NCBI GenBank assembly: GCA_964250925.1
Contig: CAXUHU010000003.1
Coordinates: 25,327-89,326, forward strand
DNA from: an uncultured Acetobacteraceae bacterium
GTDB taxonomy: Bacteria; Pseudomonadota; Alphaproteobacteria; Acetobacterales; Acetobacteraceae
Length of the DNA stretch: 64,000 bases
Direction of reading: 5' to 3'
Part shown: positions 1 to 64,000 of the stretch, in pieces
Numbering within the stretch: the first letter of the stretch is position 1
Layout of the letters: each line of letters begins with the position of its first letter
The notes under the pieces: model-generated
Databases searched by the model: none
What the model was told of the DNA's origin: nothing
What the model saw: the letters and a program-made list of their open reading frames with translations, nothing else
Translations under genes and position numbers: made by a program

Positions 1-4
1 GCCG

Positions 5-931
5 CTAAGGTCCCGTCGGGGCGCCGAGCAGCCGGCCCAAACCATCCTCCAGCACCGTGGCCGCCGCCAGGCCGAGCAGCGCCCGCGCCCGCGCCGGGGA
101 ACCCACCGAACGCCGTATGTCGCCCGAACGTCCAGGACCGTGGCCGAGCGGCATGTTGGTCCTGCACAGGCGGCCCAGCGTCTCAGCCAATGTCAGCACC
201 GAGGTCTCCCGCCCGGTGCACACGTTGCATACCCAGGCGCCTGGCGCACGGCCAAGATGCGCCATGGCACCCACCAGATGGGCTACCACGTCGGCCACGT
301 AGATGAAATCGCGCGTCTGCCCGCCGTCGCCGTGAACGCTGACCGGGGCGCCGCGCGCCATGCGGTCCGCAAATATGGAGATTACGCCGCTATAGGGCGA
401 AGCCGGGTCCTGCCGCGGCCCGTAAACATTGAAGAAGCGCAGGCCGAAGCTGGGCACGCCGTGAACGCCCCACCCCACGGCGGCATGCAATTCGGAACCG
501 TATTTGTCCGCGCCGTAGGCGGTCTGCGGCGCGGGCGGCAGCCCCTCATGCGCCACTGCGTCGCCGACATTGCCATACACGGCCGCCGACGACGCATAGA
601 CCACAGGGACGCGCCGCGCGCGGCAAGCATCCAGCACGGCGATCGTCCCGGTCAGGTTCACCCGATGCGTGCCGGCCCAATCCTCATTGCCACGCGCCAC
701 CGACGCGATTGCGGCTAGATGAAACACGCCATCCGCCTCGTCCAGCCCCTTGGCCACAGCGCGCGCGTCGCAGATGTCTGCTACGACGAGCCGTGCCCGC
801 GGGTCCAGATTGTGCCGGTTCCCGGTGGACAGGTCGTCCAGCACGCGCACGACGTGACCCGCTTGCAGCAGCGCGTCGGTAAGGTGCGAGCCGATGAAGC
901 CTGCGCCGCCGGTGACGAGGATAGTCGGCAT
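5..931 (-). CDS. NAD-dependent epimerase/dehydratase (UDP-glucose 4-epimerase-like)
   Basis: ILVTGGAGFIG Rossmann motif, YGADK (YxxxK) catalytic motif, RFFNVYGPRQ; start taken at ATG 931. Confidence 0.9.
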   Translation of the reverse strand: MPTILVTGGAGFIGSHLTDALLQAGHVVRVLDDLSTGNRHNLDPRARLVVADICDARAVAKGLDEADGVFHLAAIASVARGNEDWAGTHRVNLTGTIAVLDACRARRVPVVYASSAAVYGNVGDAVAHEGLPPAPQTAYGADKYGSELHAAVGWGVHGVPSFGLRFFNVYGPRQDPASPYSGVISIFADRMARGAPVSVHGDGGQTRDFIYVADVVAHLVGAMAHLGRAPGAWVCNVCTGRETSVLTLAETLGRLCRTNMPLGHGPGRSGDIRRSVGSPARARALLGLAAATVLEDGLGRLLGAPTGP

Positions 932-1045
932 ACGGCTGTCTCCGCTCGGTCGCTTAGCGCAACATCCTGCCATGAAATGCCGCGACATCAAAATTGCGTC
1001 AGACCGCGCTTTACCGCGGGGCAGGGCCGCCGGTAGAAGCGACCC

Positions 1046-2395
1046 ATGGCAGCACACGCGACCGCAGACAGCCAGGCCTGTGCCGTTATCCTCGCGGCCG
1101 GCCTGGGCACGCGGATGAAGTCGGCCTTACCCAAGGCTGCCCATGCCATCGCTGGCCAGCCGATGCTGCGCCACCTGCTGGACGCCGCCGAACAGGTTTT
1201 CGCGCGCGTTGCCGTGGTGGTCGGCCCCGAGATGAGGTCGCTTGCCAAGCTGGCCGCGCCGCACCCCACGGCCATTCAGCACGACCGCCTGGGTACGGCG
1301 CACGCCGCGCTGTGTGCCGCAGATTTTTTCGGCCACGGCGAGGTGGCTATCCTGTTTGCCGACAACCCGCTGATCCGCGCCGAAACCCTGGCGCGGCTGG
1401 TGGCCGAGCGGCGGGCCGGCGATGCGGGGCTGGCGCTGATGGCCATGCGCCCCGCCGACCCTGCCCGTTACGGCCGGCTGGTGGAGGCGGCGGGCGAACA
1501 CGGGCCCACCATCACCCGCATCGTCGAATGGGCCGACGCCAGCGAGGCCGAACGAGCCATCCCGCTGTGCAACGCCGGTGCGCTGTGTGGCCCCGCGGAC
1601 CGCCTGCTCGGCTGGCTGCGCCAGATCAGGCCAGACAACGCAAAGGGCGAATACTACCTGACCGACCTGGTGCGGCTGGCCGTGCGCGACGGCGCGCGCG
1701 TCATCGCCGTCCAAGCGCCGGAAGACGAGTTGCGCGGCATCAATGCGCGGTCCGAACTGGCTGCGGCCGAGGCGGTGGTGCAGCATCGCCTGCGCCAGGC
1801 AGCAATGGCTGGCGGCGCGACGTTGACCGCGCCGGAGACCGTATTCTTCAGCCACGACACACAGCTTGGCCCCGACACGGTGGTGGGTCCGCACGTGGTG
1901 TTCGGCCCCGGCGTGCGTGTGGACGGCCCGGCCGAGATACGGGCGTTCAGCCATCTCGAAGGCGCCCACGTGCAGGCCGGCGCGGTGGTCGGCCCCTATG
2001 CCCGCCTGCGGCCCGGCACTGTGGTGGGGCCGGGGGCCCATGTCGGCAACTTCGTTGAGCTGAAGGCGGCGACGTTGGGCGCCGGCGCCAAGGCGAACCA
2101 CCTCAGCTACCTGGGCGACGCGGCCATCGGTGCCGGCGCCAACATCGGCGCCGGCACCATCACCTGCAACTACGATGGTTTCGACAAGCACCGCACCATC
2201 ATCGGCGAGCGTGTGTTCGTGGGATCGGATTCGGTGCTGGTGGCGCCTGTGACGGTGCATGACGGCGCGTTCGTGGCGGCCGGCAGCGTGATCACGCAGG
2301 ATGTTCCGCAGGACGCGATGGGGTTCGGCCGCGCGCGTCAAGTTAACGCGCCCGGCCGCGCTGCCGCCTTCCGCGCGACACGGAGCAAGACATGA
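1046..2395 (+). CDS. glmU: Bifunctional UDP-GlcNAc pyrophosphorylase / glucosamine-1-P N-acetyltransferase
   Basis: VILAAGLGTRMKS, GEYYLTD, hexapeptide repeats, NYDG; adjacent to glmS. Confidence 0.97.
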   Translation: MAAHATADSQACAVILAAGLGTRMKSALPKAAHAIAGQPMLRHLLDAAEQVFARVAVVVGPEMRSLAKLAAPHPTAIQHDRLGTAHAALCAADFFGHGEVAILFADNPLIRAETLARLVAERRAGDAGLALMAMRPADPARYGRLVEAAGEHGPTITRIVEWADASEAERAIPLCNAGALCGPADRLLGWLRQIRPDNAKGEYYLTDLVRLAVRDGARVIAVQAPEDELRGINARSELAAAEAVVQHRLRQAAMAGGATLTAPETVFFSHDTQLGPDTVVGPHVVFGPGVRVDGPAEIRAFSHLEGAHVQAGAVVGPYARLRPGTVVGPGAHVGNFVELKAATLGAGAKANHLSYLGDAAIGAGANIGAGTITCNYDGFDKHRTIIGERVFVGSDSVLVAPVTVHDGAFVAAGSVITQDVPQDAMGFGRARQVNAPGRAAAFRATRSKT

Positions 2396-2411
2396 GGACG
2401 TGCCAATTATT

Positions 2412-2480
2412 AGAAGTCCTTGGTTTCTTTTCTTCAGAAAACAAAGTTTTTCTTTCTGAAGAAAGAAGCGAAGACTTTTG
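2412..2480. repeat. AT-rich imperfect palindromic intergenic repeat, copy 1
   Basis: Arms AAGTCCTTGGTTTCTTTTCTTCAGAAA and TTTCTGAAGAAAGAAGCGAAGACTT are near reverse complements; a related copy lies at 46578-46660. Confidence 0.75.
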
Positions 2481-2498
2481 TTTGTTCGGGCTTCGCTG

Positions 2499-4325
<1,827 letters not shown>

Positions 4326-4348
4326 CAGCCGGCCTGCATCTCCACTTC

Positions 4349-4411
4349 TGTTCCGGACAATTAAGTCCGCTAGTCGCGTCGAAAATCGGCTACTTACGCA
4401 AAAGTCGGCTA
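4349..4411 (+). repeat. glmS-proximal transposon end with three closely spaced TnsB-type sites
   Basis: AAGTCCGCTA (4363-4372), AAATCGGCTA (4383-4392), AAGTCGGCTA (4402-4411); period 19-20 bp. Confidence 0.85.
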
Positions 4412-4665
4412 GTATGTGGCCGGGTGTTGCGGCCAACGTTACCGGCGAGCGACTTGTTCAGCAGCTGGACAACGAACTCGGTTCGGTGATGACGATCGAG
4501 GCGGTCTCGCAGGCTATGTTCAGCGGCAGATACGTCTCCGCCGTCAGCGCCGACGGCACTTCCACAACGGGCTTGCTCGGTATCAGGTAGCAGCCGCCAC
4601 CATGCGCGACGCGCGGTGAGCGCCGCTATCGACGGGCAGTTTTGCGCCTTGGTAAAGTCGGTGCC

Positions 4666-5601
4666 ATGTCCGAGTCTGCTCACCCATTTGATCATCCTAA
4701 ATACGGCTTCTTGCTGGGTGTTCTTGGGCTGTGTGGTGTGGGGCTATCATTAATGGCGCCTGACCTCTTTTGGTTTGGCGCAGTTATTTGTTACGCGTGC
4801 GCCATCTTAACGTTAGTTCGCTATTGGCCTGATCTCTTCAGAGTCAAGCAAAGAATTGCAACTCTAGATGTAGGAGGAGAAGCAGCGGTGGTTATCGTTG
4901 CATTGATGTTGGAAGTGTTTCTGCCCAGCTATTTGATATATGTTCGATATCAAAAGCCTACTAGGCTTCTGGCCTCCGTTGAATCATCGTTAACTGTTCA
5001 ACCGGCCGTGAAAACAGCTGAGTCGTTGGACAATTATGACTTTAATGAAATTCTTCCAGGCTACGCATATTTTATGGCAGCTAGAATAAACCAATTGAAC
5101 GGTCGAATAAAGCAGCCCATTTTCGATATAGAATTCGGCGCTATAAAAATAGTTTTTTATGCCACAACGAGCAACATGTTCCGCTTTTCTGTCATAGACT
5201 CCCATAACGACGAACATTCTACAGACATAAACCTTGGTTACGATGGTGTTAGAGTTGGAGTGCCAAAACTGTTATTTTTTGAGGTTGGGTCTGGGACAGA
5301 CTATTCAGTCATGAGAGTCTGTTCGGATGGAGTTGAGGTCTCCCGTAGAACCTTTTCGTTTCCGATAGACTTTGGCGATAGAAGGCTTAAGTCTTTTGGC
5401 GGTTCAGATTTCGACATGACTGAAATGATTTCGTTTTCAAGCACACTAGACAGATTGACTTTGAAGACCGTATCGCAACGCGCAGCAACGATGCTTCATT
5501 TACATACAAGTCCTCTAGCTGTAGTCCCTCCAACCCGAAGGCAGCCAAAGCAGCCAGGAGAAATGTCGCTGCAAACGTCCCCCTTGCAAGCTTGCTGGTG
5601 A
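4666..5601 (+). CDS. Low-GC hypothetical membrane protein (N-terminal TM helices, beta-rich C-terminal domain)
   Basis: Long ORF with clearly lower GC than its flanks; about three hydrophobic segments; 3' end probably extended by the 4-bp duplication at 5501-5508. Confidence 0.7.
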   Translation: MSESAHPFDHPKYGFLLGVLGLCGVGLSLMAPDLFWFGAVICYACAILTLVRYWPDLFRVKQRIATLDVGGEAAVVIVALMLEVFLPSYLIYVRYQKPTRLLASVESSLTVQPAVKTAESLDNYDFNEILPGYAYFMAARINQLNGRIKQPIFDIEFGAIKIVFYATTSNMFRFSVIDSHNDEHSTDINLGYDGVRVGVPKLLFFEVGSGTDYSVMRVCSDGVEVSRRTFSFPIDFGDRRLKSFGGSDFDMTEMISFSSTLDRLTLKTVSQRAATMLHLHTSPLAVVPPTRRQPKQPGEMSLQTSPLQACW

Positions 5602-5746
5602 TAGACGCCTCCGTTTTCTCTAATCCGTGCTCCTTTAGTCGTTCAGCAAGTTGTGTGTAGGTCACACCAGCTCTCTTCATTTCCGCTTTGAGAAATCTGC
5701 TGGCCTTGCCAGCAAGCTCTTTCTCCGTTTCCGCCCACGACACCAT
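5387..5746 (-). CDS. DUF6471-like small HTH-type DNA-binding protein (C-terminally extended)
   Basis: FLKAEMKRAGVTYTQLAERL...SKLARGTFAATFLL pattern; GGAGG RBS before ATG 5746. Confidence 0.75.
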   Translation of the reverse strand: MVSWAETEKELAGKASRFLKAEMKRAGVTYTQLAERLKEHGLEKTEASITSKLARGTFAATFLLAALAAFGLEGLQLEDLYVNEASLLRVAIRSSKSICLVCLKTKSFQSCRNLNRQKT

Positions 5747-5780
5747 CCCCCTCCGGCTGGTGGGGAGCCGGGAGTGGAAA

Positions 5781-7469
5781 TTAGGCCAGCAGGCCGTGCA
5801 ACGCGGCCACTACTTGCGCCCCTTCGCCGACGGCTGCCGCCACGCGCTTGGTCGATCCGGCCCGTACGTCGCCGATCGCGAAGATCCCCGGCACGCTGGT
5901 CTCCAGCGGTGACGGCTGGCGGCCGGCGGCCGTCCATACGTCGGCGTCGGCCTGGGCGCCGGTGATGACGAAGCCTTTCGCATCGATGGCCACAGTGCAT
6001 CCGGACAGCCAGTCGGTGTTCGGATCGGCGCCGATGAACAGGAACAGGTGCCGCAACGGACCGGTCCAGACGCCGCGCGTGTCGCGATTGCGGAAGCTCG
6101 CCTCGGTCAGGCCGCCCTCGGCATCGCCCGCCAGCGCCGCTATCTCGGTCCGCGTGTGTATGGTGACGTTCGGCAGCGCGGCGATGCGGTCGATCAGGTA
6201 GCGCGACATGGACGCTTCCAGCCCGTCTGCACGCACCACAAGGTGCAGGTGACGTACCCTGGGTGCCAGGAATGCCACCGCCTGGCCGGCGGAATTGCCC
6301 GCGCCGACCAGGGCGACATCCTCGCCGGCACACAGCTTGGCTTCGACCGGCGAGGCCCAGTAGGACACGCCCGCCCCGTCGAACAGGTCGAGGTTGGCGA
6401 TGTCCGGACGGCGGTAGCGTGCGCCGGACGCGATCACCACGCTCCGCGCCCGTACGCTGCTGCCGTTCGTCAGATGGAGCAGGAAGGGATCGCCCGCCCG
6501 GCGAGCCTGGCCACCGCACTCGAGGCGCTGCACCATGAGCGGAACGGCGATCTCGGCGCCGAATTTCTGCGCCTGGGTGAACGCGCGCGCCATCAGCGCC
6601 AGGCCGGTGATGCCGGTGGGGAAGCCCAGGTAATTCTCGATTCGGGCCGAGGCGCCGGCCTGCCCGCCGAACGCCCTCGCCTCCAGCACGATCACCGACA
6701 GCCCCTCGGAAGCGGCATACACGGAAGCGGCCATGCCGCCAGGTCCGGCGCCCACAATCGCCACGTCGTAAACGCGCGTGGGATCGAGCTCCGGCGTGAT
6801 CCCCAGACAGGCGGCGACCTCCGCCTCGCTCGGTCGCTTCAGCACCTGGCCGCTAGGACAGACCACCACCGGTAGGTCGTCCGCATGCAGGCCGAGGCGC
6901 TCGGCCAACGCCAACCCGTCGGCCTCCGCGTCCAGCACCGTCATCGGATAGCCGTTGCGCGCGAGGAAGCCTTCGATGCGGGTCAGCGCAGGCGATTGGG
7001 GGCGGCCCACCAGCACCGAGCCGGCGCTGCCCTGGGCGATCAGCGACGTACGTCGCAGGATGAAGGCGCGCATCAGCATCTCGCCCAATTCCGCCGAGCC
7101 GATCAGCAGCGCGCGCAGATGGGCGGCGTCGAACGACACGGCCTCGCAGCCGCCCGCATCCGCGCGTCCCTCAGCCAGCGCGGGACGGCCGGCGAGCTGG
7201 CTGACCTCGCCGGTGACGGCGCCCGGTCCGTGGCGGGTGATGACGGTGCCGCTCCCATCCGGCCCGCCGCGGCTGACCACCACGTGGCCGGACAGCACGA
7301 GAAAGGCAGGCGCGTTGCGCTCGCCAACGGCGAACAGGGTTTCCCCGGCCGCATAGCGTGTGGGCTGGCCGGAGGCGAAGCGACGCGCGACGTCGATCTG
7401 CGCAGGCGTCAGGACTGGAAACATCTGTGCCGAGCGGTCGCCCTGCGACCCGGGGCTGGCGGATATCAT
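5781..7469 (-). CDS. Cyclic-nucleotide-binding domain plus thioredoxin-reductase-like FAD oxidoreductase
   Basis: N-terminal cNMP-binding domain (GEVSQLAGRP), then IVGAGPGG, SARIENYLGFP, VGAGNSAGQ, AIGDVRAGS. Confidence 0.9.
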   Translation of the reverse strand: MISASPGSQGDRSAQMFPVLTPAQIDVARRFASGQPTRYAAGETLFAVGERNAPAFLVLSGHVVVSRGGPDGSGTVITRHGPGAVTGEVSQLAGRPALAEGRADAGGCEAVSFDAAHLRALLIGSAELGEMLMRAFILRRTSLIAQGSAGSVLVGRPQSPALTRIEGFLARNGYPMTVLDAEADGLALAERLGLHADDLPVVVCPSGQVLKRPSEAEVAACLGITPELDPTRVYDVAIVGAGPGGMAASVYAASEGLSVIVLEARAFGGQAGASARIENYLGFPTGITGLALMARAFTQAQKFGAEIAVPLMVQRLECGGQARRAGDPFLLHLTNGSSVRARSVVIASGARYRRPDIANLDLFDGAGVSYWASPVEAKLCAGEDVALVGAGNSAGQAVAFLAPRVRHLHLVVRADGLEASMSRYLIDRIAALPNVTIHTRTEIAALAGDAEGGLTEASFRNRDTRGVWTGPLRHLFLFIGADPNTDWLSGCTVAIDAKGFVITGAQADADVWTAAGRQPSPLETSVPGIFAIGDVRAGSTKRVAAAVGEGAQVVAALHGLLA

Positions 7470-7589
7470 GGCCTTGGCACGACCTGGCGCGCGGGCCGGT
7501 CAGGTTCCCTTTGGCGTAATTGCATGGTGACGTCCCCCGATTGGTCGGTCCGCATCTTGGCCGCAGGCCGGCGTCGATCCAAGCCAAGC

Positions 7590-7879
7590 CTAGCCTTGAG
7601 ACACGCTCTCCGCGTCGCGGAAGCCGACCGGCTGGGCGTGGAGTTGCAAAACCTGTCCGCAATCCGATCGGGGTCGTACGTCGTGCCGGGCTGGATCTGC
7701 CCCGCGACGGTCACGGTCGCGACGTGAATGCCCTCGGGCGCCAGCTCCTTATGGAGCGTCTGCGCCAGACTCCGCAGGCCCGCCTTGCCGATCGCCAGCG
7801 ACGCGACGGCCAGCCAGCCGGTCGGGTCCAGCGCGAGGCCGCCGCCGACGATGACCGCCCGCTTCGTGTCGGGGCTCAT
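7590..7879 (-). pseudogene. SDR oxidoreductase remnant (internal deletion plus frameshift)
   Basis: N-terminal KRAVIVG joined directly to the C-terminal half (GGLALDP...IGKAGLRSLAQTL...GIHVATVTV); frameshift near 7647. Confidence 0.7.
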
Positions 7880-8544
7880 GCGCCCGCTTCGGCTGGCGAA
7901 GCGGCTGGCGCATCGCGCAGCAGCGCCGCGCCGATCCGCGCCCCCATGCCCTGCCTGTAGGCGAGCTGGACCAGCAGCATGCCCAACGGCTCGGTGTATC
8001 GCGCCAGACTTAACGGCCCGGCATCGACGCCGTCGGCATCGATTTCGGCCACCAGGCCGAGCACCAGCGCACGAGCCGCCGCGTCATCGCCGCAGACGAA
8101 CACGCTGGGTCGGACGCTTCCAAGCTGGGTAGATGGCGAGTGCAGCACCTCGGCGAAGGGCGGGATGGCCTTCACCACGCGGGCGCCCGGCGCCGCGCGC
8201 GCCACCTCCTCGCCCGCCGAGGTGGACGTGCCGATCTCCAGCCCGCTCATGTCGGGCTTCAGCGGATTGGTCGCGTCCCACACAACGCGATCCGCCAGCG
8301 CCGGCGCCACTCCCCGCACCGCATCCAGCGTGACACCCCAAGGTGTGGCGAGGACGACCACATCACCGAACCGCGCGGCTTCCTCCGGCGAACCGGATCG
8401 GGTGTCGTCGCCGATCAGCCGCGCGGCCGCCTCCAGGCCGTCCTGGCTGCGGGAAAAGCTGACCACGATCCGGTGCCCTCTTGCAGCCAGCCGCTTGCCG
8501 ATGCCCGTGCCGACGTTGCCGGCACCAATGATGCCGATGTTCAC
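7876..8544 (-). CDS. NADP oxidoreductase, F420-dependent NADP reductase family
   Basis: MNIGIIGAGNVG, VVLATPW, DATNPL, VVKAIP. Confidence 0.85.
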   Translation of the reverse strand: MNIGIIGAGNVGTGIGKRLAARGHRIVVSFSRSQDGLEAAARLIGDDTRSGSPEEAARFGDVVVLATPWGVTLDAVRGVAPALADRVVWDATNPLKPDMSGLEIGTSTSAGEEVARAAPGARVVKAIPPFAEVLHSPSTQLGSVRPSVFVCGDDAAARALVLGLVAEIDADGVDAGPLSLARYTEPLGMLLVQLAYRQGMGARIGAALLRDAPAASPAEAGA

Positions 8545-9014
8545 GGCCGTGTTCCCAGCAGCAGGGGCGCCATGGCCGGCGCCTGCCAGGTCTCATACAT
8601 CAGCGGGTTCAGCCCGCCGACCCAATTCTCCACCAGCTTGCCGTCGTCGAAGCGCATCAGGTGCAGTTCGCAGAAGGTGAAGCGTTTGTTGGTGGCGGCG
8701 ATCCCGTTCAGCGATCCGGTATTGTCCGCCGATGCCTCGAACCGGGCCATGACCCTGCCGTCGACGAGTGCCGCGATATCCTTGATCTCCATCCGCCCGT
8801 TGCTGAACGCGGTGCCCAATGTGGCGCCCAGCACGCGGCCATACGCGTCGCGGCCGACGATCTTCCCGTCCGGCTTCAGGCCCGTATCGACGACCACGTG
8901 TTCCGCCACCACGTCCGCCATCGCAGCCGGATCGCCACCGCCCAGCACGCCCTCGACGAAGCGCCGGGCCGCGGCGAGATTGCGGGAAACGGTATCAGGA
9001 TCGACCGGCATCAT
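8541..9014 (-). CDS. SnoaL-like ester cyclase (NTF2 fold)
   Basis: ARRFVEGVL...NTGSLNGIAATNKRF...RFDDGKLVENW; start uncertain (9014 or 9065). Confidence 0.75.
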   Translation of the reverse strand: MMPVDPDTVSRNLAAARRFVEGVLGGGDPAAMADVVAEHVVVDTGLKPDGKIVGRDAYGRVLGATLGTAFSNGRMEIKDIAALVDGRVMARFEASADNTGSLNGIAATNKRFTFCELHLMRFDDGKLVENWVGGLNPLMYETWQAPAMAPLLLGTRP

Positions 9015-9084
9015 CCGGGATGTCTCCAACGTTGCGGGATGAGCGCGGGCGATCGGAACGGCCATGACCTTGGTCTGGACGGGG

Positions 9085-9909
9085 TCATTGCGATGCGAGC
9101 TCCTGGGCCACGGCGGCGGCATTCATCTCGATCAGCCCGTCGAGCGGCCAGCCGTCCCGCCCCTGGCGGGTCTCCATGACGAGGCGCGCCATCTCGCCCG
9201 GAGCGACCCCGCCATCCCGAGCCACGGCAGCGACGCGCTTGCGGAAGTCTTGGATGTAGCGGCGCTGCATTTCGAACAGGCTACGGTCGCCTTGCGCGCC
9301 ATGGCCGGCGAATACCACCTTGCAGCCACCGAATCTTGCCTCCATCACATCCAGCTGCTCGAGCCAACGCCTGGTGCCGTGTTCGGCCAGCCAAGGGTGG
9401 CAGCCGTTGTAGATGAGGTCGGAGGCGATCAGCGCGTCGGCGCCGGGGACGTGGACCGCCGTGTTGTCCAGCGCGCTCTCGAAACCACCCAAATCTAGAA
9501 GCCGCAGCTCCATCCCAGCGAGGTCCAGCACCGCATCAGGTCCCAGGGGATGGTCGGGAAGCGCATCATCCTTCGGGTAGTCGTCGCCGTAGACCGGGGT
9601 CCACGCCTCGCGCTTCTGCGCCCGGGTCGCGCGGATGCCCGCGATGGTGGGCTCGGTGGCGAACACGGGGATGGCACCGCGCCCCGCCAGCACCAGCGGC
9701 AAACCGTTGAAGTGGTCAGGATGGGGATGGGTGACGATCACCGCGGCCAGCTTCTTGCCGAGCGCGTCCAGCCGGGCGATCAGCCTCCGCGTCGACGAGA
9801 TGACGAAGTGCGTATCCACAAGCACGACCTCGCGCTCTCCCTCGATCAGAAAGGCGTTCACGAAGAACGTGTCGGCGTCAGCCGCGACGGCGTGGATCCG
9901 CGGCGTCAT
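9085..9909 (-). CDS. MBL-fold metallo-hydrolase
   Basis: THPHPDH metal motif, ASDL, AGHG; ATG overlaps the upstream stop (ATGA). Confidence 0.88.
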   Translation of the reverse strand: MTPRIHAVAADADTFFVNAFLIEGEREVVLVDTHFVISSTRRLIARLDALGKKLAAVIVTHPHPDHFNGLPLVLAGRGAIPVFATEPTIAGIRATRAQKREAWTPVYGDDYPKDDALPDHPLGPDAVLDLAGMELRLLDLGGFESALDNTAVHVPGADALIASDLIYNGCHPWLAEHGTRRWLEQLDVMEARFGGCKVVFAGHGAQGDRSLFEMQRRYIQDFRKRVAAVARDGGVAPGEMARLVMETRQGRDGWPLDGLIEMNAAAVAQELASQ

Positions 9910-10829
9910 GTCGACACCTTGGTGGCAAGCGTGTCGCGCCCCAGCAGCAGCGCCCCGGCTGCGCCGACCACCACCCGCACCAGCTTGGCGGGCTCGAGCT
10001 CGTCGGGCAGCACCGTCATCGTGCCGCCGGTCGTGGTGACGTAGACGGCGTGGCGGTCCGCCGGCCCGCGGCCGAACGCCACCGCGGTGGCGCCGAGCAT
10101 GCCGTGCGCCGCCCCGGCCAGCGTAGTCCGCGAGCCGTCGGCCGCCAGCCGCACGAGAGAGCGCGCCGGGTGGGTGGCGATGTAGAGCGCGCCCGCCGTG
10201 TCGATGGCGAAGTCGTCGGCGCGCAGCCGCTCGGCATAGACTTCGAGCGGGCCTGCCATCCCGCCCGCGATCGGCGCCCGGTAAATCGTGTCGGTGCCGG
10301 TGACCGATATGTAGGCGTGCCCGGCGAAGATCTTGACTCCGTTCGCGCCGGGCGTGCCGGAGGCGTCGGCGGGTGCCAACCGGGGATCGGCAAGCCAGGT
10401 TGCGACGGTGCCATTTGCGGGATCGACCACGTGGATCAGCCCGGCGACCGAGTCGGCGACCAGGAAGCGCCCGCCCAGCGGCGTCACACCGTTGAGGAAC
10501 GCCGCATCGGGCAGGCTTGCCAGGTGCGAGACGACGCCATCCGCCGCCACACGCCAGATCACGCCTGGGCGCTGTCCCGGCGTGCCGCCGCTCACGATGA
10601 GCGATCCGTCCGCGGCAAAGGCAAGCCCCGCCACGGGCGTGTCGAACCGCGCGAACGGCGTGATCGTCCCGGTTGCCGGATCGACGCGGACGACGGCCCT
10701 GTCGGTGTGCAGCGTGACGAAAATCATCCCGGCCGGGTCGACTGCGATGTTCTCGACGAAGCTGCCTTTCGGCCACGTCGCCACGACCGTGGCTGGGGCG
10801 AAGGCGATGTTGCCGCCATCATGCTGCAT
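9906..10829 (-). CDS. SMP-30/gluconolactonase-like beta-propeller protein
   Basis: ENIAV, FLNGVT, ANGVK, ADDFAID blade motifs. Confidence 0.8.
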   Translation of the reverse strand: MQHDGGNIAFAPATVVATWPKGSFVENIAVDPAGMIFVTLHTDRAVVRVDPATGTITPFARFDTPVAGLAFAADGSLIVSGGTPGQRPGVIWRVAADGVVSHLASLPDAAFLNGVTPLGGRFLVADSVAGLIHVVDPANGTVATWLADPRLAPADASGTPGANGVKIFAGHAYISVTGTDTIYRAPIAGGMAGPLEVYAERLRADDFAIDTAGALYIATHPARSLVRLAADGSRTTLAGAAHGMLGATAVAFGRGPADRHAVYVTTTGGTMTVLPDELEPAKLVRVVVGAAGALLLGRDTLATKVST

Positions 10830-10868
10830 GGCCGGCCTCCTTTCGGGCGGCTGCGATATCGAACGGCA

Positions 10869-11291
10869 TCACCAGTCGAGCCCTGCGGCGGCTAGCTCGT
10901 GCAGTAGCGTCACCGTCGCCCAGCGCTCAACGATCTTGCCGTCCTCGACGCGCCACAGCACGAAGCCGTGGAACTCGCCAGGCTGGCCGGTTTGGGGGTC
11001 CGTCGCGATCCACACGTTGCGCACGGCCACCTTGTCGCCCTCGGCTACCGCGTCCCGCACCTCGACACGCAAATCGGGCATCATGCGGTGCATCGCCTGC
11101 ATCATCGCCCTGTCGCCCGCGACACCGGTCGGCTTGCCGCCTGGGCCGTCGTGGTCGAGAAATCCGGGCGCCATGTTGCGGTCGATGGCGGCCAGGTCCC
11201 GGCGGTTCACGAAATCTTCAAAGTGCCCGAGCACCAGCGCCTTATTGGCGCGGGCGAGATCGGCTGCGACGCGCGTCTGTTCGGACGTCAT
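10869..11291 (-). CDS. SnoaL-like ester cyclase
   Basis: FVNRRDLAAIDR...AEGDKVAVR...RVEDGKIVERW. Confidence 0.8.
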   Translation of the reverse strand: MTSEQTRVAADLARANKALVLGHFEDFVNRRDLAAIDRNMAPGFLDHDGPGGKPTGVAGDRAMMQAMHRMMPDLRVEVRDAVAEGDKVAVRNVWIATDPQTGQPGEFHGFVLWRVEDGKIVERWATVTLLHELAAAGLDW

Positions 11292-11409
11292 TCGAGGTTG
11301 GCCCAGAAGTCCATTAACGGCTCCCACTATCCATTCGGTCGTGTGTAGACGTACGCTCCATCAGTCAAATCGAATGGCTTGATGATGGTCATCGACAGCG
11401 TCGATACGG

Positions 11410-12372
11410 TCAAACTCGGGTTCGCCCGACCGAGGCGACCAGTTCGCGGAGCCAAGCCTGCGCCGGGTCCGCCGTGTTGCGACGGTGCCATGCCATCCGG
11501 ACGTCGTAGCCGTTGGACCGCAGCGGCACGTCGCAGACCGCAAGTCCGGCCGCGTCGGCGCAGTTAAGGGCAAGGCGGCGCGGGAGCGCCGAGACGGCGC
11601 GAAAGCCGTGCAGCAGGAAGGGCACCGCCAGGAAATGCGGCGTCGTGTAGATGACCATGCGGGTCCGGCCGGCCGCTTCCAGCAGCTCGTCGACGTGTCC
11701 GAACGGCTCGCCACGCAGCGAGACGAGGATGTGCGGCAACGCCACGTAATCATCGAGGGATAGCGGCGGCGCGACACCGCATGCTTGCGCGTCGAACAGG
11801 CACACGAAGGTCTCGTGATAGAGCGTGGCGGCGTCCAGGGTGCTGTCCACGTCGGGGAAGTGCCCCAGCGCCAGATCGATGGCGCCCGATGCCAGCAGGT
11901 CCGCGGCGCCCTGCCGCTCGACCGAGCGCGCGATGACCCGGATGTTGGCGGCATCCCGCCGCATCGCCTGCAGCACGTCCTGCATGACGGCGGCCTCCGC
12001 CTGGTCCGACAGCCCGATGCGGAAGGTTCGGCGGTCCGTGGCCGGGCTGAACCCGCGCGCGCTGAACACTTCCGCCCGCAGTTCGGCGAGGATGCGCGCG
12101 ACCGGTGGCACCAGGTCGATGGCGCGGCTGGTCGGCTGCAAGCCGGTCGGTGTGCGCACGAGCAACGGGTCGTCGAACATGTCCCGCAGCCGCGAGAGCG
12201 CGTTGCTCATGGCGGGCTGGCCGACCCCCATGCGCCGCGCGGCGGCGGTGACACTGCGCTCGGCCATCAGCATGTCGAACGCGACGAGCAGGTTGAGATC
12301 GAACCGGCGCAGGCTGTCCGTGTCGCTGGCGTCCTGTCCCACCCGGCTTGCTCCCCGACGACCCTCGCTCAC
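11410..12372 (-). CDS. LysR-family transcriptional regulator (NodD/DntR-like)
   Basis: FDLNLLVAFD...SVTAAARR...QPAMSNALSRLR HTH plus substrate-binding domain. Confidence 0.93.
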   Translation of the reverse strand: MSEGRRGASRVGQDASDTDSLRRFDLNLLVAFDMLMAERSVTAAARRMGVGQPAMSNALSRLRDMFDDPLLVRTPTGLQPTSRAIDLVPPVARILAELRAEVFSARGFSPATDRRTFRIGLSDQAEAAVMQDVLQAMRRDAANIRVIARSVERQGAADLLASGAIDLALGHFPDVDSTLDAATLYHETFVCLFDAQACGVAPPLSLDDYVALPHILVSLRGEPFGHVDELLEAAGRTRMVIYTTPHFLAVPFLLHGFRAVSALPRRLALNCADAAGLAVCDVPLRSNGYDVRMAWHRRNTADPAQAWLRELVASVGRTRV

Positions 12373-12614
12373 GACAGGAAGGCATCAGGGAGCACATCCA
12401 CGCAAGAAACGTGTGACGGCCCGGCTACTCTGTAAACGCAGCCGAGCCCCGCGGCGTGTCCACAGCCACACGCAGCTTCGCGACCTCGTTGCGGGGTCAA
12501 CGCGGCGATGATCGTCGGCGCGCGCATGGCCGAGATGGCCGGCAACTTCGTGCGCAACCTGCGCGAAGGCCGCGTGCGGCTGATGGCGGGCGTGGCCACC
12601 ACGGGAGCGGCGGC

Positions 12615-13037
12615 GTGACGCCCTCCATCCCAGCGATGGCGGCCGCCACCGGCAGCGTGCTGCTCGTGCTGCAAGTGGGGCTCGGTCTGGCGGTCAGCGG
12701 CGCGCGTGGCCAGGCCGGCGTGTTTATCGGCGCCGGCGGCAACGCCGGGCTGGAGCGTGCGACGCGGCGCCACGCCAACCTGGCCGAGAACGCCGGGCTG
12801 GTGCTGGCCGGCCTCACCCTGCTCGAACTGTCCGGGCGCTGGCCGACGCTTCTGCTGGTACTGTGCCCCACCTTCATCGCACTGCGCCTGTGCCACGCCG
12901 CCGGCCTGTCGCGTGCCGACACCAACAACCCGCTCCGCCTGGTCGGTGGCGCCGGCACCTACCTGCTCGGCCTGGTGCTGGGCGGCGCGCTCGCCTGGCT
13001 GGGCGGCACTGCGCTGCTGACCGCTACCCATGGCTGA
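12615..13037 (+). CDS. MAPEG family membrane protein
   Basis: RRHANLAEN motif, RLCHAAGL, four hydrophobic helices; start uncertain (GTG 12615 or ATG 12636). Confidence 0.8.
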
Positions 13038-13433
13038 ACCGGCGGCCATACTCGACCAGGACTCGGCAATTCTGGTGACCGGGGCTACGGGCAAGACCGG
13101 CGGCCACACGGTGAAGCTGCTGTTGGCGCGCGGCCGCACAGTGCGCGCCTTCGTGCACAGGCGGGGCCACCGCTCGGAGCTGGCGGCCGCACAGGGGGCG
13201 GAGGTCGTCGAAGGCGACCTACCGTGCGGCCGTCGCGCAGGCCGGCCAGGTTCGAGGCGACCCGCGACACCACCTTCGCGCGGACAGCCGTCGAGATCGC
13301 GCTGCTGGCGGTAAAAGGGGCGGCGGTGCCGGGCTATCGGACGCCTGCCACCGCTTACGGCGCCGACTTCATCCTGGGGTTCGACGGCGTGCGGCGGACC
13401 GACGTGGACGGGCGATCGCAGGTGGACGTGTAG
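13030..13433 (+). pseudogene. Chimeric remnant: NmrA-like N-terminus joined to a saccharopine-dehydrogenase-like C-terminus
   Basis: [11 protein letters not shown]...GAEVVEGDL stops abruptly; another frame ends with GYRTPATAYGADFILGFDGVRRTDV. Confidence 0.6.
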
Positions 13434-13445
13434 GGCAGCCTGCCT

Positions 13446-13778
13446 TCACGCGGCGCCTTTGCCACCCGCCTGATCGGCATGCCAAGCGGCATACGGCGAG
13501 TTCGCCACCATGCGCCTGTTGTAATCCGGTGCGCCGTCGTCCCACCACGCCGCGCCGCGCTCTCCAAGCGCGCGCTTTGCGGCATCCACACGGGCGCGTG
13601 CCGCCGCGAGTGCCTCTCCGTCGCCCCTCGCTGCGCGCACGGCCCGCCGCGCTGCCATCAGCTCGCGCACGAGCGCGTCATGGCGTTCCGGCGGGAGCGT
13701 CGGGTTGGCGAGGCGCCACAGCCTCCCGCGCACGACGAAGTAGCGGCCGTCCGGGGTGCGCAGGTGGACCTCAGGCAA
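13446..13778 (-). CDS. Conserved hypothetical protein (TPDGRYFVVRGRLWR family)
   Basis: RTPDGRYFVVRGRLWR...GERGAAWWDDGAPDYNRRM; TTG start inferred. Confidence 0.7.
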   Translation of the reverse strand: MPEVHLRTPDGRYFVVRGRLWRLANPTLPPERHDALVRELMAARRAVRAARGDGEALAAARARVDAAKRALGERGAAWWDDGAPDYNRRMVANSPYAAWHADQAGGKGAA

Positions 13779-13977
13779 GAAGCAACGCGCCGGCGGGCGG
13801 ATCCTTCTTCTCGCCACGCGCCACGATCCGCAATGCGCCGTCCGGCAACGGCCTCTGCAGCCGGCGTGCATCTGTCCAGGGCGTCGCCAACCACGTGTCG
13901 GCTTCTTCACTCGTGGTGAGGATGACGGGCATCGCCTTGGGATGGACGCTGGCGACCTCGCGATTCGGCTCGGTCGT
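13771..13977 (-). pseudogene. C-terminal fragment of an SOS response-associated peptidase (SRAP)
   Basis: TTEPNREVASVHPKAMPVILTT...LQRPLP, preceded directly by an in-frame TAG; N-terminus missing. Confidence 0.7.
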
Positions 13978-14278
13978 CTACGGAGCCGGTAAAGGTAGGA
14001 GTAGGTCGTCGGACACGATCGCTGCAGGGCGGTGATGCCCGCATCACAAATTGTCCCAGATACGCGCGATAACCCTCGATAGGCCTTTCGTGACACCGAA
14101 GATCATCCGCTCGTTCCGCGACGGCCTGGTCATGGCATCCCCAGTAATGACCCCCGACGGCGACGTATCACGATCTCGATCCGCGGAACAACGGACGATC
14201 GACGGTGCTCGTGGACGATGGATCAGTACACCGATATCGGGTATGTTCGGCCGCGACAACCCACTAACGCCAGTCTTC

Positions 14279-14396
14279 ACTAGCCGACTTCATTGTTCAA
14301 CCGTCTATACGGCTCAGTCCTTGAAGTAGCCAACTTTTGATTATGAAAATAAGCAACTCCGCCGACCTGACTAACAGACTTTATTAGTCCGGAACA
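14279..14396 (-). repeat. glmS-distal transposon end with widely spaced TnsB-type sites
   Basis: Minus strand reads TGTTCCGGACTAATAAAGTC, CAAAAGTTGGCTA (14327-14339) and ACAATGAAGTCGGCTAGT (14279-14296; 16/18 identical to 4357-4374). Confidence 0.85.
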
Positions 14397-14531
14397 ACTT
14401 CGATGCGCCGGCACTCTCCACAATGGGAATCGGCCGGCGGGCATCGCACCCGTTCGGACGGCCGTGCAATGGCTCCGTGCTTGCCAGCCTTGCCGATTGC
14501 TGAAATATGACCTGGGCTGGCCTGGGGCGAC

Positions 14532-14927
14532 GTGGTTCGAGCACTCAAGACCCGGCTAGGCGGCGGCTTGCTCAAGTTCCTGCTGGTCGTGCTGGCGCTC
14601 GCCTGTCAGATCGGCGCGGTAACGTCAGCGGTCTCGGTCTATCCGCATAACGACGACGCCTCCTTGGCGGCCGTCTCCCTTCTGTGTCAGGGCGCTGCTC
14701 ACCCAGACGGTCGTGACGCGCCATCGGGGCACCGGCATGTGCCTCGCCAGGCCGTCATCGGTGTTGCCCAGGCAGACGCCTGCTCGGCGGCCGTTCTGCG
14801 CCCTGGCGCTGCTTTGCCGGAGCCTGCTCGGGCAAACATTGGCGAAGCCAGGCACCCCGAGGCGCGCGCCCCCCCTGTCCGCGCGGTCGCGTCGTTCTAC
14901 CCGCGAGGCCCGCCCAGCCCTGTCTGA
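14532..14927 (+). CDS. DUF2946-like leader protein with RAPP and RGPP motifs (candidate arrest peptide)
   Basis: Hydrophobic N-terminus, Cys/His-containing middle, EARAPP (14865-14876) and PRGPP (14904-14915) near the C-terminus; first gene of the Cu operon. Confidence 0.65.
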   Translation: MVRALKTRLGGGLLKFLLVVLALACQIGAVTSAVSVYPHNDDASLAAVSLLCQGAAHPDGRDAPSGHRHVPRQAVIGVAQADACSAAVLRPGAALPEPARANIGEARHPEARAPPVRAVASFYPRGPPSPV

Positions 14928-14995
14928 CAGCTGATCCTTTGCCCGCGGCAGATCGCACGCTGCCGCCCATGATCACGTTTGCCGGACAGGTTTCC

Positions 14996-15961
14996 ATGCA
15001 TCGAACATCACCAACCGTGCTTGCATGTGCAGGCGCCTACCTTTTCAGCGCATCCCCCACCCTGGCCCATGCCGTCTGCGGCGCACGGGTCTATCCTGTG
15101 ACCTTGACGATGGATGACCCGGGCGTCGCCGACGAGGCCACGATCCCGCAGATCGTCTATACCCGCAGCGCCGCCGCCGGCGGCCCGGGTCCCGGGCACG
15201 ACACCAGCGTGCAGTTCGAATACGACAAGCGGCTGACTGACGCGATCGGCTTCGCATTCAACGATGGCTACGCCGTCGATCAGACCAACAACGCCAAGAC
15301 GCAGGCCGGCTGGGACGACCTGACCGTCACCGCCAAATGGGCCAGGTGCGTCAACCCCGACGCCAGCTTCCAGCTCGCCGTCGGAGTCATCCGCGAGTTC
15401 GGCCGCACAGGCACCTCGCATGTCGGGTCCGACGAGTACGGCGACACGGCACCCACAATCTACCTAGGGAAGGGGCTCGACGATGCTGTGGTGCCGATTT
15501 TACAACCGCTTCAGTTCTCGGGCGAGCTCAGCTACGCGGTCACCGACAAGGCGATCAAAACCTACACGACTCTGGACCCCATCTCGGGTCTCTCATCGGC
15601 CCGCACGAACAATGGCGGTGCCAACCGGTGGATCGGCTCGTTCTCTGTTCAGTACTCGATCCCATACCTGCAAAATCAGGTGGAGGATTTCGGCCTGCCC
15701 GAACCGGTTTCCCACCTGATCCCCATTGCGGAGTTCAACTGGACGTCGCCCACGGTTTCGGGCGGCAACGGACCGACCACGTGGACGATGGCGCCTGGAT
15801 TTATCTACCTGCGCAGCTGGTATCAGGTCGGCGTAGAGGCGCTCGTTCCGCTCGATAAAGGCGCGGGCACGAATGTCGGCGTCATCGTTCAGCTGCACGT
15901 CTTCCTCGACGACCTGTATCCGCACGGCGTCGGCGCTCCGATCCTAGACCTTCTGAAATGA
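14996..15961 (+). CDS. Exported, probable outer-membrane beta-barrel protein (candidate metal uptake)
   Basis: Signal peptide ending TLA-HAVCG, alternating amphipathic strands with aromatics; directly upstream of copC. Confidence 0.6.
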   Translation: MHRTSPTVLACAGAYLFSASPTLAHAVCGARVYPVTLTMDDPGVADEATIPQIVYTRSAAAGGPGPGHDTSVQFEYDKRLTDAIGFAFNDGYAVDQTNNAKTQAGWDDLTVTAKWARCVNPDASFQLAVGVIREFGRTGTSHVGSDEYGDTAPTIYLGKGLDDAVVPILQPLQFSGELSYAVTDKAIKTYTTLDPISGLSSARTNNGGANRWIGSFSVQYSIPYLQNQVEDFGLPEPVSHLIPIAEFNWTSPTVSGGNGPTTWTMAPGFIYLRSWYQVGVEALVPLDKGAGTNVGVIVQLHVFLDDLYPHGVGAPILDLLK

Positions 15962-16017
15962 CGACGTCATCCGGCCTGCCGCTCCGGCACTGTGTCATTT
16001 CCTCAGGGGAGGAACCC

Positions 16018-16374
16018 ATGCTTCGCACCATCGCCGCCGCTGCCGCCTGCCTGCTTCTGCCGATGCCCGTCTGCGCGCACGCTTTTCTGGACGGCGCCAC
16101 CCCGCGTGTGGGCAGCAACAACCCGACCGCCCCGACCGAAGTGGTGCTGCATTTCACGCAGAGTGTCGAACCCGATTTCTCCACGATCAAGGTGACGAAC
16201 GCCGCGGGCGCAATGGTGACGGACGGCGTCCCCCACACAAAGCCGGGCGACGCCACACGCTTGGCGGTGCGGCTTACGACGATCGGCGCGGGCCAGTACA
16301 CCGTCGTCTGGCATGTGACGTCGGTGGACACGCACAAGACGCAGGGCAAGTTCCACTTCAGCGTGACGCCTTAG
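16018..16374 (+). CDS. copC: Copper resistance protein CopC
   Basis: Signal peptide then HAFL (His1), W-H-VTSVDTHKTQG Cu(II) site. Confidence 0.9.
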   Translation: MLRTIAAAAACLLLPMPVCAHAFLDGATPRVGSNNPTAPTEVVLHFTQSVEPDFSTIKVTNAAGAMVTDGVPHTKPGDATRLAVRLTTIGAGQYTVVWHVTSVDTHKTQGKFHFSVTP

Positions 16375-16376
16375 CC

Positions 16377-18311
16377 ATGCTGCCGTTCGATCTTCAGGGC
16401 GGGTTGCCGCTCTCGGCCGCGCGCGCCCTGATGGTCGGCGCGGTGCTCTCCACCTTTGGAGCATTGGTCTTCCGGGTCTTGGTCGCGCCCAGGGCCTGTG
16501 CGCCCATGACGCCGGAGGCGGTGCGCGTCGGCAAGCAGCGCCTGCTCGTCGTCTCGCAGGTCAGCGCCCTGGCCGGGCTACTCGCAGCCATTCTGTGGCT
16601 ATACCTGCAAGCGGCAGACATGGCCGATGCGGAAGGCGCCGCCCGGGTCCTGGCAGCCCTTATCCCTGTCCTGACCCGCACCCTATTCGGACACGTTCTC
16701 GGCGCGCAGTTCGCCGCACTTCTCGCCGCCTCGGCGCTGATCGGCGTGGTCGATGTGGCTTGGCGCCAAAGAGCTGCCTTGGGCATGACGACCCTCGCCG
16801 TCGCCTTGCAGGCGGGCCACAGCCACGCCTACGCGATGTATGGCGGGGCAAGCGTGTTGCTGGGCTGCGACGTCGTGCACCTTCTGGCTGCAGGGGCCTG
16901 GCTGGGCGGCCTGGTGCCGCTGCTGCTCTGGGTGCGGTGTGCGCCGCCCAAGACGGGTGCCAGTGCCGCGCGCCGGTTCTCGCCCCTCGGTCAAGGGTGC
17001 ATCGCCGCACTGGTCCTGTCGGCGACCGTCCAAGGCTGGATACTCGTCGGAACCGTTCCCGGACTGGTCGGCACCGCCTATGGCTGGATGGTGCTCGTCA
17101 AGATCGGCCTGTTCGCGGTGCTGCTGGGCTTTGCAGCCGCCAACCGCTACCGCTTTGCACCAGCGTTGCTGCACGACAGGCCCGTTACGGCGAAGACGGT
17201 GCTGGTGCGCAGCATCGCTCTTCAGACAGGGTTCGCAATCGCCATCGTCGCTGCCGCCAGCGTGCTGAGCGCGCTGCCGCCCGCCATGCACGAACAGCCG
17301 GCCTGGCCTTTCCCCGAACGCTTCAGCTTGGCCGCCGTAAACGAGGATCCCGACTTCCTGCGCGAAGTGGTGCAGGCGGGCGTGCTGCTCGCTGGCGCCG
17401 GGCTGGTTTTGACATTGTGCGTGAGCGCGCGCCGCTTCCGGCTGACGGCTTGCGCCCTGGCGGCTGTTTCCGTTTGGTTCGAGCTGCCGCATCTCGACCT
17501 GCTGCTCGTGACCGCCTACCCCACCAGCTTCTATCGTTCGCCCACGGGCTTCGCAGCCGCCGCCATCGTGAGCGGGCAATCAGTCTATGCAGCGCATTGT
17601 GTCGTCTGCCACGGCAGGGAGGGGCGTGGCGACGGAGTTGCGGCCAAGACCTTGCCGGTGCCGGCAGCCGACCTGACAGCGCCGCACCTCTGGATGCATA
17701 GCGATGGAGAGCTGTTCTGGTGGCTTGCCCACGGCATACTGACACCGGGGGGCGTGCAGGCGATGCCCGGCTTGGCCACGGTGCTGGATGACGACCAGCG
17801 TTGGGCGGCCATCGACTTCATCCGGGCACGCAACGCCGGCGGCACCCTGCGTGCGACAGGGGGGTGGACGCCGCCGCTCTTGGCGCCCGGGTTCGACCTG
17901 AGTTGCGGCACGACCTACATCGCGCTGTCCGGGCTGCGGGGGCGGTTCGTGCTGTTGCGATTCAGTCAGGCGCCACTCAGCCAAGTGGGGTTCGGCCACG
18001 AGCCGGATCGGCCCCGCATCGGCACCGCGGTCAGCATCCTGGCCATGCCTGCCGGGCAGGCTGCACCGCCCGACGACTGCGTAAGCACCGACGAGACCGT
18101 GGCGCCTGCCTACGCCATCGTGTCGGGCGTGGACGTGGCAAGCTTGCCCGGGACGGAGTTCCTGATCGATGAGCGGGGCTGGCTGCGTGCTGTGCACCGG
18201 GCGGGGACAGCACCCCTGTGGAGCGCTGCGGCGTTGCAGGCGGAAATCCGCTTGTTGCGCGCGCATCCCGTGGCTGACGCTGCCGTAGCGCCGATGAAGA
18301 TGCCGATGTGA
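16377..18311 (+). CDS. CopD-family membrane protein fused to cytochrome c and a degenerate thioredoxin-like domain
   Basis: GHSHA, HLLAAGAWLGGL, LVKIGLF..N RY CopD motifs; CVVCHG heme site; C-terminal FLIDERGWLR. Confidence 0.85.
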   Translation: MLPFDLQGGLPLSAARALMVGAVLSTFGALVFRVLVAPRACAPMTPEAVRVGKQRLLVVSQVSALAGLLAAILWLYLQAADMADAEGAARVLAALIPVLTRTLFGHVLGAQFAALLAASALIGVVDVAWRQRAALGMTTLAVALQAGHSHAYAMYGGASVLLGCDVVHLLAAGAWLGGLVPLLLWVRCAPPKTGASAARRFSPLGQGCIAALVLSATVQGWILVGTVPGLVGTAYGWMVLVKIGLFAVLLGFAAANRYRFAPALLHDRPVTAKTVLVRSIALQTGFAIAIVAAASVLSALPPAMHEQPAWPFPERFSLAAVNEDPDFLREVVQAGVLLAGAGLVLTLCVSARRFRLTACALAAVSVWFELPHLDLLLVTAYPTSFYRSPTGFAAAAIVSGQSVYAAHCVVCHGREGRGDGVAAKTLPVPAADLTAPHLWMHSDGELFWWLAHGILTPGGVQAMPGLATVLDDDQRWAAIDFIRARNAGGTLRATGGWTPPLLAPGFDLSCGTTYIALSGLRGRFVLLRFSQAPLSQVGFGHEPDRPRIGTAVSILAMPAGQAAPPDDCVSTDETVAPAYAIVSGVDVASLPGTEFLIDERGWLRAVHRAGTAPLWSAAALQAEIRLLRAHPVADAAVAPMKMPM

Positions 18312-18324
18312 TGGGTGGTTGGCG

Positions 18325-18948
18325 ATGAAGACGAGACGGGCGGTCCGCCGGCGGGAGCGCGATCGCAAAGCCTTCACACGCGCCTGGTTCGGCGTAGCGG
18401 CCATTCTGCTCCTAGCCGGCACGTTCTGGCTGACGGTTCCGGGCCAACGGAAGCAGGGTGGCATCGGCGGACCGTTCACGCTGATGGCCGATGACGGCTA
18501 CCTCCGAACGGAACGAAGCTTCCCCGGGAAGTACCTTGCCGTCTATTTCGGCTACACACACTGCCAGGATGTTTGTCCCGCGACGCTCAACACGCTGGCG
18601 GCCGCACTGGCGCGATTGGGCGGCGCGGCCGAACGCGTGCAACCACTGTTCATCACCGTCGATCCGTCGCGCGACTCGCCTGCGGTGCTGCGCCGTTTCG
18701 TCGCGGGCTTTGCACCCAACCTGATGGGACTGACCGGAACGCCGGACCAGTTGGCCAAGGTCGAGCGAGGGTATCGCGTGGTGAGTGTTCCGCATGTCGG
18801 AGCTGCGCCGGCCAGCTACGTGGTGGACCACAGTTCGGTAATCTACCTGATCGACCCTGACGGCGCCTTTGTCGCACCGATACCGGCCGATGCCTCCGAA
18901 ATGGTGATGGCGCAAGCGATCGCGCGCTACGTCAGGACGCCGTCTTGA
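18325..18948 (+). CDS. SCO1/SenC copper chaperone
   Basis: FGYTHCQDVCP (CxxxC), ITVDP, VDHSS. Confidence 0.92.
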   Translation: MKTRRAVRRRERDRKAFTRAWFGVAAILLLAGTFWLTVPGQRKQGGIGGPFTLMADDGYLRTERSFPGKYLAVYFGYTHCQDVCPATLNTLAAALARLGGAAERVQPLFITVDPSRDSPAVLRRFVAGFAPNLMGLTGTPDQLAKVERGYRVVSVPHVGAAPASYVVDHSSVIYLIDPDGAFVAPIPADASEMVMAQAIARYVRTPS

Positions 18949-19612
18949 TGGGTGCAGAAGTTCGTTTCGTCGGATGCGGACACGTATCTTGCGACGTCGC
19001 CAGCGCTGCGGCCACGAAAGCCGAGATGCGCGACGCGTCTTTCACGCCGGGCGCCGTCTCGACGCCGGACGAGACGTCAACGGCCTGGGCGCCGCTGCGG
19101 GCAATCGCTTCAGCAACGTTCTCGGGGGTAAGCCCGCCGGCGAGCATCCAGGGGATGCCCGGGCTCCAGCCGCGCAGCATGGACCAGTCCAGCTTCAAGG
19201 CGAGGCCGCCGGGCCTAGCCGAGCCGGCGGGCGGTTTCGGCTCGATCACCAGCGCCGCAGCGCCGGCAGGCGGCTGGGGCAGGTCGGCTGGCGAGGCGAC
19301 GCCCGCGCTCTGCCAGACGGAAACGCCGAACCTGCGCCGTATCTCGTCCAGCCTGTGGGTTGGTGCATAGAGTTGCAACGCATCGAGCGGCAACGCGGCA
19401 AGAGTCGCGGCCACCTCGTCGTTGCTTGGATTGACGAACAGGCCGACCCTGGCCGGCCCGCCGCTGTGCCGGCCCGATAGCCGGGCTGCCGTGGTGGGGG
19501 TGACGTGGCGCGGGGACCGGGCGAAGAATACGAAGCCGGTCCAGTCTGCGCCGGCTTCTGCCGCTGCGTCGAATGCCTGGGGGCTGTTGATGCCGCAAAT
19601 TTTTATTCGCAC
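18932..19612 (-). CDS. trpF: Phosphoribosylanthranilate isomerase
   Basis: IKICGI, GFVF, LAGGLTPENV, VDVSSGVE. Confidence 0.93.
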   Translation of the reverse strand: MRIKICGINSPQAFDAAAEAGADWTGFVFFARSPRHVTPTTAARLSGRHSGGPARVGLFVNPSNDEVAATLAALPLDALQLYAPTHRLDEIRRRFGVSVWQSAGVASPADLPQPPAGAAALVIEPKPPAGSARPGGLALKLDWSMLRGWSPGIPWMLAGGLTPENVAEAIARSGAQAVDVSSGVETAPGVKDASRISAFVAAALATSQDTCPHPTKRTSAPIKTAS

Positions 19613-19633
19613 GCAGATTTGGCAAGCCTTCCT

Positions 19634-19969
19634 TCACTTGGGCGCAGCCAACGCCGTTCGCGGCGGCAGCGTGCGCCCGGTGCCGAGCACGATGGGCGCC
19701 GGCTTTGCGTGCGTCTTCAACTCGGCTTCCAAAGCGCGGGCGCGGCGTTCGGCCTGCCGGTGACGGTTGCGTGCGGCCACCGTGCCGAACCAGACGAATA
19801 GCGCGCCCAGGAAGAAAAACAGGCCAGAGGCAGCGAGGATGGCCAGGGAGACGGGCACTTCGACCGAGTAGTCGGTCGGCCACAACCCCAATGGCACAGG
19901 TTGCGGATTCGAAAGCGCGAACGCGATGAGCAGAACCAGGAAGGGAAGCAGGATGACGAAGCGGAGCAT
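19634..19969 (-). CDS. lapA: Lipopolysaccharide assembly protein LapA domain protein
   Basis: FALSNPQPV plus two TM helices; follows ihfB. Confidence 0.75.
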   Translation of the reverse strand: MLRFVILLPFLVLLIAFALSNPQPVPLGLWPTDYSVEVPVSLAILAASGLFFFLGALFVWFGTVAARNRHRQAERRARALEAELKTHAKPAPIVLGTGRTLPPRTALAAPK

Positions 19970-20001
19970 AGGGCCGTTATCCGATGGCTTGGCGCCGAAA
20001 G

Positions 20002-20325
20002 CTACAGCGTGGAACCCGCCTGCCGGCTCGATCGCCGCCCCCCGGCGTTGACCCGCTCGCGAAGCTCCTTGCCGGCCTTGAAGAAGGGAACCGCCTTCTC
20101 GTTTACCGGCACGGCTTCCCCGGTGCGCGGGTTGCGGCCGGTGCGCGCGTCACGCTGCTTGACGGTGAACGCGCCGAAGCCGCGCAGCTCGACCCGGTCG
20201 CCCCGCGTGAGTGCGGCGGAAATCTCGCCGAACACGGTATCAACGATACGCTCCACGTCCGGCGCACGCAGGTGCGGATTGGAGGCGGCCAATTCGGCGA
20301 TCAGCTCCGACCGGGTCATTGGCAT
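20002..20325 (-). CDS. ihfB: Integration host factor subunit beta
   Basis: [38 protein letters not shown]. Confidence 0.95.
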
Positions 20326-20373
20326 GTCCTGAGGCGGAAGCAGCCGGAAAGCCTTACCAGCACAGCTATACCC

Positions 20374-21285
20374 TCAGTTGCCCATCACCGAAGGCTGCCA
20401 GAGCGCATAAACACCGTCAACGTGAAGTGATTGGCGAGCGGCCAGGATCAGGCTGCCCAGGCTGGTCTGCACGAGTTGCTGCCAGTAGTCGCCTTTCTTA
20501 TCCTCGCGCACCGGCAAGCCCGCCTCAATGTGGCGCTGCGTTTGCAGCCAGTGCAACGCCTGATCTTCGCCGCCGATCTCATCGACCAAGCCCAGGCGAA
20601 ACGCCTGCCGGCCGGTATAGGCCCGTCCGTCGGCCAGCGCCTTCACACGCACCACGTCCATGTGCCGACCGGCGGCAACCAGGCCGACAAACTGGTCGTA
20701 GAGGTCCATCACCAGGTTTTGCAGATATTCGCGTCCGGGTGCCGAGAGCGGCTGCGTGAAGCTCGGCTGGCCCTTCAGCGGGCCGGAAACCAGCGGATCG
20801 GAACGTATGCCGAGCCTGTCGAGCAGGCCTGCCACGTCGCCCAGTTCCAGTATTACGCCGATCGAGCCGGTCAGCGTGCTTTCGCGTGCCACAATGTGCG
20901 GTGCGGCCACCGCAATCATGTATCCGGCCGAGGCTGCCGTGCCATCCATGACCGAGACCACCGGCTTGGCCGCTGCAAGCCGTGCCACGGCATCGTGTAT
21001 GCCCTCGCCGCCCGACACTGCGCCGCCCGGGGTATCCAGATGCAGCAGAACGGCGCGCACGCCGGGGTCGTCGCGGAGCTTGCCGAGCGCTTCGATCTGT
21101 TCGCGCCCGTCGCCAATCACGCCGTCTATCGTGTAGCGTGCGATCCGGGCGCCGGTCAGACGACTGCGATGCGGAACCACCGCCAGGGCTGCCAGCACAA
21201 GGGACAGCACGGCCAGCACGCGCCAGACAGCGAGGCTACGCTTCAGACGGCGGCGATCGATCAGGCTGTCCACGTCAAGCGCCAT
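20374..21285 (-). CDS. sppA: Signal peptide peptidase SppA (S49)
   Basis: DTPGG, AASAGY, TGSIGV. Confidence 0.92.
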   Translation of the reverse strand: MALDVDSLIDRRRLKRSLAVWRVLAVLSLVLAALAVVPHRSRLTGARIARYTIDGVIGDGREQIEALGKLRDDPGVRAVLLHLDTPGGAVSGGEGIHDAVARLAAAKPVVSVMDGTAASAGYMIAVAAPHIVARESTLTGSIGVILELGDVAGLLDRLGIRSDPLVSGPLKGQPSFTQPLSAPGREYLQNLVMDLYDQFVGLVAAGRHMDVVRVKALADGRAYTGRQAFRLGLVDEIGGEDQALHWLQTQRHIEAGLPVREDKKGDYWQQLVQTSLGSLILAARQSLHVDGVYALWQPSVMGN

Positions 21286-21535
21286 AGGCCATGCCTTTCG
21301 ACCAGATCAACCTGTCACAAACTACATTGTCGTGGGGGCAATTGCTCGTTCACCATACGCCTGGGCGCACCGGCCATTCGGCGTCGGCCTTCCAGCGCCC
21401 AGACACCGGCCTCAGAACCAGGGAAACGACACACGGGGGACGACACGAAGGAGGTGACGTGGGGTTCACGCCCTCCTCCTCCATGTCCTTGATCATCCTC
21501 TTGCGTGTTTACACCTAGGCAAGAGGCCCTGCCCC

Positions 21536-23254
21536 TTATTCGCTCTGCTGGTTGCGACGGCGGATCGCTGCACCCAGGATATCGCCGAGGCTGGCACCGC
21601 TATCGGTGGCGCCGAACTCGGCCATTGCCTGTTTGTCGTCTTCCAGTTCGCGGCCCTTGATGGTCAGGCTCAGCTTGCGGGCGGCGCGGTCGATGGCTGT
21701 GATCTTGGCATCCACCTTCTCGCCCACGGCGAAGCGGTCGGGCCGCTGGTCGCTCTTCTCGCGCGACAGCTCGGCCCGGCGGATGAACCCGGTCAGCACG
21801 TCGTCGATCTTCACCTCGATCCCGTTGGCCTGCACGGCCGTGACGATGCAGGTGACCACTTCACCCTTCTTCACCTTCGACATGCTTTCGGCAAACGGAT
21901 CTTCCTGCAGCTGCTTGATGCCGAGGCTGATGCGCTCCTTCTCGGCATCGACATCCAGCACGCGGGCGGTCACCATGCTGCCCTTCTCGTAGGCGTTGAT
22001 CGCGGTCTCGCCGGCCTCGTCCCAGCTGATGTCGGACATGTGGACCATGCCGTCGATCTCGGGAGCCAGGCCGATGAACAGGCCGAACTCGGTGATGTTG
22101 CGCACCTCGCCCTCGACCGTGCTGCCCACCGGGTGCTCGTCGGCAAACTGCTCCCACGGATTGCGCTGCACCTGCTTGAGGCCGAGGCTGATTCGGCGCT
22201 TGGAGGCGTCCACATCCAGCACCATCACGTCCACCTCCTGCGAGGTGGCGACGATCTTGCCCGGGTGCACGTTCTTCTTGGTCCAGCTCATCTCGCTGAC
22301 ATGGACCAGGCCCTCGACGCCGGCCTCCAACTCCACGAAGGCGCCGTAATCGGTGATGTTGGTGACGCGGCCGCTGAACTTGCCGTTCGGCGGATACTTC
22401 TCGGTCACACCCTCCCACGGGTCGGCTTCGAGCTGCTTCATGCCAAGGCTGATGCGCTGGGTGTCGGCGTTGAAGCGGATCACCTGCACGCGCACCTGCT
22501 GGCCGATGGTCAGCGCCTCGGCCGGGTGGTTGATCCGGCGCCAGGCGATGTCGGTCACGTGCAACAGGCCGTCCACGCCGCCCAGATCGACGAATGCGCC
22601 GTAATCGGTGATGTTCTTCACCACGCCGTCGAGGATCATGCCCTCCTTCAGGCCCTGGATCAGCTCGCTGCGCTGCTCGGCGCGAGTCTCCTCCAGCACG
22701 GCGCGTCGGCTGACCACGATGTTGCCGCGCGCGCGGTCCATCTTCAGGATCTGGAACGGCTGCGGCATGCCCATCAGCGGGCCCACGTCGCGCACCGGCC
22801 GGATGTCCACCTGGCTGCCGGGCAGGAAGGCGACCGCGCCGCCGAGATCGACGGTGAAGCCGCCCTTCACGCGTCCGTAGATGGTTCCATTCACCCGTGT
22901 ATTGGCCTCGAACTGCCGTTCCAGCAGCGTCCAGGCTTCCTCGCGGCGCGCCTTTTCGCGGCTGAGGATGATCGCGCCGTCACGGTCCTCGTAACGTTCG
23001 ACGAACAGCTCGATCATGTCGCCGGGCTTGATTTCCGGCTTCTGGCCGGGCTGGGCGAACTCCTTGAGCGCCACGCGCCCTTCGGATTTCAGCCCAACAT
23101 CGACGATGGCGAACTCGTCGGTCAATCGAATGACCCGCCCCGTGACGACGGACCCGTCGAAGCCGGTATCCCGGCCGAGGGTCTCGTCGAGAAGGTCGGC
23201 AAAACTTTCTTCGTTGCGTGAAGGACGTTCTAGGACAGCTGTGCTGGAAGCCAT
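21536..23254 (-). CDS. rpsA: 30S ribosomal protein S1
   Basis: Six S1 repeats (DVGLKSEG, YGAFVDLGG, RISLG). Confidence 0.98.
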   Translation of the reverse strand: MASSTAVLERPSRNEESFADLLDETLGRDTGFDGSVVTGRVIRLTDEFAIVDVGLKSEGRVALKEFAQPGQKPEIKPGDMIELFVERYEDRDGAIILSREKARREEAWTLLERQFEANTRVNGTIYGRVKGGFTVDLGGAVAFLPGSQVDIRPVRDVGPLMGMPQPFQILKMDRARGNIVVSRRAVLEETRAEQRSELIQGLKEGMILDGVVKNITDYGAFVDLGGVDGLLHVTDIAWRRINHPAEALTIGQQVRVQVIRFNADTQRISLGMKQLEADPWEGVTEKYPPNGKFSGRVTNITDYGAFVELEAGVEGLVHVSEMSWTKKNVHPGKIVATSQEVDVMVLDVDASKRRISLGLKQVQRNPWEQFADEHPVGSTVEGEVRNITEFGLFIGLAPEIDGMVHMSDISWDEAGETAINAYEKGSMVTARVLDVDAEKERISLGIKQLQEDPFAESMSKVKKGEVVTCIVTAVQANGIEVKIDDVLTGFIRRAELSREKSDQRPDRFAVGEKVDAKITAIDRAARKLSLTIKGRELEDDKQAMAEFGATDSGASLGDILGAAIRRRNQQSE

Positions 23255-23460
23255 GTGGGTGGTATTATCCTGTGAATGGCCGGGCGGTGCCGGCTCAGTC
23301 ATTGGTATGCGCCTGCCCGATCGGGGCACACGGCGTGCACGCCTGATGGCGGGCCTATCTAACGAAAACAGGCCCTCAACCGAGCGGTTGGGACCGGGCC
23401 GGTGACGTAGCCCAACAACGCAGGAATTGCAACCTTTCCGGTCGTGCGACGCCGCTTTGA

Positions 23461-24117
23461 TCAGACGGATGTCGGCTCGCCGGCAGCCAAGCCCTGGCCC
23501 AGGACGTGCACCATTGCGGTGGCAAACGCCTGGTCGGCGTCCAGTTCCGTGGTGTCGAGAACGAATGCGTCGTGTGCCGCCCGCAGCGGAGCCGCGGCGC
23601 GCGAGGCGTCGGCGGCATCGCGCGCCTGCATGTCCTCACGTACCGTCTCGAAGCTGGCCGCCATACCGCGCGCCTGCATCTCCAGCCAACGGCGGCGCGC
23701 TCGGGCTTCGACGCTGGCCGTCACGAACAGCTTGGTCTGCGCGTCGGGAAAGATGATCGTGCCGATGTCACGCCCGTCCAGCACGGCGCCCGTTGCCCGG
23801 CCGAAGCTGCGCTGAAAGGCCAGCAGGGCGGCGCGCACCGCGGGGATGGAGGCCACGGCAGCCGCGGCCCTGTCGGCCTCTGGCGTGCGGAGATCGGTGC
23901 GCTGCAGATCGGCCGGCTGCAAGGCGAGCGCCTCGGCCTCGGCCTCGGCCGGGGGCGACGGCGCGCCGCCGGCCAGCCGCACGCGCCGGCCTACGGCGCG
24001 GTACAGCAGGCCGGTATCCAAATAGGGCAGGTGCAGGGCAGCCGCGAGGCGGCGCGCCAGCGTGCCCTTGCCCGCCGCGGCAGGGCCATCAATGGCCACG
24101 ATACGCGCCGCACTCAT
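23461..24117 (-). CDS. cmk: Cytidylate kinase
   Basis: [28 protein letters not shown]; ATGA overlap with aroA. Confidence 0.95.
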
Positions 24118-25436
24118 CCGAAGCGGCAGCCCAGGCCGGCCATCAGGTCCATGAAACCAGGGAAGCTCGTATCGATGAAGGCCGTATCGTCCACCGCCAC
24201 GGGCGCCTGCGCGACGCTGCCCAGAACCAGGGCAGACATGGCCAGCCGATGGTCCATGTGGGTGGCGACCGTGCCGCCCCCGGCCGGCGGCCCGCCGGCG
24301 CCGTGCACCAGCAGGTCGTCGCCGACCACCGCGCAACGCACGCCGTTGGCGGTCAGCATCGCCGCGGTGGCGGCCAGCCGATCGCTCTCCTTGACCCGCA
24401 ACTCACCCAGGCCGCGCAGGCGGCTGGTGCCGGCAGCCGCCGCACAGGCGACGGCCAGGATGGGAAACTCGTCGATCATGCTGGGCGCGCTTTCGGGCGG
24501 GGTGTCGGCGGCGATGAGCGGCCCGGCTTCGGCGGTGATGTCGCCCACGGGTTCGCCACCCTCTATGCGCTCGTTTTGGCTGGCCAGCCGGGCGCCCATG
24601 GCGCGCAGCGCGTCGAACAGGCCGGTGCGCAGCGTATTCAGCCCAACACCGCGCACCGTCACACGCGAGCCGGGTGCCAGCAGCGCGGCCACGAGCGGAA
24701 ACGCGGCGGAGGAGGGGTCGCCCGGCACCGCGATGTCGGCCGCCATCAGTTCGGGCTGGCCCGTCAATGTTATGATGCGACAGCCGTCGGCCTGCTCTAC
24801 GGTCAGCACGGCACCGAAATGGCGCAGCATGCGTTCGGTGTGGTCGCGCGTGGGCACCGGCTCCTCCACGCGGGTCTGGCCGCGGGCGTTCAGGCCGGCC
24901 AGCAGGATGGCCGACTTCACCTGCGCGCTGGCCACCGTCATGCGGTGACGCAGCGGCATGGCGTGTGCGGTGCCGATGACGGCCAAAGGCAGCCGGCCGC
25001 CGGCACGGGCGGCAAACTGGGCGCCCGTCTGGCGCAGCGGCTCGGTCACCCGCGCCATCGGGCGCCGGCGCAGGCTGGCGTCGCCGGTGAGGATGCAGAC
25101 GATCGGGTGCGTGGCCAGCAGCCCAGCAAGCAGCCGTGCCGCGGTGCCGGAGTTGCCCATGTCGAGCACCTCTTCCGGCTCCCGTAGCCCGCCAATGCCG
25201 ACGCCCGTCACGCGCCACCGTCCGGGCGAGTCCTGGGCTACCTGGGCACCCAGCGCTCGCATCGCCGACGCGGTGCGCAGCACGTCCTCGCCTTCGAGCA
25301 GGCCGGTGATGCGGGTTTCGCCGATGGCCAGGGCAGACAGCATCAGGGCGCGATGGGAGATGGATTTGTCCCCGGGCACGCAGATGGTGCCGGATAGCGG
25401 GCCGGCGGGATGGGCGCCGAGGGGACGGGGGGACAT
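24114..25436 (-). CDS. aroA: EPSP synthase
   Basis: [32 protein letters not shown]. Confidence 0.97.
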
Positions 25437-25584
25437 GGCGGCGCGGTAGCATGCGGAGGAAGGATGGTGAAGCGGGCGCCATTGACCGATGGCAGACGAG
25501 GGCCACCCGTTCGCGCCGATGGAGAACGATAGCTTCTACGAGCCGAAGCTAGCGTCCTCTAGCCGCCACCGACGCCGATATCGG

Positions 25585-26355
25585 CTAGACGCAAGAGGCC
25601 GCGAAATGCGGGTTGCGGTAATCCGGCTTGCCATAGCGGAACGCGCCGCCATCCAGCGTACGCACGTGCCCGCCGGCGGCGCGCAGCACGGCATGGCCGG
25701 CTGCGATATCCCATTCCATCGTGGTGCCCAGCCGCGGATACAGATCGGCCTCGCCGCGCGCCAGGAGGCACAGCTTCAATGAACTGCCAGCCGCGCGAAA
25801 GTTGGCGACCCTTCGGCCACCGAGGAACGTCTCCATCGCCGCCGCATCGCCGTGGCTGCGAGAGCCCACAACTGTCAGGCCCTCCTCTGGCGCCGCACGC
25901 ACGCCGATCGGCCGTTCGCCTGACTTGTCTTTCAGCACGGCCGAGCCGGGTTCTGCCCCGGCATAGGTTTCGCCCAGAGCGGGTACCACCACCACACCCA
26001 GCACCGGCACACCGTCTTCGATCAGCGCGATGTTGACGGTGAACTCGCCGTTGCCGGACAGAAACTCTTTCGTGCCATCCAGCGGATCGACCAGCCAAAA
26101 CCGCGTGCCGGTCACGTCCGGCGACAGACCCTTGGAGGCTTCCTCCTCCGAGACGACCGGTATATCGGGCGTGAGGTGGCGCAGCGCTGGCAGGATGATG
26201 TCTTCGGCAGCCTGGTCGGCCGCCGTCACCGGGCTGCCATCCGCCTTGGCGGTGGCCTGGGTTACGCCATAGAAGCGCATCGTGGCAGCCCCAGCCTCCT
26301 CGGCGATGGGCCTTACAGCGGTCAGCAGCCCGTTCAGGTCCAGTGGCTCGCTCAT
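25585..26355 (-). CDS. cysQ: 3'(2'),5'-bisphosphate nucleotidase
   Basis: VSEE, DPLDGTKEF, TMEWDIAAG. Confidence 0.93.
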   Translation of the reverse strand: MSEPLDLNGLLTAVRPIAEEAGAATMRFYGVTQATAKADGSPVTAADQAAEDIILPALRHLTPDIPVVSEEEASKGLSPDVTGTRFWLVDPLDGTKEFLSGNGEFTVNIALIEDGVPVLGVVVVPALGETYAGAEPGSAVLKDKSGERPIGVRAAPEEGLTVVGSRSHGDAAAMETFLGGRRVANFRAAGSSLKLCLLARGEADLYPRLGTTMEWDIAAGHAVLRAAGGHVRTLDGGAFRYGKPDYRNPHFAASCV

Positions 26356-27077
26356 CCGCGCAATCCTTCCGCTGCTGCCCGATCGACGAACCAGGTGATG
26401 TTGCCGGCCGCGGTGACCCGTGCTGCCGGCAGGGACCGGTCACCGTCGATCACGCGCGCGAGCACGCCGGATTTCGCGCCGCCGCCGACGAGAAACGCAA
26501 CCTGCCGACTGCATGCGATTGCCGGATAGGTCAGCGTCAGTCGTGGCTGCGGCACGCCTTCCGTCACCGGGGCCACCCAGGCCAGCGTTTGGTCCAGCGA
26601 CGCCGATCCCGGGAAGAGCGAGGCCGTGTGCCCGTTATCCCCAAGGCCGAGCAGCATGACGTCGAATAGCGGCCGCTCCATGTCCAACGCTTCGCGACAG
26701 TAATACGCCTGCAGCGTTGCCTGGTAGGCTGCCGGCGCGTCCTGCAAGGGGACGTCGGTAGGCATCGGGTGGATATTGGCCGGGGGCACCGGCACGTGAT
26801 CCAGCAACGCCAGCCGCGCCATCCTCCAGTTGCTGTCCGGACTGTCGGCCGCAACGAAACGTTCGTCGCCCCAGAACAGATGCGTGCGCCCCCAGGGAAA
26901 GCGACCGGCAAACGCGGGCTCGGCCAGAACTTCGTAAAGCCGCTTGGGCGTGGAGCCGCCGGACAGGGCGATGGCGAACGGCCCGGTGCTGGCTTCGGCG
27001 ATCCCGGTCAGCCACTCGGCCGCGTGCCGGGCTAGCGCCTCCGGGTCATCCAGCGTAACGATGGTCGATGCCGACAT
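26352..27077 (-). CDS. pgl: 6-phosphogluconolactonase
   Basis: ALSGGSTP, FWGDER, GHTASLFP. Confidence 0.95.
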   Translation of the reverse strand: MSASTIVTLDDPEALARHAAEWLTGIAEASTGPFAIALSGGSTPKRLYEVLAEPAFAGRFPWGRTHLFWGDERFVAADSPDSNWRMARLALLDHVPVPPANIHPMPTDVPLQDAPAAYQATLQAYYCREALDMERPLFDVMLLGLGDNGHTASLFPGSASLDQTLAWVAPVTEGVPQPRLTLTYPAIACSRQVAFLVGGGAKSGVLARVIDGDRSLPAARVTAAGNITWFVDRAAAEGLRG

Positions 27078-27079
27078 GC

Positions 27080-27889
27080 CTATTGCGCCTTGCCCAAGAT
27101 GAAGTCCTCCACCGCCTTGGCGAACCCTTCGTCCTCCGACGACGCAGTCACTTTGCCGGCCTGCTTCTGCACCGCCTTGCTGGCGTTGCCCATGGCGATC
27201 GAAAGGCCGCTGTGTTTGAACATGAGCACGTCGTTCGGCTGGTCGCCGATAGTGGCAATGGCGTCGGTGGGCAGGCCGAGCCGGTGGGCGAGGTAGCCGA
27301 TCGCGAAACCCTTGTTGGCTTCCGGATGCGTGATGTCGAGGTAGTAGGGCTGCGAGCAGGCGGCCGAAGCGCTATCGCCCAGCGCGTCCTGGACCTGTTT
27401 CTCGGTGGCTTCCATCTTGGCCAGATCGTCGCTGACGCCGACGATCTTTACGGCGTGGTCCAGCGCGCCGCCGAAATCCTGCACCGGCTTAGGAGCGAAC
27501 TTCACCGTCCATTCCTCGCGCGCCACGTGAGGCGCGTCCTTGTCGTGCACCAGCCAGTCCTCGCCGCTATACACCCAGGCGTCCAGTCCGGCCTGCTGCA
27601 GCAGGTCGATGCTGCGCTGGGCCACCGCGCGCGGCAGGGTGCGCGCCTCGATCGGCGAGAGGTCGGGGTTCACCCACATGCCGCCGTTGAAGCCGGCCAC
27701 CGGGGTATCGATCCCCAACGGCTCGATCAGCATGGCCATGCCGCGCGGCGGCCTGCCGCTGGTGATGGCGAAGCCGATGCCGCGCTGGCGCAACGCCTGG
27801 ACGGCCGCGATGGCGCGCTGCGTCAATATCTTATCCTTGGTCACCAGCGTACCGTCCACATCGGCCAGCACCAGCTTAATGTCGGCCAT
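27080..27889 (-). CDS. Cof-type HAD-IIB hydrolase (paralog 2)
   Basis: ADVDGTL, TSGRPPRG, IGDQPND. Confidence 0.9.
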   Translation of the reverse strand: MADIKLVLADVDGTLVTKDKILTQRAIAAVQALRQRGIGFAITSGRPPRGMAMLIEPLGIDTPVAGFNGGMWVNPDLSPIEARTLPRAVAQRSIDLLQQAGLDAWVYSGEDWLVHDKDAPHVAREEWTVKFAPKPVQDFGGALDHAVKIVGVSDDLAKMEATEKQVQDALGDSASAACSQPYYLDITHPEANKGFAIGYLAHRLGLPTDAIATIGDQPNDVLMFKHSGLSIAMGNASKAVQKQAGKVTASSEDEGFAKAVEDFILGKAQ

Positions 27890-28701
27890 CAACTTCCTCC
27901 GGTTGCGCGCGGGATGATGAACTGCTCCACCGCCTGCGCCCACCCGCTCTCCTGGTTGGTGGCCGTCACGTAATCGGCGCGCGCGCGCATGCCGGCCGGC
28001 GCCTGGCCCATGGCAATGCTGAACGCGGCCACGCCGAACATCGGCAAATCGTTGGCCATGTCGCCGATGCATGCGGTCTGGGAAAGTTCGACCCCGAGCA
28101 GTTGTGCCGCCTGGCGCACCGCCTCGCCCTTGTTGGCTTGGGGGTGGGTGATGTCGAGGTAGTAGTCTTGGCTGCGGTGCACCGAGGCGCGGTCGCCCAA
28201 CTGCGCCTGCAACGCCGTCTCGCACTCTGCCAGCTTTGCAAAATCCTTCGACGCGGCCATGATCTTGCCGGCTTTGTCCAGCACGCCGCCGAAATCGGCC
28301 ACGACCTGCGGCTGCATCTTCACCGTGTGCTGCTCCCAGTCGACGTAATCGCCGTCGGGCTTCGTCAGCAGCCATGCGTCGGTGGTGAACAGCCACGGCG
28401 CGATTTGCCGGCCATCCAGGTAAGCCAACGCTTCGGATGCCGTTTCGCGCTCCAGCAGCCTGGCTTGCAGCACCTTGCCCTCGCGCGACGTGAACACGCC
28501 GCCGTTGAAGCCCGCGCGCGGCGTCTCCAGCGCCAGGGCGGAGGCGAACACCTCTACGCCATGCGGCGGCCGGCTGCTGACCAGCACGAGTTTCACATCG
28601 CTTGCCGCAAGCCGGGCCGCCGCGGCGTGGACCGCCGGCGTCAGCTCCTTGTCCTTGGTGACCAGCGTGCCGTCTATGTCGGAGACGAGCAGGCGTATCA
28701 T
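27889..28701 (-). CDS. Cof-type HAD-IIB hydrolase (paralog 1)
   Basis: SDIDGTL, SSRPPHG, IGDMAND. Confidence 0.9.
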   Translation of the reverse strand: MIRLLVSDIDGTLVTKDKELTPAVHAAAARLAASDVKLVLVSSRPPHGVEVFASALALETPRAGFNGGVFTSREGKVLQARLLERETASEALAYLDGRQIAPWLFTTDAWLLTKPDGDYVDWEQHTVKMQPQVVADFGGVLDKAGKIMAASKDFAKLAECETALQAQLGDRASVHRSQDYYLDITHPQANKGEAVRQAAQLLGVELSQTACIGDMANDLPMFGVAAFSIAMGQAPAGMRARADYVTATNQESGWAQAVEQFIIPRATGGS

Positions 28702-30224
28702 CCGCCGATCGGTTCCCACACACGGCCGTTGTCGCGCAGCAACGCGTCCGCCTCCTCGGGTCCCTCGCTGCCGCCGGGATAGGGATGCACGTGGATATGC
28801 CCGTCATCCCAGGCGTCCAAGACGGGCTGCACCGCGCCCCAGCCGGCCTCCACGTTGTCGGCGCGCTGGAACAGCGTGGCGTCGCCGGTCAGGCAGTCGT
28901 AAAGCAGCGTTTCGTAGCCGGTGCTCGGCCCCTCGTGGAAATAGTCGGCATAGTTGAAGTTCATGCTGACGCCGCCCAGCCGCACGCGCGGTCCCGGCAC
29001 CTTGGCGCTGAACTGCAGGGTGACACCTTCGGTCGGCTGAATGTGCAGGAACAGGATGTTGGGCGTAAGCTTTTCTACCGGCGTGTCTCGGAACAAGGCG
29101 AACGGCGCCTGTTTGAAATGGATACTGATCTCGGTCTGCCGTCGCGCCAGCCGCTTGCCCGTGCGTATGTAGAACGGCACGCCGGCCCAACGCCAGTTGT
29201 CGATCCCCAGCTTCATGGCAAGGTAGGTCTCGGTGCTGGAATTGCGCTCCACGTCCGGCTCAGCCCGGTAGCCAGGCACCGTTTGGTCGCCATAATGACC
29301 TGCACGATACTGCCCGCGCACCACGTTCTGCACGGCCTGGCGGCCGGAAAGCGGATGGATTGCCTGGATCACCTTGGCTTTTTCCGAACGCACCGCGTCG
29401 GCATCAAATGACGTCGGTGCTTCCATCGCCACCATCGACAGCAACTGAAACAGGTGGTTGGGCACCATGTCGCGCAACGCACCGGTGCCTTCGTAGAACT
29501 TGCCGCGCTGTTCCACACCAACCGTTTCGGCGGCCGTGATCTGCACGTGATCGATGTTGTCGCGCTTCCAGATCGGCTCGAAGATGCCGTTGGAAAAGCG
29601 CAGCGCCATGATGTTCTGCACCGTCTCCTTGCCCAGGTAATGGTCGATCCGATAGATCTGGCACTCGTCCATGCAGCTCAGAAGCGCCGTGTTCAGCGCA
29701 CGCGCGCTGCACAGATCGTGGCCGAACGGCTTTTCCACCACCAGGCGGCGAAAACACCCATCCTGCCGCATCAGCCCCGCAGCATGAAGCTGTTGTGCTA
29801 GCGTTTCAAAGAAGCGCGAGGCGGTGGCGCAGTAGAATACGGCGTTGCCGTGGGCGGGCAGGGCCGTCCTCAGCAGTTCGAAACTGGCTGGATCGGCAAA
29901 ATCGCCGCGCTGGTAGCTGATCCGGTCGCGCATCCAGCTCCACGCGATTTCGTCCAGAGTCGCTTTGGTGTCGCCGCGCCGCTCGGTCACGAAATGCGTC
30001 ATCGCTTCGGTCAGATGCGCGCGAAAGGCATCGTCGTCCATCTCCCGCACATCGACGCCGATGATGCGGAATTCGTCGGCCAGCAACCCAGCCAAGCGCA
30101 GGTTGTAGAGCGCCGGCATCAGCAGCCGGCGCGTCAGATCACCGCCGGCGCCGAAGATGACGAAGCTGCACGGGGGCGCCTGCGGCGCGCGCGCCAACAC
30201 CGCGGGGTCGCCCAGCCGCGCCAA
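28698..30224 (-). CDS. zwf: Glucose-6-phosphate dehydrogenase
   Basis: IFGAGGDL, EKPFGHD, RIDHYLGKE, WRWAGVPF; TTG start after GGAGGAG. Confidence 0.96.
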   Translation of the reverse strand: MARLGDPAVLARAPQAPPCSFVIFGAGGDLTRRLLMPALYNLRLAGLLADEFRIIGVDVREMDDDAFRAHLTEAMTHFVTERRGDTKATLDEIAWSWMRDRISYQRGDFADPASFELLRTALPAHGNAVFYCATASRFFETLAQQLHAAGLMRQDGCFRRLVVEKPFGHDLCSARALNTALLSCMDECQIYRIDHYLGKETVQNIMALRFSNGIFEPIWKRDNIDHVQITAAETVGVEQRGKFYEGTGALRDMVPNHLFQLLSMVAMEAPTSFDADAVRSEKAKVIQAIHPLSGRQAVQNVVRGQYRAGHYGDQTVPGYRAEPDVERNSSTETYLAMKLGIDNWRWAGVPFYIRTGKRLARRQTEISIHFKQAPFALFRDTPVEKLTPNILFLHIQPTEGVTLQFSAKVPGPRVRLGGVSMNFNYADYFHEGPSTGYETLLYDCLTGDATLFQRADNVEAGWGAVQPVLDAWDDGHIHVHPYPGGSEGPEEADALLRDNGRVWEPIGG

Positions 30225-30250
30225 CTCCTCCGGCGTATGCAGCCGCGCGT

Positions 30251-31228
30251 TCAGCTGTGCGGCTCCACGTGGCCGCCGAACTTGTTGCGCATGGCGCTCA
30301 GCAGCTTTTCGCCGAACGTGTTGGCCGAGCGCGACCGGAAGCGCGCATACAGCGACGTTGACAACACCGGTACCGGCACGGATTCCTCGATTGCCGCCTC
30401 AACCGTCCAGCGCCCCTCGCCCGAGTCGCTGACCTTGCCAGTGAACTCGGACAGGGTCTCGTTCTCGGCCAGGGCGGATGCGGTCAGGTCCAGCAGCCAG
30501 GACGATACAACGCTGCCACGGCGCCAGACCTCGGCTATATCGGCCACATCCAGCTTGAATCGCTGGTCTTCCGGCAACTCCGTCGACGCCTTGCCCTGCA
30601 GCACGTCGAAACCTTCGGCGTAGGCCTGCATCAAACCGTATTCGATGCCGTTATGAACCATCTTCACGAAGTGCCCGGAGCCGGCCGGCCCGCAATACAT
30701 GTAACCCTGCTCCGGCCGCGGATCGCGATTATGCCGCTCCTTCGTGCGCTCCACATCGCCCATGCCCGGCGCCAGCGTGGCGAAGATCGGGTCGAGCCGC
30801 TCCACCACCTCCTTCGGGCCGCCGATCATCATGCAGTAGCCGCGCTCGAGGCCCCACACGCCGCCCGACGTGCCGACATCGACGTAGTTCAGCCCCTTGT
30901 CGCGCAACGAGGCAGCGCGGCGTATGTCGTCCTTGTAGAACGTGTTGCCGCCATCAATGATGGTGTCGCCGGCCTCCATGTGTTCGATCAGCGTCGCGAT
31001 CGTCTGCTCGGTGATCTCGCCCGCGGGCAGCATCACCCACACGGCACGCGGCTTTTCCAGGCCACGCAGCAGGTCGGCAAGGTCGGCGGCACCCACGGCG
31101 CCTTCGCCAGCCACGCGCTTCACCGCGTCGGGGCTGTGGTCGTACACCACACAATTATGCCCCGCGCGCATCAGCCGCAGGCTGATGTTTCCGCCCATAC
31201 GGCCGAGGCCGATTACGCCGAGTTGCAT
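30251..31228 (-). CDS. gnd: 6-phosphogluconate dehydrogenase (decarboxylating, short type)
   Basis: [24 protein letters not shown]. Confidence 0.95.
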
Positions 31229-31348
31229 GCTCACTCTCCGACTGTTGCCGCCTACCGTGCGGTGGGCTGCGCTTAAACGACCCAGCCTCCTACCGCAGCA
31301 AAATGCCTGCCGCCGTGCGCGCGCGGGATGGACTGTTCAAAGCCCGCC

Positions 31349-34231
31349 CTACGCGGCCGATTTCGACAGTGCCTGCTCCACTGAAGTCGTCAGGGCGGCC
31401 AACCCCGCGGCCACATCGGCACCCAGATGCACGCGCAACGCACGCCGGCCACGCTCGGCCAGCACGCCGAAATCACCGCGCGCCTGCGCCGCCTTCACCA
31501 GACCGAAGGTATAGCCTTCGCCAGGCACCTTCACATCCGCCTTGTCCGCCGCGGTGATCTGCAGGAACACGCCGCTATTGGGGCCGCCCTTGTATGCTTG
31601 GCCGGTCGAATGCAGGAATCGCGGTCCGAATTCTACTACCGTTGCAAGCTGCGTCTTGTCGCGCACCAGCAATCGCAGCTTCTGCAACTGCCCGATATGC
31701 TCGGGATTGCGCTCCACATAGGCGAGGGCGGCCACGTAGTCGCCCTCATGCGCGCGGGCGAAATGCGCGCGCAGCACTTCTACCAGCGAGCCACCCTGCA
31801 GCGCCGCAGCGTTCTTCTCGTCGGCAAACAACTGCACACCGCCGAACGTCGCGAACGGCGCTTCGTCAGGCAGTTTGCCGGTCTTGCCCGCCGCGTCCGT
31901 CAGCTCACGCGTCTTCATCTTGCTGGCCTCGACATCGGGCTGGTCGAAAGCGTCGATCCCGATGATGCTGCCGGCAACGGCCGTCGCGAATTCCCACAGG
32001 AAAAACTGCTGGCCAAGCTCCTGATGCCCGTTCAGCGTCACGGTCACCACGGGCTGGCCCGCTTTCTCCAACGCCTTGATGGCAGCATCCTGCGTGGCAT
32101 CGGCCGCGTCGTCGGCCTTCAGATAGGCGAACAGCCGGTCCTTGCCGTAGAGTTCGGGCGCGCCCAGCGTCTCCCCATCGATCGGCACCAAACCGCGCCC
32201 CAACTTGCCGGTGCTTTCGGCCAGCAACTGCTCCAGCCACGCGCCCAGGTCGGACACGCCGGGAGATGCGACGATGGTTACCTTGTCGTGCCCGGCCCGC
32301 TGCGCTTCACCCATAATCGTGCCCAGCACGACGCCAGGGTTGGCAGCCGGCGGCGTGCCGGCCGAGCAGCTATGCACCATCCGGATCGTCGACTGCAGGA
32401 ACGTGCGCACGTCGATACCGATGGCGGCAGCAGGCACCAAGCCGAAATTGGACAGCACGGAGTAGCGGCCGCCGATCTCCGGGTTGCCGTAGAAAATCTT
32501 CCAGAAGCCGTCGCCTTCGGCAACTGTCTGCATGTGCGAGCCGGGATCGGTCACCGCCACGAAATGGTGCCCCGCCTTCTCCGCGCCTATCGCCTCCTGC
32601 ATGCGCGCCCAAAAATACGCCTTCAGGATGTTCGGCTCCAGCGTGCCGCCGGATTTGCTCGACACGATCACCAGCGTCTTGGGCAAATCGACCGCGTCTT
32701 CGAACGTTTTGATCTGCTGCGGATCGGTGCTGTCCAGCACGTGCAGCTTAGGCCAGCCCGCCCGTTGGCCGAACGTCTTGCCGAACACTTCCGGCCCCAG
32801 GCTGGAACCGCCCATGCCCAACAGAAGCACGTCGGTAAAGCCCGCCGCCTTCACGTCGTCCTGAAAGGCGAGCAGCTCGTCCACATGGTCAAGACGTTCG
32901 CGGGCGATGTCCAGCCAGCCCAGCCACTTGGCTTCCGGGCCGTTCGTCCACAGCGAAGCATCATGAGCCCACAACTTGCGTACGGACCCCTCGTGCCGCC
33001 AACGGTCCAGCGTGGCGTCCACGGCGCCGTCCAGCGGTTCGGGAAGGCTGTAGTGCAGACTGGCAATCGTGCTGCCCAACAGTGCCGCCCGCTTCTTGGC
33101 CACCGCCAGCAGCAACGCATCGGCCGCTTCTGCGAACAGCTGCACGCCGTCATCGACCAGCTGCTTCGTCACGCCCTCCAGATCGAGGCCGAGGCGCTCT
33201 GCCTCTGCAAGCACGTGACGTGCCTGATCGACGTTCTCGGTCAACGACGCTCGCACATGGCCGTGGTCGCGGAACGCATCCATCGTTGCTGGCGGTATCG
33301 TGTCCACCGTGTCGCGGCCGATAAGCTCCTCAACGTAGAGCACGTCGCTGTACGCCTTGTCCTTTACGCCCGTGCTGGCCCAAAGCAGGCGCTGCGGGTT
33401 GGCACCGGCGGCGGCCAGTGTCTTCCAGCGCTCGCTGGCAATCATGTCCTGGTAATAGACGTAAGCCACTTTCGCGTTCGCGATGGCAACCTTGCCGCGC
33501 AATGCGCGCAACGCATCGGCATCCTTGTCGCCGGCAGCCAGCCGCTCATCGATCTTCTTGTCGATCTGAGTGTCGATACGGCTGACGAAGAAGCTTGCCA
33601 CGCTGGACAGGTGGCTGATGTCCTGCCCCTTGGCGTGGCGGTCCTCCAGGCCGGCGAGGTAGGATTCGGAAACGTTCTTGTAGCTGTCGATGGAGAACAG
33701 CAGCGTCACGTTGATGTTGATGCCCTCGGCGATCAGGACGCGTATCGCGGGCACACCCTGCGTCGTACCCGGCACCTTCACCATCAGGTTCGGCCGGTCC
33801 ACCCATTTGTGCAGGCGACGCGCTTCGGTGATCGTGTCGTCCGTCTTCAACGCCAAATAGGGCGAGACCTCCAGGCTGACATAGCCGTCCAAGCCCTTCG
33901 TCCGCTCAAACACCGGCCTCAACACGTCGGCCACGTGCTGGATGTCGGCCACCGCCATCGTCTCGTAGATGTCCTGCACATCGTGCTCGCCGCCGGCGGC
34001 AAGCTGCTTGAACTCCTCGTCGTAATCCGTCCCGTGGCCCATCGCCTTCTCGAAGATCGACGGGTTGGAGGTCACGCCGCCCAACCCGTCCGTCTCGACC
34101 AGCTTCTGCAGGCTGCCATCCAGGATGAAGCCGCGTCGCACGAAATCCAGCCAGGGCGACTGGCCTTCGCTCAGCAGCTGCTTGACGGGGTTGGCCTGCT
34201 GGGCAGCCTGTGAATGGACGACCGTATCCAT
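31349..34231 (-). CDS. tal: Bifunctional transaldolase / phosphoglucose isomerase
   Basis: N-terminal GVTSNPSIF and VKVP (transaldolase); C-terminal GMGGSSLGP, SKSGGT, GGRYS, FDQPDVE (PGI). Confidence 0.95.
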   Translation of the reverse strand: MDTVVHSQAAQQANPVKQLLSEGQSPWLDFVRRGFILDGSLQKLVETDGLGGVTSNPSIFEKAMGHGTDYDEEFKQLAAGGEHDVQDIYETMAVADIQHVADVLRPVFERTKGLDGYVSLEVSPYLALKTDDTITEARRLHKWVDRPNLMVKVPGTTQGVPAIRVLIAEGININVTLLFSIDSYKNVSESYLAGLEDRHAKGQDISHLSSVASFFVSRIDTQIDKKIDERLAAGDKDADALRALRGKVAIANAKVAYVYYQDMIASERWKTLAAAGANPQRLLWASTGVKDKAYSDVLYVEELIGRDTVDTIPPATMDAFRDHGHVRASLTENVDQARHVLAEAERLGLDLEGVTKQLVDDGVQLFAEAADALLLAVAKKRAALLGSTIASLHYSLPEPLDGAVDATLDRWRHEGSVRKLWAHDASLWTNGPEAKWLGWLDIARERLDHVDELLAFQDDVKAAGFTDVLLLGMGGSSLGPEVFGKTFGQRAGWPKLHVLDSTDPQQIKTFEDAVDLPKTLVIVSSKSGGTLEPNILKAYFWARMQEAIGAEKAGHHFVAVTDPGSHMQTVAEGDGFWKIFYGNPEIGGRYSVLSNFGLVPAAAIGIDVRTFLQSTIRMVHSCSAGTPPAANPGVVLGTIMGEAQRAGHDKVTIVASPGVSDLGAWLEQLLAESTGKLGRGLVPIDGETLGAPELYGKDRLFAYLKADDAADATQDAAIKALEKAGQPVVTVTLNGHQELGQQFFLWEFATAVAGSIIGIDAFDQPDVEASKMKTRELTDAAGKTGKLPDEAPFATFGGVQLFADEKNAAALQGGSLVEVLRAHFARAHEGDYVAALAYVERNPEHIGQLQKLRLLVRDKTQLATVVEFGPRFLHSTGQAYKGGPNSGVFLQITAADKADVKVPGEGYTFGLVKAAQARGDFGVLAERGRRALRVHLGADVAAGLAALTTSVEQALSKSAA

Positions 34232-34246
34232 GGCGAAATCCTCTCG

Positions 34247-36358
34247 TTACGTGCGGCCGGCCTGTTTGCGGGCGGCCTCGGCCACGGCATCAGGCGTGAA
34301 CCCGAACTTCTTCTGCAGGGCGGCCAAGGGTGCGGAGGCACCGAAGGTGTGCATGCCGATTGCGGCCCCCGTGCTGCCAATGTAGCGGTCCCAGCCAATG
34401 GTGCTGCCCTGTTCCACCGAGACGCGCCCGGTAACATGGGGCGGCAAAACGCTGTGGCGGTACTCGGCCGGCTGGTCCTCGAACAGTTCCCAGCTCGGGA
34501 AGCTGACCACCCGGGCGCGTATGCCCTCGCCGGTCAGCGTCTCGTAGGCGCCGACGGCCAGGCTCACCTCGCTGCCGGTTGCCATCAGGATCACCTCCGG
34601 TTCCCCACCGCCCGGCGGGTCGGCCAGGATGTAGGCACCGTGCTTCAGGCCCGAAGCAGGCGCGTATTTTTCGCGGTCCAGCGTCGGCAAAGCCTGGCGG
34701 GACAGAATCAGGCAGGCGGGCTGTTCCTTGAGCGTCATCACGTGACGCCAGGCTTCGGCCACCTCGTTGGCGTCGCCCGGGCGCAGCACAATCATTCCGG
34801 GGATGCCCCGCAGCGAAACCAGCTGCTCGATGGGCTGGTGCGTCGGCCCGTCCTCGCCCACGCCGATGCTGTCATGGGTGAAGATGTAGACGACCGGCAG
34901 CTCCATGATTGCCGACAACCGGATTGGCGGCTTCATGTAGTCCGAGAAAATGAGAAAGCCCGACCCGTAGGACCGTAGGGCGGACAGGGCCAGCCCGTTG
35001 CAGATCGACCCCATCGCATGCTCGCGTATGCCGAAATGAAGGTTCCGACCACCGTAATTATCGGCCTCGAAGCTGTTGGCCCCCTGAAACGTCATGTTGC
35101 TCTTGGTCGAGGGCGCGAGGTCTGCCGCACCACCGATCATCCACGGCACGTGCGGGGCGATGGCGTTAAGCACCTTCTGTGACGAATCGCGCGAGGCGAC
35201 CCCCTTGGCGTCGGCAGGGAAGCTCGGTATCTCGGAATCCCAGCCGTCCGGCAGGGTGTGCTGGTTCATCATCTCCAGCTCGGCCGCCAGTTCCGGATAA
35301 TCTTTCTTGTAGCCGTCCATCAGCTTGTGCCAGGCCGCGTGCAACCCCGCGCCGCGCTTGCCGATACCCTCGGCAAAATGGTCGTAAACGCCGTCCGGCA
35401 CCAGGAACGAGGACTCTTCCGGCCAGCCATAGGCTCGCTTGGCGCCGCGGATCTCCTCCTCACCCAGCGGCTCTCCATGCGCCTTGTTCGTGCCGGCTTT
35501 TTTGGGAGCGCCGTAGCCGATTGTGCTGGTCACCCGGATGAAGCTCGGCCGGTCGGTCACCGTCTTGGCCTCCGCAATCGCCCGGCCCATGGCGTCCAAG
35601 TCGTTGGCGTCGTCCACGTGCTGCACGTGCCAGCCATAGGCGGCAAAGCGCGCCGGCACGTCCTCGTCGAAGGCGAGGTCCGTGCCACCCTCGATGGTGA
35701 TGTGGTTGCTGTCGTAGATCCAGGTCAGGTTGCCCAGCCGCAGATGCGCCGCTGTGGAGGCCGACTCGCTGCTTATCCCCTCCATCATGTCGCCGTCGCC
35801 GGCCAGCACGTAGACGTGGTGGTTAAACACCTCATAGCCCGGCTTGTTGTAGCGGCTGGCGAGGTAGCGTTCGGCCATCGCCAACCCAACGGAATTGCCG
35901 CAACCCTGGCCCAAAGGCCCGGTCGTCGTCTCGACACCGGATGTCATGCGGTACTCGGGGTGGCCAGGCGTCTTGCTGTCGAGTTGTCGAAACTTCTTGA
36001 GGTCATCGATCGTCAGCGCCGGGCCGCTCGTGTCCTCGTGCTCGTTGACCGCCCGCATGCCCGTCAGGTGAATGAGCGAGTACAACAGCATGGATGCATG
36101 GCCGACCGACAGCACGAACCGGTCGCGGTTCGGCCAGTTCGGATCGGCGGGGTCGAAATTGAGAAAGTGCTGCCACAGCGTATAGGCCACCGGCGCCATG
36201 GCCATCGGCGTGCCGGGATGGCCGGAGTTAGCTTTCTGGACAGCATCCATCGACAGGGTGCGTATGGTGTTGATGCAGAGCAGGTCGATGTCACCGCCCT
36301 TCTCTTGGGCCGCTTGTTGCGAAGCGTCCATCGAAGCCGATACGTGGTCTGGTGACAT
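34247..36358 (-). CDS. tkt: Transketolase
   Basis: [37 protein letters not shown]. Confidence 0.97.
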
Positions 36359-36485
36359 GCTCTCTCCTGGCCGTTGCGGCTTTGACGGTTATCCCTGAGC
36401 GCAGTCTATAGGCGGGCTTGGCTCCCGGCTATTCCACCTTATGCGGACCAGACGCGTGCGCCCGCGGGTAGTTGCACCGGCAACC

Positions 36486-39400
36486 TCATTCCGCCGGCTG
36501 CCGCGCCACGGCCTGTTGGGCGGGCGGTGCCAAGCCGAGCCGCTGTTTGATCCGCTCGCGCCCGGTCTGAAACGTCACATACAGCATCGGAATTAGGAAG
36601 ATGCCGATGGCGCTCGCGGCAAGCATGCCGGCAAACACCGGGGTACCCACGTCGCGTCGGCTGATCTCGGCCGCCCCGCTTGCAATGACAAGCGGCACCA
36701 AGCCCAGCACGAAGGCGACCGACGTCATCATGACGGCGCGGAACCGGGTCTGTGCGCCCAATGCCGCAGCCTCGGCGATCGGCACGCCACGCTCCCGCTG
36801 GTCCTTGGCAAACTCGACGATCAGGATGCCGTTCTTGGCCGCCAGGGCGATCAGCACGACCAAGCCGATCTGCGCGTAGAGGTCCAGCGACAGACCAGCC
36901 ACGGAAATGCCGATCAGCGAGCCGAGCACGCCTACCGCGACCGACAGCAGCACCGGAATGGGAATTACCCAGCTCTCGTACAGCCCGACCAGGAACAGGT
37001 AGGCGAACAGGATGGCGAGCGCCAGGATCGTGCCGGTCTGCCCAGCGGCGGCCACCTCCTGAAAGGCGGTACCGGTCCATTCGTAGCCGTAGCCGGCCGG
37101 CAGCGTGCGTGCCGAGACGTCCGCCATGGCGGCGATGGACTGTCCGGACGAGACGCCCGGCGCGGGCGAGCCGTTGACGGTGACCGAACGGTAATTGTTG
37201 TAACGGTTGATGATCTGCGGACCAAGCTTGATGCGGACCTCGGCGATCGAGCGCAACGGCACCATCTCGTTGACGCGGTTTCGTATGTAGATTTGCCACA
37301 GGGCTGGTATGTCGCTGCGGTCGAACGCCTCGCCTTCGATGTTCACCTGCCACACGCGGCCATACAGGTTGAAGTTGTTGATGTAGTTGCCGCCCAGCGT
37401 AGCGCTCAAGGTGTCGAACACGTCCGACATGTTCAGTCCCAGCGCCTGCGCTTTTTCACGGTCGATGTCGAGGAACAGCGAGGGATTGCTGGCCGAGAAC
37501 GTGGAGAACACCTGGCCGAGACGATGGTCGCCCCGAGCGGCGGCGAGCAGCCCGTTCAGCGTGCTGTTGATCGCACTCGGGTCCTGCCCCTCCAGCGCGT
37601 CCAACTGGTACTCGAAGCCACCCACCGTCCCCAGCCCGATGATCGGCGGCAGGTTGACGGCGATCACGTTGGCCGAGCGAATATGCGCGCCCATGCCGAA
37701 TACCTGGCGTATCATCGCCGCCACCTGTGTCTTCGCCGTGGTCCGGTCGGCGAAGGATTTCAGGCGGACGAACATGAAGCCGTTGTTGGATTCCTGCGCG
37801 TTGTCCAGGATGGAGAAACCGACGATGGCGAACGTGTCCTGCACGCCCGCCATTCTGATGACGTTGCGTTCGACTTGGCTCACCACCTCGCTGGTGCGCG
37901 CCAGCGAGGCCCCGTCCGGCAGCTGCATGGACACGAAAAATCCGCCCTGGTCCTCGCTGGGCAGGAAGCCCGAGGGCGTGATGCTGGCCAGCCCGAAGAT
38001 GCCGCCGGCGCACAGCGCGATAGCGACGAGGGCCAGTGAGGAACGCCGGATCAGCCGGCGCACGATGCTGGTGTAACCGTCGCGCGTGTGGTCGATGCCG
38101 CGCAGTATGCGGGCCAGTATGCCGTGCTTGGCTTCTGCCCGGGGTTTTAGGAACATGCCGCACAGAGCGGGCGACAAGGTCAGCGCGTTCAGCGCCGAGA
38201 TCAGCATGGCCGCCGAAATCGTCACCGCGAACTGCTTGAACAGCACGCCCGAAATGCCCGGAATGAAGCCGATCGGCACGAACACCGACAGCAGCACCAG
38301 GGTGATCGCGATGATCGGCGCGGTGATCTGCCGCATCGCCTCCTTCACCGAGTCCCGCGGGTCCCAATCGGGATGCTCTTCGATCACCCGCTCCACGTTC
38401 TCGACCACCACGATCGCGTCGTCGACCACGATGCCGATCGCGAGCACCATGGCCAGCAGCGTCACCGTGTTGGCCGAAAACCCCAACGCCAGCAGCACGG
38501 CAAAGGCACCGATCAGGCTGACCGGCACGGCGATGGTCGGGATGATGGTGGCGCGTAGATTGCCCAGGAACAGGAACACCACGATCACGACCAGCACGAA
38601 AGCTTCGCCCAGCGTCTTCAGCACTTCGGCGATCGTGTCGGTTACGAACAGCGTGGAGTTCCAGGTCACCTGGTAGTCCATGCCCTGCGGAAAGCGCGCC
38701 TTCAGCTGAGCCAGCTTGGCGTTCACCGCGCGCGCGGTGGCCACCGCGTTGGCGCCGGGGGCGAGGTTGATCCGCATGGCGACCGAGGGCTTGCCGTCCA
38801 GTCGGCTTTCGCTGTCCAGGCTCTGGGCGCCCAGTTCCACACGGGCCACGTCGTGGATGCGCAGCAGCGAGCCGTCCGGGTTGGCGCGCAGCACGATGTC
38901 GCCGAACTGCTTGGCCGTGGTCAGCCGCCCCTGGGTCTGCACGTTGAGCTGGAACTGCACGTCGTTGCTGGCCGGCCGTGCGCCGATGCGGCCCACGGGG
39001 GCCACAACGTTCTGCGCCTGGATCGCGTTGGTGACGTCGGCGGGCGTGAGGTTCAGGTTGGTCAGGCGCTTGGTGTCGAACCAGATGCGCATCGAGTAGA
39101 GTTGCTGGCTGAACAGGGCGGCCTGGCCCACGCCGTTGATGCGCGAGATCTCGTCCAGCACGCTGATGGTGACGTAGTTCGTGATGAACAGCGTGTCCTG
39201 CTTGCTGCTCGGGCTGAAGAAGTTGACGAACTCCAGCACCGCGCTGCTGGCCTTCTGCACCGTCAGCCCCTGCGCCTGCACCGCCGCCGGCAACTGGGCC
39301 AATGCGGTCTGCACGCGGTTGTTGACGTTGACGGTGTTGATGTCGGGATCGGTGCCCAGCGCGAAGCTGACGGTCAGCCCGTAGGTGCCGTCGTTGGCGT

Positions 39401-39647
39401 TGGTGCTCTTCATGTAGAGCATCTTGTCCACGCCCACGACGCGCGCCTCGATCGGCTGCGCGACGGAGGCTTCGACGTCGGCCGCCGAGGCGCCCGGATA
39501 GACGGCCGAGACCTGGACCTGCGGCGGCACGATGTCGGGGAACTGTGCCACCGGGATCCGGCCAAGCGAGATCAGGCCCGCGATTGTGATCACGATCGCG
39601 ATCACGATAGCCAGGCGCGGCCGATCGACGAAGACGGCGGAGATCAC
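36486..39647 (-). CDS. RND efflux permease (AcrB/AcrD/AcrF family)
   Basis: [45 protein letters not shown]. Confidence 0.96.
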
Positions 39648-39677
39648 GGGACGGCCGTATGCATGCGACGGGAAGGA

Positions 39678-40844
39678 TCAGCCGGCATGGGGTGCGGGCT
39701 GCGGCGGAGCGGCAGAAGCAGGGCCAGGTACCACCGCAATGCCCGGGCGCACGCGCTGGATACCCTCCACGATCACTGTCTGGCCTTCGGTCAGCCCGGC
39801 AGTCACGGCAGCGACGCTGGCCGTCGATTGGCCGAGCTGTATCCTGGTCTGCTGCGCGTGGTTCTGCGCGTCCAACGTGTACACGTAATCGCCCTGCTGG
39901 TCAGACAGCACGGCGGCGCGCGGCACGCCCAACACCTCGATCGGGGTGATGCCCTGCACCATCACCTGCACGAACTCCCCATCCACCAGCTCGCGTGTGC
40001 TGCCGTCCTGCTTGCCGGCGGCCTCGCTGGAGGCGAGCAGCGGGTTGGGCAGGATCGCGCGCACGTTCAACGTATCGGTGCTGGCCGAGATGCTCGGGTC
40101 CACGTAGTCCAGCTTGCCGTCCTGGCCGTAGGTCCGGCCGTTCGGAAGCTGTATCTGCACTTTAACCGCGCTGAAGCCGCCATGACCGGCGTAGCGCTGC
40201 CGCAGATCCTGTGCCGCCCGCGAGGAGATCGGAAACAACACGTACATCGGGTCCTGGCTGACGATGGTGGCCAGCGTGCCGCTGGTGGGGCCCACCACGT
40301 TGCCTTCGGTCACTGTCGTGCGGCTGATCTTGCCGGTGATCGGCGCGTGTATCTGCGTGTAGGCAAGGTTTATCTGCGAGGTGGCCAAGTTTGCCTGCGC
40401 CGCCTCCACCTGGGCCTGCTGGCTGCGCTGCTGCGCGACGGCAGCATCGAAGTTCGACCGCTGGCCTGCAGGGGTGTTCAGGAGTGCCTGTTGCCGGCTG
40501 AGCGTCTGGTTGGCGTTCAGCAGGAGCGCATTGACCTGGTCCAGCGCCGCCTTCTTGGCCAGGAAGTCGGCCTGGAATGGCCCCTCCTCCAGCTGGTAGA
40601 GCAGATCGCCCTGCTTGACCTCGCTGCCCTCGGTGAACAGGCGCTTGTCAAGAAAAGCCACGACGCGGGCGACCAGCGACACGCGGTTTACCGCCTCGAC
40701 CCGGCCGATAAACTGGTCGGTTTCCACGATCGGCGTACGCTCAGCCTTTACCACGCCCACGGCGGGCGGCCCCTGGTTCGGCTGGGCGGCGGCCGGAACG
40801 GCGCCCAGCATGACGCCGAGCGCAAGGAAGCGTGTCGTACGCAT
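39678..40844 (-). CDS. RND periplasmic adaptor subunit (AcrA family)
   Basis: GRVEAV, FTEGSEVKQGDLL, IHAPITG, VEGIQRVRPG. Confidence 0.93.
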   Translation of the reverse strand: MRTTRFLALGVMLGAVPAAAQPNQGPPAVGVVKAERTPIVETDQFIGRVEAVNRVSLVARVVAFLDKRLFTEGSEVKQGDLLYQLEEGPFQADFLAKKAALDQVNALLLNANQTLSRQQALLNTPAGQRSNFDAAVAQQRSQQAQVEAAQANLATSQINLAYTQIHAPITGKISRTTVTEGNVVGPTSGTLATIVSQDPMYVLFPISSRAAQDLRQRYAGHGGFSAVKVQIQLPNGRTYGQDGKLDYVDPSISASTDTLNVRAILPNPLLASSEAAGKQDGSTRELVDGEFVQVMVQGITPIEVLGVPRAAVLSDQQGDYVYTLDAQNHAQQTRIQLGQSTASVAAVTAGLTEGQTVIVEGIQRVRPGIAVVPGPASAAPPQPAPHAG

Positions 40845-40893
40845 CACCATCTCCTGCACGCGGTCTGAGTTGGTCCGGGAATAAGCGGCGTAA

Positions 40894-41226
40894 TTACGTC
40901 GGCAGCTCAAGGGGTAGCACCTGCGCCACACGGTCGGCCACCGCTTCCCGCACCGGAGGCTCCAGCGCGTCGAGCACCAGGCGCAACTGGCGCCGTGTCG
41001 CATAAAGCTGATCGAGAAGCGAGAGCACCAGCGGCACGGTCGGCTCCTCCACCTCCAGCGCGGTGTGCAGTTCCACGATCAGCCGGATGCGGGCGACATC
41101 GATCTCGCGGAAGGCCGGCTTGCCGGCGCGCCGGTCCGGGCGGATCCAATCCTGGTCCATCCAGCGTTGCAGCTCGTCCTCGGTCAGCCCGGGGATGGCG
41201 GCGCATATGCTCGCCAGGGTAATCAT
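40894..41226 (-). CDS. cbpM: Chaperone modulator CbpM
   Basis: MerR-like WIRP...DVARIRLI...LVLSLLDQ; overlaps the cbpA stop. Confidence 0.85.
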   Translation of the reverse strand: MITLASICAAIPGLTEDELQRWMDQDWIRPDRRAGKPAFREIDVARIRLIVELHTALEVEEPTVPLVLSLLDQLYATRRQLRLVLDALEPPVREAVADRVAQVLPLELPT

Positions 41227-42167
41227 GCGGCCTCGCTCATCGGGCGGCGCGGGTCGAGCGGATGACGTTCGTAGAACGCGCGCAGTGCGTCCTCCAGCGC
41301 CTGATCCGGCTGGCCCAGCACGATCTGCAGCGTCACATACAGATCGCCCGCCGGTCGGCCGCCATGCTCGGGGATGCCGCGGCCGCGCAGCCGTAGCTGC
41401 CGGCCGGCATCCGAGCCGTGGGGGATGCTGAGGTTGACCGGACCTGCCGGCGTCGGCACCGCCACCTTGGCGCCGGAGGCCGCCTCAGACGCGGTAACCG
41501 GCAGGTCAAGGTGTATGTCGTCGCCCTCGCGCACGAAGAACGGATGAGGATTGACGGCCACTTCGATCAGCGCGTCGCCGGCGGCGCCACCGTTCCAGCC
41601 GGCGTCGCCTTGGCCGCGCAGGCGCAGGGTCTGGCCCTCGTCGAGACCGGCCGGGATTGTTACGTCCAGCGTGCGGCCGTCGGGCAGGGTCAGCCGGCGG
41701 CTGGCCCCCAGCGCCGCCTCGATGAAGCTGACCGACATCTGGTAGCGCTGGTCCTGGCCGCGCATGCGCTGGTCCTGCTGTCCGGCGGCCCCACTGGCGC
41801 CCATCCCGCCCCGCGCGGCGAACAGGTCGGAGAAGATGTCGTGGAACGCCGCCCTGTCGGCCCCGCCGACCCCCGCACCTCGATAGCGCGCCCCCTGGTC
41901 GCCCTCGGCATAGGATCGGTAGGTGCGCCGAGGATCCGCCTGCGTCTGGCCGGTGGCGTCAATCTCGCCTCGGTCGAAACGGGTGCGCTTGTCGGCGTCC
42001 GACAGCAGGTCGTTGGCGGCATTGATTGCCTTGAAACGCTCCTCGGCCTTCTTGTCGCCGGGATTGAGGTCCGGGTGGTGCTTCTTGGCCAGCTTCAAAT
42101 AGGCGGATTTGACCTGCGCCGCGGTTGCGTCGGGTTTGATGCCGAGGGTTTCATAGGGGGTAGGCAT
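41223..42167 (-). CDS. cbpA: DnaJ-class (CbpA-like) chaperone
   Basis: J domain with HPD, no Zn finger, DnaJ C-terminal domain. Confidence 0.9.
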   Translation of the reverse strand: MPTPYETLGIKPDATAAQVKSAYLKLAKKHHPDLNPGDKKAEERFKAINAANDLLSDADKRTRFDRGEIDATGQTQADPRRTYRSYAEGDQGARYRGAGVGGADRAAFHDIFSDLFAARGGMGASGAAGQQDQRMRGQDQRYQMSVSFIEAALGASRRLTLPDGRTLDVTIPAGLDEGQTLRLRGQGDAGWNGGAAGDALIEVAVNPHPFFVREGDDIHLDLPVTASEAASGAKVAVPTPAGPVNLSIPHGSDAGRQLRLRGRGIPEHGGRPAGDLYVTLQIVLGQPDQALEDALRAFYERHPLDPRRPMSEAA

Positions 42168-42218
42168 GCTGGCGATATAGGTTTGTAAGTTCCCCGTTAA
42201 AGTCGAGTGGCGGGCGGT

Positions 42219-52025: not shown

Positions 52026-53365
52026 CAGTGCTGATCGACATACGGGTTGGTCGTCCCGCGCCCGTGTATCCGTATCGGCGTTCCAGGCAGATGGAACGTC
52101 TCGCGCAGGCTGTTGACCAAATAACGATGATAATCTTCGGGCATCTGTTCCGCCCGCGTGCCGAACACCAGGAAGGTGGGCGGGCGCGCCTTGGCCTGGG
52201 TGATGTAGCGCAGTTTCAGGCGGCGGCCTTCCACCAGCGGCGGCGGGTGGCGTGCCAAGGCGGTTTCGAACCAGCGGTTCAGAGCGCCGGTGGCAACGCG
52301 GGTATTCCAGACCGTTGCGGCGGCGCGTACAGCCGGCAAAAACTTCTCAACACCGGCGCCGGTCGCGGCCGACAGGGTCACGACGGGGATGCCGCGCATC
52401 TGCGTCATGCTGAACTCCAGCCGGTCGCTGATAGCGCGGCGCGTCTTGTCGCGATCGTCCACCGCATCCCATTTGTTGAGCACCAGGATGCAGGCGCGGC
52501 CTTCGCGCTCCACCAGGCGGGCGATCTGCAGGTCCTGCTCGTGCAGGCCGAGCGGGGCATCGACGGTCAGCGCCACGATCTCGGCCATCTTCAGCGCTTC
52601 GATGCTGGCGCTGACGGACATCTTTTCCAACGCTTCCTCGATGCGCGCGCGCTTTCGCAAGCCCGCGGTATCGACAAGCTCTATGTCGCCCAATGGGTCG
52701 TGCAGGATGGTGCTGACCGCGTCGCGCGTCAGGCCGGGTTCGGGACCGGTGATCATGCGCTCCTCGCCCACCAGGCGATTCAGCAAGGTGGACTTGCCGG
52801 CGTTGGGGCGGCCGACGATGGCGAGTTTCAGCGGCCGGGTGCCTTCGGCCGTCTCACCCTTCTCTGCTTCGGGCGGCAGCGCCTCGGCGATCTCGCGCAT
52901 CAGGTCGGCGATGCCCTCGTTGTGCTCGGCCGAGACGGCGAGCGGGTCGCCCAGGCCCAGAGAGTAGGCCTCCAGCGCGTTGGCCACGCCCATGCGGCCT
53001 TCGGCCTTGTTGGCGACCAGCAGCACGGGGCGGTTCTGGCGGCGGAGCCAGTTGGCGAAGTGCTCGTCGGCCGGCGTGATGCCGATGCGCGCGTCGATGA
53101 CGAAGACGATCAGGTCGGCCTGGCCCACGGCCGCCTCGCTGCTGGCGCGCATGCGGCCGTAGATCGCTTCGGGGTCGCTCTCCTCCAGGCCGGCGGTGTC
53201 CACCAGGCGGACGTTGCGGCCGCGCAGCATGGCTTCAGCGTCCTTTCGGTCGCGGGTGACGCCCGGGGTGTCGGAGACGATGGCGCTGCGTCGTCCGGAG
53301 AGGCGGTTGAAGAGTGTGGACTTGCCGAGGTGGGGGCGGCGGGCGATGACGACGACGGGGAGCAT
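52025..53365 (-). CDS. der: Ribosome biogenesis GTPase Der (EngA)
   Basis: Two GTPase domains (DTAG, GRPNAGKS) and KH-like C-terminus; first P-loop reads ARRPHLGKS. Confidence 0.95.
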   Translation of the reverse strand: MLPVVVIARRPHLGKSTLFNRLSGRRSAIVSDTPGVTRDRKDAEAMLRGRNVRLVDTAGLEESDPEAIYGRMRASSEAAVGQADLIVFVIDARIGITPADEHFANWLRRQNRPVLLVANKAEGRMGVANALEAYSLGLGDPLAVSAEHNEGIADLMREIAEALPPEAEKGETAEGTRPLKLAIVGRPNAGKSTLLNRLVGEERMITGPEPGLTRDAVSTILHDPLGDIELVDTAGLRKRARIEEALEKMSVSASIEALKMAEIVALTVDAPLGLHEQDLQIARLVEREGRACILVLNKWDAVDDRDKTRRAISDRLEFSMTQMRGIPVVTLSAATGAGVEKFLPAVRAAATVWNTRVATGALNRWFETALARHPPPLVEGRRLKLRYITQAKARPPTFLVFGTRAEQMPEDYHRYLVNSLRETFHLPGTPIRIHGRGTTNPYVDQH

Positions 53366-53386
53366 GGTTGCCTGGTCCTAGACGGC

Positions 53387-53513
53387 GGGGGCTCTGCCCC
53401 AGACCCCGCCAAAGGCCAGTCGGCCTCTGGACACCATGAATGGGGTCTGGGGTCGACTGGCCCCGTCGTGCGTAGCACGCTTTGGCGTGACGGGGTCCAG
53501 GGCAGCGCCCTGG
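53387..53513. repeat. GC-rich multi-hairpin REP/MITE-like element
   Basis: GGGGCTCTGCCCCAGACCCC...GGGGTCTGGGGTCGACTGGCCCC...GGGGTCCAGGGCAGCGCCCTGG; related motifs in inverted orientation. Confidence 0.7.
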
Positions 53514-53515
53514 CC

Positions 53516-54895
53516 TTACTTATAAGCGGTCAGCTTAGCATCATCCGTCAGCACAAGCACCGTATCCTGCGCCACGGTCGGCGGCGTGGAAGCCGTGTCG
53601 CTGAGGTTCAGGCTGGCCGCCAGCGCGCCGGAGATCGGGTCCACCACGGCCATCTTGGCGTGGTCGCTGACCAGCACCAGCTTGCCGCCCACCAGCACGG
53701 GGCCGGTCCAGGTGATCAGCCCCTTGCTTCGTTTGGGGTTCTGGAAGCGCGGCAGGTCGGTCACCCAGTGCACGCTGCCGTCGTCGCGGCCCATGGCGGC
53801 CAGTTTCTGTTCGGTGCTGACCAGGTAGAGAATGTCGCCGGCAATCCACGGCGTGTTCGCACCGGCCACGTCGCGCTGCCAGACCCGCCGGCCGGAGCGG
53901 ATGTCGAGGGCGGCCATCAGCCCGCCCAGGCCGATGGCATAGACCAGCCCGTTATCGATGACGGGCCCCGCGCGGACGGAGCCGAAATCCGACAGCGATG
54001 CCTGGCCCTTGATGCCGCCCATGTTGTCGGTCCAGACCAGCGTGCCGCTATCGGCGCGCACCGCCGCCAGGTCGCCTGACTCGAAGCCGGCCACGATCAC
54101 GCCGTTGGCGTAGGCGGGTCCGGCCTGGCCGATCGTGCCGGTGTTGGCCGCGGTTGCCTGGTGCGACCAGATGAATTTCCCGTCGGTGAGGGTGAAGGCC
54201 TGCAACTGCTCGTCCATCGTGATGACGAACAGGCTGCCCTCGGCGATGGTCGGCGCGCTACGCGCCGGCGACGTAAGCGCCGCACGCCAGATCACCTGGC
54301 CATCGGCTAGGCTTAGACACAGCGCCTCCGCCCGGCCGGTGACAGCGTAAAGACGGTCGCCCTCGATGGCGATGCCGCCGCCCAGGTTGCTGTTGCGTGC
54401 CTTTTTCGGCTTGGTCACGGTGCGCCAGCCATGGCTGCCACTGGCCAGGTCGAACGATGCGACCACGCCATCGGAGTCCATGGTGAACACGCGGCCGCCG
54501 GAGACGAGCGGTTGGGCGGTGATGCGGGCGCGGTAGGCGCCGCCCTCGCCGATGGAGGTCGCCCAGGCCCGGGTCAGGCCGCCGGCCAGGTTGCCGCCGA
54601 CATGGCTGACAACACCGCCATACTGAAGCCAGTCAACGTTGGTCACCGCAGGGGGCAAGGTGACAGGTTCGACCGAATCGACCGACAGGCCGCGCAAGCT
54701 CGCCAGCACGGGTTCCCGGTTTCCGGGGACCGCCTTCTTCTCCTCGTCGGTCAGCCAGTCGAACCAGCTGCAGCCCGACAGCGCCGGCAGCATAAGCGGC
54801 AGCAGCAGAGCAGAGCGCCGCGATAGGCCCTGCGTTCTGGATAGGCGCGGGTCTGCAAGGGTCACGCGATCATCCAGGGTCACTCGATCATCCAT
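53516..54895 (-). CDS. bamB: PQQ-like beta-propeller outer-membrane lipoprotein (BamB-like)
   Basis: Lipobox LSGC, repeated W-containing blades; between the yfgM-like gene and der. Confidence 0.88.
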   Translation of the reverse strand: MDDRVTLDDRVTLADPRLSRTQGLSRRSALLLPLMLPALSGCSWFDWLTDEEKKAVPGNREPVLASLRGLSVDSVEPVTLPPAVTNVDWLQYGGVVSHVGGNLAGGLTRAWATSIGEGGAYRARITAQPLVSGGRVFTMDSDGVVASFDLASGSHGWRTVTKPKKARNSNLGGGIAIEGDRLYAVTGRAEALCLSLADGQVIWRAALTSPARSAPTIAEGSLFVITMDEQLQAFTLTDGKFIWSHQATAANTGTIGQAGPAYANGVIVAGFESGDLAAVRADSGTLVWTDNMGGIKGQASLSDFGSVRAGPVIDNGLVYAIGLGGLMAALDIRSGRRVWQRDVAGANTPWIAGDILYLVSTEQKLAAMGRDDGSVHWVTDLPRFQNPKRSKGLITWTGPVLVGGKLVLVSDHAKMAVVDPISGALAASLNLSDTASTPPTVAQDTVLVLTDDAKLTAYK

Positions 54896-55619
54896 GGGGT
54901 GCCGCCTGGGCGGCGGGCGGCGTGGTGATGGCGGGCGCGGCCGGTGCGGGCAAGGTGCTCAGCAAGTCTGCGGCCATCCCGCGTATACCTTCTGGCACGA
55001 GCGGCCCCGCTGCCAGCCGCTGCAGGATGGCGCCAGCCTCGCGCGGGTGGCCGGTGCGCAGATCGATCAACGCGATCTCCTGCTCGGCCATCGGTGCCCA
55101 GCGGTTGCCAGGCCCGGTCAGGGATTGAAGCCGCTGCTTCAGCAGCACGGGATCGCCGCGATCGGCCATGTGCTGTGCGCTGGTCAGTGTGGCCAGGTCG
55201 CGCAGCAGCGCCGGCGCAGCAGTGTCGTCGGTCACCGACTGCCAGGTGGCCACGGCCTGCTGGCGCTGGCCCGTCTGCCACTGCAATGCCGCCAGGCGCA
55301 ACCGGGCGAGCACGCGGTAGCCGGCCGGTCCGGTCCGGCCGATCTCGCCCAGCATGTGTGCGGCCTGGGCCGTGTCGGCGTCTTGCGTGCCGGCCAGCGG
55401 GCTTGCGGCCGCCCGGTCGGCCAGGCGCGCTGCGTCGATGAACCGGTCGGCAACCGCGTTGACGGATGCGATGCTGCGTTGCTGCCAGTACACGTAGGCG
55501 CCGGTGCCGGCCAGTATCAGGACCATGATCGCGACCAATGCGCCCCAATAACGCCGGCCCAGCGCACGAGCGCGGTCGGCGCGGAGATCTTCCTCCACCT
55601 CGTCGAAAATGTCGGGCAA
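54888..55619 (-). CDS. YfgM-like TPR membrane-anchored ancillary protein
   Basis: DIFDEVEEDLR, single TM, TPR-like helices; conserved yfgM-bamB-der order. Confidence 0.88.
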   Translation of the reverse strand: MPDIFDEVEEDLRADRARALGRRYWGALVAIMVLILAGTGAYVYWQQRSIASVNAVADRFIDAARLADRAAASPLAGTQDADTAQAAHMLGEIGRTGPAGYRVLARLRLAALQWQTGQRQQAVATWQSVTDDTAAPALLRDLATLTSAQHMADRGDPVLLKQRLQSLTGPGNRWAPMAEQEIALIDLRTGHPREAGAILQRLAAGPLVPEGIRGMAADLLSTLPAPAAPAITTPPAAQAAPHG

Positions 55620-55822
55620 CGCTGGCAGGTCCTACGGGCGATTGGCGCCGGACCATAGCGGCGCGTGTCGCCCGGGGAAACCCCTGGGCCAGCGCGCCCG
55701 GCTGTCCAGCCCCAACCTGCCCGGAGAGAGCGCACCCATGCCGGCATCTGCCGTCCGGAGATAGGTGATCACATCGAGCCCGCCCCGTGGTAACGCTCGC
55801 CTGCCAGCTACGGACAGCCAAC

Positions 55823-57196
55823 ATGAACGACGCCGACACCGCCACCGCGCTGCGCGCGCGCAACGCGCGCCACCACATCCACCCTTTCAGCGACATGGCC
55901 TCGCTGAACGCAGAGGGCGTGCGGATCATCACCCATGCCGAAGGCGTGTGGCTTCGCGACATCGAAGGCCGGCGCTTCCTGGACGGGTTTTCCGGGCTGT
56001 GGAACGTGGCCGTCGGCTACGGACGGCACGAAATCGCCGAAGCCGTGAACGCACAGCTGCTGCAGCTGCCGTTCTACAACAAGTTCTTCAAATCCACGAC
56101 CATCCCGGTGATCGAATTGGCCGAGATGCTGGGCGACCTGGCACCCGGCTTCACCCGCACCTTCTTCACCAACTCGGGCTCGGAAGCCAACGACACGATC
56201 ATCCGCATGGTGCGCCACTACTGGCAACTGCGCGGGCAGCCCGCCAAGACGCAGTTCGTGGCACGGCGCAACGGCTATCATGGCAGCACGGTGGGCGGCG
56301 CCAGCCTGGGCGGCATGGATTGGATGCACAAGCAGGGCGGGTTGCCGATCCCCGGCGTGATCCACGTGGCGCAGCCCTGGTGGTGGGGCGAGGGCGGCGA
56401 CATGACCCCGGACGCGTTCGGCCTGTGGGCGGCCGGCGAGGTGGCGCGCGCCATCGACGCGGTGGGCGCCGAGACCGTAGCCGCCTTCATCGGCGAGCCG
56501 GTGCAGGGGGCGGGCGGCGTGATCATGCCACCCGACACGTACTGGCCGGAGGTGGAGCGCATCTGCCGCGAACGCGACGTGCTGATCGTCAGCGACGAGG
56601 TGATCTGCGGCTTCGGCCGGCTGGGCACCTGGTTCGGCAGCCAGCATTACAGCTTTGCGCCCGACCTGATGACGATCGCCAAGGGCCTCACCTCGGGCTA
56701 CCTGCCCATGGGTGGCGTGATGGTGGCCGACCACGTGGCCGACGTGCTGGCAGCCGGCGGCGACTTCTTCCACGGCTACACGACCAGCGGCCACCCCGTC
56801 TGCGCGGCCGCAGCGATCGCCAACCTCGGCATTCTGCAGCGCGAGGGGCTGGTCGAGCGTGTGCGCAACGTGATCGGTCCCTACCTCGCCCAACGCTGGC
56901 TGGCGCTGGCCGACCATCCGTTGGTGGGCGAGGCGCGCATGGTCGGGCTGATGGGCGCCTTGGAACTGACGCCCGACAAGGTTTTGCGCGCACGGTTTCC
57001 CAAGAGCGGCGAGGCCGGCACGATCTGCCGCGACGTCGCCTACGGCGCAGGGCTGATCCTGCGCGCGACCGGCGACTGCATGCTGGCCGCACCCCCCTTC
57101 GTGCTGAGCGAGGCAGAAGCCGACATGCTGGTGGAGCGCACGCGCCAGGCGCTGGACGGCACGCTGGAGGCGATGCGCCGGCGCGGCTGGATGTGA
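55823..57196 (+). CDS. Class III PLP aminotransferase (SpuC/putrescine-pyruvate type)
   Basis: FTNSGSEAND, YHGST, EPVQGAGG, DEVICGFGR, AKGLTSGY. Confidence 0.92.
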   Translation: MNDADTATALRARNARHHIHPFSDMASLNAEGVRIITHAEGVWLRDIEGRRFLDGFSGLWNVAVGYGRHEIAEAVNAQLLQLPFYNKFFKSTTIPVIELAEMLGDLAPGFTRTFFTNSGSEANDTIIRMVRHYWQLRGQPAKTQFVARRNGYHGSTVGGASLGGMDWMHKQGGLPIPGVIHVAQPWWWGEGGDMTPDAFGLWAAGEVARAIDAVGAETVAAFIGEPVQGAGGVIMPPDTYWPEVERICRERDVLIVSDEVICGFGRLGTWFGSQHYSFAPDLMTIAKGLTSGYLPMGGVMVADHVADVLAAGGDFFHGYTTSGHPVCAAAAIANLGILQREGLVERVRNVIGPYLAQRWLALADHPLVGEARMVGLMGALELTPDKVLRARFPKSGEAGTICRDVAYGAGLILRATGDCMLAAPPFVLSEAEADMLVERTRQALDGTLEAMRRRGWM

Positions 57197-57242
57197 GAAC
57201 GAACCTGCTGTAGCGTCGTTCCCAACAGCAGCAGGCGCCACC

Positions 57243-57689
57243 ATGCACAGCACACCCAAGCGGATGTCCAGGCTGGTGGCACCGGCGCTGGGCCTCGCCT
57301 TGTCGGCGTGCCACCCACCGGGCCAGCCCCAAGCGGCGACCGGAACGGCACCCCCGCCGGCCAGCCCGGCGATCCAGGACGTGCTGAACCTCTACTCCGG
57401 GTCGCTGACCGGGCTGGTGGTGGGCGCCGGCCCGGATGGCGGCAATCCGGGCGCGCATCTGCCCGGCTTGTCGTTCGTGCCCAACTCGGGGCTTCCGCAA
57501 ACCTACATCTGGGCGTTCACGCCGGATGCCACGATCCTGGATCGCGACTGCCACAAGATCACGGTGACCCAGGCGATCAACATCGCCCAGGCGCCGATCG
57601 CGAACGCGGCCCGCTTCGAGGCTGGGACGTCCACCCGGGTGCAGCTCTGGGCCAAAAGCGGTGGCACGCCGCCAGCTTGCGGAACCTGA
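57243..57689 (+). CDS. Hypothetical lipoprotein
   Basis: Lipobox LSAC after a hydrophobic stretch; no family recognised. Confidence 0.6.
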   Translation: MHSTPKRMSRLVAPALGLALSACHPPGQPQAATGTAPPPASPAIQDVLNLYSGSLTGLVVGAGPDGGNPGAHLPGLSFVPNSGLPQTYIWAFTPDATILDRDCHKITVTQAINIAQAPIANAARFEAGTSTRVQLWAKSGGTPPACGT

Positions 57690-57725
57690 CGCCGCTTGAC
57701 CCCACTTAGATGGCTGGAGAACGCC

Positions 57726-58100
57726 GTGACACGACTGCTTACCGCCTTTGCCTGCCTGATCGCAGCACCCGCCCTGGCCGACACCGCCTGCAACCATCCC
57801 AACAACGATTTCGACGGCCTGTACTGTCTCAACAAGATCTACCAGCAGGCCGATGCCGACCTGAACACGGAGTACGGCAAGCTGCACGCCAAGCTCGACA
57901 GCCAGGGGCGGTCGCTGCTGAAGACCGGTCAGCTCACCTGGATCGGCTTGCGCAACGAGCAGTGCAGCCGAAGCATGGACGGCAACTTCTACGTCAACCT
58001 GCAATGCGCCACGCACGTCACCATCGAGCGCACGCAGTTCCTGCAGGACCGTACCCGCGAGTGCATCAGCGCCGGATGCCTGAACAGCAAGCTGAACTAG
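57726..58100 (+). CDS. LprI/DUF1311 lysozyme-inhibitor-like exported protein
   Basis: Signal peptide, C...ADADLN..Y..L...Q..WI..RN..C pattern. Confidence 0.8.
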   Translation: MTRLLTAFACLIAAPALADTACNHPNNDFDGLYCLNKIYQQADADLNTEYGKLHAKLDSQGRSLLKTGQLTWIGLRNEQCSRSMDGNFYVNLQCATHVTIERTQFLQDRTRECISAGCLNSKLN

Positions 58101-58102
58101 CG

Positions 58103-58690
58103 GTGGCCGAACATACGCTGACACGCGCGCTGACGGCCGCGATCATGCACAGCACCGAGCCGATGGTGCTGACCGATGCAACATCGCCCGAGCAGCCGAT
58201 GATCGCGATCAACGCCGCCTTTGGAGCGATGTCCGGCTACCCGGACTCGGAAACGCTGGGCCGTAACTGCCGCTTCCTGCAGGGACCGGGCACCGACCCG
58301 CTCACCCCGGCCCGGATCGGCGCCTGCATTGCCGAGAAGCGCGGCTGCATCGAGTGGGTGGTGAACTACCGGCGCGACGGCACCATGTTCTGGAACCTGC
58401 TGTTCATTTCGCCTGTGTTCGCGCGCGACGGAACGCTGCTGCATTACTTCGGCAACCAGCGCGACATCACCGAGGGCCCGCCCGCCGCACTGCCGGACTA
58501 CACGCTCGGCCGCGCAGACATGCCGCCGCAGGGAGAGATGGAGTTCCACGCCTTGCTGCTCGGCCTGCTCGGCGAGGAGCCTAATGAGGAGGATTCGGCC
58601 CGCAGGCTGGAGGACCTGGTGGAAGCCGCCCGCCGGTTCGACCGCGTGACGACGCAGCTTCGGCCAGTGCCCTGGTCAATGCCGCGCTGA
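58103..58690 (+). CDS. Short LOV-domain blue-light photoreceptor
   Basis: GRNCRFLQG, NYRRDG, FWN, GNQRD flavin-binding residues; short helical C-terminal tail, no effector domain. Confidence 0.9.
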   Translation: MAEHTLTRALTAAIMHSTEPMVLTDATSPEQPMIAINAAFGAMSGYPDSETLGRNCRFLQGPGTDPLTPARIGACIAEKRGCIEWVVNYRRDGTMFWNLLFISPVFARDGTLLHYFGNQRDITEGPPAALPDYTLGRADMPPQGEMEFHALLLGLLGEEPNEEDSARRLEDLVEAARRFDRVTTQLRPVPWSMPR

Positions 58691-58826
58691 TCCCTGGCCG
58701 TGATGAACGGCGGGGTTCTCCGGATACGGCACTATCAGCCCTGCTGGCCCACATGGTCGCTCACGGCTGGCGCACCCACGCGCCGGTATCTTGGCCTTGC
58801 CTGGCGCAAATGGCAGGATGCGGGCC

Positions 58827-59087
58827 ATGGGGGATAGGGTGCTGGACGCGAAAGGCCTGAACTGCCCGTTGCCCGTGCTGCGCGCCAACCGTGCGTTGCG
58901 CGGCCTGGCGCCGGGCGAGCGGCTGCGCGTACTGGCGACCGACCGCGCCTCGGTAAGCGACTTCCGCGCTTTCTGCCGGGAGACGGGACACGACCTGCTC
59001 GCCTTCAGCGAGGAGGCCGGCGTGTTCAGCTTCACCATCCGCCGCCGTCCGCTGCGGCCCGAGGAATTGGCGGAGCCGTCGCCGTGA
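58827..59087 (+). CDS. TusA/SirA family sulfurtransferase
   Basis: LDAKGLNCPLPVL. Confidence 0.9.
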   Translation: MGDRVLDAKGLNCPLPVLRANRALRGLAPGERLRVLATDRASVSDFRAFCRETGHDLLAFSEEAGVFSFTIRRRPLRPEELAEPSP

Positions 59088-60001
59088 GGCGGGTGGCGCT
59101 GATCACCCACCTGGCCTGCCTGACACACGATCCGGGCGGCGGCCATGCCGAGTGCCCGGACCGGTTGCGCGCGGTGCTGGGCGCGCTGGAACATCCCGAC
59201 TTCATCAACCTACTGCGCGAGCAGGCGCCGATGGCCACGCGCGAACAGCTTTGCCTGGCTCACCCCGCCGCCTACGTAGACGCGATCCTGGCGCTCGACC
59301 CGCCGGAGGGCGAAATCCTGGCGCTCGACGCGGACACCTTCGTGGGTCACGGCAGCGTTGCCGCCGCGCGCCACGCCGCCGGCGGTGCGATCGCCGCTGT
59401 GGACGCGGTCATGGAAGGCTGGGCCGATACGGCGTTCGCCGCCGTGCGCCCGCCCGGCCACCATGCCGAGGCGCGCCGGGCGATGGGGTTCTGCCTGTTC
59501 GGCAGCGTGGCTGTCGCTGCCTACCACGCCCGCGCACGCTGGGGGCTGCGGCGCGTCGCCGTGGTGGATTTCGACGTGCACCACGGCAACGGCACACAGC
59601 ATATGTTTCAGGCAGACCCGGACCTGTTCTACGCCAGCAGCCATCAGATGCCGTGCTACCCCGGCACCGGGGCGGCAAGCGAGACGGGCGTGGGCAACAT
59701 CGTCAACCTGCCGCTGCACCCGGGCGACGGCGGCAGCGCGTTTCGGCATGCATGGACAAGGACTGGGCTGCCGGCGTTGCGCGCGTTCGCGCCCGAGCTG
59801 CTGATCGTGTCGGCCGGCTTCGACGCCCATGCGGACGACCCGCTGGCGCAGTTGACGCTGCAGACGGAAGATTTCGGCTGGATCACCGACGAGTTGATGG
59901 CGTCGTGCGGCCGTGTCGTCTCGGTGTTGGAAGGCGGTTACGACTTGCAGGCGCTGGCCGCTTCCGCCGCGCTGCACGTTCGGCACCTCATCGCCCAGTA
60001 A
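59084..60001 (+). CDS. Histone deacetylase family protein
   Basis: HAECPDRL, RPPGHHA, DFDVHHGNGT, SAGFDAH, LEGGY. Confidence 0.93.
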   Translation: MRRVALITHLACLTHDPGGGHAECPDRLRAVLGALEHPDFINLLREQAPMATREQLCLAHPAAYVDAILALDPPEGEILALDADTFVGHGSVAAARHAAGGAIAAVDAVMEGWADTAFAAVRPPGHHAEARRAMGFCLFGSVAVAAYHARARWGLRRVAVVDFDVHHGNGTQHMFQADPDLFYASSHQMPCYPGTGAASETGVGNIVNLPLHPGDGGSAFRHAWTRTGLPALRAFAPELLIVSAGFDAHADDPLAQLTLQTEDFGWITDELMASCGRVVSVLEGGYDLQALAASAALHVRHLIAQ

Positions 60002-60043
60002 GCGCTGCCGCGGCTCGGATTGCGCCTCGCGTTACGAAGGGGA

Positions 60044-61129
60044 TCAAGCCGGCAAGGTCCTCTCGCCCTCGCCCACCCACTCCCGCCAGAGCAGGATCAG
60101 CGCGGCCATGACCGCCGGCCCCAGGAACAGCCCGATCAACCCGAACGCCTCCACGCCGCCCAGGATTCCCAGGAGCACCCACAGGAAGGGCAGCTTGGTC
60201 GACCCGCCGATCAGCACCGGGCGGACGAAATGGTCGGCGATAAAGGTGGTGGCCATGCCGAGGCAGAACACGCCGATGCCCCAGGCCAGCGAGCCTGTCG
60301 CGGCCAGCAGAAGCGAGGCGATGCCGAACACCACGGGGGCGGCGAACGGGACCATGGCGGCCAGAGCGGTCAGCGCGCCGAACACGGTGGGATGCGGCAC
60401 GCCGGCAACCGCATAGGCCACGCCCAGCAGCACACCCTCGCCCAGGCCCACCAGCACCAGCCCATTCACCGTGCCGTGGACGGAGGCGATGATCTGTAGG
60501 CCTACCCGTTCGCCGCCGGGCCCAAAGGCGCGCTTGCCGGCGCGGCGCAGCTGCTGGGTCAGATGGTGGCCCTCGCGGAACAGGAAGAACAGCGTCAGCA
60601 AGGTGAACACGAACAGGGTGGAACGGCGTGCGACCTGGCCCGCGATCATCCGGCTGGTGCTTTCCACGCGGCCATGCGTCGTGCGTTCCAGCAGCGCGCG
60701 GGCGCTTCCCGGGTCGGCCAGGTTGTGCTGCCACCAGGTTTCCACCTGTTGCTGGCCGGCCGGCAGCTTGTGCACCAGGTCCGGCACCGGGATGCCGTTT
60801 TCCTGGGCGTTGCGGGCCCAGTCTGCCGCCTGGTGCGCCTCGCGCGCCAGCTGGAACCCCACCAGCGCCAGCGGCACGATGAACACGAGCGCCACGGCCA
60901 GGGTGAACACGCTGGGCCACAGGACACCCCGGCCTTCCCCGAAGCGGTGCACCAAGCGCCGGTAAGACGGCCATAGCGCGATGGCGAAGATGCTGGCCCA
61001 GGCGAGCGCGCTGATGAAGTCGCGCAGCGTGTAGAGGCCGAGCAGGACCAGCAGGAAGGCGAGGATGCCGAACGCGGTGTGCTGAGCGCGTGTGCCGCCG
61101 TCGGGCGGTTCGTAGGGGCTGCTGTCCAT
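60044..61129 (-). CDS. AI-2E family transporter
   Basis: Multiple TM helices, DHFVRP, FGLIGLFLGP. Confidence 0.9.
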   Translation of the reverse strand: MDSSPYEPPDGGTRAQHTAFGILAFLLVLLGLYTLRDFISALAWASIFAIALWPSYRRLVHRFGEGRGVLWPSVFTLAVALVFIVPLALVGFQLAREAHQAADWARNAQENGIPVPDLVHKLPAGQQQVETWWQHNLADPGSARALLERTTHGRVESTSRMIAGQVARRSTLFVFTLLTLFFLFREGHHLTQQLRRAGKRAFGPGGERVGLQIIASVHGTVNGLVLVGLGEGVLLGVAYAVAGVPHPTVFGALTALAAMVPFAAPVVFGIASLLLAATGSLAWGIGVFCLGMATTFIADHFVRPVLIGGSTKLPFLWVLLGILGGVEAFGLIGLFLGPAVMAALILLWREWVGEGERTLPA

Positions 61130-61250
61130 GGGACCGAGCTTCCCGTGCGGGGGCGGCGTTTGGCAAGCCGGTCGACGCCGGACTCGGGATGCCGCCCGTT
61201 TGGAAACACGCTACAGGCTGCGAGGCAGTCGGCTATCCGATGGAGGAACG

Positions 61251-62195
61251 ATGATCGTGACAGTTGGACGTGGCCGGCGTGCGGGCGCCGTTCTGATCGT
61301 CGCGGCACTGGTCGCCGTTGCCTGCGACCGGGTGCCTTGGGCCCGTCAGCCTGCCCCGCCACCGCCGCCAGCGGCCGCACCAATGGCCGCGGCGCCGCCC
61401 GAGGCAGCCGCGAAGGCCTGGTTCACGCCGTCGCCCCAGCAGCAGCCGGGGATGCACCTGGCCTACACGCACGCCGTCGAGTTGCAGGTCGGCGGCGGTG
61501 CCCTGCGTGCCCATTTCACCGCCGCACGCGACCGGTGCCTGAACAGCCCGGCCCTGCACTGCCTGATGCTGCATGCCTCCATCGCCAGGCCGCAGACCTA
61601 CGACGGCAGGCCGGCGACCGAGGCGGCCAGCCTTCAGGTCCGCCTGCCGCACGATCAGGTTACCCCGTTCGCCAGCGCGCTGACCGACGCTCTGCCGGGC
61701 GAGAAGGCCGGCCTGGTGCGCGTGCTGAGCCAATCGACCGATGCCGAGGACCTGAGCCGGCCAGTCGCAGACGTGGCGCAGCGCACGACCCAGCTGTCGG
61801 ACTACCTGGCAAGCCTGAAGGCGCTGGGTGGCCGGCTGACGATCAGCGTGAGCGACCTCGTGAAGATCGCCGGGGAGACCGCGCAGGCGCAGTCGCAGAT
61901 CGAGGCCGCCCAGGCCGAACAGCGTGACTTGTCGCTGCGGGTGGATACCGAGTCGCTGAACGTGAGCTTTGCCGAGCCTGCTCCACCCGTCGTGGTCCAG
62001 GACCCGATCGATCAGACGTGGTCGCAAGCCACAGACATCCTGCGGACCAACGCTGCCGCGGTTCTGCAAGTCAGCATCGCGGTGTTGCCCTGGCTTCCGC
62101 TGGCGCTGCTTGGGCTGCTGCTGTTGCCGCTGCTTCGCAGGTTGATCTTCGGCCGCCGGCCGCGCGCGGCGCCGGAGGTGCGAGTGGTTTCTTAA
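61251..62195 (+). CDS. DUF4349 family lipoprotein
   Basis: Lipobox VAC, STDAEDLS...coiled coil, C-terminal TM. Confidence 0.75.
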   Translation: MIVTVGRGRRAGAVLIVAALVAVACDRVPWARQPAPPPPPAAAPMAAAPPEAAAKAWFTPSPQQQPGMHLAYTHAVELQVGGGALRAHFTAARDRCLNSPALHCLMLHASIARPQTYDGRPATEAASLQVRLPHDQVTPFASALTDALPGEKAGLVRVLSQSTDAEDLSRPVADVAQRTTQLSDYLASLKALGGRLTISVSDLVKIAGETAQAQSQIEAAQAEQRDLSLRVDTESLNVSFAEPAPPVVVQDPIDQTWSQATDILRTNAAAVLQVSIAVLPWLPLALLGLLLLPLLRRLIFGRRPRAAPEVRVVS

Positions 62196-62254
62196 CTTGC
62201 CCTCGTAACGCCATAATGTGCCATAAGAATTGACCACCATCCGAGAGGTGTCCC

Positions 62255-63061
62255 ATGCGCATCCAAGCCCGGCTGCTCGCCTTGGCCAGCCTGCTCTGCC
62301 TGCCGGTCGCCGCCCATGCCGTAACGCCGCAGGGCCAGCAGGAACTGGTCGATCGCGCCACGCTGGCCGCACAGGAGGTGCTGGACGACCGCGAGGGCCA
62401 CGACGCACGCGCGCTGTTGCCGCAGGCGCGCGCGGTGATGATCTGCCCGCGCGTCTTCCATGCCGGCTTCATCTTCGGCGGCGAAGGCGGCGGCTGCGTG
62501 CTGCTGGCCCGCGGCGGCCAGGGTACCTGGTCGTCCCCCGCCTTCTACAGCGTGGGCGGCGGCAGCTTCGGCCTGCAGGCCGGCATCCAGGATGCCGAGG
62601 TGATGATGATGATCCTGACCGAAAACGGCCTGCGCTCCGTGATGGACAGCCAGTTCCGCCTCGGCGGCACCGCGTCGGTCGCGCTCGTCACCATCGGCGG
62701 CGGGGTCGAGGGTGCCACGACGACGAATCTGAACGCCGACATCGTGGCGTTCGAACGCACGCGCGGCCTGTTCGCCGGAGTCTCGATCCAGGGCAGCGTC
62801 ATGTCGTCCGACAGCGGCGGCGACCAGGCTTATTACGGCCAGCCGGTTGGGCCGGTCGACATCGTCATGGCGATGCGGGTGAACAATCCGGCCGCAGACC
62901 CGTTGCGCGCCGTGCTGATGCGGGGCGGCGCGCCGGCGCAGCCCTCGTTGCCGCCGCCGGTGGCCAATGGCGGCTACTACCAGCAGCAAAGCGAGCCGCC
63001 GGTGGGATACGCCGCCCCGCAGGGCGCAATCCAGCAGCAGAACCTGCCGCCGCCGCGATAG
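62255..63061 (+). CDS. Ysc84/SYLF lipid-binding domain protein
   Basis: AGFIFGGEGGG, SFGLQAG, RGLFAGVS. Confidence 0.88.
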   Translation: MRIQARLLALASLLCLPVAAHAVTPQGQQELVDRATLAAQEVLDDREGHDARALLPQARAVMICPRVFHAGFIFGGEGGGCVLLARGGQGTWSSPAFYSVGGGSFGLQAGIQDAEVMMMILTENGLRSVMDSQFRLGGTASVALVTIGGGVEGATTTNLNADIVAFERTRGLFAGVSIQGSVMSSDSGGDQAYYGQPVGPVDIVMAMRVNNPAADPLRAVLMRGGAPAQPSLPPPVANGGYYQQQSEPPVGYAAPQGAIQQQNLPPPR

Positions 63062-63154
63062 GAGCTCTCCTGGCGACGAGCAGCCTGTTGGGTTTGCGTG
63101 GGTGGGTTGGCTACGATGCCGCTTAATGAGCGCCGACCACCGTCGCGGTTGGCT

Positions 63155-63250
63155 TAGAGCACCATCGCGTCAAGCTGACCTTCAACCGCGACGAACATGC
63201 TCGACGAAATAAGAAACTAGAGCACGACAGCTTCAGCTGCCGTGCTCTAG
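63155..63250. repeat. TAGAGC-type double-hairpin (BIME/RIME-like) repeat
   Basis: TAGAGCA...TGCTC hairpin, then near-perfect CTAGAGCACGACAGCT-TC-AGCTGCCGTGCTCTAG (63217-63250). Confidence 0.65.
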
Positions 63251-64000
63251 CGGCTTTCTACGCTTGGCAAACGGTTGAAGAAGTCTTGCTCGTAGGCTCT
63301 GTCCGGAGCCGACCGAACGGCTTCGTCCAACGCATACGCGTCTGGTCCGACTAGGATGCGCCATTGGCCATCCCGAACGCCATTGAGGATTATCTCGGCG
63401 GCTTGTTCGGGTGTGAGCCCTTTGTCTCGGAAAGCCTCGGCGCGTTGCAGCACCTCCGGGGGCATCTCCACGCTGTCATCCTGGGCGAACTCCGCGATCG
63501 TGTTATGGACTATCGACGTGCCGACGTGGCCAGGCATGACAAGACTGATTGCGACGTGAGGAGCATGGACACGTAGATCGCCAATGAGAGCCTCGGTGAA
63601 GCCCTTCACGGCAAACTTGGCCGCGCTGTAGGCTGTGTGCGCCGTTTCGGGTCCGAGAGAAGCCCAGAACCCGTTGACTGAACTCACGTTGATAAGGTGC
63701 GCTTCCGGCGCGCGCATCAAGCTGGCAAGGAAGACACGTGTGGTGCGATAGACGCCGCCCCAGCAAACGTCAAAGGTTCGCTCCCACTCCTGTCGTGGAC
63801 CGGCGACGAAGCTTCCGCCGCCACCAAGCCCGGCGTTGTTGAAAAGTAGATGCACGTGATCCGTCTGATGCCGCCTTTCCGTGTCGGTCCGGAACTCTAT
63901 CATCCGCTTCTCGTCAGCGACGTCGGCCAGGAACGTCGTTACCGTCACGCCATCACGAGATTCTGCCAACGCCAGACCACGCGTCTCTTCGAGAGTAGCC
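63247..64000 (-). CDS. SDR family oxidoreductase (5' end outside window)
   Basis: FNNAG, NVSSVNG, YSAAK; frame stays open to the window edge. Confidence 0.88.
   Translation of the reverse strand, partial: ATLEETRGLALAESRDGVTVTTFLADVADEKRMIEFRTDTERRHQTDHVHLLFNNAGLGGGGSFVAGPRQEWERTFDVCWGGVYRTTRVFLASLMRAPEAHLINVSSVNGFWASLGPETAHTAYSAAKFAVKGFTEALIGDLRVHAPHVAISLVMPGHVGTSIVHNTIAEFAQDDSVEMPPEVLQRAEAFRDKGLTPEQAAEIILNGVRDGQWRILVGPDAYALDEAVRSAPDRAYEQDFFNRLPSVESR

Follow-up and report, generated by a model that had tools for sequence, protein, structure and literature searches.

A Tn7-like genomic island at a bacterial glmS attachment site, probably stranded without transposition genes

Directly downstream of the essential gene glmS in the DNA analysed here (a stretch of 64,000 nucleotides, hereafter the window) lies an element of 10,048 bp (4349-14396) that is bounded by the ends of a Tn7-type transposon and encodes none of the proteins that move one. 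The locus raises the question of what such an element is: a relic that lost its transposition genes, or a cargo unit carried in by machinery encoded elsewhere. A first-pass annotation had described it as a cargo-only derivative of Tn7, and that description holds for the ends, the duplication, the attTn7 position and the missing tns genes. Our analysis indicates that the element is most probably a stranded, non-autonomous Tn7-like genomic island at the glmS attachment site, because it encodes no transposition protein and the assembled genome contains nothing able to move it.

To delineate the element, the sequence was read again at its boundaries, and the letters and coordinates first assigned to glmS, the ends and the ACTTC repeats all matched. 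The glmS stop codon (TAG) occupies 4323-4325, behind a conserved C-terminus (DQPRNLAKSVTVE). The direct repeat ACTTC is exactly 5 bp long, with adjoining letters that differ on both sides. Directly after its left copy stands the proximal terminus TGTTCCGGAC (4349-4358), and directly before its right copy the distal terminus GTCCGGAACA (14387-14396). These termini have the form TGT...ACA, and their inverted repeat matches at 10 of 10 positions. The centre of the duplication (4346) falls 21 nt past the glmS stop, which places the first base of the stop at +23, the position at which the E. coli TnsD site starts; the insertion point of Tn7 itself lies ~20 bp past the glmS stop (PMC2918618). With 4346 taken as 0, the last ~36 nt of glmS (4288-4323) would correspond to the TnsD-binding region of attTn7 (+23 to +58) and are predicted to be bound in the same way. 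Both the fixed spacing and the compact end facing glmS agree with the geometry of TnsD-directed targeting to glmS.

Inside the two termini, 13-bp repeats resembling AAGTCGGCTAGT all point inward, with three in 65 bp at the proximal end (spaced by 20 and 19 bp) and three to four in 118 bp at the distal end (Table 1). This is the asymmetric, multi-repeat layout of Tn7 ends, and the repeats are predicted TnsB-type sites. The motif AAGTYSGCTAS has four exact matches in the 64-kb window (0.05 expected), all within the two ends and all inward. A genome-wide search for the 13-mer AAAGTCGGCTAGT, allowing up to 2 mismatches, gave clusters at these two ends only (3 + 3 sites). The terminal repeat and the duplication taken alone are not significant. 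A perfect 10-bp inverted repeat starting with TGT and flanked by a 5-bp duplication, with the ends 0.5-30 kb apart, occurs in two cases genome-wide, and the second, on contig C33, is evidently due to chance and has no subterminal repeats. The pair behind glmS is non-random because of its position and its subterminal repeats. It is the 5-bp duplication together with this anatomy, and these two only, that suggest insertion by transposition.

Table 1. Features of the glmS locus and of the element, with positions in the window.
Feature	Position	Strand	Sequence or basis
glmS (glutamine-fructose-6-phosphate aminotransferase)	2478..4325	+	ORF and C-terminus PRNLAKSVTVE; glmU upstream
Left target-site duplication copy, ACTTC	4344..4348	.	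sequence reading
glmS-proximal, Tn7-R-like end	4349..4413	+	terminal TGTTCCGGAC and three packed, predicted TnsB-type sites
Proximal site 1	4362-4374	+	TAAGTCCGCTAGT
Proximal site 2	4382-4394	+	AAAATCGGCTACT
Proximal site 3	4401-4413	+	AAAGTCGGCTAGT
Avidin-family N-terminal fragment, ~40 aa, stop-ended; probable deletion scar	4471..4590	+	PF01382, weak (22.6 bits vs cut-off 24, E = 1.4e-4)
Orphan ORF, 319 aa, no family match	4642..5601	+	lies in low-GC (38-52%) segment
DUF6471 helix-turn-helix protein	5387..5746	-	Pfam E = 5.9e-23
Cyclic-nucleotide-binding domain and thioredoxin-reductase-like flavoprotein fusion	5781..7469	-	83% nt identity to G018:C25
Probable C-terminal fragment, short-chain dehydrogenase (SDR)	7466..7879	-	weak NCBIfam SDR matches, E ~2e-3; no Pfam match
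NADP oxidoreductase, F420-dependent-type family	7876..8544	-	82% nt identity to G021:C111
SnoaL-like protein	8541..9122	-	Pfam
Metallo-beta-lactamase-fold hydrolase, 274 aa from MTPRIHAV	9085..9909	-	Pfam
SMP-30/gluconolactonase-like beta-propeller protein	9906..10829	-	weak Pfam match; 83% nt identity to G021:C111
SnoaL-like protein	10869..11327	-	Pfam
LysR-family regulator	11410..12372	-	88.6% aa identity to G021 orthologue
MAPEG-family membrane protein, divergent from LysR gene	12456..13037	+	Pfam
NmrA-like N-terminal fragment, truncated gene	13030..13314	+	54/~298 profile positions
Small conserved protein, RGRLWRLANP motif; start approximate	13446..13790	-	multi-copy in genus, not Tn7-specific
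glmS-distal, Tn7-L-like end	14279..14396	-	terminal TGTTCCGGAC (14396-14387) and spread-out sites
Distal site	14382-14370	-	AAAGTCTGTTAGT
Distal site, weak	14360-14348	-	sequence
Distal site	14337-14325	-	AAAGTTGGCTACT
Distal site	14291-14279	-	GAAGTCGGCTAGT
Right target-site duplication copy, ACTTC	14397..14401	.	sequence reading

An autonomous Tn7-like transposon encodes TnsB, TnsC and TniQ/TnsD, and usually TnsA as well. None of TnsA, TnsB, TnsC or TnsD/TniQ was found by Pfam in the plausible ORFs of the element, and a six-frame Pfam scan for Tns remnants in its unexplained stretches (X-masked translations) recovered no Tns family. Tblastn with the Pfam-verified TnsABCD of a congener, G017, gave noise only within the element and no match at E <= 0.01 in the genome. 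The initial impression of an interior free of Tns-like ORFs was thereby confirmed. Six-frame searches of the whole draft genome found no TniQ, TnsA_N or Mu-transpos_C, while the TnsA model, as a positive control, found 5 of 26 congeners (seven loci in those five). The absence of a helper applies to the assembled part of this draft (175 contigs, 93% complete). The missing part of the genome, or an unassembled plasmid, could encode a helper.

No second copy of the ends was found in the genome, and the exact end patterns had no match in the genome contig collection. Among metagenome contigs, one end scan came back empty and a looser pattern gave 5 chance matches lacking subterminal sites; in 400 genomes of the class, a looser pattern matched at the control rate. 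A two-site pattern applied to 120 genera of the family matched in the window's own genome only, and blastn of both ends against PLSDB plasmids returned nothing. Using exact patterns rather than profiles for these large-scale end searches, we found no autonomous element with cognate ends in any collection searched. Neither the multiple copies nor the cognate helper of a trans-mobilised miniature (MITE-like) element was present in this 93% complete assembly.

The TnsA loci of the congeners were considered as a cognate source and rejected, as all seven carry other end repeats. One AAGTTAGCTAGA site lies at the terminus of a G017 element in a comM-like gene, but the remaining repeats of that element are unrelated. 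G017 also holds an autonomous glmS-targeting Tn7-like element; the end repeats of the G017 and G001 elements differ from those here.

The interior of the element is a patchwork of a low-GC orphan segment, three gene fragments and a redox/hydrolase cluster, which the LysR-family protein probably regulates. GC content is 38-52% in the orphan segment vs 70% elsewhere inside. The orphan ORF has one homologue (64% identity), beside valS in another genome and in a non-Tn7 context. Homology of the DUF6471 gene to congeners ends near 5505, and its 3' end looks replaced because this is where the low-GC segment starts. Together, the avidin-like, SDR and NmrA fragments, the truncated DUF6471 tail and the low-GC segment read as signs of decay towards both ends. 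The small RGRLWR gene is also found in G001, where no transposon end adjoins it. The LysR-SnoaL-SGL-F420 block is 82-85% identical to that of the sister species G021, where it sits in a non-Tn7 context, and glmU-glmS is 83.5% identical. To judge by these identities, the cargo cluster has been in the lineage for as long as glmS. The composition of the cargo is host-like.

Comparison of the joined flanks with 40 relatives matched the glmS part alone, and the place to which the DNA 3' of glmS maps changes from one congener to the next. The 340-aa gene of the right flank is present in 24 of 26 genus genomes; among those that are closed or nearly so, it sits on a different contig or well away from glmS. 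Public sequencing runs, which held the organism at 2-4x depth, revealed occupied junctions alone. Short contigs, taken from the runs of different studies, bridge both junctions, X2 (4329-4469) the left one and X24 (14226-14409) the right one; the insertion is therefore common to separate samples. Divergence between strains is ~1%.

The first-pass annotation had offered two origins, stranding after loss of the tns genes or mobilisation in trans. The evidence leans towards the former, which is favoured by the missing helper, the single copy, the gene fragments, the composition breaks, the age of the cargo and the recurrence in independent samples; the latter is retained as a lesser possibility. 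TnsABC and TnsD-type machinery would have inserted the element at glmS with its compact R-like end beside the gene, which is the canonical orientation. The tns genes would formerly have lain just inside this proximal end and been lost by internal deletion and replacement, and recombination with host DNA may have brought in the LysR-controlled redox/hydrolase cluster. The TnsB-type sites that remain could still give this attTn7 target immunity against a cognate element. Against stranding stands the complete lack of Tns pseudogene remnants, which is also expected if the element arrived gene-less. The termini and duplication are still perfect, which is compatible with recent activity; 30 intact nt are also expected at the observed strain divergence.

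We consider it unlikely that a cargo-only 'mini' element, perhaps still mobilisable, was moved into attTn7 by a helper in trans that has since been lost or is unassembled. The failure of permissive thresholds to reveal any Tns remnant and the intact termini, subterminal sites and duplication speak for such an origin, as do the occurrence of autonomous glmS-targeting elements in the genus (G017), the incompleteness and fragmentation of the genome, and the accepted view that intact-ended elements can be mobilised in trans (PMC11837452). However, no helper is encoded in the assembled genome, the element is single-copy, the G017 and G001 elements have other end repeats, and matching ends are absent from every collection searched. 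Moreover, several genes inside the element are truncated, and the host-like composition of the cargo and its species-level divergence in the sister species fit long residence better than entry from an outside source. It is quite unlikely that the element never had transposition genes of its own in this lineage and represents a cargo-only, helper-dependent class of Tn7-type 'satellite' that gene-seeded surveys miss. If it did, its intact ends would matter for future mobilisation or for target immunity at glmS.

An origin of the two ends in separate insertion events, joined by a deletion into a unit that never transposed as a whole, is very improbable. The interior is indeed a patchwork with several junctions, and tandem or nested Tn7-like insertions followed by deletions have been described at att sites (PMC11014353), but the identical 5 bp on both ends mark a single integration (chance about 1 in 1,000), and both ends have the same terminal 10 bp and the same site consensus. 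Least credible of all is that chance repeats surround ordinary variable DNA 3' of glmS: a similar repeat arrangement does exist on C33, no empty site was found and this DNA varies in every congener, yet the C33 case has no subterminal repeats, six to seven inward 13-bp sites cluster in the two ends only (0.05 expected per window), and the insertion point fits the Tn7 spacing behind glmS within a few bases.

The element shares with prototypic Tn7 and glmS-targeting Tn7-like elements its TGT...ACA termini, 5-bp duplication and position ~20 bp past the glmS stop, as well as several ~20-bp repeats per end, compact near glmS and spread out at the far end (PMC2918618). In contrast to prototypic Tn7, it has no TnsA, TnsB, TnsC or TnsD, and its repeat consensus (AAGTCGGCTAGT) was seen in no other element searched. 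Boundaries of this kind can be recognised by their ends alone even where a gene-based survey detects nothing; a large survey of Tn7 cargo, for example, was seeded with core-protein HMMs (PMC8649781).

Close parallels are the glmS islands of Acinetobacter baumannii, where 54 of 203 genomes carry an insertion, 21 of them predicted to be functional, with sizes of 1.9-25 kb (PMC11014353). Like the element here, these include glmS att insertions without essential transposition genes, similar in size and situation (PMC11014353). They differ in host lineage, in end family and in cargo (resistance vs redox/hydrolase metabolism), and the present element has kept its two ends and its duplication in full. 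An occupied att site, Tn7-type ends and no tns genes, the combination by which an inactive, tns-less att-site island is recognised (after PMC11014353), are all found at this locus. Previous work has already described inactive Tn7-like islands at glmS (PMC11014353), and the element is a further example that leaves the current view of Tn7 biology unchanged. It offers a clean case for estimating what share of att-site islands are dead Tn7 relatives, and it indicates that the cargo of such relics can consist of host-like metabolic genes instead of foreign ones. The relic may also protect the glmS site it occupies against cognate elements, because new insertions at an att site are strongly reduced when it contains an immobile mini-element whose TnsB sites are intact (PMC11014353).

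Partly degraded cyanobacterial Tn7-like elements retain intact ends with damaged tns genes, and mobilisation in trans has been proposed for them (PMC11837452); recognisable damaged tns genes are kept there, whereas none are found here. Laboratory mini-Tn7 vectors have the same layout as the present element, two ends around cargo at attTn7, but they are engineered and delivered with a helper plasmid, whereas this is a natural element with no known helper. Class 1 integrons are defective derivatives of Tn402/Tn5053, transposons of the TnsB/TnsC/TniQ group, that lost their tni genes, kept their inverted repeats and depend on helpers. They belong to another family with another choice of target and are widespread and multi-copy, in contrast to the single-copy element at this glmS site.

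The first-pass annotation had described a natural, cargo-only mini-Tn7 behind glmS. The feature is real and that reading correct, and every sequence letter cited for it is present in its place. The glmS stop is followed after 18 nt by a first ACTTC (4344-4348), and the proximal, glmS-side tip of the element, TGTTCCGGAC, starts directly after it at 4349. The distal tip, GTCCGGAACA, ends at 14396 and abuts the second ACTTC (14397-14401). All 10 of 10 positions in the terminal inverted repeat match, and the flanking direct repeat measures exactly 5 bp. Tn7 inserts about 20 bp past the glmS stop, duplicating 5 bp, and the TnsD-binding region of E. coli attTn7 spans 36 bp, from +23 to +58 (PMC2918618). 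With the duplication midpoint (4346) set as 0, the glmS stop codon starts at +23, which is where the E. coli region starts.

Taken alone, the terminal repeat and duplication are not more than chance. Across the 3.57-Mb genome, TGT-initiated 10-bp perfect inverted repeats lying 0.5-30 kb apart with identical flanking 5-mers occurred twice: at the element and on contig C33, where the pair was without any further transposon feature. The element rises above chance because it occupies the Tn7 position behind glmS and carries inward-facing end repeats. A 13-bp unit (consensus AAAGTCGGCTAGT) recurs in both ends, every copy facing inward. Proximal units lie at 4362, 4382, and 4401, hence 20 and then 19 bp apart. 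Distal units begin at distances of 15, 37, 60, and 106 nt from the tip, the one at 37 being weak. This compact glmS-side end and spread far end reproduce the Tn7-R/Tn7-L layout in canonical orientation. The degenerate motif AAGTYSGCTAS matched four times in the window, always within the element ends, against 0.05 expected. With at most 2 mismatches allowed, the 13-mer formed clusters nowhere in the genome other than at these ends. Elsewhere in this genome, a tandem repeat with a unit of ~60-70 nt (…CGTTCAAGTCGGCTAGAGCAATCTCACGCAGACCGGAACGGTCGT…) and an N stretch mid-way (G000:C5:8450-8730) has GTCGGCTAG in common with Tn7-type sites by chance.

The claim that no TnsA-, TnsB-, TnsC-, or TnsD-like ORF lies inside the element was borne out. 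Pfam analysis of all its plausible ORFs returned cargo only. X-masked six-frame translations of the stretches unexplained by cargo (4349-5800 and 12350-14396) contained no Tns domain at E <= 1. With tblastn, TnsA, TnsB, TnsC, and TnsD of the congener G017 yielded only noise against the element and nothing at E <= 0.01 against the genome. Six-frame whole-genome searches likewise gave no match to TniQ, the TnsA N-domain, or the Mu-transposase C-domain in this 93%-complete assembly of 175 contigs, the missing part of which could hold a helper. Run as a positive control on 26 genomes of the genus, the TnsA model detected seven loci in 5 of them; one is the G017 operon that supplied the four tblastn queries.

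Features of the glmS locus and element interior
Feature	Position	Strand	Remarks
glmU	1046-2395		upstream of glmS
glmS	2478-4325		protein C-terminus ...DQPRNLAKSVTVE; stop TAG 4323-4325
Avidin/streptavidin-family N-terminal fragment (probable)	4471-4590	+	40 aa, stop-closed; weak Pfam match, 22.6 bits (cut-off 24)
Orphan ORF	4642-5601	+	319 aa; in low-GC segment
DUF6471 gene	5387-5746	-	tail overlapped by low-GC segment
cNMP-binding thioredoxin-reductase-like flavoprotein	~70% GC part of interior
SDR fragment	~70% GC part
NADP oxidoreductase	~70% GC part
SnoaL-like proteins (two)	~70% GC part
MBL-fold hydrolase	~70% GC part
SMP-30-like propeller	~70% GC part
LysR regulator	~70% GC part
MAPEG protein, divergent	~70% GC part
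NmrA fragment	~70% GC part
Small conserved protein	~70% GC part

The element interior is a patchwork. At the expected site of tnsA, immediately after the proximal end, its sequence points to a probable gene fragment, avidin-like, followed by a low-GC segment of roughly 1 kb (38-52% GC). The only homologue found of the orphan ORF in this segment adjoins valS elsewhere. This ORF and the DUF6471 gene are convergent and overlap by about 215 nt. Homology of DUF6471 to congeners ends at about 5505, and the composition break there suggests a recombination junction at which the DUF6471 tail was replaced. The remaining interior is host-like, at about 70% GC.

The sister species G021 has a counterpart of its LysR-SnoaL-SGL-oxidoreductase block, at 82-85% identity, on contig C111, where it neighbors acyl-CoA ligase, GST, and TetR-like genes and no Tn7-type repeats surround it. 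Since glmU-glmS shows 83.5% identity between the two genomes, the cargo is as old in the lineage as housekeeping genes. Rather than foreign freight, it appears to be host DNA taken up by the element. Relative to G021, an extra 1.28 kb (8619-9899) between the SMP-30-like and oxidoreductase genes holds one SnoaL-like gene and the MBL-fold hydrolase.

Short, low-depth contigs from public sequencing runs of different studies were 98-100% identical to the element and flanks. One from run X2 crosses the left junction (4329-4469; differing by 2 substitutions plus 1 nt inserted after 4358), and one from X24 crosses the right (14226-14409). As these runs belong to different studies, the insertion is common to separate samples; no joint bypassing the element was seen among these low-depth contigs. 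No empty site was found, the joined flanks matching 40 relatives in the glmS half only. DNA right after glmS (4326 onward) also differed in all 11 congeners read directly (L002-L012), and the locus is therefore a turnover hotspot in the genus. The first right-flank gene is a genus gene that adjoins glmS in no other genome examined. Further right, the stretch separating the element from the core genes trpF, rpsA, cmk, and aroA holds a CopD-c-type cytochrome fusion and then a SCO1/SenC copper chaperone (16377-18948, +).

Related ends were not found in the searched genome and metagenome contigs, class and family genomes, and plasmids. Immediately behind its glmS, G017 carries a full tnsA-tnsB-tnsC-tnsD operon (699-7285 of locus L025, G017:C5:211801-225761) in an element that has four repeats and a TGT end of its own, TGTGAAGATTTAATATAGTCC. 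Transcription of this operon runs toward glmS, with tnsD closest to the glmS-side end, the opposite of the Tn7 gene order. A second Tn7-like element of G017 sits in a comM/YifB-like gene (about 8400-8589 of locus L037, G017:C3:1-12000), a situation like that of Tn6022/AbaR. This second element has a terminal site, AAGTTAGCTAGA, faintly like those of our element; its remaining repeats are unlike them.

In the most likely history, a Tn7-like element would have inserted once behind glmS using its own or borrowed TnsABC+TnsD, after the G021 split and before the sampled strains diverged, creating the ACTTC duplication. Any tns genes it carried would then have been lost through proximal-side deletions and replacements, and recombination would have brought in host genes. 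The element would now be fixed, the cell having no transposase. The ends themselves are plainly present; their function we infer. In a related system, new insertion fell from ~100% to ~2 x 10^-5 % when the att site held an immobile mini-element whose TnsB sites were intact (PMC11014353). By analogy, the relic may shield its glmS site from a cognate element.

Judged by its sequence, the element would work like Tn7 at attTn7, but it lacks the TnsB/TnsC/TniQ coding that defines an autonomous Tn7-like transposon. Inactive Tn7-like islands are a documented class, and the element fits it. Insertions behind glmS occur in 54 of 203 closed A. baumannii genomes, only 21 being predicted functional, and these islands measure 1.9 to 25 kb (PMC11014353). 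Degraded elements with intact ends, possibly mobilized in trans, have likewise been discussed (PMC11837452).

What the first reader, a model, noticed from the sequence alone, without database searches (positions are those of the whole stretch)
14532..14995. Candidate metal-sensing ribosome-arrest leader with two arrest motifs (RAPP and RGPP) heading a copper operon
Seen: a 131-aa ORF with a hydrophobic N-terminus, scattered Cys/His (no CxxC), RAPP at 14865-14876 and RGPP at 14904-14915, ending 68 nt before an exported beta-barrel gene. Known: Bordetella CruR (DUF2946) is a Cu-responsive uORF using a RAPP motif, and RAPP/RGPP motifs stall ribosomes in ApdA/ApdP-type arrest peptides. Inference: post-transcriptional copper control of an uptake or delivery operon. 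The tandem motifs, the missing CxxC and a non-TonB downstream gene would be a new variant.
Basis: partly seen in the sequence, partly recalled or inferred. Interest (0 to 1): 0.7.

Follow-up and report, generated by a model that had tools for sequence, protein, structure and literature searches.

The report
CxxC-less CruR-type ribosome-arrest leader
A small gene in front of a copper-handling operon is a diverged relative of the known copper-sensing, ribosome-stalling leader peptides CruR and CutF; it lacks their cysteine pair and has two stalling motifs, and its last codons hide the next gene's ribosome-binding site.

Summary
A 131-codon ORF (14532-14927) has an N-terminal helix, no CxxC, RAPP at 14865-14876 and RGPP at 14904-14915. 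It ends 68 nt before an exported 12-strand outer-membrane barrel gene, followed by CopC, CopD-cytochrome c and SCO1.

Pfam DUF2946 does not detect it. A profile comparison with canonical DUF2946 leaders at the same position in sister species gives 95.8% probability. Across 70 leaders of this operon type in uncultured Acetobacteraceae:
- 62 end in a terminal [R/T]GPP or RAPP plus three residues.
- 42 have a second R[A/G]PP exactly 13 residues upstream.
- About 20 have no CxxC; on the barrel-gene tree this state needs at least 4 changes.

The terminal RGPP corresponds to the RAPP of CruR; the upstream RAPP is additional.

The leader's last codons and stop (14919-14926) pair with the barrel gene's Shine-Dalgarno region (14983-14990). 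This pairing co-varies across species and lies inside the footprint of a ribosome arrested at RGPP. I read it as a stall-opened translational switch, as in CutF, with CruR-type motifs.

Copper sensing and stalling itself are untested. This is a new variant of a known, recently catalogued kind, of moderate interest.

The parts
14532..14927 (+). Leader ORF, 131 codons plus TGA; a diverged CxxC-less DUF2946/CruR/CutF-type upstream ORF
   Evidence: Homologous ORFs precede every barrel-CopC-CopD operon examined. hhalign to canonical DUF2946 leaders gives 95.8% probability.
14547..14633 (+). Residues 6-34: N-terminal export signal or membrane-anchor helix
   Evidence: This is the only confidently modelled part of the protein (pLDDT about 90). 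The rest has pTM 0.30 and no compact fold. The pattern of basic residues then a hydrophobic core is read from the sequence.
14685..14687 (+). Cys52 codon, the only Cys invariant in the family (the semi-conserved Cys of DUF2946)
   Evidence: It is invariant in alignments A1 and A6. It lies 73 residues before the terminal motif, the modal distance in both CxxC and CxxC-less relatives.
14730..14738 (+). His67-Arg-His69, the conserved His cluster; candidate metal ligands together with Cys52
   Evidence: An H-x-H or HHH cluster sits at this position in CxxC-less relatives and just before the CxxC in canonical ones. A ligand role is inferred.
14865..14876 (+). Upstream arrest-type motif RAPP (residues 112-115)
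   Evidence: R[AG]PP lies exactly 13 residues before the terminal motif in 42 of 70 leaders of this operon type, and in 97 of 112 tandem cases in the wider search. It is absent from some canonical relatives, so it is an addition.
14904..14915 (+). Terminal arrest-type motif RGPP (residues 125-128); the positional equivalent of CruR's RAPP
   Evidence: It lies three residues before the stop, as in CruR, and 62 of 70 leaders have a three-residue tail. In canonical relatives CPxC lies 45-47 residues upstream, matching the CruR spacing. RGPP and RAPP arrest ribosomes with the first Pro codon in the P site and the second in the A site (PMC12992588).
14919..14926 (+). Anti-SD arm CCUGUCUG: the last two sense codons plus UG of the stop
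   Evidence: It pairs with 14983-14990 and lies within about +10 to +17 nt of the P-site codon of a ribosome arrested at RGPP.
14919..14990 (+). Three-tier intergenic stem-loop, with an inner G+C hairpin 14945-14951/14960-14966
   Evidence: MFE -30.1 kcal/mol, z -1.95. An outer helix pairing the leader's last codons with the SD region appears in about 20 of 24 relatives folded singly. On alignment A4 the outer helix is 81% paired against 29-46% for slid controls, and 0 of 500 shuffles reach the observed covariation.
14983..14990 (+). SD arm CGGACAGG: the Shine-Dalgarno region of the barrel gene, 5 nt before ATG 14996
   Evidence: The CAGG(A) core is nearly invariant in relatives. Cognate arm pairs bind better than non-cognate pairs (-12.98 against -9.98 kcal/mol, permutation p<5e-5, n=37).
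14996..15961 (+). First controlled gene: an exported 12-strand outer-membrane beta-barrel with no Pfam family
   Evidence: The mature N-terminus H-A-V-C-G and a DDPGVADE motif are conserved.
15958..18948 (+). Rest of the operon: CopC (15958-16374), CopD-cytochrome c fusion (16377-18311), SCO1/SenC (18319-18948)
   Evidence: Pfam and NCBIfam hits. The genes overlap or lie within 2-7 nt of each other. The same order is found in relatives.

Best explanation
The ORF is a translated regulatory leader of the CruR/CutF (DUF2946) kind, not a structural protein.

Proposed mechanism:
1. A ribosome translating the leader arrests at the terminal RGPP, with Pro127 in the P site and Pro128 in the A site.
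2. The arrested ribosome covers the next 12-16 nt. These are the leader's last two sense codons and its stop, which otherwise pair with the Shine-Dalgarno region of the outer-membrane barrel gene.
3. While the ribosome is arrested, the stem-loop is open and the barrel gene can be initiated. CopC overlaps the barrel gene, and CopD-cytochrome c and SCO1 follow within 2-7 nt.
4. When arrest is released, the leader terminates and the stem-loop re-forms.

The released nascent chain is an exported or membrane-anchored, mostly unfolded peptide. Its one invariant Cys (C52) and His cluster (H67/H69) lie about 60-75 residues from the arrest site. They are the likely metal-sensing part and replace the lost CxxC.

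The operon looks like copper acquisition and delivery (OM channel, CopC, CopD, SCO1). I therefore expect CruR logic: arrest and expression when copper is scarce, release when copper binds.

Status of each step:
- Shown here: homology, synteny, motif conservation, and the co-varying RNA pairing and its geometry.
- Taken from the literature: RAPP and RGPP arrest ribosomes.
- Inferred: arrest in this peptide, copper as the signal, and the direction of the response.

My confidence is about 0.85 that this is an arrest-type leader, about 0.6 that SD unmasking is the output, and about 0.5 that copper is the signal.
For: Homology and position:
- hhalign of the CxxC-less clade against canonical DUF2946 leaders of sister species gives 95.8% probability, E 6.8e-9.
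- Those canonical leaders all hit PF11162. They sit before the same barrel-CopC-CopD operon.

Motifs:
- The terminal [R/T]GPP or RAPP carries a three-residue tail in 62 of 70 leaders.
- Synonymous codon variation shows selection on the peptide.
- RGPP and RAPP are strong, EF-P-resistant arrest motifs. CruR arrests in vitro with the two Pro codons in the P and A sites (PMC12992588).

RNA switch:
- The stem-loop spans 14919-14990.
- The same leader-end/SD pairing appears in about 20 of 24 relatives folded singly.
- Cognate arms pair better than non-cognate arms, -12.98 against -9.98 kcal/mol, p<5e-5.
- The stop-proximal window is among the best 10% of SD partners within the leader in 27 of 37 loci.
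- Named-structure count: 81% of cells paired against 29-46% when slid, with UA-to-CG compensatory changes at one pair in 9 sequences.
- Tail residues vary (SPV, GLA, TLT and others) while complementarity to the cognate SD is kept.

Peptide:
- Only the N-terminal helix is confidently modelled, as reported for CruR.

Precedent:
- CutF controls cutO by stall-dependent melting of an SD-shielding stem-loop.
- CruR controls a copper-uptake gene through RAPP.
Against:
- The window's own stem-loop is only modestly better than shuffles (z -1.95, 9 of 200). The longer 171-nt context is not better than shuffles (z 0.31).
- The hallmark CxxC, which in CruR carries the copper response, is absent. Mutating CruR's semi-conserved Cys, the equivalent of C52, did not affect regulation there. 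Copper sensing by C52 and His is therefore unproven.
- The direction of the response is a guess, because CruR and CutF respond in opposite ways.
- Any ribosome reaching the stop codon also opens the helix briefly, so arrest may only modulate a basal coupling.
- The upstream RAPP has no role in this model. A ribosome arrested there would end about 30 nt short of the anti-SD arm.
Confidence: 0.58

Rival explanations
1. The arrest leader is the same, but its main output is CruR-like. A stalled ribosome blocks Rho loading on the C-rich 3' end of the leader. Release then causes Rho-dependent termination before the barrel gene. The stem-loop would be secondary or act as a pause site.
For: This is the demonstrated mechanism for CruR, the closest characterised relative carrying a RAPP-type motif. 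The 3' part of the leader is C-rich and relatively G-poor (14844-14921: C 0.49, G 0.31). Ribosomes at RAPP and RGPP together would cover that tract.
Against: The spacer is short (68 nt against 162 nt in CruR) and almost wholly base-paired. The SD itself is one arm of a co-varying helix, which Rho control does not require. Canonical sister leaders have spacers of only 34-37 nt. The two mechanisms could also act together.
Confidence: 0.15
2. The arrest and SD-unmasking leader is real, but the CxxC-less version no longer senses copper. Arrest would be constitutive, acting as a built-in translational activator. Alternatively it would be released by the pulling force of export (SecM/ApdP-like) or by another ligand.
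For: The CxxC state changes at least 4 times on the barrel tree, while the arrest motifs and the hairpin persist. The CxxC carries the copper response in CruR. The region that aligns with the CxxC is poorly conserved in the window's clade. RAPP/RGPP peptides are typically released by export force.
Against: Cys52 stays invariant at the same distance from the arrest site as in CxxC-bearing relatives (mode 73 residues in both). The His cluster is also kept. CutF-like families with His-only or mixed Cys/His sites are known. The operon is still entirely copper-related.
Confidence: 0.2
3. The ORF encodes a functional small exported copper-binding protein or chaperone of the pathway. The Pro-rich C-terminus would have no regulatory role.
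For: It has an export signal and conserved Cys and His residues, and it is co-transcribed with copper proteins. At about 130 aa it is long for a leader.
Against: Conservation is concentrated in the arrest motifs, their exact spacing and the distance to the stop, while the body diverges quickly (25-48% identity within one genus). No compact fold is predicted (pTM 0.30). RGPP and RAPP are among the most avoided tetrapeptides in proteomes except at the ends of small regulatory ORFs. CruR and CutF proteins were not detectable in cells.
Confidence: 0.05
4. The ORF is a chance open frame in G+C-rich DNA, and only the RNA structure is functional.
For: GC3 of the ORF (0.73) is slightly below that of its neighbours (0.76-0.83). 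Open frames are common at 67% G+C.
Against: The frame stays open and the amino-acid motifs are conserved with synonymous changes in 70 loci. There are 1,091 profile hits at E<=0.001 among called proteins. The tandem motif is unique in the genome.
Confidence: 0.02

Closest known systems
CruR (Bp2923) of Bordetella pertussis, DUF2946/PF11162, upstream of bfrG (Roy et al. 2022, PMC9426467)
   Same: Both are first genes of a copper-related operon and about 130-145 aa long with an N-terminal export signal. Both have a semi-conserved Cys and an R-A/G-P-P motif exactly three residues before the stop, and both are poorly structured. Homology is supported by profile comparison with canonical family members at the same locus in sister species.
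   Different: The window's ORF has no CxxC and no Pfam hit. It has RGPP rather than RAPP at the terminal site, plus a second RAPP 13 residues upstream. Its spacer is 68 nt and fully structured, with the SD in a helix, against 162 nt with a Rho-dependent terminator. The first controlled gene is a small 12-strand barrel rather than a TonB-dependent transporter.
CutF of Rhodobacter capsulatus, cutFOG operon (PMC9973294; bioRxiv 10.1101/2025.02.05.636593)
   Same: Both are alphaproteobacterial DUF2946-type exported leaders. In both, a short spacer forms a stem-loop that shields the SD of the next gene, and the proposed output is stall-dependent melting of that stem-loop.
   Different: CutF uses CxxxC and a PPP motif that is EF-P sensitive. 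It controls a detoxifying multicopper oxidase and stalls when copper is present. Here the motifs are RAPP and RGPP (EF-P resistant in other systems), there is no Cys pair, and the operon looks like acquisition and delivery, so the sign is probably opposite.
RAPP/RGPP arrest peptides (ApdA, ApdP, seven Streptomyces lividans leaders; PMC7897499, PMC10951233, PMC12992588)
   Same: Both have the same core tetrapeptide close to the C-terminus of a small secretory-type protein encoded upstream of the regulated gene. Copper-related downstream genes are among the catalogued classes.
   Different: The described peptides carry one motif. This leader and most of its clade carry two at a fixed 13-residue spacing. 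There is no sequence relation to ApdA or ApdP outside the motif.

Membership tests
DUF2946 / CruR family (Pfam PF11162) | Match to the Pfam model above its gathering score (23.7 bits) | tested here: not met
   There is no PF11162 hit at E<=1 for the window ORF. None of 12 clade members is significant; the best E-value is 1.2. The window's genome has no PF11162 match in six frames.
DUF2946 / CruR family (Pfam PF11162) | Detectable homology to bona fide members | tested here: met
   hhalign of A1 against A2 gives 95.8% probability and E 6.8e-9 over 109 columns. All 6 A2 members hit PF11162. The two sets occupy the same position before the same operon.
DUF2946 / CruR family (Pfam PF11162) | Conserved CXXC motif, the copper-perceiving element in CruR | tested here: not met
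   There is no C-x-x-C anywhere in the ORF. No Cys is conserved at the aligned position in the clade.
DUF2946 / CruR family (Pfam PF11162) | [quoted passage not shown] | tested here: met
   RGPP is residues 125-128 and is followed by SPV-stop. The three-residue tail occurs in 62 of 70 relatives.
DUF2946 / CruR family (Pfam PF11162) | About 45 residues between the CXXC and the arrest motif | tested here: inconclusive
   This cannot be applied because there is no CXXC. In canonical relatives CPxC lies 45-47 residues before the terminal motif. The semi-conserved Cys keeps the family distance of 73 residues in the window.
DUF2946 / CruR family (Pfam PF11162) | N-terminal export signal, and first position in a copper-related operon | tested here: met
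   Residues 6-34 model as a helix preceded by basic residues. CopC, CopD and SCO1 lie downstream.
DUF2946 / CruR family (Pfam PF11162) | Copper-dependent, motif-dependent control of the downstream gene | not testable with these tools
   This needs reporter fusions or toeprinting. No RNA data could be reached.
CutF-type SD-shielding leaders | A stem-loop between the leader and the next gene that sequesters the next gene's SD and lies within reach of the stalled ribosome | tested here: met
   The helix 14919-14926/14983-14990 is conserved and co-varying in relatives. This is in silico evidence only.
CutF-type SD-shielding leaders | CxxxC copper site and a C-terminal PPP motif | tested here: not met
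   Neither is present in the ORF.
RAPP/RGPP ribosome arrest peptides | An R-A/G-P-P core near the C-terminus of a small secretory protein encoded upstream of a co-directional gene | tested here: met
   The defining criteria are as described in PMC12992588.
RAPP/RGPP ribosome arrest peptides | Demonstrated elongation arrest with Pro codons in the P and A sites | not testable with these tools
   This requires in vitro translation and toeprinting.

The most novel reading that the evidence does not exclude
The two arrest motifs, held exactly 13 codons (39 nt) apart, form one device that parks two ribosomes in a row without contact. The leading ribosome at RGPP keeps the SD open. The follower stops at RAPP about three codons short of a collision. 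This would protect the long-lived stall from collision-triggered mRNA cleavage and rescue, and would cover the C-rich tract against Rho. Alternatively, the two sites make a two-step check of the nascent sensor. In lineages where the terminal Arg has become Thr (TGPP), the upstream R[AG]PP would carry the arrest.
Probability: 0.15. Interest if true: 0.7.

Novelty: new variant of a known kind. Interest (0 to 1): 0.42.

Why it matters
Metal-sensing arrest leaders (CruR 2022, CutF 2023-25, the RAPP/RGPP catalogue 2025) are a young field with two worked examples that behave in opposite ways.

This clade offers natural experiments inside one operon type. Orthologous operons are headed by leaders with or without the CxxC, and with one or two arrest motifs, while all keep the same SD-shielding geometry. 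That makes three questions directly testable:
- What actually senses copper.
- Whether arrest alone suffices for control.
- What a second arrest site at a fixed 13-codon distance does.

It also shows that the Pfam model misses a sizeable branch of the family. The profile search found 1,091 cluster representatives at E<=0.001, and the few looked up are named 'hypothetical protein' or carry no name. The small unannotated outer-membrane barrel is marked as the probable copper entry point of a CopCD/SCO pathway.

The practical importance is limited. The organism is an uncultured Acetobacteraceae, and this scan has already met about fifty leaders of the same general kind.

Tried and rejected
- Pfam and NCBIfam scans of the ORF gave nothing relevant.
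- An Rfam scan of 13000-16000 at E<=1 gave no hit, so no known riboswitch or leader RNA is present.
- The word-indexed protein search with the single ORF gave no hit.
- The promoter and terminator scan of 14000-15200 found no sigma-70-like promoter. It found one terminator-like site inside the barrel gene, which is no more than shuffles give.
- RNAalifold on the MAFFT alignment of the spacers predicted no structure. The anti-SD sits in two registers one base apart. I used single-sequence folds, cognate against non-cognate duplex energies, and a named-structure count instead.
- I tested whether the rare Arg codons at the terminal motif pair with the spacer and AUG of the next gene. This is not supported (p=0.10).
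- A search for a promoter region upstream of the leader shared with close relatives found no nucleotide similarity.
- I considered an intrinsic-terminator attenuator and rejected it, because no U-tract follows either hairpin.
- I considered a lipoprotein reading for LALAC and rejected it. The Cys is not conserved (Gly in most relatives) and the box is non-canonical.

Full report
OBSERVATION

The ORF is exactly as described: GTG 14532 to TGA 14927, 131 aa.
- RAPP is residues 112-115 (14865-14876).
- RGPP is residues 125-128 (14904-14915) and is followed by Ser-Pro-Val-stop.
- Cys is at positions 25, 52 and 84; His at 39, 57, 67, 69 and 108. There is no CxxC.
- The next gene starts at ATG 14996, 68 nt after the stop.

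The genes behind it are tightly packed. An exported 321-aa protein with no Pfam family overlaps CopC (15958-16374). Then come a CopD-cytochrome c fusion (16377-18311) and SCO1/SenC (18319-18948). AlphaFold2 with a 28-sequence alignment models the 321-aa protein as a 12-strand barrel (mean pLDDT 83.9, pTM 0.77). Its best fold matches are FapF, NanC and the COG4313 channel. 'Exported beta-barrel' is therefore confirmed.

CHANCE

I scanned the window's own genome in six frames. It has 3.57 Mb and 32,143 open frames of at least 60 aa. Seven frames end in R[AG]PPxxx-stop, about what composition predicts, and the other six look like Arg-rich junk frames. Only this ORF has R[AG]PP-x9-[RT][AG]PP. Conservation in relatives settles the point (see below).

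IDENTITY OF THE ORF

There is no DUF2946 (PF11162) hit at E<=1, and the whole genome has no PF11162 match.

Same-genus genomes do hold homologous ORFs, at 29-48% identity. Every locus with the barrel-CopC-CopD-cytochrome c genes has a small ORF in front of it ending in ...[R/T]GPPxxx-stop.
- In 12 species these leaders lack a CxxC, like the window's.
- In 6 species the ORF at the same position is a canonical DUF2946 protein with C-x-x-C-P-x-C. All 6 hit PF11162, best E 1.6e-8.

A profile-profile comparison of the two sets gives 95.8% probability and E 6.8e-9. It aligns the signal helix, the conserved 'I/F-C' Cys and the whole C-terminus. The ORF is therefore a diverged branch of the CruR/CutF family that the Pfam model no longer detects.

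WIDER SURVEY

A barrel-protein alignment retrieved 80 loci. Nearly all are uncultured Acetobacteraceae or Rhodospirillales MAGs from lichen, moss and peat. They gave 70 non-redundant leaders.
- Terminal motif: RGPP 43, TGPP 18, RAPP 7.
- Tail: three residues in 62 of 70.
- Second motif: R[AG]PP exactly 13 residues upstream in 42, and at 14 residues in 8 more R[AG]PP cases.
- Cysteines: CxxC or CxxCxxC in about 41, a single 'CP[LF]' Cys in 7, none in about 20.

In canonical members the CPxC lies 45-47 residues before the terminal motif. [quoted passage not shown] The terminal RGPP is therefore the counterpart of CruR's RAPP, and the upstream RAPP is an additional element. Tandem motifs also occur in canonical CxxC members, so they are a clade feature and not peculiar to the CxxC-less form.

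A profile search of 1.84 billion cluster representatives found 1,091 relatives at E<=0.001 and 425 at E<=1e-10. Among the best 150:
- 110 have the tandem arrangement, and the spacing is 13 in 97 of 112 cases.
- 19 have no Cys at all in the CxxC region, and 38 have one.

The five representatives looked up are named 'hypothetical protein' or carry no name.

On a barrel-protein tree the window lies in a well-supported clade (SH-aLRT 97) of 16 CxxC-less leaders and one CxxC leader. The CxxC-less state needs at least 4 changes on the tree.

EVIDENCE THAT THE PEPTIDE, NOT ONLY THE RNA, IS SELECTED

The motifs are kept through synonymous changes. The terminal Arg uses all six Arg codons, Gly uses four codons and each Pro uses four.

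The invariant Cys52 sits 73 residues before the terminal motif. This is the modal distance in both CxxC and CxxC-less relatives. A His cluster (H67/H69 here) is also retained.

AlphaFold2 with 52 sequences gives a confident N-terminal helix (residues 6-34) and no compact fold (pTM 0.30). This matches what was reported for CruR.

THE RNA ELEMENT

The spacer folds into a three-tier stem-loop, 14919-14990.
- The outer helix pairs CCUGUCUG (14919-14926, the last two sense codons plus UG of the stop) with CGGACAGG (14983-14990, the SD region 5 nt before the ATG).
- An inner G+C hairpin pairs 14945-14951 with 14960-14966.
- For the window alone the fold is only modestly better than shuffles (-30.1 kcal/mol, z -1.95, 9 of 200).

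Comparative support is stronger.
- In the 18 genus loci, and then in 37 loci, the leader's last 15 nt pair with the cognate SD region better than with non-cognate ones. The values are -13.35 against -9.88 and -12.98 against -9.98 kcal/mol, with no permutation as low in 10,000 and 20,000 trials.
- The stop-proximal window is the single best SD partner within the leader in 14 of 37 loci and in the top 10% in 27 of 37.
- A helix pairing the leader's last codons with the SD region appears in the minimum-energy fold of about 20 of 24 spacers folded one by one.
- On a MAFFT alignment, imperfect because the anti-SD sits in two registers one base apart, the named structure is 76.9% paired overall. The outer helix is 81.4% paired, against 29-46% for slid partners. 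There are UA-to-CG double changes in 9 sequences at one pair. No shuffle out of 500 reaches the observed pairing or covariation score.
- The tail residues differ between species (SPV, QPV, GLA, TLT, RLV and others) while complementarity to each species' own SD is kept. The tail is therefore constrained mainly at the RNA level.

GEOMETRY

RAPP-type arrest places the first Pro codon in the P site and the second in the A site, as toeprinted for CruR in PMC12992588.

With Pro127 (14910-14912) in the P site, established ribosome dimensions apply. The helicase site lies about +11 nt and the leading edge about +15 to +16 nt from the first P-site base. This puts 14919-14925 inside the ribosome, which covers nearly the whole anti-SD arm. 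The conserved three-codon tail is what achieves this.

A ribosome arrested at the upstream RAPP (Pro114 in the P site at 14871-14873) would end near 14886, about 30 nt short of the anti-SD arm.

MECHANISM PROPOSED

I propose a stall-opened translational switch, as in CutF, driven by CruR-type arrest motifs. Arrest at RGPP exposes the SD of the barrel gene. Release lets the hairpin re-form.

The operon consists of an OM channel, periplasmic CopC, the inner-membrane importer CopD with a cytochrome c domain, and the CuA chaperone SCO1. This reads as copper acquisition and delivery. I therefore expect CruR logic: on when copper is scarce, with copper binding to the nascent chain releasing arrest.

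The sensor would be Cys52 plus the His cluster. This step is inferred and is the weakest one, for three reasons:
- The CxxC that carries the response in CruR is missing.
- Mutating the equivalent of Cys52 in CruR had no effect.
- CruR and CutF respond to copper in opposite directions.

A Rho-dependent component as in CruR cannot be excluded. The leader's 3' end is C-rich.

COMPARISON WITH WHAT IS KNOWN

Several points are already in the literature:
- Roy et al. listed CopC, Sco, PCuAC and YcnI genes behind DUF2946 leaders.
- Ozturk et al. catalogued 5,334 CutF-like proteins in 29 clusters with Cys, His or mixed sites.
- Fujiwara et al. showed that RAPP/RGPP small secretory ORFs are enriched upstream of copper-related genes.

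Earlier notes of this scan record about fifty leaders of the same general kind, several with leader-end/start-region pairing. None mentions tandem motifs. These are unchecked notes. I used them only to temper the interest score.

Four things are new here, judged against the papers I read:
- The fixed 13-residue tandem of two arrest motifs.
- The repeated loss of the CxxC within one orthologous operon family, with Cys52, the His cluster, the arrest motifs and the hairpin all retained.
- The combination of CruR-type motifs with a CutF-type SD hairpin whose 5' arm is the leader's own tail.
- A 12-strand barrel as the first controlled gene.

VERDICT

This is a new variant of a known kind, of moderate interest (0.42). 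Stalling, the copper response and the role of the upstream RAPP all need bench work.

Noticed in passing
window 14904-14906, and the terminal RGPP of 40 related leaders (L040-L119): The Arg of the terminal RGPP is encoded by rare codons in 28 of 40 leaders (AGA 10, AGG 9, CGA 9; the window uses CGA). These three make up 11.8% of Arg codons in long ORFs of this genome. The upstream RAPP Arg uses only CGC, CGT or CGG (24 of 24). The choice creates an SD-like GAGG or AGGG at the R-G codons. Pairing with the next gene's spacer and AUG was tested and not supported (p=0.10). The pattern remains unexplained.
   Followed up: partly
L053 (= G024:C5, L034), compared with L045, L047 and L055: One canonical CxxCxxC leader with a short 35-nt spacer is nested, on the barrel-protein tree, inside the otherwise CxxC-less clade. 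This suggests that leaders can be exchanged between operons by recombination.
   Followed up: no
L024/L025/L026 (= L055, L047, L045), spacer between leader and barrel gene; also upstream of leaders in L022, L029 and L033: Three species have a spacer of about 250 nt instead of about 70 nt. The extra length comes from an inserted A/T-rich palindromic repeat, which reads 'FFKKAGLAF / KKEPKNF / FFEKKNQKTF' in translation. It recurs near several of these loci and looks like a small dispersed REP- or MITE-like element of these Acetobacteraceae. The leader-end/SD pairing is still predicted across the insertion.
   Followed up: no
window 14996-15961: The barrel protein has an invariant A-H-A-(V/I)-(C/A)-G at the predicted signal-peptide cleavage region, followed by an invariant DDPGVADE block. 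If cleavage leaves His as residue 1, this could form an amino-terminal histidine copper site like that of CopC. Its fold resembles plugged 12-strand channels (FapF, COG4313).
   Followed up: partly
That leaves only about 130 nt for the leader's own promoter. No sigma-70-like site was found by the simple scan, and there is no nucleotide similarity to the upstream regions of close relatives. Several relatives instead have a divergently oriented second CopC-like gene upstream of the leader.
   Followed up: partly
L057:3001-3951: The barrel homologue of this MAG contains one in-frame stop codon. This is either a pseudogene or an assembly error.
   Followed up: no
L023, L028-L031 (about 5.4-6.0 kb into each locus): In several sister species a second CopC paralogue (37-42% identical to the window's CopC) follows SCO1 at the end of the operon. 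It is absent from the window.
   Followed up: no

What the first reader, a model, noticed from the sequence alone, without database searches (positions are those of the whole stretch)
14996..18948. Five-gene copper pipeline: unknown OM barrel, CopC, CopD-cytochrome c-thioredoxin-like fusion, SCO
Seen: an uncharacterised exported protein whose predicted mature N-terminus starts His-Ala-Val-Cys; a CopC without the Met-rich Cu(I) site; a 644-aa CopD fused to a CxxCH heme domain and a Cys-less redoxin-like tail; and SCO. Known: CopCD can mediate Cu uptake and SCO loads Cu into oxidases. Inference: an outer-membrane-to-enzyme Cu acquisition route with a built-in heme redox step; the barrel may be an undescribed Cu porin.
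Basis: partly seen in the sequence, partly recalled or inferred. Interest (0 to 1): 0.55.

Follow-up and report, generated by a model that had tools for sequence, protein, structure and literature searches.

The report
Copper-uptake operon with unnamed outer-membrane barrel
This is a real five-gene operon that most likely takes in copper and passes it to respiratory enzymes; its first large gene encodes a small outer-membrane channel of an unnamed protein family that almost always sits in front of the copper genes copC and copD, and nobody has yet tested whether it moves copper.

Summary
The fifth gene lies outside the given coordinates. It is a 131-aa leader ORF (14532-14927) of the DUF2946/CruR/CutF copper-sensing ribosome-arrest type, carrying RAPP and RGPP motifs. 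Its last codons pair with the ribosome-binding site of the next gene.

- **Barrel (14996-15961):** the AlphaFold model is a 12-stranded outer-membrane barrel. It is closest to FapF and the COG4313 channel Pput2725 (Z about 22). It has no Pfam, NCBIfam or PDB sequence match.
- **Family:** about 2000 clusters at 50% identity. CopC follows the barrel in 75 of 77 related loci and in 10 of 11 distant loci. The first mature residue is His in 173 of 181 members.
- **CopC:** Cu(II)-only type.
- **CopD:** it has ten predicted membrane helices and is fused to a periplasmic monoheme cytochrome c and a thioredoxin-fold domain. That domain is not Cys-less. It lacks the CxxC motif but keeps two conserved Cys and a C-terminal MxMxM.
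- **Sco:** intact.

The best reading is copper acquisition for cuproenzyme assembly, with the barrel as the outer-membrane entry step. All function is inferred.

The scan has noted the same module in other genomes.

The parts
14532..14927 (+). Leader ORF (131 aa) of the DUF2946/CruR/CutF type. It has an N-terminal hydrophobic export segment, RAPP at residues 112-115 (14865-14876) and RGPP at residues 125-128 (14904-14915), three residues before the stop. The family's CxxC motif is replaced here (PRQAVIGV where relatives have PDCALCPL). Cys52 and His67/His69 are kept.
   Evidence: Translation. The ORF is conserved upstream of the barrel in related loci. Orthologous leaders hit PF11162 (L015 35.7 bits, L070 37.1 bits), but the window copy itself does not. 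Motif census. Mechanism papers: PMC9426467 and PMC9973294.
14919..14990 (+). RNA hairpin. Its 5' arm (14919-14926, CCUGUCUG) is the last codons and stop of the leader. Its 3' arm (14983-14990, CGGACAGG) covers the Shine-Dalgarno region of the barrel gene, and a G+C-rich inner stem lies between them.
   Evidence: Minimum-free-energy fold (z -1.2 alone, not significant). Across 70 loci the native arm pairs are stronger than cross-locus pairs (mean -13.9 versus -10.7 kcal/mol; 0 of 2000 permutations reach this), and the arms change together, for example CUCUCGC/GCGAGAG in L053.
14996..15961 (+). 321-aa outer-membrane 12-stranded beta-barrel of an unnamed family. It has a 24-residue signal peptide. 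The mature N-terminus is His25, followed by a conserved roughly 22-residue segment (H..G.R.FP.TL..DDP.V.DE) that precedes strand 1.
   Evidence: 596 homologs, all 'hypothetical'; pLDDT 81.6; FapF Z 22.0; 4rl8 Z 21.7, rmsd 2.8 over 228; 2001 cluster representatives at E<=1e-3.
15958..16374 (+). CopC, a periplasmic copper-binding protein of the Cu(II)-only type. The more likely start is the Met at 16018, which gives a signal peptide ending VCA before His.
   Evidence: PF04234 at 76.7 bits. NCBIfam copper_CopC at 84.3 bits, below the equivalog cut-off of 95. Sequence.
16377..17510 (+). CopD membrane domain: eight helices of the CopD core plus two extra helices (about residues 328-378). By the positive-inside rule these extra helices place the C-terminal domains in the periplasm.
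   Evidence: PF05425 at 71.7 bits. NCBIfam copper_CopD at 143.9 bits, residues 13-302, cut-off 195. Hydropathy and loop charges.
17559..17846 (+). Monoheme class I cytochrome c domain. CxxCH lies at residues 408-412 (17598-17612) and the invariant distal Met is Met463. There is also an invariant His437 and near-invariant Met440/His441 (HLWMH).
   Evidence: PF13442 at 37.5 bits and PF00034 at 30.8 bits. Alignment A2. Model pLDDT 89.6. ACIII ActE 6loe_E Z 14.8 and cytochrome c552 9vr0 Z 14.6.
17859..18308 (+). Thioredoxin-fold domain without the canonical CxxC. It has two near-invariant Cys (C510, C568) and a conserved C-terminal MxMxM (MKMPM, 18294-18308).
   Evidence: No Pfam hit. Alignment A2. 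Fold matches: Etrx2 4hqz Z 11.3, Bcp1 3drn Z 10.9, Sco 4hde Z 8.8, and peroxiredoxins by Foldseek at E about 1e-5. hhalign against the operon's Sco alignment gives probability 2%.
18319..18948 (+). Membrane-anchored Sco/SenC copper chaperone with CxxxC and His intact. The likely start is the ATG at 18325. Its 3' end overlaps the convergent trpF gene.
   Evidence: PF02630 at 149.6 bits. C80, C84 and H169 are invariant in alignment A6. trpF (PF00697) on the minus strand at 18932-19612.

Best explanation
This is a copper-acquisition and delivery operon.

**Shown by sequence, fold and comparative genomics**
1. The operon is headed by a leader peptide of the DUF2946/CruR/CutF class. It has an export signal and tandem RAPP and RGPP arrest motifs at its C-terminus.
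2. The leader's last codons base-pair with the ribosome-binding site of the next gene.
3. The following genes encode a 12-stranded outer-membrane barrel, a Cu(II)-type CopC, a CopD fusion and a Sco chaperone.
4. The CopD fusion displays a monoheme cytochrome c and a thioredoxin-fold domain in the periplasm. The thioredoxin-fold domain carries two conserved Cys and a Met-rich end.

**Inferred mechanism**
- A ribosome paused at the arrest motif melts the hairpin and allows translation of the barrel gene. Metal sensed by the exported nascent leader changes the length of that pause.
- The barrel lets ionic copper cross the outer membrane without TonB. Its conserved acidic N-terminal segment probably lies in the lumen, as in COG4313 channels, and its N-terminal His may serve as a copper ligand.
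- CopC captures Cu(II) through its own His1 site and presents it to CopD.
- The fused cytochrome c changes the copper oxidation state, most simply Cu(II) to Cu(I).
- The Cys pair and Met tail, or Sco, take the Cu(I) either for import through CopD or for direct loading of CuA-type centres.
- The genome also has a separate PCuAC-Sco pair and a second plain copCD pair. This operon therefore looks like a conditional, high-affinity route.
For: **Leader**
- Orthologous leaders are PF11162 members.
- CruR and CutF are shown experimentally to be copper-sensing arrest peptides that head copper operons containing CopC, Sco and PCuAC (PMC9426467, PMC9973294).
- The hairpin between the leader's end and the Shine-Dalgarno region is locus-specific in 70 loci.

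**Barrel**
- Pput2725 has a lumen-inserted N-terminus (PMC4493636).
- The barrel-copC-copD order holds in 75 of 77 close loci and 10 of 11 distant loci, mostly behind an arrest leader.
- His1 is present in 173 of 181 family members.

**CopCD as importer supporting oxidases**
- B. subtilis YcnJ requires CopC His and a CopD His. Its C-terminal extracytoplasmic YtkA domain helps CuA assembly (PMC13344008).
- The E. coli AZY operon points the same way (PMC8689200).

**Fusion**
- Topology is, conserved ligands, and folds.
- At least 788 database proteins share the cytochrome c plus tail module, nearly all on CopD.

**Operon and genome content**
- The operon has no multicopper oxidase, no CopB and no P-type ATPase.
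- The genome has no CopB. It has two COX2 hits, one of them full-length, and a separate PCuAC-Sco pair.
Against: - No experiment bears on any step.
- The window's own leader has lost the CxxC motif that CruR needs for its copper response, so copper control in this genome is uncertain.
- CutF-type leaders switch genes ON with copper, for detoxification. The direction of control therefore cannot be read from sequence.
- copCD also occurs in classical resistance operons.
- COG4313 channels are thought to carry hydrophobic molecules, not ions.
- His1 lies in a low-confidence part of the model (pLDDT below 50 up to residue 26). I could not inspect coordinates, so no copper site is located.
- Sco follows in only 29 of 58 loci, and the cytochrome c domain is missing in about a quarter. 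Neither is essential to the core module.
- The hairpin in the window alone is not more stable than shuffled sequence (z -1.2).
Confidence: 0.62

Rival explanations
1. This is a copper-tolerance (Cop-like) operon. The barrel would play the CopB/PcoB role, releasing or buffering periplasmic copper. CopC would sequester Cu(II). The fused cytochrome c would oxidise toxic Cu(I) in place of the missing multicopper oxidase. The leader would switch the operon on when copper rises, as CutF does.
For: The gene order (outer-membrane protein, copC, copD) mirrors copB-copC-copD. PcoB is also a small barrel (7pge, Z 12.3), and its direction of transport is itself disputed (PMC9210255 versus PMC12509749). 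CutF-type leaders activate detoxification genes.
Against: - The barrel has no sequence relation to CopB (no Pfam hit; hhalign probability 12%).
- The operon has no multicopper oxidase or efflux pump.
- Sco is a cuproenzyme-assembly chaperone.
- CopC here is the Cu(II)-only type that partners importers such as YcnJ.
- DUF2946 leaders with CopC, Sco or PCuAC neighbours were grouped with acquisition systems.
Confidence: 0.2
2. The operon does handle copper, but the barrel does not conduct free copper ions. It might import a small copper chelate or hydrophobic ligand, as COG4313/FadL-type channels do. Alternatively it might serve as an outer-membrane docking site for CopC.
For: The closest solved folds are FapF and a COG4313 channel. 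The COG4313 channel is occluded by its N-terminus and poorly permeable to hydrophilic solutes. The protein-language-model search puts a PF13557-bearing cluster nearest among named clusters (score 0.95).
Against: - The barrel is not a PF13557 member (hhalign probability 2%; the genome's own PF13557 genes lie elsewhere).
- No chelator-synthesis genes lie next to it in the window.
- The conserved acidic N-terminal segment and His1 fit a cation better than a hydrophobic cargo.
Confidence: 0.13
3. The module serves a metal other than copper (for example Ni, Co or Zn) in this lineage, because its leader has lost the Cys motif and keeps only His.
For: His-only CutF-like leaders sit next to Ni/Co transporter genes. 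One distant barrel homolog (L104) lies between what look like cation-diffusion-facilitator genes and has no copC (judged by eye only).
Against: CopC, CopD and Sco are all copper-specific families, and all keep their copper ligands here. Orthologous leaders in sister loci keep CxxC at the canonical spacing.
Confidence: 0.05

Closest known systems
CruR (Bordetella pertussis Bp2923, DUF2946/PF11162) and CutF (Rhodobacter capsulatus): copper-sensing arrest-peptide leaders
   Same: It is a small exported ORF, first in a copper operon, with a C-terminal R-A/G-P-P arrest motif three residues before the stop. A downstream RNA structure involves the next gene's ribosome-binding site, as with CutF. Orthologs hit PF11162 and carry CxxC 45-52 residues before the arrest motif.
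   Different: The window copy has no CxxC and is not itself recognised by PF11162. It has two arrest-like motifs in tandem (RAPP then RGPP). The gap to the next gene is 68 nt, against 162 nt in Bordetella. The regulated gene is a 12-stranded barrel, not a TonB-dependent transporter or a multicopper oxidase.
COG4313 / PF13557 outer-membrane channels (Pput2725, PDB 4rl8) and FapF (5o65)
   Same: It is a monomeric 12-stranded barrel of about 300 residues with a segment before strand 1. In Pput2725 that segment folds into the lumen (Z 21.7 to 22.0).
   Different: There is no detectable sequence relation (no Pfam hit; hhalign probability 2%). The conserved motifs differ (N-terminal His and an acidic DDP..DE segment). 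The genomic partners are copper genes, not aromatic-degradation or amyloid genes.
CopB/PcoB of copABCD/pcoABCD (PF05275, PDB 7pge)
   Same: It is a small outer-membrane barrel encoded immediately upstream of copC-copD. It is proposed to let copper cross the outer membrane (PMC9210255).
   Different: It is unrelated in sequence (hhalign probability 12%) and a weaker fold match (Z 12.3). It has no His/Met-rich disordered N-terminal region and no partner multicopper oxidase. It sits under an arrest leader, with no two-component regulator next to the operon in the window.
Bacillus subtilis YcnJ (CopC-CopD-YtkA) and E. coli YobA-YebZ-YebY
   Same: CopC plus CopD act as a copper importer that supports respiratory oxidases at low copper. 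CopD carries an extracytoplasmic C-terminal copper-handling domain (PMC13344008).
   Different: Here the C-terminal module is a heme cytochrome c plus a thioredoxin-fold domain, not YtkA. CopC is a separate protein. The organism is diderm and has a dedicated outer-membrane component.
Bradyrhizobium pcuABCDE copper-starvation operon
   Same: It is a single operon joining an outer-membrane uptake protein, periplasmic copper chaperones and an inner-membrane protein for oxidase biogenesis (as summarised in 10.1101/2025.09.05.674415 and PMC6669012).
   Different: PcuB is described there as a TonB-dependent receptor, not a 12-stranded barrel, and the chaperone is PCuAC-type PcuC. I could not read the original paper.

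Membership tests
DUF2946 / CruR (PF11162) | Match to the family profile | tested here: not met
   The window ORF has no PF11162 hit even at E<=10. Positional orthologs do hit: L015 35.7 bits, L070 37.1 bits, L024 27.4 bits, cut-off 23.7. tblastn links the window ORF to them at 33-44% identity.
DUF2946 / CruR (PF11162) | Conserved CXXC copper-binding motif about 45 residues before the arrest motif | tested here: not met
   The window has PRQAVIGV at that place. 22 of 70 orthologous leaders have CxxC at 45-52 residues, and 48 of 70 lack it.
DUF2946 / CruR (PF11162) | C-terminal RAPP-type arrest motif about 3 residues before the end; N-terminal export signal; first gene of a copper operon | tested here: met
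   RGPP lies at residues 125-128 of 131, with RAPP at 112-115. The hydrophobic segment spans about residues 12-30. The ORF lies 68 nt upstream of the barrel-copC-copD-sco genes.
COG4313 / Phenol_MetA_deg (PF13557) | [quoted passage not shown] | tested here: met
   VIA Z 21.7, rmsd 2.8 over 228 residues to 4rl8. The alignment starts at model residue 38, matched to chain residue 2.
COG4313 / Phenol_MetA_deg (PF13557) | Sequence membership (profile match) | tested here: not met
   No Pfam hit for the protein or for 10 distant relatives. The genome-wide PF13557 search hits two other genes but not this one. hhalign of A3 against a PF13557 alignment gives probability 2%.
CopB / PcoB (PF05275) | Sequence membership (profile match) | tested here: not met
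   No Pfam hit. No PF05275 match anywhere in the genome. hhalign of A3 against a CopB alignment gives probability 12%. Fold similarity to 7pge is only Z 12.3.
CopC (PF04234), Cu(II)-only subtype | Profile match; mature N-terminal His and D-x-H Cu(II) ligands; absence of the Met-rich Cu(I) site | tested here: met
   76.7 bits against a cut-off of 23.3. The sequence shows ...VCA|HAF......VDTH..., and a single Met in the mature protein. The ligand assignment rests on published CopC structures recalled from memory, not on a structure here.
CopD (PF05425) | Profile match over the polytopic core | tested here: met
   PF05425 at 71.7 bits (cut-off 32.1). The NCBIfam copper_CopD model covers residues 13-302 at 143.9 bits, below its equivalog cut-off of 195.
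Class I c-type cytochrome (PF13442 / PF00034) | CxxCH heme-attachment motif, distal Met, periplasmic location | tested here: met
   CxxCH and Met463 are invariant in 35 sequences. Profile hits are 37.5 and 30.8 bits. Fold Z is 14.6-14.8. The periplasmic side is inferred from ten predicted helices and loop charges, not shown.
Thioredoxin-fold oxidoreductases (TlpA/ResA/Bcp/Sco-like) | Thioredoxin fold | tested here: met
   Z 11.3 (4hqz, rmsd 2.8 over 118), 10.9 (3drn), 10.4 (3or5) and 8.8 (Sco 4hde). Foldseek matches peroxiredoxins at E about 1e-5.
Thioredoxin-fold oxidoreductases (TlpA/ResA/Bcp/Sco-like) | Active-site CxxC (or CxxxC) after the central strand | tested here: not met
   No Cys follows the ...FVRLV... 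strand in any of 35 sequences. The conserved Cys lie elsewhere (C510, C568). No Pfam hit. hhalign against Sco gives probability 2%.
Sco1/SenC (PF02630) | Profile match; CxxxC plus distal His copper ligands; membrane anchor | tested here: met
   149.6 bits. C80, C84 and H169 are invariant in 12 operon-linked Sco sequences. The N-terminal hydrophobic segment is visible.

The most novel reading that the evidence does not exclude
The barrel founds an undescribed, widespread family of TonB-independent outer-membrane copper channels. Its processed N-terminal His, with the acidic lumen segment, binds Cu(II) and hands it to the matching His1 site of CopC. The cytochrome c fused to CopD is a built-in cupric reductase. 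It converts CopC-bound Cu(II) to Cu(I) for capture by the Cys pair and Met tail, and for import or Sco loading. Together these would form a complete, self-contained copper relay from outer membrane to inner membrane, with a defined redox step.
Probability: 0.25. Interest if true: 0.75.

Novelty: new variant of a known kind. Interest (0 to 1): 0.55.

Why it matters
How ionic copper crosses the outer membrane on its way to CopC/CopD is poorly defined. The review I read lists only general porins, TonB-dependent NosA/OprC and ComC (PMC7558416).

A roughly 320-residue barrel family with about 2000 sequence clusters, almost always encoded directly in front of copC-copD, is a concrete and easily testable candidate for that step.

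The CopD-cytochrome c-thioredoxin-fold fusion is present in hundreds of genomes and annotated only automatically. It offers a handle on an open question: which oxidation state of copper CopD handles, and whether reduction is coupled to transfer.

The leader adds natural variants of the CruR/CutF arrest system: two tandem arrest motifs, and loss of CxxC. These could show which residues actually sense the metal.

Tried and rejected
- I reconstructed gene neighbourhoods from the search for related loci, the genome search and the fetch from genomes, with tblastn in scripts.
- **PDB sequence search:** a profile search of the PDB with the barrel family found nothing at E<=10.
- **Pfam and NCBIfam:** no hit for the barrel or for 10 distant relatives.
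- **Profile-profile tests:** negative against PF13557 (2%), CopB (12%), and the tail against Sco (2%).
- **Rfam:** 14100-19100 gave only a sub-threshold chance hit.
- **Promoter scan:** no sigma-70-like promoter was found upstream.
- **PcuB idea:** A preprint describes PcuB as a TonB-dependent receptor, so I dropped the idea. The original paper is not held.
- **N-terminal-His paper:** the 'signal-strapping' paper on N-terminal-His metalloproteins mentions no barrel, porin or CopD.
- **Literature:** searches for COG4313 with copper and for CopD-cytochrome c fusions gave no description of these proteins.
- **Model coordinates:** I could not inspect them, so I did not test the position of His1, of the lumen residues, or the distance between C510 and C568.

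Full report
**What is there**

1. A 131-aa ORF at 14532-14927.
2. A 321-aa exported protein at 14996-15961.
3. CopC at 15958/16018-16374.
4. A 644-aa CopD fusion at 16377-18311.
5. Sco at 18319-18948.

The finding's coordinates hold four of these. The fifth, the leader, lies just upstream.

**The leader**

The window ORF has no Pfam hit of its own. However, an ORF in the same position is conserved in related loci, and several of those are bona fide DUF2946 members: L015 at 35.7 bits, L070 at 37.1 bits, L024 at 27.4 bits, against a cut-off of 23.7.

DUF2946 includes Bordetella CruR. CruR is a copper-responsive upstream ORF that needs a CXXC motif and a C-terminal RAPP arrest motif three residues before its end (PMC9426467). 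The related CutF of Rhodobacter capsulatus controls the next gene through an RNA stem-loop that hides its ribosome-binding site (PMC9973294).

The window ORF has these features:
- an N-terminal hydrophobic segment;
- RAPP at residues 112-115;
- RGPP at residues 125-128 of 131.

It lacks CXXC. Where relatives read PDCALCPL, it reads PRQAVIGV. Of 70 orthologous leaders, 22 carry CxxC 45-52 residues before the terminal arrest motif and 48 do not. Most have two R-A/G-P-P motifs about ten residues apart.

**The hairpin**

The last codons and the stop of the leader (14919-14926) pair with the Shine-Dalgarno region of the barrel gene (14983-14990). The window fold alone is not significant (z -1.2).

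The arrangement recurs in nearly every locus, and the two arms change together. Native arm pairs average -13.9 kcal/mol against -10.7 for arms swapped between loci, and none of 2000 permutations reaches the native value.

A ribosome held at RGPP would cover the 5' arm and free the ribosome-binding site. That last step is inference from the geometry.

**The barrel**

The 14996 protein has a typical signal peptide, and its mature form starts with His.

*Sequence searches*
- It has 596 word-indexed homologs, all unnamed.
- A profile finds 2001 cluster representatives at E<=1e-3 among 1.84 billion sequences.
- Neither it nor ten distant relatives hit any Pfam or NCBIfam model.
- The family profile finds no PDB sequence.

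*Fold*
- The AlphaFold model (pLDDT 81.6) is built of beta-strands.
- Its best matches are the 12-stranded barrels FapF (Z 22.0, rmsd 3.5 over 232) and the COG4313 channel Pput2725 (Z 21.7, rmsd 2.8 over 228).
- PcoB is much lower, at Z 12.3.

*Family tests*
- Profile-profile tests reject membership of PF13557 (2%) and CopB (12%).
- The language-model atlas labels the nearest clusters 'putative transporter', and shows a PF13557-bearing cluster only as the nearest named neighbour.

*Conserved N-terminus*
- The best-conserved part is the roughly 22 residues before strand 1 (H..G.R.FP.TL..DDP.V.DE).
- In Pput2725 the equivalent N-terminal residues fold into the lumen (PMC4493636).
- His is the first mature residue in 173 of 181 family members where the motif could be located. 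Cys4 is not conserved.

**Association with copper genes**

This is the strongest evidence. Counts below are for loci with enough sequence to judge.

| Feature, in 80 loci from other species (mostly Acetobacteraceae, many from lichen metagenomes) | Count |
|---|---|
| CopC follows the barrel | 75 of 77 |
| CopD follows | 65 of 70 |
| Cytochrome c domain present | 48 of 64 |
| Sco downstream | 29 of 58 |

In a sample of 400 genomes across the phylum, ten carry the family. In 10 of their 11 loci, at only 30-37% identity and very different G+C content, the barrel is again followed directly by copC, and by a CopD-sized ORF or CopD match where there is room to see it.

Most of those with upstream sequence to see are headed by an arrest-type leader ending in RAPP, RGPP or PFPVPPPR.

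**The CopD fusion**

*Topology.* Hydropathy and loop charges give ten helices with the N-terminus outside. The cytochrome c and tail domains are therefore periplasmic, as heme attachment requires.

*Cytochrome c domain.* CxxCH (408-412) and Met463 are invariant. His437 is also invariant, and Met440 and His441 are nearly so.

*Tail.* The model (pLDDT 89.6) gives a class I cytochrome c (Z 14.6-14.8) followed by a thioredoxin fold. The thioredoxin fold is closest to membrane-tethered thioredoxins and Bcp peroxiredoxins (Z 10.4-11.3), and more distant from Sco (Z 8.8).
- It has no Cys at the canonical active site.
- Two Cys (C510, C568) are near-invariant.
- The protein ends in a conserved MxMxM.

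*Distribution.* At least 788 database proteins share this C-terminal module, nearly all fused to CopD. They are auto-annotated as 'putative copper export protein / cytochrome c family protein'. Some relatives have a plain roughly 310-aa CopD.

**Genome context**

| Feature in the genome | Result |
|---|---|
| CopB | no match |
| PF13557 genes | two, elsewhere |
| COX2 | two hits |
| PCuAC-Sco pair | one, on another contig |
| Second copC-copD pair | one, plain, on contig 33 |

The operon studied here is therefore an additional, specialised route.

**Interpretation**

Several points favour copper acquisition and delivery to cuproenzymes:
- CopC-CopD act as importers that support respiratory oxidases at low copper. 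In B. subtilis YcnJ, a C-terminal extracytoplasmic domain helps CuA assembly (PMC13344008).
- DUF2946 leaders head acquisition-type operons that include CopC, Sco and PCuAC.
- Sco is an assembly chaperone.
- The operon has no oxidase or efflux pump.

The barrel would be the outer-membrane entry step. The cytochrome c would be a redox step, most simply Cu(II) to Cu(I). The Cys pair, the Met tail and Sco would be the Cu(I) acceptors. All of this is inference.

The main rival is a Cop-like tolerance system. I cannot exclude it from sequence, because CutF-type leaders turn genes on with copper and copB-copC-copD has the same gene order.

**Novelty**

I found no paper on the barrel family or on the fusion. 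The review of outer-membrane copper uptake lists only porins, NosA/OprC and ComC.

The scan itself has noted the same module in several other genomes. One follow-up (e1-5205445) reached the same reading of the barrel. I saw those notes only after my own tests.

The leader, CopC, CopD and Sco are all known kinds. The unnamed barrel family and the heme-thioredoxin-fold extension of CopD are new variants within a known type of system.

Noticed in passing
L100, L101, L102, L105, L106 (distant loci from the genome search): The barrel-copC-copD module is headed here by a different leader type of 135-195 aa. It ends ...LKPRLLPFPVPPPR plus 2 residues and carries a CPxCH motif. Where the locus extends far enough (L100, L101, L106), a second copy of that leader precedes a roughly 400-aa exported protein with an N-terminal YLGLCCAKCGGNMP motif and a roughly 188-aa redoxin-like protein.
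   Followed up: no
L104 (G283:C9): This barrel homolog has no copC next to it. It sits between two genes that look like cation-diffusion-facilitator transporters (judged by eye only). This hints that some family members serve other metals.
   Followed up: no
window 14532-14927 and 70 orthologous leaders: Most leaders carry two R-A/G-P-P arrest-like motifs about ten residues apart. Two thirds have lost one or both Cys of the CxxC that CruR needs. The window clade keeps only an upstream Cys and an HxH stretch.
   Followed up: partly
window 17685-17699 (residues 437-441 of the CopD fusion): An HLWMH stretch in the cytochrome c domain has an invariant first His and a near-invariant Met and second His. 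These are additional to the heme ligands and could form a metal site next to the heme.
   Followed up: no
own genome, contig 33 (L123:6525-8641, minus strand): A second copC (159 aa) and copD (546 aa, extra membrane region, no cytochrome c) pair lies here, with no barrel or arrest-leader match from this operon's proteins on the contig. In several relatives a similar pair lies divergently just upstream of the operon.
   Followed up: partly
The operon's promoter must therefore lie in the roughly 130 nt between the island end and 14532. No sigma-70-like promoter was found there.
   Followed up: no
L039 and L053 (same contig, CBDAQG010000002.1): One Acetobacteraceae genome carries two copies of the barrel-copC module about 0.9 Mb apart. 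Only one copy has the CopD fusion and Sco.
   Followed up: no
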